A DNA stretch of 53,973 nt, counting the filler, from Basidiobolus ranarum (lineage: Eukaryota), in the NCBI GenBank assembly GCA_040143965.1. It is 3 parts of 3 records of this genome, joined end to end, with 100 filler letters (N's around TTAATTAATTAA, not from the genome) between each part and the next. Parts side by side here need not be neighbours in the genome. Positions count along the whole stretch, not along the records: positions 1 to 17,944 come from JASJQH010000287.1; 2 more parts are not named here. One strand, 5' to 3'. Below, piece after piece: positions 1 to 53,973 of the stretch. Positions within the stretch are counted from its first letter, which is position 1, and each line of letters starts with the position of its first letter. The position numbers were made by a program, and so were the translations under genes. Under the pieces are notes generated by a model. The model ran no database searches and had not been told where the DNA came from. It saw nothing but the letters and a program-made list of their open reading frames with translations.

Positions 1-366
1 ACCAGCTTCTTTGTATTGCTCGTCAGTGGAGAAAGTCATTTCGTGACCAGTCTTGAACTCTACTTCTTGGTCATTTTGCATAAGACCAGTACGAATTTCA
101 GGGCCCTTGGTATCCAAGGCAATAGCAACAGGTCTACCGGGCATTTCTTCCATAGATTTGCGAGTATTTGAGATAACTGAAGCATGATATTCGTAGGAAC
201 CATGAGAGAAGTTCATACGGACAATATTCATACCAGCCTTTCTCAAAGCATTCATCATAGGAACGGTGTTAGTTTTGGGACCAATTGTACAAATAATAGA
301 GGATTTTCTGATGGAGGGAGTAATGTCAACATTAAAGCTAGCCAACCAACCGAGATTTGTGTTCAT
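1..366 (-). CDS. PYK1: Pyruvate kinase, 5' part (runs off the window start)
   Basis: Manual translation from ATG at 366: [33 protein letters not shown]...[17 protein letters not shown]...[17 protein letters not shown], which are classic pyruvate kinase motifs. Not in the ORF track. Confidence 0.97.
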
Positions 367-1635
367 TTTAAAATTAAGTATGTTACTGTGGAAGTAGAAT
401 GAAACTTTATGAAATGTAAATAGTCTACAAGGCTTTTTATATGAATTTAATCCCAGGATATTGTAATAACCAATCATTGAATGATCAGGTGTATTAAAAA
501 AAAGAAATGAGTACCCCAAATATTGACATTCCCAATCTGATAGGAGAGCCAAAACAGGTATATGTCGTATATACAAGTAAATAATGAAAATGTAAGAACT
601 CTACTCATGTGGCGAAGTATTTCTTTGTACTATTCAAGCTTCTTTCGATGATTATTCACGAGCTTGTGATAGGATTAGGAATACAGTTTAAGAGTGTGAT
701 GCGAATTAGCAATTGTCAGTGTGTGGCGTGTAGAGAGTGATTCGCGTAGATTGCTTTCTGACTATCACTTCGATATGATCTTTCACCACCTATATCGCCA
801 GTTCTATCCGATACCCAAGCTTCTCTCTTACTTGTATTGCAGTAGTAACGTAGTATCATTCAATTAATAGATGATTAGGGGGCCTTTCAATGGGAAATTG
901 ACCTGTGAATAGGGACGGTCTCTATCTATGAAAGGAGGCAAAACTCTGTCACCAGTAATATGAATTAAGTACAGTAACTAGGGGTATATACCGGGATTGT
1001 TATCATTTCTAGTGTGACACCAAAAAGGAGTGATTATCCGATAAACCGTTCAAATTTCATGCCGCTAAATTTCTCATCATAGAAGCCCATTAATGTTTCC
1101 TAAATCTTCTTAATGAACCGTTATCGATCAAAATGAGTTCATCAATTTAACCAATCCTCCCCAAGCTTGTCGTGTAACCTCCAACACATAACTTTGGTAA
1201 ATTACGAACCAATACTTACTCTCACGCTACAAGGCTCATGCGTTCTAGCAAGAATAGGTCGGAATTTGGCTAAATAGCAGAAAAAAAACCCGATTCAGTT
1301 GATTGCTCTCTATCCGCATTACCTCACTATGATGTTGCTGAGAAATTGCAGTCACATGTATACGGAGTATCTGTGGGGGTATTTTGCACTAATTGGAGTT
1401 TACAGATTAACAGAAATTAGAACCTCCCTAAAGAACTATCAATTTTTTGCTCTTAGATTTATGGATTGTAACCCATCAATTTAAACCAAAGTTTAGTCAC
1501 TGTTTAATGGAATGTACAGCGATAGTGGTATGAGCTGTTACTACAAAGTTAACATGTTTGATTTTATCTAGGCTCAAGTAATGATTCGAAACACACATGA
1601 TATTTAATCCGCTAAAAAAGACCATGTGTGTGTTA

Positions 1636-1697
1636 GTTTCATTGGAAGAAATAGTTATCACACATAATCAAGAGATGATCTGGGCACTTCCTTATCA
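1636..1697 (+). repeat. Dispersed repeat, copy A (pairs with 7040-7101)
   Basis: GTTTCATTGGAAGAAA...ACTTCCTTATCA aligns ungapped to 7040-7101 at 51/62 identities. Weaker similarity extends upstream (ATTCGAAACA...ATCCGCT). Confidence 0.85.
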
Positions 1698-2479
1698 ATC
1701 ACATACCAGACCCCACAGGCTGACCTTAACCCTACCTACTAGATATCATTCATCCTAATAAACTTCATAAACAAAACTAAATATATTCAACGCCGATTGT
1801 TGCACCATCAAGGTTAAAAGACTGATAAATAACATTGTCCCTATTACGAGCAAATAGTCGAATTTGGTTTAAGGTACGAATACAGCGTCACATTGTCTTA
1901 TGAGCTCTGAACAGGTAACAGAACACAAATTGTCGCCAATGGTCAGTTTCTTGCACAGTGTTTCCAACTCGCCTTGATCCCAGGAATGGAAATCTTTGCA
2001 CTATTGGAATGCTTTGGTGTACAAATCTCACGCTTTTTCTCTAGCAAGGTAAGTGCTGGATTGATAAATAGAGAACTTAATAAAGTGAAACGGTCGGTTG
2101 GTACCGAGACAAAGTGTTTGGAGGTAGTTGAATCAAGGACAATCAAAAAGCATTGTTCTATTCATCTTCCACTTTAGCTTTTTTAGCATAAAAACGACCA
2201 TAATGGCATATATCAACAAGCAGAGCGAAATTGAATCACCAATTCTATCCAAGCTAGTAACACAGTTACGAGAATAATGTTTCCAATGACGGATCATGCA
2301 TAATAGTTCACATTTCGGAAAATCAGAACTCTACGTCAGACAAAGTTTCGAGGAAAACGCGAAACCAGAGTCTGGGACAACCCCACTTTCACAAGCTCAG
2401 GAGACTGGAGAAGAGATGGGGCTGTGGCATGATCGATCCATTCACTAAGCGGACGATCCACCTGCTAGATCCAGGAGCC

Positions 2480-2760
2480 TGGGCCACTACGCGCATTGGA
2501 GATTGTTTCCCAAAATTCTATTCAACATCTGAAGAAGGCACGTGTTGGCCTTTCCGGTCAACAGTTCATTGGTACCCGATCTTCCTCCAGATGTAATTCG
2601 ACTTTCTAACGTACCTCGTACCTCCCTCGTCAAGCAGTGTAATTTAACTACTCGGGTCAATTCGAGAAAAGGGACAAATTATTATCCGCAACTATCAATA
2701 TCCTCTAGTATGCCAAAGCTTCGACCGGGGCTCATGCCATCAGATCTACAGCACTGTCAC
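2480..2760 (+). mobile_element. Possible decayed non-LTR retrotransposon ORF1 fragment
   Basis: Frameshifted reading LRALEIVSQNSIQHLKKARVGLSGQQFIGTR / LPPDVIRLSNVP resembles fungal LINE ORF1 segments. Pattern recognition only. Confidence 0.3.
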
Positions 2761-2981
2761 TAGCATCTTGAGATATCGTGTCTGAATTAGTCCTGCACAA
2801 TCCAAAGTTAAAAGAAATTTAGAATCTTCAGAAGAAACCGATATACTCTCCATTTTCATTACATCAATAAACTATGTTTATTATCGTTGACAGATGATGC
2901 AAAAGCGGGTCATAATTGGTCATTGCGCACTCTTGAGGTAGGATACTCTGAATATGATAAACAGATATAGATAACTGTCAA

Positions 2982-3772
2982 CTATAAATCTTGACGGGCA
3001 TCGAATTTCGACATGACTGGATTGTGCTTAATTTTCTGAATAAAATTTATTGGATCGCCAATGGGAGTGTGGGATCCAGGTTTATTGCGACATTCCTTTT
3101 CCATGAGGTCCGCAAAGTGACAATTGAACCCTTGACGCGGATACTTAGTTACAACCTGGTCGATGGTTTCCGGGTGATACAACTCTGGATTTTTTCCAAT
3201 GACATCAATCAAAGTGCCCAACTGAATAAGCTGTCCATTTTTACGAATCTGTCCCGGAATAAAGTCCGTATGTCTGATAATAGCCTCAGCAACTTCGTCA
3301 GCTTGTAAAGTGGAAGATCCGAATTCCAAAAGTTTTTCTCTTGCATGAATTCCACCCCAGAACTCAAATGAAAGAGATGTGGCCAAGTGGTACTTGGGTG
3401 CCACACCAATATCATGAAACAGAGAAGTCAAAAAATATGTATCCAAATCTGCGTTCCAGTCCGGAAATTGGTCCTGTGACACCACTGCTCCAAAATAATA
3501 TACTCGGTTGGAATGATTGAATATGACAGGGTCTAGTTCCTTTCTTACGTATTCCACAGTTTTTTCAGCAACATCCGTAGTTGGCACATGGATGGAGGCA
3601 ATGTCGATTTTTCGGGCAGGGTGAATACCACGCTCACGCAGTAGATGATCAATGTCACGCTCAACCGCTAGAGACCAAAAAGTGGAAGAGTTCAATAATA
3701 ATACTTTTAGGCGTAATAATACTATGATAGCCTACCAGAATCGGCTAATTCGCGAGCTAGCTGAGAAGACAT
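2982..3772 (-). CDS. Cyanamide hydratase family HD-domain protein (Cah/Ddi2-3-like), 2 exons
   Basis: Motifs FNHSNRVYYFG, LFHDIG, SLSFEFWGG, QADEVAEAIIRH, GQLIQLGT, YPRQG, KPGSHT. The likely start is ATG 3772; exon 3736-3772, GT-AG intron 3668-3735, exon 2982-3667. Confidence 0.9.
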
Positions 3773-4133
3773 AAAGATAATGAAAAAAGTTCTTGAAGCC
3801 TTACAGAGATTAGGTGTTCTTAATATTCAATAAAGTGAATTGGAATTTAAAATCCGTTTGAATAAGCAGTCAAGAAAAGATGAGTATAATAGTCTAACCA
3901 AGAACATTTTATTTATTCGAGGCGGGTGGCTTAGACTACGTGATCTAGTTTTGTCATTAATAATGTGATGACCAAGGAATATTGGTATTGGTTCGTTTGT
4001 TTTATGTCTTCAATGTATTATTAAGTATGTTTTCGCCAATGAATTCGCGCGTATTATGAGTTGGTGGATTGTTGGTAGTTATGTTCGTTTAGTATGATTA
4101 TATCGATGTGACCTTAGCTGGTTAATTACCAGA

Positions 4134-5605
4134 CTAGAGACTGCATTCAGATACAATATCGCTGGGTACGTAACTCTCAATGAATGACAAGAAAATGTCG
4201 AGAGGGCATGCGTCAAGAGTGCATTTCAACTTGGGATTAGAGGGAACCACCTTACCTTCGTAAAGAACACGAACAACTAATTCGTGTTTAATGGTTTTCC
4301 AAGTCTCAAAGATAACATTGGAGGCATATGCGGGCCATGGAGTAGATGGATCAGCGATTACAGCTAGAACCTGATCCAAAGACTGATCATGAGCCGAGAA
4401 AATTTCAAAAGGACGGACTCGTTTGTGGGAAGAGTTAGAAATAGTGGCCCGAATTCCACCGGCGAGAGTTTTCAAGAAAGGTCCGACAGCAAGTCGCTTG
4501 ATCTCTTCAGCAGCTGCCTCAAATCTAAAAGGCCCTGTGTATCCAAAAGTACTCAAACGCATGGCCTCAACTGCGTCCGCAGCAGTGAGACAGAGGGAGG
4601 GATCAGTTGTAGAACAAGGCAAGGCCATTTTGTTGCAGTAGCGGGGCATAATTGTGTCCGCATTCCAAGTAGTGTTGTACGCGGCATTTTTTGTTACACC
4701 CAGCACAGTGTTGACTTTTGTCTTTATAGCGTAGTTAGTTTGAGACCAATTCAAATAGGTTGGAGTCTTGTAAAATCCGGCAAAAAGAGCGCCTAGTTTT
4801 GGGCAGGCACTAGGGTTGAGTATCAAAGTCTCAATAATCTGCGGATATGTGTTCAGAGTAACAATGGCGTTAGAATGACGGTATGAAGGAGGATAGAGTC
4901 CTTCGAGGAAATTCTCAGCAGATTCTCGTGTGCGCCAGATATAGGTATTGCGCAGATAGAGATCATCGGGATTGAGTGTTGTTGAGAGAAACTTCAACTC
5001 ATCAACATAGATGCTACGAAGAGCGGCACCCACTTGGCGAGTTTGTTCGGAACCCTTGTTTGTCAACTGACCTATAAATTGGTGAGACGATTAATCACCA
5101 AATGATCCAACATTTAGAAAATCAAAAGAGGCTTTATAGTATACCGAGTTCACAGTTGCCCTTCCAGAACGAACCTGCAAACAAGTTATCACTTGAAATC
5201 TCAATGTTGGATTTGAGATATGCTGATGCATGCTTAAGATGACTAGCAGCTGTGAAGGTGTATTCAGCAGGCTGGGCGCAGATATTGTAGTTGGTATGGT
5301 CTCCAGGAAGAACACTGGTGGCTGGTGTACGATCACCGTGACGCATCATTACTTGAACTTTCTGAAGTTTGGCTCCATGCTAGAGAAAGAAATTGGGGGT
5401 AAATAACGACACAGATTGACGAACAGAGGGCTACTTCTTGAGATTCAACACTTACAATTGGATGGTACGTTTTCTTTGCAACTGGACTGATTCCCTGACA
5501 ATAGTTATAATCCTTGTAAATATTGGCACCATTTTCGGTGGATTGCCCGACGGCTTGGACTGAGAGGAGAGCCACAATGGTCAGTGAGCTTTTAATGATA
5601 TGCAT
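4134..5605 (-). CDS. Secreted histidine acid phosphatase, 3 exons
   Basis: Signal-peptide-like MHIIKSSLTIVALLSVQAVG, catalytic RHGDRTP, GQLTNKG, RTRESA and FSAHD. Introns 5380-5455 and 5072-5144 join the ORF pieces in frame. Confidence 0.92.
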
Positions 5606-7039
5606 TATATTCTTTAAAACGATGGATATTCTCTCAAACGACTGCTGTAATGTCACTTTTATAGTCCTAGGTATTTCTGCTAATTCAAGCGTATTCCGAT
5701 TCTCCGAGTCCGAACATTTCCATCTGAATGAGGACTTAAAACATATATGTTGGTTACTTCAGAAGAGAATACAAGTGCCATCTACCTATCCACCACAATC
5801 TACACGTGCCGTCTTTAAAGAAATTCATGTCCAGTAGACAGAAACGTGTCTAAGGACAAGTAGGCTTGGTGTTACTAGCTACGAGAAAGATGTTGTACAA
5901 AGTCTTCCGGAAAAATAAAGAAAAATACCTGTCGACGAAGAACCTGTTTGGAAGCTTAGATTAGAGCCTCACTAGTGAGTCGTATGTGTTTGGCTGGTCA
6001 GATTAAAGTGTACATTTTGTAAACCAAACTAATAGATTTTGATATATCTTGCCAGTAGAAGATAAAGCGAGCACGTGGAAAAATCAAAGGAAAAGATATG
6101 AAGACTGTAAGTTGGTACTCGTTTATATCTAGATTGGTTAGTTTGAAACTCTTGTATTACGATATCTTTTCGTCGAACTGTTTCACGAAGAAATTAAATG
6201 GCAACACTGTTGATGTGGTATGTTTTCTTTTTTTGTATATCAGTCATTTAAGCTTGACTGAAAGCCGCCTCCACATATTAAATATACCTTTCGTACACTT
6301 CACTACCAATTCTAAGATACATAAAATGTATAGCCAGTTTTACATTGTCTTTCATATCTTTTAGATGAGAGAAAATAGAGTCTGTGAAATGCAGCTCTCT
6401 GTCGTGCTCAAATTTTCCTATTGTTGTATTGTGCCATAGTAAGTGGCCAGTCAATCATATCTCCTCGACTTCAATCTTACTCAGCACTATTTTGTTTGTT
6501 CCCTATATCTATGACAAAAACTCAGCATCTCTAGTAAAAATACAAAGCAGTGCTGCTTTAAACGTACCAAGTAAATATACGCGAATACTAAAGCTACCTT
6601 TTCTCGAAGTCTTTTAGTTGACGAAACTTAGGCTAAGTTAACGAGTAATCTATTGAGTTGTAGGTCTCGTATTTTCCAATCTTTTGCGCATATGAAATAA
6701 GATAAAGGAGGTGCCTATTTCGCTAGTCATCCAATTTTGGAGAAATGGCTAGGATTGACCAGTCACACTTAGGAGGAGTTTAGAAATTAAAATAGCTGCG
6801 CTCTGGAGGTATTTTACACTGATTGGAATGTCTAGATTAGATTTAAATATAAACTTGAAGCACAGTCAGTTTAAAAAATTTAACGAAAATTTTATTTATC
6901 TTAAACGTATATTTAAACGAAATACCAAGTAACAATTACATAAGCAGTTACTGTTGGGATGATCATTCGAAACATGAAACAGGAAACATACATAAAAGGA
7001 TCCGCTGAGAACATAATTATGGCAGATTGGTATATATTC

Positions 7040-7101
7040 GTTTCATTGGAAGAAAGAACCATCACACACAATTAATGCATGATCCGGGTACTTCCTTATC
7101 A
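7040..7101 (+). repeat. Dispersed repeat, copy B (pairs with 1636-1697)
   Basis: Same alignment as copy A, in direct orientation. Confidence 0.85.
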
Positions 7102-7945
7102 GTGCCTCTAATCATGACTTTAATATTAATATTCAATCGGACATTCAGGTTCTTGGAATGAAATATGAGCAGCCATGGTACAGAAGATCCGGTCAATTCA
7201 GAAGTACAAATGCTCTCTAAACTGGGCATATCTTGATACCCACACCTCCCAGATCAGGAAGTACAAGGTGGGGAATTGGCGGGAGACAATGAATTATGTA
7301 TTACATGGAAAAGTGATTAAATTCCAAACTATGTTAAGCACATGCGTTTAAGTCTATTAATGGTATTGTTATATTTAGGATGAAATATCGATGACATGAC
7401 AACCAACCAAATACTATCATTAACTCGAAGGAGATTTTTTTGGCTCCTTGAAGGGAAATGCACAGGCTGTATCCGAGTCACGCACAGTGGGCATAAGCTG
7501 TAGTGAATTCTTAAAAATATCCACTATTTGGTAGTTGGCGGTAATTTCCATTAGTTTAATTCGTTTCAATTTCATTTAGGAGTGACTAGTGGCTACATAC
7601 GGAAAAATCTCTTAAAAATAACTATCGTCCAATAGGAACCTCATTCATATGGCGTTACTTTAAAAGAATGTTTACAAAACAGCTAATCTAATTGTGTTTC
7701 ATCTCCGCATCGCTCTCTTTTCTCTTTTAGAAACGCACCTTTCTTTCTTAGTTCCCTTGACGCTCTCGTTCGAGTTAACTTTCAACCTCCCTCCTATCTG
7801 TGCTTTATTAACCTCTGAATACTGCTCTATTACCGTTGTTCGTGTGCAAACAGTTAATTATAGATATTTATCTTGATAGACACCTAGTTATTCTTTACGC
7901 CAGCCAATTCAATTTTGTTATACTGCTAGACACACTATAATACAT

Positions 7946-10490
7946 ATGATGGCCACTTCTGCCCCTATAAATCGTCCTAGTTTCGAAGAGCATTTTAAAG
8001 GTGACTTAATCCTGGCTGACGTTGTTAGTCAAGACATTTCTTCTAAATCAAATCCAGATACTGAAACTCGGCCGGCCGAGCACTTAAAAGATACTCAGAG
8101 GAGAGATTCCAAGTGTGACGTTGATATTTCGAGTGAAAAGTCTTTAAAACTTGAACCTACTGAACAGGATATTAAACATCCAGTTGAAAGCATTCTTGTC
8201 GATGAATTCTCAGATAGTCAACCTGATTCTCCCGTCGTTTTCACTGAAACTTCTACACCACAGTCTGAAAATGGCGTGACGGACACTACAGAAGATATCC
8301 TACTTGGTAAAGAAAATAAAATGGAGTCTAGTTCGAAGTCCTCTGAGACTCTGTTAACTACAAAGGATACCGACGCTTCTTCTCAGATTAGTGCAAGCAG
8401 TTTCGCAACTGCAGATGGAGACCTACCTGAGAAAGATGAAACCTCAAGTGTTCAAATGGAACCCATTGAGCATATTAGTGAGCCAATTATTGTCCCAGAA
8501 GATTCATTTGAAGAGCCTGCTGCACCAAGCATCGTACCAGAGAAACCACAACCAGATCAAATCTTCAAGCCCACAGCAGAGGTTATAATGACAAGTTCTC
8601 CTGAAATGGCTGCTCAACCAAATGAAATTCATGAGCAGGTTGAACAGACACCCCCAGAGGATGTTGAATTGAAACGCGAGGACAATTCCGCTGTTGGAAT
8701 GTTCAGACGCTTCACATCCACTTTCAGTCTTCGAAGTGCTCGAGGTACATTTGGATCTCGTGAATCTCTCAGGAATATCCCAGTCCCATCCAACGCGGGT
8801 AATCGAGATTCAGGTAAAAGTAGTTTAAGTGATGGTTCAAGTGGTTCAGATCAGGCTGTAACTACTCCCACTGGAGTGTATTCTCGAGATATCCCAGATT
8901 CATTCTCCATGCTCGACGATACTTCTTCTATTCGATCATCAGTTACTGTCGATCTATTAGTAGCCAGAGCAGAAGCTCATAACAAAGTTTTTGGTCCTAA
9001 ATCACCAGTCGCTCATCTTCGTTCTGGCTCCTTTTCTCGCCTTAAGGGACTCATCGATGAAGAAGCTGAGGCTAACATTGATTGGGGTATGTCGGGATGT
9101 TTAAACACTAGGATCATATTAAGTAACTAATATTTCAATTGCAATAGAATTTTGGGGAAATCTTATTAGTGATTATCCCGGTATGGTCCGTAAGCAAAGT
9201 CGCTTAGTATCCAAGAACATACAGAGTGGTATTCCAGCTTCGTTGAGAGGTTCTATTTGGCAACTTATTAGCAAGAGTAAAGACTCTCCACTTGAGATCC
9301 TTTACAATCAACTCCTGGAGCAAACCTCATCATTCGACAAGATGATCACCCGTGATTTATCCCGTACCTTCCCTAACCATGAGTTTTTCCAAAGTGATGG
9401 CGGGGGTCAAGAAAGCTTGTATAACGTGGTAAAGGCGTTCTCATTGTATGATACCGATGTCGGCTATTGTCAAGGAATTCCGTTCATCGTTGGCCCGTTG
9501 CTCCTTCATGTAAGCACTCTATTGAATTCTTTTTCCTTGAATATCTGTAATAACATTGATTATTAGATGCCCGAAGAGGAAGCGTTTTGCGTTCTTGTCA
9601 GACTGATGAGGGCATATGGTCTCCGTGGCCACTTCACTCCTCAATTGGAGACACTTCACCTTCGTTTGTATCAATTTGATCATTTGCTGGAGGAGTATCT
9701 TCCTATCCTCAATAAGCACATGGTTGCGGAAGGGGTAACGTCTACTATGTACGCATCCCAGTGGTTCATGACTCTCTTTGCCTATCGATTCCCACTCCCA
9801 TTAGTCTTCCGCATCTTTGACATCATTTTTGCCGAGGGAGTCGAGAGTCTTCTTCGATTTGCAATCGCTTTATTGAAGGCCAACCACGAGAAGCTTATAG
9901 AAATGCCGTTCGAAACATTGTTAGATTTCCTTAAACATCATCTTTACGAAATTTACGAGGGAAAAATCGATCAGTTGATTAGCGACGCATATGATGTTAA
10001 GATCACTACTAAGCGTTTAGATCGTCTTTCTAGAGATTACTACACAGAGTTAAAAAAACAACAGGCAGAGGTGAACCATGCTGAATCCTTGAAAAATAGT
10101 AACAAACGGTTGGAAGAGGACGTGAAACGTTTGGAGAATAATGTTCAAACCTTAAATGAGGAGCACTGTGAGTTAGCAAACGAATTTGTTCAATGTAAAT
10201 TGGATATCGCCCACCTTCAAGATGAAAATGAATCCCTTAAATTCGAAGTGGCTCAACTTAAGGAGCAACTGGGTGAATCCCGTAAAGAAGCTGAGCAGTC
10301 GGTCACCCAAGAGATGGAGCTGTTAGCACATAAAAACTTCGAACTCGCCGATCGGAATACAAGATTGGAGGATCAACTCTCCGAACTCGAGGCCCAGCTT
10401 ATCGAGACCAAGATGAGATATGCTGAATCGGAGAACGAGCGAGTGCAATTACAAAAGAAATGGGACGATCTAAGAAGGGCTTTTCACTAA
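7946..10490 (+). CDS. TBC-domain Rab GTPase-activating protein (Gyp5/Evi5-like) with C-terminal coiled coil, 3 exons
   Basis: IDWEFWG, GIPASLRGSIWQ, ITRDLSRTFP, VGYCQG and MYASQWFMTLF motifs. Introns 9087-9147 and 9510-9566. Confidence 0.93.
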
Positions 10491-10623
10491 GTCATCTCCT
10501 TTCCTTGACCTCTGTATATATGCCCTTAACAATAATCCTAGTTCTTTCACAACCATTTATCTTTCCGCATCTAATCATTTTATCTTAATTGTACACTCTT
10601 TATTTTAAACAAAATCCAATATT

Positions 10624-11230
10624 TCATTGTGGGTTTAACAAACCAAGAATTTCTGGATCATTAGATAAATCTATAGAAGTGAGGCCTTTTCCATTCTTAT
10701 GAGAACGATCTGCACCACGTTCAAGTAAATACTTGACCAATTCTTTGAAATTGTAGAAAGTTGCCAAGTGAAGTGCGGTATTATTGTCCTGTCAAAGAAG
10801 TTCATGAAGGTTAGGATTTGTTGGTGAACCTTTTTTGTGGATTAGTATAGTTAAAATACCCCAAAAGTGATGTCAATTTCTGTCAGTTGTTGGGATGGTG
10901 AAAAAAAGGTAAAATGATGAGTATTTGGAGTGGACCGTTGTAGTATAGTATACATAGACACTTACCTTCAGCAAATGTGGAATCTAGAATATCTTTAGCA
11001 ATAGATTCTTGCCCGTTAAGAATGGCCAACTGAAGTCCCGTCATCTGACCAATGTAAGCACCTAGAAATTTGTAAGCATCTAACTCAAGTTCTGCTTCAT
11101 ACTTGTAATCGCCACGCTTCTTCTTAGAAGTGAGAGAACGGTCCACGGCTAACAAAGTACGAACCGCTTCGGCATCTCCATTCTGAATGGCAATAAAATA
11201 AGCGTCAAGTGTCTCGGTAGGGTCGCGCAT
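10624..11230 (-). CDS. Small ankyrin-repeat protein, 3 exons
   Basis: TGLQLAILNGQESIAKDIL and NTALHLATFYNFKELVKYLLERGAD. Introns 10880-10965 and 10789-10859 flank a 20-nt exon; TGA at 10624-10626. Confidence 0.85.
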
Positions 11231-11786
11231 TATTTATACCAAGATACGTACGGATAATTGACACAACGCAATATAGGATGAATTGGAATGTAGAAATAGA
11301 ACCTAGCTCTAGGCTGAGGAGGGCTATTTATTTCTCAAAGTAGTTCCTATAGTGATTTCATTGATATGAGGGGCTTGGCTTCTAAATCGATTATGCCTGT
11401 CTAATATGACGTTTACCAATCAACTTAGCATTCTTACATTCCAACATCCATGTTTTAAGTAATTCTCTGCCTACGCAAAGACTGTCCTTGCATTGAATGT
11501 AGCTTTCATATTAATTACAGGTTTACTCTCTATTAACCTGGTTCAATTTGGATTTCAATTTACTTGAACAGATTGGTGAGCCATTAGAGTTAGACAAGAT
11601 AAGTAGTATGAATAATAACTGATATTAGTTTATTTTCCAGCTTTACACAGTCTAAATCTAATTCCAAGCAGTAAATAATTGCTTTTGAATAGAGTATCAA
11701 CTACTAGTGGGGATGGTGAACTTTACAATGGAGAAGGGAAAAGGATGGAGTGAGATTAAGGGGGTAAAATAATCGATATGCCTAGC

Positions 11787-13345
11787 TTAATGCTGATCTA
11801 TAATCTGTTTAATGGTTCCACCGGTACCAGCGGCAAGAGCAACACATCCAAATACAAGTAGGAATGCGACGCCCAAATCTTCTATCCAAATGGTCTTGAC
11901 CTTGGGAATTGTGGATCTGGCTAATTCTAGATCAACCGAATCTTTCTTAAACACTCTAACCACTCGAAGCCATGCTCCTTTGCAATCCCAAAATACACTC
12001 ATGTAGATCAAGGCAGGAATAATGTAAGAGATACCAGAGGCACATAATGCTAGAAATTCAAATGTTCAATTAGTATCTTGTTTCGCTGAATTCAATTCAC
12101 TTATCTACTTACCTCCAATTAATTGATATACGGTTCCGAGATTCTTTACCGGTAATCCAATGGCCAATGTAACAAGGAATAAGCCAACATTGACGGAGAT
12201 GTGTTGGATTTTGGTCGGTTGCTTGGTTTCGCTTTCAAACCCAAGCATGATGTTGGTCACCATTCGAGCGGAGTAGAAAACGCAGGGATAGGTGAGGAAC
12301 ATAGTGATAATCAGACAGAGACGACTGACATTGATGGCAATATCGTCACTAGGAAAGTTTGTGAAGACGTTAGAGTTCACAGATTCGCCAAATGAAGCAA
12401 ATCCAATGGCTGAAAAGGCGAGGTAAATGACCGCGGAACCTCCAACGGCGCACATAGAGGCGATGGACCAACGCTTTTGAGAAGGATTCTTCAAGGTGTT
12501 ATAGTTTAAGAAAGTCGAGTGACTAACTACATAGGCAAAACTCATCACACCAATCGCAGGAAATATGTTATCACCGAAGGTTGTATATTTGATATCATAG
12601 TCTTTGGCGTAGGTGGGAGCACGAATGGCGACAATGATACATATGATAGGCAGACAGGCGATAGAGATGGCCGAGAACTTGGCCAAAGGAGCCAAAGTTC
12701 TGAAGAATAATAACGGGAAAATGAAAATACAGGCGCACATGACAATGCCGAAGATTCGGTTTTGCAACACACCAAATCCTGGAACGTATTGCTCTGCTAG
12801 TAGAGGAAGCGTATCACCAATAACTAAACATCATCCAACGGTTAGTTTCGAATGTAACAAATGGGAAACTAAACGAGAACTTACTAATTAAATAACTGAT
12901 AGCAATACCCAGTCCATTGAAAAGGATAAAGATGTTCAAAGCGAATGATCCAACTTTTCCCAAAGAGCTTTGAGCTAGCATAGAGTAATGGTATATACCG
13001 GCTTGTCTACCACTTTTGACGAGCATTCTTAAAGAAAAGTCGGTCAATACACCAACAAACGCCAACACGATCAACCCGGTGACAAAACCAGCTTGCTTTA
13101 CAGCATATGGCAGTCCTAGAATTCCAGAACCGATGATTGTGTTAAGAACATTGAAGGCAACTAGAACAATAGGGATTAGCAAGATGGAACCGGAATAGAA
13201 TCATAATCAAACGGATCTTACCTCCAGCTATGCTGACATTGCCTTCTTCAGGAACGTTCTCGGTGACTTCAAGTTCGGGCTTGTCGCTCTTGGACAAGAG
13301 ATCAGGAGAAGACTCCTGCAAGGTTTTATCATCATCATAAATCAT
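11787..13345 (-). CDS. AAAP/Aa_trans amino-acid transporter (Avt2/SLC38A11-like), multi-exon
   Basis: AFNVLNTIIGSGILGLPYA, GVMSFAY, GFASFG, VFTNFPSDD and many hydrophobic helices. First intron 13161-13221. Confidence 0.92.
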
Positions 13346-14114
13346 GTGTGGCAACAATTGATCAGTACAGTATGTTTACGGCGGGAAGGGTTCTTTTATA
13401 CTTGAGCCTCTAATGGTAATTCGTACCTAGAACCAGAGAACTTCTACGAAAATGGCCAAACTGGGTGTATTTGATTTGAGCATTTCTTCGAGTCAGCCAA
13501 TCGGTTTACATAGCCTATCCAATGCACTGGTTGTTACTGAAGTTTCCAATGGATGTTGAATGTAATTTCGAATTTGGTAGTCACCAGTTGGATCCACCCA
13601 TCAAAAAATCTCTTTTTGTTTGTGACCAGATTAATACCTATTCTGTATCAAGGCTGTTCGAGGATGTGTGCTACCAGCACCTGCAACAGGGGATGTTCAA
13701 AAACGGATGTCTTTGACAGAAATGTATGGATAGCACCGAAATACCAATTCTATGACTGAAAAGTAACTGAAAGTACGCAATTGAACCAATTTCGTATTTA
13801 CATCGCACACGAATCATCACAAGAAGAGTAGCTTCCTCTGTTTAATGGAAATGGTGCAGCTTATCATATCAATCAAGCTTGCAAGGGTAGAGATTACCCC
13901 ATTGAGGATACGTCTTTCGCTATCATACTCATCATCGATATAGAGCAGCAGCTTAGTAAGAATATTTAGTTGTCCATTCTGTTAAACAACTTCTCATGAA
14001 CCAAATAAGCAACATAGATAGAATGCTTTTGAAAGGAAACTCTTCTTGCTTGAATGCAACGAGGGCTTACTGCAGTAAAGTAGAGTATTTGTTAAGTTGA
14101 TACACTGTGTACAA

Positions 14115-14359
14115 TTACTATAAGGAGATTTAAACAACTGTGGAGGTGTCACTTCTCACACGAGCCGAAGATCAAGAATTAAACAAGCTAGTTGGAACTA
14201 CGCACCTCTTATAGTAAGAAGCCTAAAGATACTCACTTCTTATAGTAAACCAGTAAGCAACATTAAATTTCGCACCTCTTTTAGTAATCGAAGAGAAACC
14301 AAACTGCTGCCTCTTATAGTATCAACTGTTTCCCACATTCCCTTGCCCTCTTTTAGAGA
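14115..14359 (+). repeat. Motif array 1: one inverted variant site plus five direct copies of CGCACCTCTT(A/T)TAGTAA
   Basis: Direct copies start at 14201, 14232, 14271, 14306 and 14343 (periods 31, 39, 35, 37). Inverted TTACTATAAGGAGATT at 14115-14130. Confidence 0.9.
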
Positions 14360-14851
14360 GAAACATTGTCCGTGAATTCGGAACAAGTACTTGAATTTTA
14401 ACTTTCAAAGCTCTTGAAAGGTTCTTGGAGAGTAAGGACATACTTGTCTCTACGAAGCATTACCTTCCACCCTAGGACCTTTTCATACGAAACCCCTGTA
14501 TAATAGAATTTCTTACTATGGTTTATCAGTACCATATCTCCGCTCAATATATTTCAATATTGCTTCTTTATGAATACACATTCTGAGTGCACACGTCAAA
14601 GGCTATTGTGATGCTACCAAACGCAACTACAATGCCTTGGAAGTAGTACCAAGAGTACCCGGGTACCTAGAAATATTGTATGGCCTATAAGAAGTCTCTT
14701 TAACACTGATTATGCTGATTGTATAAAAAAAGTGCCACCTCCAAATCAAGAAACCTCTTGAATCGATTGAATGCTATTCTTGGCTGTCAAGTATTTTACA
14801 TTATGACTCATCATTGGCTACCTTAGCAGGAAGCACGAATAACCGTAAGCA

Positions 14852-15474
14852 TTACTAAAAGGAGATTTCTATTTGGGCGATATAACCCCAGGCAAAGTTT
14901 AAACAAAGGCAACAGTATGAAGTAGGAAAGTACGCGTGATAACCTTCAAAATTAGAAACGCCTCAATGGAAAGACCAATGGCCGGTATACTTCACCAGAG
15001 CAAAAACAGGAAACAGCTGAGATTCTATTGTGATAGAGAAAGTCTGGATTCTACAGTCATTGGTCATCACTACCGGTTATCAATCGATCTTGGAAGTATA
15101 ATATTTACTAATGATTAATGTAGGCTTATTTACAATGTAGACCTATTTGTCTCGAAGTTTCTGGCAATGCTCAATAATAGTGCTGAATTACGCTATCACC
15201 AAATATTTGAAAAAAAATGGGCTTAGAAGCACTACCTCTCAATCTTGGGAAGTGGTGGTTGTGAAGCATCTGTCAAATCTTGGTTCAAAGTGCTGAAGTT
15301 TCGCAAATCTTGCTCCATCACCTCTTATAGTTTAGCATTTCTTAAGCACGCACCTCTTATAGTAAAGTATCTCTTAAGCGCGCACCTCTTATAGTAAAAG
15401 TATAACGTTAAAGCTCATCGCCCCTCTTTTAGTAAGCAGTGTGATAGAGATTTCATCGCTGCCTCTTATAGTAG
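14852..15474 (+). repeat. Motif array 2: one inverted variant site plus five direct copies of the same motif
   Basis: Direct copies start at 15317, 15349, 15381, 15419 and 15458 (periods 32, 32, 38, 39). Inverted TTACTAAAAGGAGATT at 14852-14867. Confidence 0.9.
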
Positions 15475-15699
15475 TGAGGTGAAGGGACGAGACGAGATGG
15501 TGGTTTTGTGTGTCCTGAAGATTTCATTATGAATCGACAAAAACTTAAAATTTCAATCAGCCGAAAATATCGGCGTTCAATCGGCATGGTATATGGAATT
15601 TGCATTCCATTTTCTGATCTCAAAAAATGGGATTGAAGTTCTGATATCTATACGATTATTTTGGTGAGAGATAAGCCAACAAATAATCCTATTTTGTTT

Positions 15700-17560
15700 C
15701 TATACCTTATCAGTCAAAAAACTTTTGCGACCGGAGCCAGAAAGTATTTAGTTTGGTAATGCACATGTGTTGCAAGGTAATGATTTATATGTGATCACAC
15801 CTTGGATTTATGTCATATTATTGTGCCAAATAGTGCTCTATATCCAATATTGGATCAACTATTCTAAAATATACACTCATAACTGATTCACTCTTTTGGC
15901 ATGCATTTTTCATGATTCCACCCGACACATTGCTTACTCAATGCTCAAATAACAATCTTTTCTGTGAAGAAAGTGACTATTCGTATTCGTGTTTTTAGTA
16001 AGTTAGTTTCGAGCTCCCATTATTTTAACTTCTTTTTGCCGATATTGATTTTTTAGCTTTTTATTATTAGAGATAGTTGTTTATGACATTGAAATATGAC
16101 TGGGCCTATGTCAAAGTACTGAAGTTTGGAATTGCTTGTATGAATACATTGGCAAGTCCCCCCATTTATCACAAAGCTTCCAGAACTCCCTATCCTAAGA
16201 TATGAACTTTGTGACAATATTTTTTGATAGCTTGCTGTTGGTATAAGGTGATATAATGCTAAAGAAATTTATATTGTAAGTTGATGTTGTCCGGACCAGC
16301 ATTTGTTACATTTATGGTAAGAAAGTGTGTTCATGATAATCAAACTGGTAACTTATTCCAAAGAGACCTTCATACAGTCTATTCATTGTTGAAATTAGCT
16401 TTGCCTAAACATCTATATAGTCATATATAGTTTAGTATTTAGTTATCTTATATTTCACTAAGATATTACCCACTATTCTCAAGAGGAATTTACTTAGAAT
16501 ATTGACACCAACTTAGAAGTTCTCAGATATTTAGATTTTTCAAACTTGTAATAGAAGCCCCATGCTTTGCACACACGTTTCTAAGGCCTATATTAACACA
16601 TTCTACACATTTTCTTGCTTACCTCTTGAAAAAACTATAAATGCCAACTTTCTACTTGATAAATCAAAAAGTGAAAAAACTCAATTTCATTGTTCTCCAA
16701 ACCACTTCCAACCGGCTCTCAAAGTACTTTACCATGTTATGAGCCTTGAACTTGCACTCTCTGTAATGTCTGCTTCTCAAATTTGGAATGCATGCAACAA
16801 AGGAGATGAAAACCATAATTTCAAAACAACATAATGCTTGGAAATATATTCCATAACTGATTCTTCTTAGGAACCTATTAGGCATAGCGTTTCTATATGA
16901 GCACTTTCATCATGTAAGGAACTATGATTAGTGCAAAATATCTAGTTATCTAATTCCTTGGATGAAGATTATCATTAGTAAACATTGGTGAAGTATATCA
17001 CCTTTATCTTAATAGTTATCCCTATCTTCATAATCTCAACTATTTCCTTAAAGTTAACAATATTTAGTCGAATATTGCTTGACTGTAAATCGGGATATAT
17101 ACTTAGTACATATGCGAATTATCCAAGAATTAGCAATGTTGAGCTTGCCTAAATTAACTCCAAGATGGCTTATTGAACTTTCACAGATGTTCTGACAATA
17201 ATACCATGGTTTGTTTTTGGTATTTCTGACCAGAAGTGTAAATACTTTGTATCCCTTTTATTAAATATACACGTTTCTCATAAATTCCTTCTAAACATCT
17301 CAAATCCTTCCAACAAACATCACCAAAAGTATATTAGATATATTGTGACCATTTCAAAAAATCATTAATTGATAAATTAAAACTGGTGTGCATATTTTAC
17401 TCTGATGTGGGAATAACATTTCTGATGTATCCAAGTATGGAACTTGGTTGAGCATAGCATACCTGTAATATATCAAGTCTTGGTGATTTGTGACTTCTTG
17501 ATTTTCCTGTAAATTGCCGTGTGGAATCGAGCCTATATCTATTCAAATAGTGATTCTCCT
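15700..17560 (-). mobile_element. Heavily decayed, probably nested non-LTR (LINE) retrotransposon relics
   Basis: Stop-riddled minus-strand remnants lie in RT order: GSIPH, GYIRNVIPTS..FNLSINDFLKW (cf. GxRQGxPLSPxLFNL), TFGD, SHLGV. 16387-16737 is homologous to the LINE relic at the window end. Boundaries are approximate. Confidence 0.55.
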
Positions 17561-17719
17561 GTATCTTATAAAATAACTTCTAGTTAATTGTTCAATATCC
17601 AACTCTATTCATATTACTAATAATAATAAATTGATTTTTGTTATATTCATGATGTATTTATTATACTCGTCTGTTAATTAAGGTGATGACTGAGATACAA
17701 GTCTCGATGCTAGTTTCAA

Positions 17720-17887
17720 TTAATCCCTAGGTATCTCTTTGATGATTTTGGCTGGTACTCCTCCCACCAATACATATGGTGGAACATCTTTAGTAACTAC
17801 GCTCCCGGCAGCAATGGTAACCCCATCACCAACAGTGACTCCAGGACAGATAATGGCTCCTCCACCAACCCATACGTCATTCCCAAT
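17720..17887 (-). CDS. Maltose/galactoside O-acetyltransferase (hexapeptide-repeat family), last exon; rest lost in the gap
   Basis: After an AG acceptor the frame reads [55 protein letters not shown]. Confidence 0.9.
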
Positions 17888-17944
17888 CTACATCGACGAA
17901 ATATGTTTAGTAAGCGCTAAGTGGTTGGAAAGATTGTTTAGTCT

Positions 17945-18043
17945 NNNNNNNNNNNNNNNNNNNNNNNNNNNNNNNNNNNNNNNNNNNNTTAATTAATTAA
18001 NNNNNNNNNNNNNNNNNNNNNNNNNNNNNNNNNNNNNNNNNNN
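17945..18043. other. Assembly gap with artificial six-frame stop linker
   Basis: N run with TTAATTAATTAA at 17989-18000. Confidence 0.98.
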
Positions 18044-18155
18044 NGTGAATCTAGAAAAGGTACAATCTTAGGTTTATTCTTTACATTAGTTTTAGCTGTT
18101 ATATTCACTGCTCTTCAAGGATTCGAGTATTATAATGCACCATTTACTTTTAGTG
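18044..18155 (+). pseudogene. cox3: Mitochondrial cox3 fragment (NUMT or contig-end chimera)
   Basis: Reads ESRKGTILGLFFTLVLAVIFTALQGFEYYNAPFTFS with A/T-ending codons. It stops abruptly where cox3 continues with DG. Confidence 0.88.
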
Positions 18156-18726
18156 CAATTCACCCGTAGCTCTTACTGAAAAGAACTGCCCCACTTATTG
18201 TATCAAGTAATACTACAGTATACATGTGGGTGAACAAGCCGAAAGCTCAATTTGTAACAAATTCATGTCTAAGCTTTCTCAGTAGCTTCTAATTCAAAGC
18301 CATCATTCTAAAATGCAAGAGTCTACAAATACTGCCTTTATCAGAATAGTATGTTGAGGTGGAACTGAAAGCCTCACATTGCGTTCCAACTATCGTCTTT
18401 GTGTGTTAAAAAGGTATTCACTGAGAGGATTCGAGTGATTATTTTATAAAGTATCTCGCTTTCGACATTCTATTTGGTAGCTTGAATGAACAGCTCTTGG
18501 TGATGGTGATGTACACTTGAATCAGTTTGGTTTATTCTATATTTCCCACATGATTGGGGATATCTGCTAGAGATAGTACTCAAGGTATACAAAATATATT
18601 TCATAACATATAAAATTGGCCAAGTTGTGCCAGATTACACAGGGCGTTTTCATAGAAAGTCTTCAATAAAAACAGGCATCAATTTGTATTCATAATTTTC
18701 AACTAAAGAAACCTCAACAAAGATGA

Positions 18727-19705
18727 CTACAAGTATGGGCTCCCAAAACCACCGATGGGATCCTCAGCCTCGATTTGATCGTCAGGTATACCTGTGCGAA
18801 AGCCTCGATGGGAAGGTGGTGATGAGAGATTACTTAATACTGGATTCCGGGGCTCCGCATCTAGGAAATCATCAGTCACCACAGTCTCATCAGAATCGGA
18901 ATCATCGTTTATATAAGGGACTTTTCTAAATTTAAGTCATTTGTTTCTCTAGAATCTTGGTTACAAAAACGTACCTTTAGTCATTATTACTTCCTTCTCT
19001 ATGTCGCCCGCTACTATATCAACAGCTATGTTACCCTCCGAATGTGCAGACTCGGCTTTAGAGGAGTGGAAATTAATCTCAATTTCTTTAATCTTTGGGT
19101 GTCCGTTTTCTAATAAGTGTTTCAGCAATGAGTTAATAATCGATTACTAAAGACATTAGTTTCATATATACAATGTACAAACTGCTACCTGAGTTAACCC
19201 CTTTTTTGAGGATAATCTCTACAGAATCTATGTTATTCAGGGCTTGACTTGTTCCACTGGTCACCTCTGACCCTGATCCTATATCAGTGTGCTGTATGTC
19301 GTCCCTGATGGCTTGAGAATCCTTGCTTGTCTGTATTTCACCATTCGATGATCTAACACTCGTGGCGTCATTCACGATTCGCTTTTGAGATACTTCTGCG
19401 TGTAATCGATCATCTTTATTAGCTTGATAATCGGATCTCCAAGTATCCTTTGAATACTTCTGATGGAATCGATGCTTACTTTTGCCAATCGCATTGAGTG
19501 ATGACAAGTTGGGATAGCTCTTAGAGTTGCATTTACTATTCATGCCTGAATTAGGAGAGTATTCGAGCGATCTATCCGCCTTGTTTGTTGGAATGATTTC
19601 GTCTGTTTGAATTTGCTTATTGTCAAAGTTTCGAGCAATTATACCGGCTTGAATTGTGGCTAAGCTAGACCCGATATAAAACAAACCAAGCGCCGATAGC
19701 CTCAT
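18727..19705 (-). CDS. Putative secreted low-complexity hypothetical protein (exon structure of the 3' part uncertain)
   Basis: Signal-peptide-like MRLSALGLFYIGSSLATIQA and a 190-aa ORF, with further spliceable open segments near 18975-19109 and 18727-18925. The phase of the last junction is unresolved. Confidence 0.55.
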
Positions 19706-21250
19706 GGTTAGGAAGACGTAAAGTTACCTCTTTTTGAAGTATACCAGGAATTAAGTGACGCTCACAAGTGTATTATCAAAGTCGATAAAATTTCAAGAAA
19801 TGGGTATCTCAAGAGATCGAAGGAATGGTAACGTACACAATAAAGAAACCAAAGATCACGCAAAAGGATACTTATATATAAATTCGGACTTCTGACTTTG
19901 TTTATAGTAAATGAGGACTCCCTATTCCTTGTGAGAGGATGAAACTCTCCACTCGAATACTATGGATATTCCAAACCAACTGGGTGATTCCGAGAATTAT
20001 TATCAGGAATTAACTTATGGATTGCATATCCTAGATGCTCTGTTAATCGGAAAGAAGGTGCGGGGTAGCGAGGTTGATGCACAAAACTCGAGGTGACTAA
20101 CGAGATGCTTTGATTAAATAACCTCGATTGCTCGTGCAAGTACCGTTCAATCACTGAATTTTCTGCTGGACCATATGGGGAGGGAGAACCAGCTCCAAGA
20201 TAATTGCTGGCGCTGATCTTTCGGCACTGAGAACGGCAAAGCAGATATCAAGTGACGGGTTTCTGCTTGATTCATTTAACTGGAAAATAGTCCCATTCAG
20301 AGGTCTTCATTTCGAGGAACTAAATAGAGCTGTAGCAGACTTCTTTATCAGAGAGTATATTCTATCATAGTCTCAATAATTCTCTACAACCGCATCACTG
20401 ATAAACACTGTCCAAATGAGGTACAGAAAACGAATGCTCTGTTGATGTCTAATAATCTTGTATGATCATCTACAATAACTTCATCAAAGTTGAAACCCTT
20501 TCAAACAGACTTTTTGGCTAGGATGCATAGTTGTGCATTCGAAATTTTCTAATAATGAACGTGCAGAATTTGCCCAGTCTGGGAAATCGATGAGAGAGCC
20601 CGACTAATCAAATGAGAGACTGAGACAGGAAATGCGAGGTTAATAAGCACAAAATATAAATTTCTTCGCAATTAGGATTGTTTATTTTCAACGATGGCAG
20701 TAGCAGATAATATTTGTCCGAAACAAACAGCTATGAATGTCACCATATATTGTACTTGCCCTGTTGAGAAGGGACTCTGTCGTACGGCAGATCAGAGGCG
20801 TTCTCACACTAAATCCTATTTGAGGAGTCTCCCTTGAATTGCTAGATACACGTGTTTGGAAAGAATATTCATTTGTCACAGGTTTCACAAACGAAGCATA
20901 GTATAGCTACAGATCATTACCCGACAAACCGAAGTGATTTGAAAGAAGAATCCTATCAACCTATATGGTATCGCCTGAGCGTCCATATGGTCCTCAGTTT
21001 TGTCGGTTCTGGACAAATTAAATGATGGTTTCAAGCACATGAATTCGATCTAGATTTTTTCTTCATCTTGGTGCAACCTTCCCGATGATTGATCGTAATA
21101 TATTCTGGCTGATCTCTGTAGTTGGAACAGAAGTAACTTTCTCATTTCCTCTACCTCTTGTTCCCACCTTATAGTTATAACCATAATCCATATTTGCTTT
21201 TCTTTTAATCCTCCTACATATCATATTAAAGTGCGACTCTTTTGCCAACA

Positions 21251-22209
21251 ATGAATACCGCATTAGATATAGAGAGGGAAGCCTTTGATTACAATTTTAA
21301 CACCATGGTGTCTTCATTTGCGCTTCCTATAGCTGTGGTAATTGTTTACCGCTCTGCTGCGATTGCTTTGAAAGAGCGTAGCATAATCTTTAAACTGAAC
21401 TTTATCCAAACATCACTGCTACTTATTAATACCGTTGTTCAAATGATCAATGTATTCTACCACACACCAAATTGCCGTTTTCCGTATTTCTTGTATTCCG
21501 TATTGAGTTATCTGAGTCTTCTTTGTGTAGATGTGATTCTTTATCTGAAGGCGTATTACATCAACAAATCCTCAAAAATGATTGCCGTCGTCTGTATCCT
21601 GTTGCAAATTGCTCGTTTATTCTTTGTCATCCAGAGCAATAGATTTTTAGAGTTCATGCCAGGCCAGCTGGACTCATGTCGAGTTTCTACGAACAAGTGG
21701 GTCCTGGGAGTTATCGGTACTGAGGCCTTGGTGATCCTCTTTCTATGCAGCTTGTATCTAGTCAGAGTGTACAAGCAAAGCAAATTAACTCCAAACGCTA
21801 TCCTTACTACTGTTATTCGACAAGGATTTATATTCCCATTAGCCGTATGCTTCACCTTTATTATCCTCGCCTCTCTTCTATTGGCCGATGTGGCACATGG
21901 AAATACCCATCAACTTCTTACCATTTGCTGTAAGTAATTACGCATGTCTACAAGATATCAAATTATCATGCTCACAATCAATTTGCATTTACAGGGGTCC
22001 TTAACTCTTGGTTGGTAACGAAACAAATGGATTTTGCTCACGCGGTTCATCAGCAAGATCGTGCTTCTGCTGTTAATTTAGTCAATAACAAAATTGCCCT
22101 CACTCAGTCCGGCAATCATCATGATATCCTCTCCTTAGCTAGCGAGGACCATTCTAGCTCATGGGATATCTATTTAGGAATGCCCAAGGCACAACAACCA
22201 ACACTATAA
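21251..22209 (+). CDS. Seven-transmembrane, GPCR-like membrane protein, 2 exons
   Basis: About seven hydrophobic segments, with Cys at the start of TM3 (TPNCRF) and in the second outer loop (LDSCRV). Intron 21930-21994 gives LLTICWVLNSWLV. Confidence 0.7.
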
Positions 22210-22521
22210 TATGTTGGCGTGGGAGATAGACGATCATATCAACACTATTAGAAGAAACGTTAAGCTTTCATATTATTGTAAAATCACTTACAAGAAAAGT
22301 CAATTAATCAGTAACACATTCTCCACACATACCTTGATTACTTGTATTTATTTTAATTCCTTGATTTGGAGAACTCTTTACATTAAATATTTTTTGTAAT
22401 ATTACTTTGAGTCGAGATGAAATTGGGTATTTCAAAATTAGGTTTTCATTACCAGAATGAACAAGGTTTGGAGTTCAAAATATCCATGTATGACCCATAT
22501 CAAGTAATATATATATATGTG

Positions 22522-25500
22522 CTAATGGCTTAGCTTACGAAGTAGAAGGTCTCGCTCATCTGTAGAAAGGTTCCCGAACGTTTTGATAAATCCTGTAAGC
22601 AACGCTGAACGATCAGTGTTGGACAAATCAGCAATATGATTGGTAATAAAGGTCTCTCTTAAATTCTGGACGTTTTTCTCTATACAACCAGCAGAGTGTA
22701 TTAACCAATGCGCCACTTGTTCATCAAAATTCTCCCACTGCTCATCAGTACTTTTTGTTCCTTCACAAAACCATTCCTTGAGATGCATCACTGCTTTCTC
22801 ACGTGATAGTGAACTATCAACTGTTGTGATTTGTTTTAACCAACGCTCTTCTTGTATGCGCCTGAGTATACGCCAGTGAAAGAATCTCCGAGCGTCTTTC
22901 CATTGTAAGACATCGCGAATGACACCTTTGGCTTTCATGCGTCCTGGTGTATCGTGTAAATCAGCGAAATTCGCAGCGATTTGCAAATAAACTGGGAGCA
23001 GTTCCTTCTCTCGCTGTTCTAATTGAGCAACAATTTCCGCTTTTTGTTCGACTTTAATATCAGGATCCGCTATTTTTTGCTTTAGACCCCGGTAAGTATC
23101 ATCCAGTCTTTCCATGGTATCAAGGAGATGTGCCTTGCGAAATTTAATTTCCACTATTCCTTCAGGCTCCAAGATCCCTGCTCTAGACTCGCTATCTGCA
23201 TACATCTCCATCATGTTTGAATTGATGGTAGGATCTAAAACAACCCAAGCACCGCCACGTAATTCTCCATTAGGTACTATATAAACGAACACAGGCTGCT
23301 TATAGTTTGATAGAGCGTCTACAATATATGAACCATACTTGAGAATTTCGTTATACATATCACGTTGACCACCCGAAAATCCTCGCCAATTAGCAAAGAT
23401 CATTAATGGTAACTCTTCACCGTTATTGAAATCATTGATAGCTTGTGCAGTCTTGAATGCTGAGTTGGGGTACCAAACATTACCAGCCTCTACCAAGATT
23501 TGTTCCTCTGAATTCACGTTTGCAGGGTCGGCAGGTACTATATGTTCTATGGTACGTGTTTCAACTGCAATCACTCCAATGGGAATCCCACCAAGACGTG
23601 CACGTCCAGTGACAACTGTACGAGCCCAACCGTCCAAAGTTTCAATGAAAGAATCCTTATCAAAGAAGCCGCTTATCCATTTTTCGTTGTCATATTTTCC
23701 TTCAATAAAATATCTAGGATCTGATGGACCTTTAGGAGGAGTATAGGCTATTTCACGATTAATAGGATCAGAGTTGGAAGTGATGCAGAGCATGTCGCCT
23801 CGACGAGCAGGAACGAACGATAACCATTGAAGAATCTTTGAAATCCCATCCAAATCATTAGAGGCAATCTGATGAGAGACACCATTCTTATGCATAACCT
23901 GTGTACCACCTAATTGAAGATTTGAAGAATACACTTCACGACCAAGTACAGAATTTAAAGCAGGCGCACCAGTAAGTATGATGGGCTGACCTTCGTTCTG
24001 TATAGTTCTTTGACCTAGACGAACCAAATAGGCCCCAATACCCACAGATCTACAGCTGACTAAAGTAATGGTGAAGATGTCTTGATAAGCGCGGGAGGTT
24101 TCGCCAGCAATTAAACCAGAGCCACGGAGATTTTCAACACCAATACCATCTTCCACACCAATAATATCGGTGATCTTGAATCTAACTTCATCGTCATCAT
24201 AGATTTCTTGAGCTATAACCACAGGCTCGGTGGCACAGTTGATTTCTTGGTACTCCTCAGGTGTAAGATACAAGTATTTGGCACTTAAACTGTTCTCATC
24301 ATTGGACCAGGCGACACGAAACAAGGATTTAACCGATTCAGCAAGACCTATGCGTGCACCAGAATTAGCAGCTATGTAGATTCGTGGAATCCCAAGTTGA
24401 CGAGCCAGTTGTGACGCTTTGTGGAAGAATTGATCTTCAGTAATGCCAAAAGAACCGCTCATAAAAGTGATATCATTAGCAATAACTATAATATCTCTCC
24501 CGTTCGGATATTCAGGGGTAAACATTTCAAATATCCAAGCAACCATACCACAGCTGTTTACACCAGGAGATCTGTTCAATTCATGAAGTTTACCATGGTC
24601 ATCCACAACTAATTCCCTTGCATTCAACATGTCCTTTGGGGCCTTAATCGTGGAATTCTTGGCAGTAGCCTCGTTCCAAATCTGTCGGATGGATTGTGTG
24701 AATAATTCTGGGAAATCGTACACGTATGTGGTACCCATCACATGCGCTTTGTAACGACGAGGTTGTAGCCATTCTTTGGTTTGATATTTGGATGAAACTG
24801 GTAGTAGGTGCATAGATCCTGGAGATCCGAGAGATTTATAGATCCATTCACCGGATGTGCTCTTTTCTTCAGTATATGTTTCCATCTTTAACACAAATCC
24901 AGCGACATTGGTGATAGTGAATCTTACGGGTATGGGGACATCTGATTTGTTTGTCTGAACATTGAATTTAATCTCACCACTAGTAACACGTTGTCTCCAT
25001 AGTTGCTTTCCGTGTCGGTCTATAAAACCAGTAAGAGCATCCTGGACTTGTTCAGGTTCGAGGACAAAAGTGGGAATGAAATTAATGAAAATATGATTGC
25101 AATCCGAATTCTGATGCGTAGAGTTCACAATCTCAAGAGCATTTAAGATATCTGTCAGTAAACGATCGCTTTCGGAAACCAGATATTCAGCTGTCTGGAT
25201 ATGAGAACGAAGCCTTCCGGGTCGAACAAGGACACGTACGAAGAACCGACAATCAGACACATTTTCTTTGGCAACTGCGTAATAAATATGCAAATAGCGA
25301 CTTTCACTGAAGCATGGAGTAACATCAAAGTTGGATAGTCTATTTAGCTCTAGTTGATAAGCTAAAGCTGGATCAATGTGACGAATGGTTTTATCTTCTT
25401 CGAAATTATTGTTCTCTCTAAAATTGAAGAAAGCTGGAGTTTGACCTTGACGGCATAGTAAAAATGTAACTCGGCGTATTCCTCGGTGACGCAGCTCTTC

Positions 25501-28500
25501 GCTTCGAAGTTGTAGAAACTCCTTCAAACGATTATGCCACAGTTCATCTTGAATCTCTTCGGTAATTGGGATTTCGATGGATATATTCAAAATATTTTTC
25601 GAGAGCTGGGCTTCTGAAGTTTGACTCGAATAGATGCTTAAAATTCGAGTAAATTGGGCTTCTAACTCGCCGATATCTCGAAAAGATACCATTAGCCCTT
25701 TCCTTAAGGTATTGTCTTTACCCTGGATATAACTCATATCAGATAGACTGAGAATACGGTGTTTTCCGGATTTCATTCCTGAATATGAGCTTCGACTGGG
25801 ATCATGGAGTAAAAAATTCCACTCAAATATGAATGGTGATTGCTCGGTGTGGTAAACAACGTCATAGATGTCATAAGCATGGTAAGAGCGACGACAGTAA
25901 ACCTCTAACGCAGCAAGCACAATCCATCCATTCTCATGATAAAAGAAGTTCTGAAGTACATCAAACATGAAATAATTCGTCACGATCAAATCCTTGATTG
26001 AGTCGTATCTTGGCTCTCGGTAAACCTCTTCCCCGATACCATATATGGTGTCTGTAACAGCACTTGTAAGAATTCGCTCCATCTGACTCATACGTTGCTC
26101 ATACGATGGCAGTTGTGTCTGAATCAGCATCTCCTTGGCGAGTAGGGATACTTTATTTGTGTATCGGTTTGTTAATTCCGATATATTTTTGAGGACGGAC
26201 GTGTAACATTGATCCAGGGATCCTCCGATACGATTAGGGCGTATATGCTCTAGCAACACCAAAATCAGCTTATTCTTTCCAAAGACTCTCCAATGTGATT
26301 GAACCTCACTAACAACATAGTCCAAATTATCCTTGTTATTGTCGCGTAAATGGAGAATAGTTTCCTCCTCGCTTTTTGAGTCGTCGTCAAATATAATCTC
26401 AGTTCGGTAATATTTCTCGATTAATTGCCGTATTACATTGTTCTGACGACCAGTCAACCCATGCTTGTATGAAGCAATGACATCTGTAAGGTTAACGATC
26501 GAGTCTTTCAACCTTATAGCCTCTCCTGGCTTAAGATTATCGGCGCAGTATGTTTGAATTAAATTATCAAGAGCAATCGCTGGGAAGCTAGAGCTGCTTT
26601 TCTGTGCCATTGCTATGACTTCATGGATTCTAATTTGTAGTTTGGTAGGAATATGTCCAGAGATTGCGGACAACGCTTCATTAAACTCATTGAAGGCTAG
26701 CTCTTCACAGGAAAGGCATTCCAATAGTCGCTTGATGCTGGTTTCAATTGGTCCCTGACTATCGTAGCCCTCTAGAATCAATTCAAGAGAGCGTTGTATC
26801 TCACGAAACTTTTGGTGAATTTTGTTTCCTTGTACAAATGGTGAACTCATAGATGGTAATTGCCCTTCAAATCTCTTCGCGTAACGAACGCGATTTGGGT
26901 CATCTAACGTTAAAATACCAAGTATATCTCCAGGTTCTAATGTACTCCCAGGCTGTTTTATGAATTGAACGATCCCATTCTCGGTAGCAGTAAGAGACAT
27001 GTACATTTTCATTACTTGGACTTCGGCATAGGCATCACCAGCATTGATATGATCTCCTGGCTCAACTAAATAGCGAATCAATTTCCCTGATGAAGGGGAT
27101 CGCAGCTGAGTAGGGTCAGTTTCATTCTCCAGAATACATGTTTTACCATCAATCATTATACGTGTTCCTTGAACCTCTTCTTTAGAGTATAATGTATGAC
27201 TTTTTCCGTCCAGAAGTATAAGCATACCACCATCTGTTAGAGAACGAACTGCTACCTCAGCTTTAGTTCCATTAATATATAACGTATAAGTATCATTCGC
27301 AATTCTGGTAGCTGTGAACTTGTATTTGATATTTTCGTAGATAAAGTCTACTGTAAAAGCGGACTTGAGGCTATCTTTTCCTAGCACCTGACCTTTTTCT
27401 AGGGAACGCTTGAATTCTTGGATTAATTCATTACACTTAACATGGGCCTTATAAACGGCACCACAGATAATAGCAAGAATCATGGGAGGTCTTTCGGCAG
27501 TTAGATTTTTGGAAATTAGAGTATCTAACCAGTTAGTATTCACAGTATTGTGTTCAAAATCTTTGGCTTCAAGAAGCTTGATTAAGTACTCAACCGTAGT
27601 TCGAAATTCACTGCGAATTGACATGTCTTTCAGCGCAACAACCATATTTTTTCTTGCCTGTTGGCGATCTTCACCATAAGCAAATATATGCCCAAATTGA
27701 CTATCAGCAAATTCATGAAGACCACCAGTAGAGTTCAGAGAAAAGTAGCCCCAGACATTTGTGCTACTTCTGAAGTTCAGCTCATTCATCATCCCACTAC
27801 TGGGCTTAAATCCAGCATCTGGATTCTCTGCGGTAATCCGAGCCGCAATAACATGCCCTTTAGGGGTGGGTTTACGTTGAGTTTGATAGGATTCAGGTTT
27901 TATGAATTCAAAATCGATTTCAGATGTTCCATTTGTTGCTAATCCATAGAGACGACGGATATCTCTAATACAATGCAATGGAATACCCATGGCTATCTGA
28001 AGTTGAGCAGCAGGAAGATCTACACCAGAAATCATCTCCGTTGTAGGGTGTTCTACCTGTAATCTAGGATTCAACTCCAAAAAATAAAACTCCTCATGCT
28101 GATAATTATATAGGTATTCCACAGTCCCTGCACTAACGTAGCCAACCAATTTGGCCAGTCGAACGGCACCTTTTTCCATCTCTTCAATGGCTTCAGCTTT
28201 GGCAATTGTCACAGGAGCTTCCTCGATAATCTTCTGATGTCTCCGTTGAACGGAGCAATCCCTTCCGAATAATGAGATGGCGTTACCATATTGATCTGCC
28301 AGCAACTGAACCTCGAGATGTCGAGAATCTTCGGCAAGTTTCATAATAAATATAGGAGATCCAGGAACTTCGCTCTGTACCTGTTGAAAGGCATTTGGAA
28401 ACGCCTCTAAAGATTCTACCTTTCTGATACCTTTACCACCTCCACCTTCAGATGCTTTAATCATTACTGGAAGGCCAAGCTCCTGAGCTATAGCCAACCC

Positions 28501-29375
28501 TTGATTAGCATCCTCAACATTCGCTTTCTTGTAGACAGAGTCAGGAACAGTCAAGTAACCTTGCTTATTAACCGCTGTTTCATTGAGATGACTTCCGTTC
28601 CATTTTAAAGTAGGGATTTGTACAGACTGTGCTACAATGGTGGAGGAGATCTTGTCCCCTAGCGATCGCATTGCGGATCCAGGTGGTCCGATGAAGATGA
28701 TTTTATTTTTACTAAGAAGTTCTGGTAGACGTGGATTCTCCGAGGCATGTCCCCTAGAAAGATACAGTTATGAAGGATATAAGTAAGGGAAAGATTGAAT
28801 CTATAAAAATCCAAATTTTACCATCCTGCCCAAACCGCCTACACAAGAAGCAAGTTAATTTTCACTCCACAATATAGTAATTTTTCATAAAACTTTTGAA
28901 GACTTACGTGAACTCCAGCACGTTCGGCTATATCTACTATTAAGTCGACATTGGCATAGTTGTTATTATTAGTTCCTCCAGGAATTTCAATACAACAGTC
29001 GGCCATTCGTATATATTCCGCATTAACTTCTAGATCTTCTGGAGTAGCCATCACCGTAAATTCAATCGCGTGCTCATCTCCAAATGTCTCATAGGCCCAT
29101 TTACGAATTGACCGAATCTCCTTGACGGCAGCGATACCGTTATTAGCAATGAGTACCTTGGTAATTACCGTGTGACCTCCGGACCCTTCAACAAAGGTTT
29201 TGACGGGTCCAGGTTTAGCAACTTCAAGGGTATTTCTGCCTAAAACAAAGTAAGAGAAACACTTTAGCGAAGTTTTTGGGTTAAGGATACTATGAAGGGG
29301 AGTCAGCAGTTTAATATATGTGACGAGACAACATACAAGAGACTCACCGACGAAATTTTGTATTTGATTATACAT
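22522..29375 (-). CDS. ACC1: Acetyl-CoA carboxylase (BC-BCCP-CT), 4 exons
   Basis: [51 protein letters not shown] and ANWRGFSGG. Likely ATG at 29375; intron 29240-29347 plus two more between about 28754 and 28906. Confidence 0.97.
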
Positions 29376-30493
29376 ATAGGCCAATTTCTGTTGTCGAAGT
29401 AGTTCGGTATACTGTTGCAATGGGTATAAATCTTTTGATTAACCGTGATAAAGTGTAATTAGGATGGGAAAATGAAGCAGATGTTCAGGTGCAATAATAC
29501 ATATATACTCGGTTGGACAAGACATTATGTTTTACAATATGAGACTGCTTTAAGCACCACTCTAACACAGATCACAAGGAAATAGGAGCTGTCATATGAA
29601 TTTGAAACTTTACCGCTATTTAGACTGGCCTAACGAATATGTTGAAGTTTTTATCCTATATAATAATCCTAGGGGCTGTACTTCTACTAGCAATATGCAG
29701 AAAGTAATTCTAATGTCACAAGCAAATATCCGGAACTCGGCAACTCAGTAAGTCACCCAAATTGTAGCCAGTAAACCTTGAATGGAAAATTGGAAATGAT
29801 GCTTACCAAATAAATTGATGTTGGATACACATGGCAAAGCAATTGAGGAGCTTTAGGAAGTTCATTGGAATTAGATCGTGTGATTTCTACGGTAAAAGAT
29901 TGGAAATAGAAAGGGTCACTCTTTGTCAGTAGTTAACTTGCGTAAGATATTGCTTCTAATATGTACAACCTAATCTTCAATGGGATCCTTATCCAACCCT
30001 AATGAATGTTCGAAAGCGGCCTGAAATAGTGATGCAGTCATTTAATGCAGTCTTCCATGCTTCCAGTGGGTGCATTAAGTAGTGGCTTTGATGAGAAATC
30101 GAATTTACTTTTACCAATTAAACTTATATTCGAGCATGAAGTAACAGATAGCTTGTGCTCTATATTAGTTAAACAGATCCGATTGAAATCAATTGGAAAT
30201 AGAGTGCAAACTAATCAAGCGCTAGGGTTGATATTCTCCTCAGCCCCTTATATGCTGAACCATTCAAATGAATTGATTGAAAATTACTTAAGTAAACTTT
30301 ACAATTGGAGATTCTGAGGCTACCTTAATAACCACCGCATTGAGTTAACCAGAAAAGGGTCACTTTTTTATGGTTAGAAGGTGGTCCATAATATTTAGAA
30401 AGATGAGATTGAATTTATTCTGTTTAAAACAATCATCAATTAAACTGATAGAAAGAATAAACACTTTCCATCTCGGATATTTCATTCTACTGC

Positions 30494-31509
30494 TTAATTA
30501 CCAAGACGTCTTCCTTGACCCCAGTTATATCCTGGCTGATTTTGAGGTTGACCTCGGTTTGTTCCATGTTGAACATAGATACCATCAGCGGCAGCAGGAG
30601 CATTTCCGAAATAATTGGAGCTAAAAAGAATATAGGTTAGCCTCTGTTATCTTTGATGTTAAGGAGTCAGAATTTACATCAATTGAGGTGTTTTCAAATA
30701 GTTTGCTCCACCGGTTGCCGGATGAATGTCATGGAGGTAGAAGTAAATGTAGCTAGAAATGAGCCCTAAGATCTCCGCAAATGGCAGATTACCACCTCGA
30801 CTCAAGGTAGAATATATTATCAGGACATAAGGAAGATATAGAGCCTAGTCATAATAATAGCTATTTAGAGTGTATCGGTCAGCAATTCTTGCAATTCCAT
30901 CGACTTACCCTGAAACGAATACCAAAGAAGAAAGTAACCATAACCTCTTTGAAGTATTGTGACCAGAGGAATATAATAGACATTATCAGAGCTGAATGGA
31001 AAAAGAATACGTCCTTAAAAATAGTGGATAACACCTAAGGATAGAGGTTAAGGATAATTATCATGCTGCTCATATTTCAATGAGAACAAGTTGTCTCCAA
31101 AAAAAGATACAAGAGAAAATGTCATAGTAACTATGATGAAATAGACATAATCGCCGGTACGCCCCAAAAATGTTGGAGATCTCTCCAATTGGCTCGAATA
31201 AGTGTAGAGAAAATACAGATTGAAAACGAACTCTAGGTCAAGATGGTAGTTGAAGAAACATGTCACCAATCGCCATATCTATCAAAGGTTTATGAGCTCT
31301 TGAAGTTAAAATCAACATATTGAGGTAAAAATACCACATACCTGAAAGCGACTGATTATGCTTGTCAGATCATAGTACATGGATGATGGACTAAGCACTT
31401 GGAACGCTCCCAAAATAGCTAGTACCACAGTGGTAGCAAAAATATATCTAGTACAGAATGGGATTGTACGAAACCATTCTACAAGTTCGTTATTTTGCCG
31501 ATTGTTCAT
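30494..31509 (-). CDS. Derlin (Der1/Dfm1-like ERAD membrane protein), multi-exon
   Basis: WFRTIPFCTRY, FQ|IWRLVTCFF (WR motif), YSSQLE, and a C-terminal SHP-like box GYNWGQGRRLGN*. Confidence 0.9.
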
Positions 31510-31958
31510 TATCTAAAAGTCAATGAATAAAGACGATATTCAAGTTGAATGGCTCCCGAGAGAATATCAATCGAATGAATATTACCATCTAGGACTCTCA
31601 TTGGTTTAAATTGTTTCCCTTGGACAACACATATTTGATCACATTTAGTTGAAATAATGACATGTGATTACGTAGCTTCCAATATGTTAAAGATTATTAA
31701 TTCGATTTAGAATTTATTGAAAACATCGAATATCCAAGATCCTAACCCAGTATGACAGTATTATCGATTAAATATTAGCATGATTTTTATGTTCAATGGT
31801 GATTATACTTTGTACGTCTTTAATACTATGAAACATCAAGGTAGATGCACCAGGACGAAAGTAGAGTCTGAATACTGCACATCCAAGCCCTCAGTAGAGA
31901 GACCGTCTGACTAATAGACACCCCGAGGGAAATCAATCGTGACGGCGCATACAAGTTG

Positions 31959-32216
31959 CATCCTAAAACTGGTGAAATAACTATGCCTAATGGCAAACCT
32001 AGAGTATATACTGGTGGTATTAGGTTTATAGAATTATCTTACTATGCAGGTATAACTAAATATAATGGAAAAGTAGTTATACTTCAAAGAGTCCTAGATC
32101 GTTCTGATTATATTAAAGCTCTTGAAAAGCATCACTATCAACTTAAATATCCTCCTCATATTACTGAAATGGATCATACTGGTAGAAGCTTAACTAGTTT
32201 AGTACGTGACGCTTAA
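31959..32216 (+). other. AT-biased coding-like fragment, possibly of organellar, plasmid or viral origin
   Basis: In the 86-codon ORF 31956-32216, 75 codons end in A/T, unlike the nuclear genes here. No introns and no recognised family. Confidence 0.45.
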
Positions 32217-35200
32217 CCATTTGGGTTTTCAGTAATATTGGAAGGATAAGGTAACTTTTATATCCAAGCCGCGAATATATCCCCTTTGGAAATTATAATT
32301 TGGATATAGTTACCAGATAACTTAGATCTGGTATATGTTTCAAATACCAGTGATAACAAACAACAAGTAAAAATACATTCAAAGCCGGTAAAAAAGATGC
32401 CAGTTATGAATTCCAGCCAAGCGAGACGTTGCCCTTTCTGATGTTCGCCTACCAGTTGACATTAAATTAGAAGACAGAGATTTTAGAATACTACGTTGAG
32501 TGATATACAATGCACATCCTAATATGAGTTTATTACTACGAATACATAATTGCCAACTATCCCCGAGATCAGACTTCAATGGCACTTGTTAGAGTTTGAA
32601 AATAGCTCACTAATCGAGTCGAGGTTATAGGCATGAAAAAGTCAGAGGAATTGCCTAATCGGTCACATTATATCTGGTCATTTATATTAAAGTGCCTAAA
32701 CTGACCGAGCATACCATATACATCAAGCCAGATATGGGCATTGACTAAATATGAAGACTATGGTAGGAAAGATGAGACGGTTGAAATACTCAGAGTATAG
32801 CTACAGAATTAAAATCACCTATATGTCCATCAACTGAGGGTTGTGGCTCATATAGCATTCTGACCGTTCGAATTTGTAGTATGTACATTATCCCGTACAG
32901 CAGCTAAATCAAGAGAATAAATTACAAATATTAATGCTCCGATACAAAGGCATGATTCGAACCTTTCAAACTTACTTTTTGTGAGAGCTTCACCTCGCTT
33001 TAGTATGCTAACCCGATATCGAGCATATTGTTCTTACATATTTTTGTTAGAAAGAGTTTGGTCATTTCTACTCTATTCACTATGTCCTTGTATCAAGGGG
33101 TGAATGATTCTAGAGGTAGCTCAATGTTAAAATCACATTTGCTACCTCTCTACATTTTATCAATATCTAGGTGCCCATACTTTGGCTTTATATTATATTT
33201 AGAAAATATATGTTTCTATAGTATTCAAAAATATTATAGAACTCCCTAAATTTCTCTCTTTCCATACCACAAGCGTATATTGATGCACGATTCGAATTTA
33301 AACAATAAACCTTGGCACACTTGAATCGTCAATGACATCGGAAAATAGTAAGTTAGACACGGCTATAATTGACCGTCGAACTATTGACAAGAGCTTTCAA
33401 TCCATCAAGTGATTACCTGAATTTTAGATTGTTGTCACTGTCCCACAATTTTAATACTAATAGCAGGGCTGGGTTTGTAAAAGAATGGTTGGAAACATAA
33501 ATCTTCCTGCTGTTGATTGTACTTCATATTGACAAATCCACTGCATGGTCTATTCTGATTAAGATGTATATGTATTACAATTTCTCTTCGAACTGTTGAA
33601 ACGAAACAGCAAAAATGATCATAAGATGTGAGTTGGGTTTGGTAGCCTTAATGTAGCTAGAGTAGTAGAGCTTCATATCTAATTCTCCATAGAATCCCTA
33701 ACCCTAATCATTGACATGAATAACAAAGCAAGTAGAATTCCTGAAAATTTTCTTTTGATATCTTAAAAACGACTCACTTCTCTACTGACAATAAATGAAC
33801 CACCGAGTCCAAAACATAACCGTACCATTTGAACAATTATGTCAGGAAGAAAAGCGAATATGGATATATCAACTAGTGAAGTACAAACTTAATACGTAAA
33901 TATATCTAGACCTTGATGGTGTTTCTGCCTACTAATAAATTCGACCTATCTCCACCATTGAATAAGTCAAATATTGTCCATGGACTCGAAGGCCGTAACA
34001 CTAAAAAATTGATGAAGTTCCCCTTACGTATATCTTGAATTACCATGGAGTAGCGTCATCATTTACAAGGATACCCCCTCCAAGACTCTAGGTTAATTCT
34101 TGGGTACACAACTCTGGAAACTAATCTGTACCATGTGTTTATGGAGAAACATTTTATATTATATTTTATAGCATCTTATCATGATAGGGGGCGTGATATC
34201 TGATGGTGATTACAACATTAGCTATCTAGGATGTAACTTGGTTTATTGATTGCTTGGCTATATTTTCATTACTTTCATCGTCGCTGCTCAACACACTATT
34301 AGAATATTGTAAAACAATCTGACCCTTTAGCATCTGATGAAGGCTTGTTCAAATGTGAATATACAGTGAAAGACCGCATTTTGTCATGCAACAATGCACT
34401 ATATCGATATCCTAACATCTGATCAATGTTCACCTAGAAGAACCAAGCCTCATCTCGCTACGCTGAATGCTATCGTCAGAACAGAGGTGTAACGTAGTAT
34501 ATCTCAGATCCATTTCTATAAATCAGGATGTGAGCAGTTTGGTATCTGGTGTACCAGTTTCCTACGTCCTAAGCTATGTTAGTTTGGGGTAACCTTGTAA
34601 CCATGAATTCTATCTACTACACTAACACTCAAAAGAGTCCATTCATTGTGGGAGAAATGAATAAACTATAGGCTGTTAAAATAGATTTGTTTAGTAATCA
34701 TATATTGCTCACCTAACAACTATAAATAGACAATTTAGAAGAAAGAATCTGGAGATATATCAGCTTAGCAAGGGACTTGAAATTGGGAGTAACCTAAATA
34801 TTTCACCGTGTCAAATGCACGCTGAAATGCATGCTGTTTAATCGGACCTAAGACTATGCAATCGCGGTATCTTTGTTTCAGAGCGCCAATCAATATATTT
34901 GCAATTGGTCCCCGATCGATAATGTGTCAATGATTTTCGAATGACTAATTGATTGGGGGCCGAGAGAGAATCAATTCAGTGACGTTGAAACCTGAAGCGT
35001 GTAAAAAAAGTAACAAATAGTCCATACTTTAATTAGTCGTGTTCCTTCCTAAACTGAGGGTTAATCTACATGTACGACGTGGCGTAAGTCAGCATTCTAA
35101 GCCTCCGGATCATTCTATCATATTTATTTATAACCTACAGTGAAATGGACCACTTATACTCACTTGATATGAACATACAAATGCTGGACTTGATCAGAAC

Positions 35201-35813
35201 CAGTCAAAAGTAATCAGTACTCTTTATATTCCATGTCCAAATCAAGTTGCTCTTCAGTTACTATGGGAACTCCCACTTCGGGCTTTTTTTTGACTGGAGG
35301 ACTTGATAAACAAATCCGAAGTGATTTCTCACTTAGTATGGACCAAGATACGGTGTGACATAACTTGCACTTCTGTTTGGCACTTCAACATGGGAAACAA
35401 GGCCAAGCAATACAAGCTTCGGCATTTGAACAAAATCACCAACGTACGGGATAAATTAAGTCTTCCAAGTGCTTTTTTCGGTGAACGCAGTGGTCAATCC
35501 TGACCAATATCGTTTCCTCATCCCCATCATTAGTTGAAATTTTTGACTTACAAAAACGGAAAAGAAGCAGCTTTGTGATGCCGTGATTGTAGCAACTTCT
35601 CTACTTTTTCGACTTTGATGTAACGTTGTACTATCGAGAATTCAAACTCAACGAACCCCCTATTTCAATGAATTGATCTCTAGATTCCTGGAAGAATTTG
35701 GAAATAATGTGGCAATCATCACGATATATGAAGCAACTTGGATTATTCTTTTTACCGTTAGATAGATTAGAACTGGCATTAATAGTTTAGATTTTATTTT
35801 ATAGTCAAGTGTT

Positions 35814-35829
35814 TGTGTGTGTGTGTGTG
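35814..35829 (+). repeat. (TG)8 microsatellite
   Basis: Read directly from the sequence. Confidence 0.9.
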
Positions 35830-35977
35830 CTTGTACATGACAAAACTTTACTGTTGTACATGATGGCGTACAGTAAGAATAGTAACTAGCCAAAAATACC
35901 TTGTAGTTGAAGATCCCATCTGCGTTCGTCTTTCATTTAGTTAATTAAACGAAACGTAGTTTTGACTGATAATAAAG

Positions 35978-36077
35978 NNNNNNNNNNNNNNNNNNNNNNN
36001 NNNNNNNNNNNNNNNNNNNNNTTAATTAATTAANNNNNNNNNNNNNNNNNNNNNNNNNNNNNNNNNNNNNNNNNNNN
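35978..36077. other. Assembly gap with artificial six-frame stop linker
   Basis: N run with TTAATTAATTAA at 36022-36033. Confidence 0.98.
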
Positions 36078-36079
36078 AA

Positions 36080-36424
36080 AGATGTAACGATTCCGAATAT
36101 AACCTCAAGTATGGCCCCTACCTGATTCCGGAACAAAATGCAACGCCTTGGGTCAATGCTATTGAGGAGCTTTACCTTGATAAAAATACATATGAATCCC
36201 ATCGCCAAGAGGGTCTTGTAGCATCTAGACAATTCATTCATACAGTTGATACCACCTGTTACGAGCGCTGGTTGCTTCAAATGTGCGATAAAACGGTGCC
36301 CGCCCCTCCCTTAGCTAGTTCTTCCAAAATGACCACAGCTAACGTTTCCTCCTGTATAATTCCATCTGGGGATGCTAGTTCAGCTGGTAAAAGAAAGGTC
36401 ATCACCAAATCCATCAAGGTTTAA
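36080..36424 (+). CDS. 3' end of a probable GT-B (family 4-like) glycosyltransferase; 5' part lost in the gap
   Basis: 114 open codons not in the ORF track: ...YGPYLIPEQNATPWVNAIEELYLDKNTYESHRQEGLVASRQFIHTVDTTCYERWLL..., resembling the C-terminal helices of GT4 enzymes. Confidence 0.6.
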   Translation, partial: RCNDSEYNLKYGPYLIPEQNATPWVNAIEELYLDKNTYESHRQEGLVASRQFIHTVDTTCYERWLLQMCDKTVPAPPLASSSKMTTANVSSCIIPSGDASSAGKRKVITKSIKV

Positions 36425-39322
36425 GATAGTGAGTTCTCCGACGCTCATCTACGATTGACTATGTCAACACTCGAGTGTCAAATTGGACGATCACTAAGCG
36501 GGTCCCAATTGTATTTATAAGATATCCCATTGAACAATCATTTCTTTAACCAATACTTCATAGTAGCTTATCCAAATAATACTATGCCTTTTGATACGGG
36601 CCACCCCGTCTCTCTCACGCAGAACGTATCGTCCCATCATAAGGGAAAGTAACTATCATTTAATAATATATTTTAATAAAAATTGATTGAATCAGAAATG
36701 CAGCCTGTAATCCGAATACTTGGTCTTTGCCATTTGCGGATCATACCTACCACTCTCGAGTCCTCATTTTATTAGGCAGTACTGGCAGGTGGTTACAACT
36801 TAGCCCTCACCTTTATTCAGCAGAAAACGTTGTGGTTTTCCTGGGACTTTCAGTGTCTTTGCCTCTGGCTATATCCAACTCTATACGTCTCATTTGTTGA
36901 CGATACAATTACACAAACCGTCCACAGTTAGAGCACAACTATAGCGATGTTAACCCACGTAAAATAATTCAAGATGAATGATTACTATTGTCAAAATACA
37001 AGTTTTGGATACCGTTAGTAAGGGAATCAAGATTAACTGATGCGGAAGGCAATTATCCTCATCCGATAAGTGGAAGATCGCACCTAATCTTGGGTCGGCC
37101 ATGATCTGATGCAGCGAGCTAACGTAAACTAATTTAATCTGATTCTGAGGAAATTTTGTCTTGCTTTTTCTATTCTTGAATTGAAATTCAGAGTACAAAT
37201 GCGGTTATCAATGGAGAATGTGAATTATTGCACGCACCTTGTCTCATTCAAGATTCCTACTCTAGTAACCAGCGTGATGTTGCAAATACGATGCATCGCG
37301 GAGTACCAGAAATATCATAGCAATTGTGTCCATGGATATGACGTATTGAAGTTGCACTGAATTGCAAAAAGATTATCTTATGGGTTCGAATTGCACACTC
37401 AATCTCTCCTGGTATCCTCGAGGCCCCCACCCAATCTGTGACAGGATGGCCTGGGGATCGCCAGCTAGGTTAAAAAATATTCTAATTGGGGCACCTTTAT
37501 TAGATATGAATTGATATGCTTATACCGCTGATGGAATATTCTTAGGATGACGAAATAGATATTGGGTGCATTGACTGAAATTTGGATGCATATTAGCGCT
37601 ATCAGTGGCCAGATCTTTCAAGTGCCTCATGAGGTCAACATAGCCTTAATCAGTATCTATATTAGTATTGATATAAAATGAGCAACTTAGACAACTAAAC
37701 AGACATTTTGCGGGATTGATTGCACAAAACGGGGCTATATATATAGTCTTAGCTCAGAAGTTATTTTGGCATAGAGGCGACTTAAAACTAGGAGTAGTGA
37801 GGGGTGTTTATAATGCGCATGTATGAGTTGGCTACATAAAGATAGGTCTCTTACGACTATCTTGTTTTTCTATACATTGAAGCATCACTTATTTGGCATA
37901 AAAAAGGCAAGCTCTAGTAGATACCAGTTAAAAGTTTCAATGTATTCATATTTTGTCCTGCATATCAAAAATAGCATTCTTCGAAGAATTTGACTAAATG
38001 TAGACAAACTGGAGAAGTGATTATTAATCTAACAAACCATATCTACCACCAATATGTGTATTATCCATTGAGTGCTAAATACTTGCTATAATGACATTCT
38101 TCCGCCAAAAGTTTATGAAACATAATGCCTCTCTATCACATTTTTGTCCAAAATTTCCTTGAAGTTCGCAGATCTCTGGGTAACCAATATATTCACAAGG
38201 TTACTCACACTTGAGTACTTGGCAATTTACTATTATCACAGATGTATCTAATCACTCCACTTCAGAAGTTGGGGCTCAACAGTTAATTAACTTATCAATT
38301 TATTCCCTTTAAATTTTCTTGAAAAAGACTATTAGATGTGGTAAAGAGGTTAGGGTAAAAGATGTGACAGTAAATCAGTTCACATTCATCAAGCGTCTTA
38401 AAGAAACACTCTCACATTGTGCAGTGAATTGTGAATAGCTTTACTTTCAATATCTGTGATGAGGCGATGGTTTCATAATTTTTAACGAGCCAAATGATTT
38501 GGTGACAACTTTGACATGCTGTATGGCTGACAGCTGATATTGCTTGTATCCGAAAACTGACGTTGGATGGGCTACCCGCGCCCCTATTGATCAAACGGGA
38601 TAAATCTTGCTGATTCTTGTAATGAGGAGATATTTCGGTTCAAGTTCTCAAGCCACTTGTCATTTAATCTAGTTCCGGGGTTAGTCTAGTGCATCCACAG
38701 AATTATTAAAATGTCTTGCTAGCACTTCAACAGTCATCGCATTCTAGTTTTGAAGCGTTTAAAACATGTTTTCAGGAGTGAATCAGATCAAATCCAATCT
38801 AGGTTTTGTCTATATACTGACCTTGGCTAGGCACATTAAGACTTCTACCTGTTTTGGGAAATGTGAAGGTCCTGCATTTGGCGTGCAATCCCCAGCGTAA
38901 TGAGGAGGGCTAAATAGTCAAGTGCTGGAGTCTCGCGGGATGTAAACTGATAGCCCAGTGATCCCCCAAAGTTCCCATGGCCCTATGTCAGACTCACTAC
39001 ATGTCTATCTCCTCCTGTACCGAATCTATTTACCACCCCCTGAATCAGTGAATATGAATGATACGAGATAAAATAGATATCTTAAGAGTAAACAGTACAC
39101 ATGGTGTAATCTAAATCAAGTATTCTGATACTTTTTTTATACACAAACTTTTCATTTTCCATATTACGTTCCCGAATGTTATAAAACTGACTATTCACTG
39201 GACCATCGACGTGCAGTATCTTCTCCTTGCATGTTACAGTTTGTTCTTATAAACTTCTCATACTAAATTTATCGGCTGTCCTTTAAGTTCTCGCTCATCT
39301 TAAAACACAGAAATCGCTCACC

Positions 39323-39883
39323 ATGCCAACTCTGATGGATTCTTCCCTGAAACATTGGTCAACATTTGCAGTGGACGTTGGTGGATCCTCCACATATCTA
39401 ACTCTCTCCGATAAAGATAACATCTATAAAGACGTAGTTTACACTGACAGCGGATCTGGGTTTATACATGATTCAGATGAGAGCATACCATTTGCATTGG
39501 TAGGCCTATTCTTTCTCATACTATTTTGTATCGTCAGTATGATGGCATACTATTGCCTATGCATCTATTTGCAACACAATCAATCGAAATGGGATGATGG
39601 GGAACTGATTGATAGCGACTTTATGGTGAACTTTGAAGACACCACTGACACACTCTTCGAGCCAGCTCCCCCTTATTCTGGAGCATCTTACTTTTCTTTA
39701 ACGGAATGGGCAGTAGAATCTATTAGTAATGCCCTTTACACTCGGCAATTGACTACTGTTAGTGATCAGAGATGTCTAATTAACCTTCCAGATGTGTATC
39801 CTCGCAATCAGCCTTACGATAGGCCACCACCACCTTCGTATGAAGAGGTGGCTAGTGTACTGATTGAGATTGGCATAGAATAG
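39323..39883 (+). CDS. Single-pass membrane protein with cytosolic PY motifs (putative Rsp5/Nedd4 adaptor)
   Basis: Intronless 186-aa ORF with TM IPFALVGLFFLILFCIVSMMAYYCLCIYL, plus PAPPY and PPPPSY motifs. Confidence 0.7.
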   Translation: MPTLMDSSLKHWSTFAVDVGGSSTYLTLSDKDNIYKDVVYTDSGSGFIHDSDESIPFALVGLFFLILFCIVSMMAYYCLCIYLQHNQSKWDDGELIDSDFMVNFEDTTDTLFEPAPPYSGASYFSLTEWAVESISNALYTRQLTTVSDQRCLINLPDVYPRNQPYDRPPPPSYEEVASVLIEIGIE

Positions 39884-40909
39884 AGGAACTTTTAGAATGT
39901 ACTTTGGTTTTCCACTTTGCATTCATCAGAGTTCGCAACTTTTCAATGCCATATAGTTCAGAAAAACTCAAAGGTGTCTACATATTGTTGACTGTAGATA
40001 TGCCCCTCATGGAGTGGCTTATTCTCTTATAGCTTGGTTCGGATTGATAGGCTACTGGCATATCTCTAAAATAAGAGCACAAATCCACATGTGAATAGTA
40101 TAGACTTTGATCAGAGACGGTTTAATGTAATCATCTCAAATATCTCATAAAAATAACACAATTCATGTATTTATTTCTTTAATTCAATCACGAAAACAAC
40201 AAATTCAAATCACTGTATATGTACCAGAATTAATGTTATCTTTGCATACTTGGGATCACTATTCACCGTCGATGATAAATGAAGGCGTAACCATCTTCAT
40301 CTAGGTATACAGAACCGGTTAATGGCGTATATGACTAGATTGGTTTCACATAATGAAAGAAGTACCAACATTTTAGACGATACGTATCTCTTCTCTCACT
40401 AGAATTAGAATATCAACATTCACTTTGAAATCACTGCATAACTGCAGCGATATGACCCTTCAAACCCAGGTTGTCTTTGAAATTCTCAAAATTTTCTTTC
40501 TGAAAAAGAAGCCAGACTTTGCAGCAAGAACCTGACCAATATTGTACAGCATAATAGAGTTGTATTAAAATTACCGACTAAAATTAAAAATCAAACTCAA
40601 CAAATGAAATATAGAGGAGGTGACTTGCTAGGGTGAAATCAGCATTGGATGGTGGTAATACGCTGGGAGTTAAAAGAAGCCCTCTTTGTTGTGCTCTTGG
40701 ATACATGTTCAACATGAAATTTGGAAATACATCAATTGGTAAGTGAATGATTAAGAAGTCGTTGGTGAAAAGGTATTCGATGGTAAAAAAATATTCCTGC
40801 TATTAATGGTTTGAACAGAACACCAATTAACAAAAAAATATTCGTTGAAATGAGAAATTACTATAAACCCAAAAATAAAATCGCAATGGCCATAGAAAGA
40901 AACGAGTAC

Positions 40910-42566
40910 TCATGTACTCAAACAGTCATTACACATACATGACATTTCAAATACATCAGTTAAATCGATGCTGGTGGAAGTCCAGCCTGTCTCTATGGAT
41001 GAACTTGAGTGAGAGTCAAATTCCTTAATTATCTCCTTAGATGATAGCATAGGAGTCAGAGGAGGGGTTGGTAGGACTGGCATTAGTTCAGGAACGACTA
41101 AATTGTTCGAAGAACTAAACATAAACTTAGGAACTTCAATATTGGTGTCTCCTGGTTGATCAAGACTGGTTATCCCTGAAAAATCTGTGGAGTGTCTACG
41201 ACGACTCGTTACTCGAGATACTGCAATTTGACGTAAAGTCGCGAAATTCATTTGAGCTAAATTTTCATCACAAGCGTTAGTAGGCTCTGAGATGCTTCGG
41301 TAGCGTCTCATAGGGGTTGGTTGAAAAAGTGGTTGCGCGGGAATACTTGGCGAGGTTGTAGCTGAACTTGGTAGTATGGAGTTTGGCAATAGAATTTTGC
41401 CTATTTTCTTGAATGTTTTGCTAGCTCCTTCGACGTTAAAGCTCTTGGTATGCCGGAGTTTATGACTGGTAGAGTTTTCACATTTGAGAAACTCGTATAC
41501 ATCCAAATCTGGTTTACTCTCCTCGGCCTCCGGTAACGTTGGTAACTCGGGGATCGTAGACAACTGCTTTGGTACGTGTCCCAGATTCTTTGGAATTGCT
41601 GGTGTATTGATGCGCTTAGGTAGTTTAGGCTCCTTGAAGTAAACATACAGTTAGTATTCGAGGCCCATGACTATCAAACACTAGTGAGTAAATATAAACC
41701 TTCTTGGAGAATGACTTTGGTGATGAAAAATCTTCAGGGCCGGAACTCTTCAGGAACTCATATAGTGTTTCTGGCTTTTTGACTTTGGTTGGCATGAATT
41801 CCTCCTCAAACTCATCTTTCAATATATCTACTTCTGGGGTAGTTAACGAACTCACAATAACTGGCTCACGAGACTGAAGTCTTTTCATCTTTTTAAGCAC
41901 CTATGGAGGATACACTGTTAGTATCAATTATAGAAGATGAGGGAGGAATAGAATATACCTCAATACTGCGCAATCGATTTGGAGTTAGAGTAACCTTCTT
42001 AGTATCGTCAGCCTTTAATATCTCATCAAAGTTGATATCCTAAAAGAAAAATGAATGAGCCACAAAGGTATACGATCTCGGGTAAACAAGCAATTTACCC
42101 CAGTGACTTCCAGGCTCGAAGGTGATGTTTGGTTGGATTGAACACTCTCTTGACTTCTGAATGACTCCATAGATTTGCTTCTCTGCATGGTTTGCTGGTT
42201 GATTCCTGGCAAATACTTGAGAAGATGTTTTGAAGAAGTCCGGAAGTTCTTGTCGCCGTTAGTAGATTTAACCCAGGACTTTCCTCTATTGAATAGTCCC
42301 GAAAAGGTGGATTTTTTGGGTGGGACAGCAAGCATGGTTAACAGATCTACATCTGTGTCGTGTGTGTTCGACTTTCTCTCTGTCGCCATTTCTAAATCCC
42401 AGCAACTTTAGTAAATTAGAGTGAAACATAATGGAGGATCACGGAATATCCTACCAAGCTGCATACACTCATCCTCACTCGAAGAGGTCGTGCTAAACGA
42501 GCTCTTGTGATGTAGTATCTCTTTTTTCTGAAACAACGATAGCCCTGAGATGAGTAGTTGTGACAT
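40910..42566 (-). CDS. Uncharacterised Ser/Pro-rich fungal protein, about 5 exons
   Basis: ATG at 42566; GT-AG joins link the ORF pieces at 42015-42389, 41625-41900 and 40910-41563. Exon 41959-42039 reads DINFDEILKADDTKKVTLTPNRLRSIE, and a YEFLK motif is repeated. Confidence 0.7.
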
Positions 42567-44680
42567 ACGTATGTTACTTTAATCAAATTACCTCCAGAAG
42601 TTTACGTAAAGCCATTGAAATTCGATATGAAACTAGTCTCAGATATGCTAAAGACTCGGGATGATCAGACTGCGTAGTCTATATAAACGATCTCTCTTTG
42701 AGGTTAAGATTGAATCACAAAAACAATGGGTATCGAGCAGCTAACGGCTGTTGAAATGGGGAACCGCGCATGGCATCTTGAGTATTTATATATTCTTTGG
42801 AAATTGATTAGCAGTCGAAGAACGACAGTTAGGAAGTAGGAGATAAATTCGATGGAAATGCAGGACATAAATGGACCAACAAGCTCTGCTAAATCCTGTG
42901 CGAAACTGCAATAAAAACCAGCTCTGTATATGAGAAAATTGGGCATACAATAAGCCAAATTTAGAACAACGTGACTCCTGCTTTCCACTTGTATTCCATC
43001 GTACCAGAAATTTATAACACCATCACTCCTATTGCTTCCAGATTACCCTTAGTACAGCCATTGTATTTCAAGGGGGGCTGCAAGGTAAATTATTTGTCTG
43101 TCACAGATCAACCAGTAGAATGTCATATAACCACATTGTCAAGACTTACGAACGTTTAGGGGGGAGCGCTGCTGGGCAGAATCATTGGACCTGTACCAAC
43201 TCCATTTCAATGATGCGCAACATACCCTAACTATATGAGACCACATTCCTGGCTTCCACTCAAAACTCAGACCCTGATTGATAGTCACAAGTCAATCAAG
43301 AGTGAACCTTGGATCAATTAGATATGACCAGCATGCTTCATTTACCCATTCGTCTGATTTCATTTGATGTGCACATTGATAAGGAGTATAGGCTTACCAG
43401 TTGGAATGAGTATTTTGTCAACCTGGGTCTACCTTCTCAGCTACAAGTCGGTTGTTTGTAGTTTGAATTCTACATGCAACACTAGAAGTAATCACGTAAT
43501 CAATCACGATGTAGATCGAACTGATGGCATGCTAGATGCCCATGACTAGTAAGCATCTCTCATCACCAAGTAAATGACGTTATGACTTGGAATCAGGTAC
43601 AGCATAAGTAAAGGCGCTCTCCTACACTGCTAAGATAAGCTTGATCTGAATTGTTCCAAAAGTCACACTTCATCACCTTACATACACCCTTATCTGGTTG
43701 GAGTATTCCGTACCAGCTGTAGTATAGAAAGAACTTGAAAGCATTCGCATCATTCCTGAATCCTTGAGTACTAAGGGCATTTAAGATAAAATCTTTGCTA
43801 ACGAAAAAGTATTGATCAAATACAGTGCGTACTTCGAGAATAAACTTGAGCAAAAGAACTAGAAGTGAACCCGATTATCTCATTGTTTATTTGACGGGAG
43901 ATTTTCCCAAATCAGATAAACAAGATGCTTTTAATTCTGTCGAGATTTAGTTATCATCCGTGTAAAGCCCAATTTATACATTAGTGGAATCCATTTAAAA
44001 CTGAATTAAGGTAAAACAACAGTTTGTGAAGGCGAACTCGGGTGACCACTCCTTGAATTGGATAGAGTGATATATGCAATGGTTATTAACCAATACAGCA
44101 ACAAGTGCCTTTCAATCAACGATTTCTCGAAAATGGTAGCGTATCGAGCCAACTTGTAACTCACACTGTCGCAGTAACAGGTATGATATAGTTGGAAGAC
44201 ATCCAGTGCTTATCGTTTCGTACTAGCTTATTAGTCTGTAGTTAGAAGCACTAGCATATATCTTGTATTAATACTTGACTGGCGAATGGGGTCTGATAGC
44301 TACGACTAATGGTGCCTGCAGTTTGAAACAGTATTGCTAGGGCAATAAATTACCGCAAAATTATTTAATTATACGCTAGCTTATGCTTGTGAGAATATAC
44401 ATGATCTAAATGATATTATGAGGCCGCCTTTCATTGGATGATATCTACTCTTTGACTACGAAAAGGCATATTTTCTCCTTACATCCCTTATCCAACTAAG
44501 ACATTGTGAAATTAACAATGACTGTTTCTAATTTATTATTTCTTAATCACCCTCAATCTAAATATTCCAAGCAAAACTTGAATTCTGTCAAAGGCTTAGA
44601 AATTCTAATACTTAGTGACTACGGGCATTCATAGACCCTGGAGCTTTTTCTATTTTATGAATCAATTAGCAACTAGTACA

Positions 44681-47660
44681 ATGTTGAGAACACCATTATT
44701 CTCGAAATTGATACTTTTACTTCTATTTGTAACGAAATGTTTGGGACAAAACGAAAACCAAAAAACTGGTTAGTTAGCTTCCTTTGACGTTAGAGTCCCA
44801 ATCACTAACAATCGATTAAAGCCGCTGAATATCGAATTACTACTCTGCCTGGACTTCCTAGTGGCTACGATTTCGAGCATTATGCAGGGTAACTTCTAAC
44901 ATTTAATTAATGGCCACTTACTGCAAGAAAACCTTTCGATATTGCTAACTTTCCATATTATTTCATACAGACACATTGGAATCAATGAAACCATCAACGG
45001 CCACTTATTTTTCTGGCTTTTCAAAAGTCAGGTTCCCAATTCAAAGAAGCTAGTATGTAGACAATCCATTTATTTCTCCAAACATATTTGGTGCTAACCT
45101 GAAAATATGGTTCGTTTCACTTTAAGATTATCTGGTTGAATGGAGGTAGAGTATATATTTTTATGGAATATAATTCTCTAGCATACTTGTACTAATTCGA
45201 TACAAAACATTTAGGACCAGGGTGGTATGATATTTCATGTCTTTACTAACCTGATTGATATTGAAGTAATTAAATCTATTTTGCTTCGTGAAATGATTGT
45301 GCATTTTAGCTCAAGGTATTATTGACCTCTTTTATCCATTTGAGAGATCTAGCTAAACGATTTACCGTTAGTTTGGATGGAGTGTTCTTGGAAAATGGAC
45401 CACTCAAAGCATTAAAAACTGGCAAGCTACTAGTTGAAGATAATAGCTGGCATAAGCATGCCAATATGCTATTTTGTAATGATGTTTAAGCTTATTTATC
45501 TTAACGATTCATAACTGATGGTTATTTGATTAGTGGATCAGCCTATTGGTACAGGATATAGCTATGGTGATGATGCAGGATATGCAAGAACCATGGATGA
45601 GGTAATTAGTTTTTCGGTAAAGCACTCGGTTAACTTCATACAACTTACGCGTTTAATTAGGTCACCAACGGGTTCGTCGTGTTTTTAAGCCGATTTTTCG
45701 AAGTATTTCCCGACCTCCAGCTTAACGATGCAAGTATATCTAAAAAGGATGACCTTTTGACTTTACACTCATAAAAGTCATTCATTCATCCAACAATAGA
45801 TTTACTTGGCCGGAGAGAGCTTTGCTGGTGTTTATATACCCTATTTAGCGGACGGTATACTGACTTACAATGATAAACCAAAAAATAGGATTAAGGTAAC
45901 TGTTTCCTATTGAGTATGGTGACTTCAGAATGGATTTATTGACCATTCACCTATATTCAGCGCAACCTTAAAGGTCTAGTAATTGGGAATGGCTGGATTG
46001 ATCCTCAAACACAAGTGAGCACTTTTAGCCTAGAGTACTGTAGTCTGTGGGCGTTTATTCTAATCTTTCCTTCTCTCACAGTACAATTCTCTAGTCGAGT
46101 ATGGATACGATCGTGGATTAATTAAGGAGAATCGTAAAGTATGATTATCATCAACTACTTTGTCTATGAGATGTATAGATATTTACCCCGAGTGGGATTA
46201 TTTTCATTTCAGGACCATATAGACAGTCTAAAGACCAGTTGTAATGAGTTATTTGAGAAGAATGGTGACCGTATCAGGTTTGAACCATGTGAAGAGATCT
46301 TGGAAACGATGTTAACAGACTCGTTAGTATTTTCTAGATTCAAAATCCATGTTTTTTATGTGCTAGCTAACAACTATGACTATAGACTTACCGATGGGAA
46401 ATGCATAAATCAATTCGATATTCGATTGAAGGACTCTTACCCAGAATGTGGCATGAACTGGCCGGCACATTTGCTCGAGATGTACGACTATTTAAAGGTT
46501 GGTAATGCGGAAGAAGTGCCAAGTTGGAGTTTATCTAACTAATTCTCAATTGGTCAGAGTGATGTGGTAGTAACGGCTCTTCACGCCGAAGCAAAACAAG
46601 TTCCCTGGCGTGAATGTAATGACTTGGTAAACACTATATTGGGCGATGACACAAGTGCCCCGCCCAAAGATGTAACTATTTTTTGCACATATATACACAT
46701 ATTTCAGCCCCAATTAGTAATCATTCAACACTGGTAGTTGCTCCCTGGTCTACTGGCACGAGTTCCAATTCTACTGTTTTAGTGAGTGTTTTGATTACTA
46801 TTTACAACTTTCTATTGAAGACATTCTTTGACAATCATTGCGTTCTGCTGTATAGTGGAGATCAGGACCTTGTATGTAACCACATTGGAATCGAAAAGGC
46901 CTTACAAAAAATAGAGTGGAATGGGGCTAAAGGATTTGGGGTATGTTTACCTCATTTATTCAACAAGCAATTTGTATAGTTGGACCTTGAAATCATATTA
47001 AATCTCTTGGATTATAGAATGACATGGCAGAGTCGTGGTTTGTCAACGACAAACTTGTGGGTATGCATTCATCAGCACGCAACCTGACATATCTACGAAT
47101 TTTCAATGCAAGTCATATGGTTCCTGTTGATAAGCGGAACGAGTCCTACGCGATGATAAATTGGTTTATGGGTATTGAAGATGCGTCGTATAAAGTCAAT
47201 ATTGGTGAACTTTCAAAAACACTCCCAACTAACAATGCTGGACTTGATGAGGTAGGAATTAGTTGCATAATATATATATACAATCCCCAGTTAACGCAGA
47301 ATTCACAGCAATCCCCACCCAAAGATCTGGATATGTCTAAGCCAAACAACACAGCTGATGGGTAAGAACAATATCAAAATATACATCCCTATATTGCGCA
47401 CAAACACTAATACGACACACACTAGACTTGCCATTGGGTTGATTGTTGGAATGATTTCAATGGCAGCATTTGTTGGTGTGTTCTTAGGATGGTACATTAA
47501 GCGACGACAATATACCATTCTGGCCCCCCAAAATGGACAGGACTCGGAACTGTAAGTTATCTCTATTTATTGGCTTCAAAGTACAATGTTTGCATACTCA
47601 TGCATGGGTACCTTTTGTAGCACCGACTTCATTATTGATGATGAGGATCTTTCTGATTAG
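44681..47660 (+). CDS. KEX1: Serine carboxypeptidase S10, Kex1-like (signal peptide, C-terminal TM, acidic tail), many small exons
   Basis: Spliced motifs [50 protein letters not shown] (Ser), GNGWIDP, YGDQDLVCN (Asp) and NASHMVP (His). TM LAIGLIVGMISMAAFVGVFLGW; ends FIIDDEDLSD*. Confidence 0.92.
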
Positions 47661-50652
47661 GCAACATTACTAACACATTTGAACCTCCATACCCTGTGAT
47701 ACATCCTGTGGATGCATCTCTGCCAAACCATCTATCTATGTAATAGTACGCTCTTTTATTTATTATTTAACCGAAAATTCATTAGAGACTCTACAAAATT
47801 AACCTATTTAGCAAAGATATATATATTTCACAGTCAGGGAGACTGTATAAAGCACCATTTTTACTTATTCACTGTAAATTATATATTCAGTATAATGTGG
47901 CTCATGAGCAACCATTTCATGCCAGCCTATGGTATAGATGTATACTTCTTACATGATAATACCAGTCATATTACAGCAGACGAAGTAATTGAACTCTTGA
48001 CTTGTGCTATCATTACCGTAGATATTCAGCTAGCAACCCATTGAGGTTCAGTATCTGGTGATGAGCGCATAAATTCACCTTCATAATCAACTACTGAATG
48101 AATGATGCAATATATTAGCAAAATATATACTTAACTCATAATAAGGTTGAAATCAGAGACTACCTTGGCTCAAATTAACACCAAAAGTGACCCCAAAGTT
48201 GATGTTTCCTTTCTGAAATGGCCAAAGAATCGGCTATCCCTATACTCAAAGTTACATATCTCGACACTTCATGCTTCCTCCACGAGCACTGAGAATTTCA
48301 GTTACCTAAAGAACAGGTATACCCAGTAAGGTGTTGTAAGGCAACTTGTGATAGGTAATAAAATTCACCAGCATAGATTGATGATAATGTGTGACATATC
48401 CAATCGGCAACACCAATATGAACCACATTAACATCATTACCATCTATTTCTCTTTTACTACAAGTAACTTGTTAATAGTAACAATAGGCTGAATGAAGTA
48501 AAGACGTCATTTTAAATGTGTATACCAGACACTTTATACTAACATTGGTTAAGCATTTGCATAGAGGATAATATTACATATTCATAGCTGGTCAAATGTA
48601 AATTCAAATTCAGTCACCTATTCATTCCCTGAGCTATGCGAATTTACTGATGAGAGGAGAATCACAACAAAACAATTGATATGTACTATTACAAGTAGTA
48701 TATATATACAAGTTAGGATACTTGGCCTGCACCTCGCTCAACTTCAAGTGCAAACTAATGAGATGGCCAAGTAGGCTATCTTGATACATGAGATCATGGA
48801 TTCTTACTCATAACACAGATCGTATTGCAGGGTACCGCGGAGTAAGACATCGGGGCCAATCACAACAATCAATCGAGAAACTTAGTTGGTTGGAAGGTGT
48901 AGCATGATCGAAAGGTTGGAGAAAACTGTATCATTGGTTGACCATTGGCAATTCGTGATGAGTAAATATCTCTGAATTCCAATTAGGAATGAGGATCAAG
49001 TAAACCTTTCTCAACTGTAAGACCTAATTCAATATGATTCCATTCTTTGGACACATGTAATTAGAGGTGCATTGTCTTGTAAAACCGTTGGATTACATGC
49101 ATACAGCTATCATTGGTGATATCGACAAATGCTAGAGCCTAGTCTAGAGTACCTTACAAGCATATAGTTTTCTTAGCGAGGAAACTCATATTGGCAGACG
49201 CTCCATCTACGAGGGTTCGTATTGGACAAAAACAAAACAATGTCTATCCACTCGGATGTTGTTATGATCTGAGATCCAATAGCCAGTAGAACAAATTCAA
49301 TAACAAACCCCAGTCGCATTTTACTACGAGCTAAGTTACAAGAGGCTATTGCGTCATACTTTCTTAGTATATGGATTAGAGGAAGTGGAAGAGAGAGGCT
49401 TTGATTGGATAGTCACTATGATGGTGGAGCGTTCAGCTCTTTCTCACCTAATTTCGCCTTGGCAAGGATATCAAGGCGTAGCTCTATTTTGACATTATGG
49501 CAATCTTGCTGCACTCGTGAAAATCTTAACTCCGATCGGCAGTGCTGTCATAGTGAACATTTCAGAATGGAAGTAAGTAGCCCCTATATTACCACCGCCC
49601 AAAAACATTCAGGAAATGGTGAATATATTCCATCCGTAGTAACCAATCTTGTTGGGTCATGATTCCTTTCATTGGGCATAAGACATATCTAAAGCAGCCC
49701 TATAGTGACTTCCTACTGGCCTTGTGGTATCCATTCACGGGAGGAAAAGGCGCATTGCTTGTGCACAGCTTGAGCGGCTCCAGTACGGTACATTGGAGTT
49801 CCTTGATCAGGACAGCAAAGGAATTCACTGAAAATCGATTATCTTGAGTAAGGACTAATGTCACCTCAATAAACACTTTAAGGTTCGAATGTTAGATAGG
49901 GTCACATTTGGAAGGTGCACCATTTTTGTAATGTAGCACACTGCTCGTAAATTGATTAGATCCACTCAGATACAACGCTTTAACTCGACAGCAATCAGAT
50001 GTTGTCACTTATGTGAGGGTGGGCTTCGATTAATTAATTCATAATGATACTCCAGTAGGGCCTCTAGCCAATTATTGCCCAGTGAACATACTATTTAAAG
50101 ATGAGGCAATACCCTGACCGATTTGGAAACCACGACGAATACGGAGCCTGTTATATTAAAATGCATCATATCGATTTCGGAAAAGTCAATTAGTATGCAC
50201 CAACATGGTTTGAGTATGATGTAGCTGGACATCTAAGCTGGACATTCCCATATTTGCTTGGCGTAGCTTGATGTATATTTATTTAGAATAGCGCATCCAT
50301 CTTCTCAGGCTACTAGACATTGGTTGAGCTCGAGTCATTATTGAATCCTAGTAGTCTACCCACAGTTGGATCTCGCTCCCCACTTTACACAAACTCTTCT
50401 TATTTAGGGAAGTGGGATTAAACTATTAATAAATCCCATTTGAAGTAGTGGATCGATTTCATATGAATCCAAAAGCGAACGGGTTGGTACGCCGGCCCAA
50501 CATTTGGTACATTGGTGTACTCTAAACTCTGAAAATATTGGTTTATTTCGTAGAATTGTCCACCCACCCCATTATTCAGCTAATCTATAAATTTACGGAT
50601 ATCTCCGTTCTTTTTAGTCACCACTCCATTCTCATCGAATTTTTATACAACA

Positions 50653-51839
50653 ATGACTCTTCCTATCAACGACACTCCTCTTACCGTCTCTAGCTTATCT
50701 CCTGAGGAGTACAGACAACGCAAAGTTGCTCTTATCAGTGGTACGTTTTCCATCAGCATTGCATTCCACATGTGATGCATTGTCTCATTCTTCTTTCTAT
50801 TTCAATAGGTATCAGTGGCCAAGATGGTTCTTACTTGACTGAATTGTTGATCTCCAAGGGATATACTGTTCACGGTATCATTCGTCGTTCTTCATCCTTC
50901 AACACTGGTAGAATCGAGCATTTGTATAAGGATCGCCATGAGGATGGCTCCCCCAAGATGGTTCTTCATTATGGTGACTTGACCGACTCTACCTGCTTGG
51001 TTCACATCATCTCCCAAATCCAACCTACCGAAATCTACAACTTGGGTGCCCAATCCCATGTTAAGGTATCCTTTGATATGGCCGAGTACACCGCCGATGT
51101 TGACGGTCTCGGTACTTTGCGTTTGTTGGATGCCATTCGTACTTGCGGCCTTACCAAGCACGTTCGTTTCTACCAAGCTTCCACCTCGGAGTTGTACGGG
51201 CACGTTGTCGAGACTCCCCAAAAGGAAACTACTCCTTTCTACCCTCGCTCCCCCTATGGTGTTGCCAAGTTGTACGCCTACTGGATTGTTGTGAACTACC
51301 GTGAAGCTTATGATATGTATGCTTGCAACGGTATTCTCTTCAACCACGAATCTCCCCGTCGTGGACGTACTTTCGTTACTCGTAAGATCTCTCGTGCTGT
51401 TGCCAACATTCATTTGGGCAAGCAAGAATGCATCTATCTTGGTAACGTTGATTCCCAACGTGATTGGGGACATGCTCGTGATTATGTTGAGGGTATGTGG
51501 ATGATGCTTCAACAAGACAAACCCGAAGATTTCGTTCTTGCCACTGGTGAGACCCACACTGTTCGTGAATATGTTGAGAAGGCTTTCAAGGTTGTCGGTA
51601 AGGACATCATCTGGGAGGGTGAAGCTGAGGGTCTTGTTGGTAAGGAAGCTGATACCGGTATTGCTCGCGTTCGTATCGACCCCAAGTACTATCGCCCTAC
51701 TGAAGTTGAACTCTTGTTGGGTGAACCCACCAAAGCTCAGGAGAAGATGGGCTGGAAGCGCAAGGTCACCTTCCAAGAGCTTGTTGAAGAAATGGTCAAA
51801 GCTGATATTGAAGGTGTCAAAACCGGCGATCTCAATTAA
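50653..51839 (+). CDS. gmd: GDP-mannose 4,6-dehydratase, 2 exons
   Basis: [61 protein letters not shown] and [10 protein letters not shown]. Intron 50741-50808; strong C/T-ending codon bias. Confidence 0.97.
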
Positions 51840-52460
51840 TTTGATCTCTATAAATGTATAGATTTAAATATCAAATTAACACTCTTGATCCCGCAAAATC
51901 CATAATTTCACTTGAATAATATGTATTTTTACTTTTAATCGTCTTAGTCTATTCTGCATCATTTCAATAAAATGAACATTCCATCATAACACAACGTATT
52001 TAGGATTAAATCGTCTGAAAACTATACAGATGTAAGTTTCACGCAGGCAATATTTTCTACATGTTGCTATACCAGATTGCGTTGTCTCAACTATATACAA
52101 TCCATTTGGCGTAAGATCGAGTAGAGTATGCTTTCACTATGATAATTACCTTTCACTAAATAAAGACTCAAGGTGCCCTTGATGATGAAGATTTGCTAGA
52201 ACACAAACTCTTGACAAATCTCGGTCTATTTGTTATTAACCTAACCATGGTAAGTGATAACATTCATAGTTAGGTGTTGATGGGCTACTCTTTAGCTCCA
52301 CTCGATGAAGAGAATAACGTGAATGTTTAATCATCATTAATCGCTGTTGAACATCCGTACAAAAATACAAATTGATAAAATGAACTCAGGGCAGAGTGCA
52401 AGTAACGTTTGTTTAGATTGGCGTATGGCTAGTAATTGAATTATTTATTTACAATATTGA

Positions 52461-52481
52461 ATATATATATATATATATATA
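52461..52481 (+). repeat. (AT)10 microsatellite
   Basis: Read directly from the sequence. Confidence 0.9.
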
Positions 52482-52679
52482 CAGATGTACAGCATATGGA
52501 TCTGAACTGTTACAGCATGGGATTACAAGAGCCATGATTTATAGTACAGAACATGGGATCTAAGGTAAATAAATTGATTAATAAAAAGTTGAAAGAATAT
52601 TGGGATTAACATAAATTATTTGTTCAGAGAATTTTCTCCACAAGGACAAATTAATGTCCTATTCGGAAGAACGAAAGTT

Positions 52680-53973
52680 ATATATATTTGTCTCATCATA
52701 ATCCTAATTCACGCACTGAACAAAATAACAAATCTAACATACCAATAATCGGTGAGACTCCATTCCGGTTCCAGCCAACTCTACTTGCGACACCAGCTCA
52801 GAATCAAATGCAGCTATCGACCGAAAAGCGAGCGACAAACGTCTCTGGGCTTGGTTGCAAGGGTGGCAACATGCATAGTTGGCCCAGTGCAGCAACACTA
52901 AAGACCAACAGCTATATAGTAGATATCATAGGATAGTTGAAAAGAATGGGAGTTTTATGCATTCTTATAGTTTCAATCTATATTTTTATAACCAAATAAT
53001 TCCGAATTGGCTTATTTTTTTCCATATATTTTACCATTTTTTTTCACCAATACGTTGTACATCATCATTGATCCAATAGGATTATTCAATACCCATGGGC
53101 TAAGTCCTCGATAATTCCACTCATTCCCTAATTTGGGGTGTTATCTATACCTAGTATATCATCCAAAGTTGATCATAGCTCTCGCTTGTACTACTTTTAG
53201 AAGTTATGCAAGGGTCTCTCGATTATGCTGGTTTTTCTAACTGCCTAGATAATGTTCTTATGATCCAATGCAATTGATGAGCATTTTGCCATATTGACCA
53301 ACACGGGAGAACATCCATTTCAAGGGACCATAGGTGACTTCTACTCAAATTCCAATATTGTTGCGTGAATAGCGGATGCTGGTGTATCATTCAAAATCTC
53401 GAAATCCAGACACATGTATTCTATGTGTCAAGTGTAAGAAATACAGTAACCTCATCTTTCTAATTTTACCTGTTTTATACTGAATGTTCCCAGTTGCATT
53501 CTCACGATTTATAAATAAATTCTCAGCCCTATCCTCCACAAGCTCATTTCTGAGTGCACGAGAATACTGGAATAAGGGCTAAACTGTTTTTTGACCTACA
53601 TATTTTAAATGCAATGGTATACTGCTACATTATTTATCCTATTCATGAGTTTTTCACTTGTGGCATGTACCTGATACATGTTAAAATATTTAGGGAGCCT
53701 TTTGGAAGTGGTTAGGAGAGCTAGAGAAATTGGTGGTTTTCACTCATCAAGTAATTGAGTTGAGAGTTGATATTTATACTTTTGTCAAGAGGTAAGCAAA
53801 CAAACGTGTAGAATGTGTTAAGAAAGGTCCCAGGACCATGCGTGCGAAGTTAAGGGCCTTGTAAATGTTGAAATTAGCATTGCCTAAACACCTATATAGT
53901 CATATATAGCTTAGTACTTAGTTATCTTATAATTCACTAAGATATTATCAATTATTCTCAATCGGAATTTACT
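52680..53973 (-). mobile_element. Decayed LINE 3' portion (end of RT to C-terminal zinc knuckle and 3' UTR); runs off the window end
   Basis: Minus-strand remnants are YDYIGV* (cf. KYLGVW), HWIIRTLSRQL, DPCITSKSSTSESYDQLW (degenerate CxxC..ETxxHLW knuckle) and W*NIWKKI. DNA homology to 16387-16737. Confidence 0.6.

Follow-up and report, generated by a model that had tools for sequence, protein, structure and literature searches.

A duplicated array of a 17-bp motif in Basidiobolus ranarum is a candidate cluster of protein-binding sites

Introduction

Arrays of short, similar sites are familiar from several kinds of DNA. Homotypic clusters gather sites for a single protein, as in the yeast UAS elements that carry several sites for one activator, or the gypsy insulator with its 12 Su(Hw) sites. 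Subterminal arrays bind transposases, through the 12-bp TnpA motifs of En/Spm, the TnsB sites of Tn7 and the L1-3/R1-3 sites of Mu, while the iteron origins of plasmids F, P1, pSC101 and R6K combine direct repeats with inverted half-iteron operators. To our knowledge, the cis-regulatory DNA of early-diverging fungi is little charted, and sequence-defined chromosomal elements have hardly been described in fungi other than budding yeasts. One centromere type of an early-diverging fungus, that of Mucor, is described in the available text of bioRxiv 10.1101/706580 as an AT-rich stretch (~200 bp, or ~100 bp at ~70-80% AT) followed by a 41-bp motif, lying in 15-75 kb of gene-free DNA marked by Grem-LINE1. 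Two further kinds of short signal are relevant: the heptamer TTAGTAA/TTACTAA, which is bound by a fungal Yap1, PcYap1, in EMSA (PMC8977021), and the RNA motifs UCUU/CUUG of Nab3 and GUAA/GUAG of Nrd1 (PMC10317158; PMC5737872).

Here we analyse two arrays of a 17-bp motif in Basidiobolus ranarum. They lie in a window of 53,973 nucleotides (the whole stretch of DNA that was analysed, about 54 kb), and had been pointed out in an earlier note made from the sequence.

Results

The direct motif, CGCACCTCTTWTAGTAA, is present in ten copies, all on the plus strand, forming two blocks at 14201-14360 and 15317-15474. Copies start 31, 39, 35 and 37 bp apart in array 1, and 32, 32, 38 and 39 bp apart in array 2, leaving spacers of 14-22 nt between them. 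Each block is preceded by one inverted 18-mer, ATTACTAWAAGGAGATTT, at 14114 and 14851, giving twelve clear sites in total (10 direct, 2 inverted). These are listed below with two weaker sites and the two gene ends that bound the interval; bit scores are from a position weight matrix (PWM).

13343-13400, minus strand: 5' end of the Aa_trans gene, with TATAAAAG at 13400-13393 and the ATG at 13345-13343
14114-14131, minus strand: inverted site A, reading ATTACTATAAGGAGATTT on the plus strand, with the 10-nt core CTTATAGTAA on the minus strand
14201-14217, plus strand: array 1 copy 1, CGCACCTCTTATAGTAA, 28.0 bits
14232-14248, plus strand: array 1 copy 2, CTCACTTCTTATAGTAA, 22.9 bits
14271-14287, plus strand: array 1 copy 3, CGCACCTCTTTTAGTAA, the T variant with TTAGTAA inside
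14305-14322, plus strand: array 1 copy 4, TGCTGCCTCTTATAGTAT, the GCTGCC-headed variant, 19.0 bits
14342-14360, plus strand: array 1 copy 5, degenerate, CCCTCTTTTAGAGA / CTTGCCCTCTTTTAGAGAG, 14.8 bits
14685-14695, minus strand: weak additional inverted partial site, CTATAAGAAGT on the plus strand, not significant alone
14851-14868, minus strand: inverted site B, reading ATTACTAAAAGGAGATTT on the plus strand, with TTACTAA inside
15317-15333, plus strand: array 2 copy 1, ATCACCTCTTATAGTTT, produced by a recent 32-bp tandem duplication, 19.8 bits
15349-15365, plus strand: array 2 copy 2, CGCACCTCTTATAGTAA, homologue of array 1 copy 1
15381-15397, plus strand: array 2 copy 3, CGCACCTCTTATAGTAA, homologue of array 1 copy 2
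15419-15435, plus strand: array 2 copy 4, CGCCCCTCTTTTAGTAA, the T variant, homologue of array 1 copy 3
15457-15474, plus strand: array 2 copy 5, CGCTGCCTCTTATAGTAG, homologue of array 1 copy 4
15992-16001, plus strand: lone weak site, TTTTTAGTAA, with TTAGTAA inside, 0.5 kb past array 2
17720-17887, minus strand: last exon of the hexapeptide-repeat acetyltransferase gene, bounding the interval on the far side

Allowing up to 3 mismatches, the 17-mer CGCACCTCTTWTAGTAA gave 6 matches against 0.18 expected (0 of 100 shuffles reached 6), and its 12-nt core CCTCTTWTAGTA, with at most 1 mismatch, gave 9 against 0.62 expected (0 of 100 shuffles), all on the plus strand and spanning 14205-14321 and 15321-15473. 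The PWM was built from the ten direct copies themselves, which scored 14.8-28.0 bits against 11.6 for the best match elsewhere in the 54 kb; neither the PWM scan nor the motif search found a further array or similar copy in the rest of the window. The inverted 18-mers are identical at 17 of 18 positions, and are the sole matches to ATTACTAWAAGGAGATTT in the whole window at up to 3 mismatches. Direct and inverted sites share a 10-nt core, CTTWTAGTAA, whose 8 exact matches in the window are 6 direct sites on the plus strand and the 2 inverted sites on the minus strand; its 5' extension is CGCACCT in the direct copies and AAATCTC in the inverted ones. Copies 1-4 of array 1 have their positional homologues in copies 2-5 of array 2, offset by 1148-1152 bp. 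Array 2 gained its additional copy through a recent tandem duplication: a 32-bp tandem repeat of 2.5 copies with 89% matches (TRF) occupies part of this array, and the remaining units share the 17-mer alone. The layout in the earlier note is borne out on each point, with nine core matches and a tenth, degenerate copy scored by the PWM making ten co-oriented copies in two blocks with 31-39 bp periods and 14-22 nt spacers, the offsets reproducing the order of variants common to both arrays, and an opposite-strand site, differing by one base between the two, standing ahead of each block.

The two arrays also provide a comparison between sites and the DNA that separates them. Homologous 17-mers are identical at 64 of 68 positions (~94%), whereas the homologous spacers agree in 33 of 64 columns (~52%) and contain indels, an identity close to that of shuffled spacers (0.455 +/- 0.036), which reach the observed value in 6.3% of 1000 shuffles. 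As the motif had been defined after its conservation was seen, the Fisher test of motif against spacer identity (p = 2.4e-8) was corrected for the ~35 phases of the periodic block, giving p ~1e-6. For the inverted 18-mers the local alignment score is 31, where the null averages 18.7 +/- 2.1 and never exceeds 26, and no residual homology was found in the tails, linkers and pre-regions, whose best local scores (16-20) match their nulls (16.6-21.6). Between the units, blastn returned a sole alignment, of 14200-14321 with 15348-15473 (71.8% over 131, E = 1.4e-11). On this comparison the sites are under constraint while the DNA between the copies has diverged, since the motif is identical at 64 of 68 positions beside near-shuffled spacers, with no homology outside the sites. 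The suggestion that kept motifs beside drifting spacers reflect selection for a sequence-specific binder is thereby strengthened.

The arrays occupy a 4.3 kb interval between the 5' end of the Aa_trans transporter gene, whose first exon runs to a GTAAG donor near 13217, and the 3' end of the hexapeptide acetyltransferase gene. Array 1 lies ~0.8-1.0 kb and array 2 ~1.9-2.1 kb from the Aa_trans TATA box, and the next gene is 2.2 kb past array 2. The over-representation of the sites (9 versus 0.62 expected) therefore adjoins a Pol II gene, upstream of its TATA box and ATG. In B. meristosporus, GMD has paralogues at 96% and 90%, so that the Aa_trans upstream region probably also has a homeologous counterpart. 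The location corrects the view of the interval as gene-free and LINE-flanked: the flanks are ordinary cellular genes, and the 42 ORFs scanned in the window gave 0 Pfam matches to reverse transcriptase, endonuclease or transposase families. ORFs inside the interval had neither a Pfam match nor a homologue, including an 83-aa ORF across array 1 (no homologue at E <= 1). A hexamer coding score found no stop-free window above 0.25 in 13400-17900, a scan with little power, as known exons were also missed. A dispersed repeat of another kind, at 16387-16737, lies 0.9 kb from the arrays and resembles 53676-53973; therefore mobile DNA has entered this interval. Separately, a second repeated word, AGTRCTGAAGTTT, occurs at 15289 and 16115 (2 matches versus 0.2 expected).

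Searches further afield returned nothing comparable. The exact 17-mer was found in three metagenome contigs, and these matches were attributed to chance, each being single-copy with no array. Two adjacent cores matched once among prokaryote genomes, in a 2-copy duplication after a Marinomonas gene, and once among viral contigs, in a 15-bp coding repeat of a phage contig, both unrelated; a distant blastn search of a plasmid collection produced no match to the arrays. Among the matches listed, literature containing the motif strings was all unrelated judging by title, and literature on Basidiobolus transposable elements held no such motif in its titles and abstract openings. A scan for bacterial-type promoters and terminators stayed at shuffle level, under a model that does not suit fungal DNA.

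Among possible binders is a fungal bZIP factor of the AP-1/Yap type, as TTAGTAA or ATAGTAA is contained in the motif. Across 13400-17700 there are 8 occurrences of TTAGTAA/TTACTAA, where dinucleotide shuffles hold 1.35 +/- 1.17 (none of 500 has as many as 8); the density is 1.86 per kb compared with 0.24 per kb in the remaining window, or 8-fold. Five of these lie outside the 12 sites, against 1.25 expected (2 of 500 shuffles reach 5), an enrichment that is borderline after correction, as ten sub-motifs were tested. Among the sites, 2 direct copies and 1 inverted copy contain the exact heptamer. The assignment to AP-1 is nevertheless weak, because 7 of the 10 direct copies carry ATAGTAA instead of the optimal TTAGTAA, and the best-conserved part of the motif, CCTCTT, falls outside the bZIP heptamer. 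CGCAC is likewise conserved outside it, and this additional conserved 5' half points to a site that is composite or larger.

Discussion

The arrays are best explained, at a probability of about 0.4, as a duplicated homotypic cluster of protein-binding sites that would act as a distal regulatory module. Since the motif was kept while the DNA between copies decayed, its copies probably all serve a single regulatory protein as docking sites. One sequence-specific DNA-binding protein, or one protein pair, would recognise all sites in both blocks, and the cluster would concentrate this factor upstream of the Aa_trans gene. The most likely output would be that of a distal cis-regulatory module, either UAS/enhancer-like or a silencer, with the Aa_trans gene or an unannotated transcript within the interval as its target. 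We infer constraint at the level of DNA, protein binding and a transcriptional output from the pattern of the sites and their position. That the 10-nt core is kept in both orientations is natural for a DNA-binding site, and the turnover of the array through duplication of units resembles that of binding-site clusters. Two features are less accommodating: a distance of 0.8-2.1 kb from the promoter is long for a fungal UAS, and counts against a module of this kind, while the strict co-orientation of the ten direct copies also fits a transposon end or an RNA-level signal.

The first of these would make each unit (14114-14360 and 14851-15474) a small non-autonomous DNA transposon with asymmetric multi-site ends, with an inverted transposase site on the left and about five direct sites on the right, or alternatively a regulatory block left by a mobile element. 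We regard this as doubtful, although the arrangement, an inverted site with about five direct ones, is seen twice, an inverted pair of 10-12 nt is made by the inverted site and the last direct copy, five sites in ~155 bp is a density like that of subterminal transposase-binding arrays, and the dispersed repeat at 16387-16737 is mobile DNA of a different kind just 0.9 kb away. Against it, neither the single units nor the two together are bounded by a terminal inverted repeat (TIR) longer than the 10-13 nt site core, the flanks, inspected at 14114, 14322/14360, 14851 and 15474, showed no target-site duplication (TSD), and there was neither a transposase-like ORF among the 42 scanned nor another copy within 54 kb. 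The earlier note had itself reported the lack of a TIR, TSD or associated ORF, with which the inverted-repeat, flank and Pfam checks concur, and its transposon candidate gained no confirmation from the same four results. Resemblances to particular families were also discarded: the CACTA-type termini (CACTG at 14103, TAGTG at 15472) have differing flanking triplets and a "TIR" consisting of the site alone; an LTR pair or TRIM would have internal sequence resembling a PBS or PPT, which reading that sequence did not reveal, and the 72% identity of the arrays is due to the sites only; and the bases of a PIF-like TTA/TAA TSD belong to the inverted symmetry next to the core. Moreover, inserted copies decay uniformly, yet here the sites are 94% and the spacers ~52% identical, and two young insertions from anciently diverged subfamilies would be needed, 0.5 kb apart and co-oriented. 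The same contrast weighs on a neutral, decaying minisatellite without function, the least credible of the explanations considered. Part of array 2 is indeed a plain 32-bp tandem repeat, but uniform decay cannot keep blocks of 12-17 nt ~94% intact across about ten copies beside spacers at shuffled level with indels, and the inverted 18-mers stand out as conserved stretches within DNA that otherwise does not align.

The two remaining explanations differ in what would read the sites. As RNA, the plus-strand copies would present UCUU-N3-GUAA/G, a pairing of Nab3-type and Nrd1-type motifs of the Nrd1-Nab3-Sen1 (NNS) kind, that could stop or mark a divergent non-coding RNA heading right from the Aa_trans promoter, or serve some other RNA-binding protein; a variant invokes docking-site/selector pairing of the inverted site with any one direct copy. 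This is distinctly unlikely, even though all ten direct copies contain TCTT, 7 of the 10 follow it with GTAA or GTAG after three bases, and all ten are on the strand that a divergent transcript from the promoter at ~13400 would copy. An RNA used in an Nrd1 complex structure, UUUAGUAAUCC, matches array 1 copy 3 at 10 of 11 bases, as given in the consulted part of PMC10317158. However, NNS termination was worked out in Saccharomyces cerevisiae, the sole organism in that part of the source (PMC10317158). The yeast sites are short and degenerate rather than conserved 17-nt units, the CGCACC half is left unexplained, and the inverted sites could act on the opposite strand only. The inverted site is predicted to pair with a direct copy in the minimum-energy fold, but folding energies showed no excess stability over shuffles (z = +0.16, +0.43, +0.38 and -1.17), and Rfam gave no match, whether at gathering thresholds or at E <= 1. 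A structured RNA was rejected on these z-scores, docking/selector pairing is without folding support, and the idea of a repeat-spacer non-coding RNA locus finds no backing in Rfam or folding. As DNA, the arrays could instead form an iteron-like element, such as a sequence-defined origin, a boundary or insulator, or a partition or short centromere site, cooperatively bound by a dedicated protein, with the inverted 18-mers as auxiliary or auto-regulatory sites. Direct arrays with partial inverted copies do recall iteron origins and their operator half-sites, and the arrays are unique in 54 kb, with constrained sites. Such an element is nonetheless very improbable, given irregular spacing (31-39 bp) without helical phasing, no AT-rich unwinding stretch (GC of 31-45% in 100-bp windows across 14100-15600), no rep-like ORF and no family match for the ORFs between or beside the arrays, genes at 0.8 kb and 2.2 kb, and the absence here of the features described for Mucor-type centromeres. 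Part of the case for an origin or centromere was a gene-free, LINE-flanked setting; no such setting exists, and the proposal falters further on the missing AT-rich core and the closeness of genes.

The value of the locus lies in its being a clean natural experiment, in which an array was duplicated and the sites alone survived. It defines a 17-bp recognition sequence at base resolution, which can serve as a probe to identify a candidate binder. If the motif marks many promoters, they would constitute a regulon; if it marks mobile units, these would be a new transposon family with asymmetric multi-site ends; and an incidence of about one per chromosome would suggest a sequence-defined chromosomal element.

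Set beside known systems, the locus is a well-supported candidate for a binding-site cluster, rather than a new kind of system. Like the iterons of F, P1, pSC101 and R6K, it has two sets of about five direct repeats with partial inverted copies, but it lies on a eukaryotic chromosome, with no rep gene, no AT-rich DUE and irregular spacing. It shares with the Mucor core, as described in the available text of that source, a short conserved motif that is a candidate protein-binding site in an early-diverging fungus; compared by features only, the single 41-bp Mucor motif differs in its setting, as there is no AT-rich core, LINE or gene-free DNA of that extent here. The ends of En/Spm, Tn7 and Mu similarly carry a dense array of 12-22 bp sites with an inverted copy at the unit's other side, yet no TIR past the site, TSD, transposase or other copies in 54 kb were found here, and the divergence of spacers but not sites is unlike that of inserted transposon copies. 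Co-oriented UCUU and GUAA/G downstream of a possible divergent promoter recall the Nrd1-Nab3-Sen1 clusters of S. cerevisiae, although the units here are long, nearly invariant 17-mers. Relative to a Yap1 response element the heptamer is present, but mostly as ATAGTAA, which would make this at best a composite site. Homotypic transcription factor clusters differ in that the binder here is putative and the sites are 0.8-2.1 kb from the nearest promoter, and in that this module was duplicated with its variant order kept and has ten co-oriented copies. Yet the likeness to them extends to several sites of 10-17 bp within 150-160 bp, separated by variable, non-conserved spacers, in intergenic DNA ahead of a Pol II gene, with turnover by local duplication.

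Results

Conserved motif arrays in an intergenic region

The two arrays are a real feature of this DNA, and the motif that recurs in them is 17 nt long (consensus CGCACCTCTTWTAGTAA). Reading of the sequence identified ten + strand copies in two blocks, each with an inverted 18-mer upstream, lying between protein-coding genes:

7880-10490 (+): RabGAP-TBC gene (Pfam), left of the interval
13345-13343 (-): ATG beginning the first exon of the Aa_trans amino-acid transporter gene, left flank
14114 and 14851 (opposite strand): inverted 18-mer ATTACTAWAAGGAGATTT, one upstream of each block
14201, 14232, 14271, 14305, 14342 (+): starts of the five copies of array 1
15317, 15349, 15381, 15419, 15457 (+): starts of the five copies of array 2
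17720-17887 (-): last exon of the hexapeptide acetyltransferase gene, right flank

Allowing up to three mismatches, the 17-mer had six matches against 0.18 expected, and with up to one mismatch the core CCTCTTWTAGTA had nine against 0.62; neither count was reached in 100 shuffles. The ten copies scored 14.8-28.0 bits with a PWM derived from those same copies, while nothing else in the 53,973 bases exceeded 11.6, and a generic search of the window for any 9-mer present three times at spaced intervals returned only these arrays. The inverted 18-mers, identical at 17/18 positions, are the sole matches in the window at up to three mismatches. Direct and inverted sites have in common a 10-nt core, CTTWTAGTAA, all eight exact matches of which in the window (six on +, two on -) are array or inverted sites. 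These searches and alignments thus bear out the earlier note on the motif itself and its inverted sites, as well as on copy counts, periods, spacer lengths and variant order.

The flanking transporter and acetyltransferase genes place the arrays in a 4.3-kb intergenic region. The promoter side of the transporter gene carries TATAAAAG at 13400-13393, and its first exon is followed by a GTAAG...TAG intron. Array 1 lies 0.8-1.0 kb upstream of this promoter and array 2 1.9-2.1 kb upstream, the latter being 2.2 kb from the acetyltransferase 3' end. ORFs within the interval had no Pfam family match, and an 83-aa ORF over array 1 had no homologue. The interval had been described as LINE-flanked, a view that must be abandoned: its flanks are the RabGAP-TBC, Aa_trans and acetyltransferase genes, and no reverse transcriptase, endonuclease or transposase family matched the 42 window ORFs scanned against Pfam.

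Adjacency is not physical across the identical artificial joints at 17945-18044 and 35978-36077 (TTAATTAATTAA between two runs of 44 N), because the window strings together three distinct contigs, each about 18 kb long, through a linker with stops in all six frames. A dispersed repeat links contigs 1 and 3, with one module on the same strand (16387-16494 and 53866-53973, 91%) and a second on opposite strands (16552-16737 and 53863-53676, 74%); this differing arrangement is probably that of a mobile-element fragment, and neither locus (16387-16737, 53676-53973) contains a 17-mer copy. Two intergenic copies of a 72-nt direct repeat (1626-1697 and 7030-7101, 79% identical, 5.4 kb apart) lie on opposite sides of HD and histidine-phosphatase genes. 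The second contig starts with a COX3 (cytochrome c oxidase subunit III) fragment (18047-18166, +; Pfam, E = 9.7e-7, covering 152-186 of the 258 profile positions) beside nuclear-looking DNA; the fragment represents either mitochondrial DNA copied into the nucleus or a chimeric end of the contig. The DNA comes from a Basidiobolus. Duplicated gene content has been reported for Basidiobolus; the GDP-mannose 4,6-dehydratase at 50805-51836 (+), with two close B. meristosporus counterparts (96% and 90%) and a B. ranarum one at 85%, fits this pattern, and hence a homeologous array locus may exist. In searches elsewhere, metagenome matches to the 17-mer were single copies, judged to be chance, prokaryote and viral matches were unrelated 2-3 copy repeats, and a search of a plasmid collection returned nothing.

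Constraint on the sites

Copies 1-4 of array 1 pair with copies 2-5 of array 2 at an offset that stays within 1148-1152 bp, and blastn aligned 14200-14321 with 15348-15473 over 131 columns at 71.8% identity (E = 1.4e-11). Array 2 gained its additional first copy when a 32-bp unit was recently duplicated in tandem (2.5 copies, 89% matches). Only 4/68 positions differ across the four pairs of homologous 17-mers, whereas 33/64 columns match across the three pairs of homologous spacers, a value reached by 6.3% of 1000 shuffles (0.455 +/- 0.036). This contrast was significant (Fisher p = 2.4e-8), remaining near 1e-6 after correction for about 35 possible phases, which was needed because the motif was chosen after being seen. 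The linkers between inverted sites and arrays, the post-array tails and the DNA preceding each unit all had shuffle-level local alignment scores, whereas the inverted 18-mers scored 31 against a null of 18.7 +/- 2.1 (maximum 26). Judged from these alignments, the sites themselves are the sole thing still common to both units. That they were retained by selection, whether at this locus or earlier, on a mobile lineage that later inserted here, is well supported, and so is the earlier note's reading of conserved motifs with drifting spacers as selection (64/68 against 33/64 identical).

Heptamers resembling AP-1/Yap-type sites

The exact heptamer TTAGTAA/TTACTAA, specifically bound by Penicillium Yap1 in EMSA according to an excerpt of PMC8977021, occurs inside array 1 copy 3 (14271), array 2 copy 4 (15419) and the inverted site at 14851. 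Across 13400-17700 there are eight heptamers against 1.35 +/- 1.17 in dinucleotide shuffles (0/500 reach eight), or 1.86 per kb against 0.24 per kb in the remainder of the window. Five of the eight belong to none of the twelve sites, where 1.25 would be expected (2/500 shuffles reach five); this heptamer had been flagged beforehand, though it was one of ten sub-motifs tried together. The enrichment is suggestive, not strong, and fits intergenic DNA accumulating sites for one DNA-binding factor. Most array copies, however, have ATAGTAA, and conservation is strongest outside the heptamer, in CCTCTT and CGCAC, which makes a composite binder or a different one likely.

Isolated TTAGTAA heptamers at 15105-15111 (-) and 16975-16981 (+) are both embedded in the longer identical word TCATTAGTAAA, oppositely oriented at the two positions against an expectation of 0.01 from shuffles; this word may be a second site class for the same putative factor. 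Another recurring word, AGTRCTGAAGTTT, is found at 15289-15301, shortly before array 2, and at 16115-16127, two matches where 0.2 would be expected; a third, looser copy lies at 13535-13550.

Discussion

The most economical reading, with a probability of about 0.4, is a duplicated homotypic cluster of putative protein-binding sites, acting as a distal cis-regulatory module whose target would be the transporter gene next to it or else some unannotated transcript. Transposon ends are an unlikely explanation: there is an unrelated dispersed repeat close by (16387-16737, matching 53676-53973), but no inverted pair longer than the site of 10-13 nt bounds either unit, inspection of the unit boundaries found no TSD, transposase is absent from the 42 ORFs, and the 54 kb hold no further copy, in agreement with the previously noted lack of TIR, TSD or associated ORF. 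An RNA-level terminator or RBP array is more doubtful still. In + strand RNA, UCUU is present in 10/10 copies, with GUAA or GUAG three bases on in 7/10, matching the elements, of Nab3 and Nrd1 type respectively, described for NNS terminators of budding yeast in excerpts of PMC10317158 and PMC5737872. Divergent transcription from the transporter promoter would copy exactly the strand that the copies occupy. Rfam gave no match at gathering thresholds, nor with the cut-off relaxed to E <= 1, and folding either strand of either array gave z = +0.16, +0.43, +0.38 and -1.17. The NNS pathway is not known in the Basidiobolus lineage, and natural NNS sites are short and degenerate, hence an RNA-level signal is kept as a rival only.

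A functionless minisatellite is the least probable explanation, since uniform neutral decay, whether of a minisatellite or a duplication, could not leave the sites alone common to both units. An iteron-like chromosomal element is scarcely more credible, as an origin or centromere is opposed by the irregular copy periods and the lack of an AT-rich core, GC across the arrays being 31-45% in 100-bp windows. The mosaic centromere of Mucor, in an excerpt of 10.1101/706580, has a core of ~70-80% AT and then a 41-bp motif, in 15-75 kb of gene-free, Grem-LINE1-marked DNA; of these features, the AT-rich core and the gene-free, LINE-marked surroundings were compared and are absent at the arrays, the 41-bp motif itself being given in a figure only. 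The arrays make a good candidate element, one whose motif is precisely defined, of a known kind rather than a new category.
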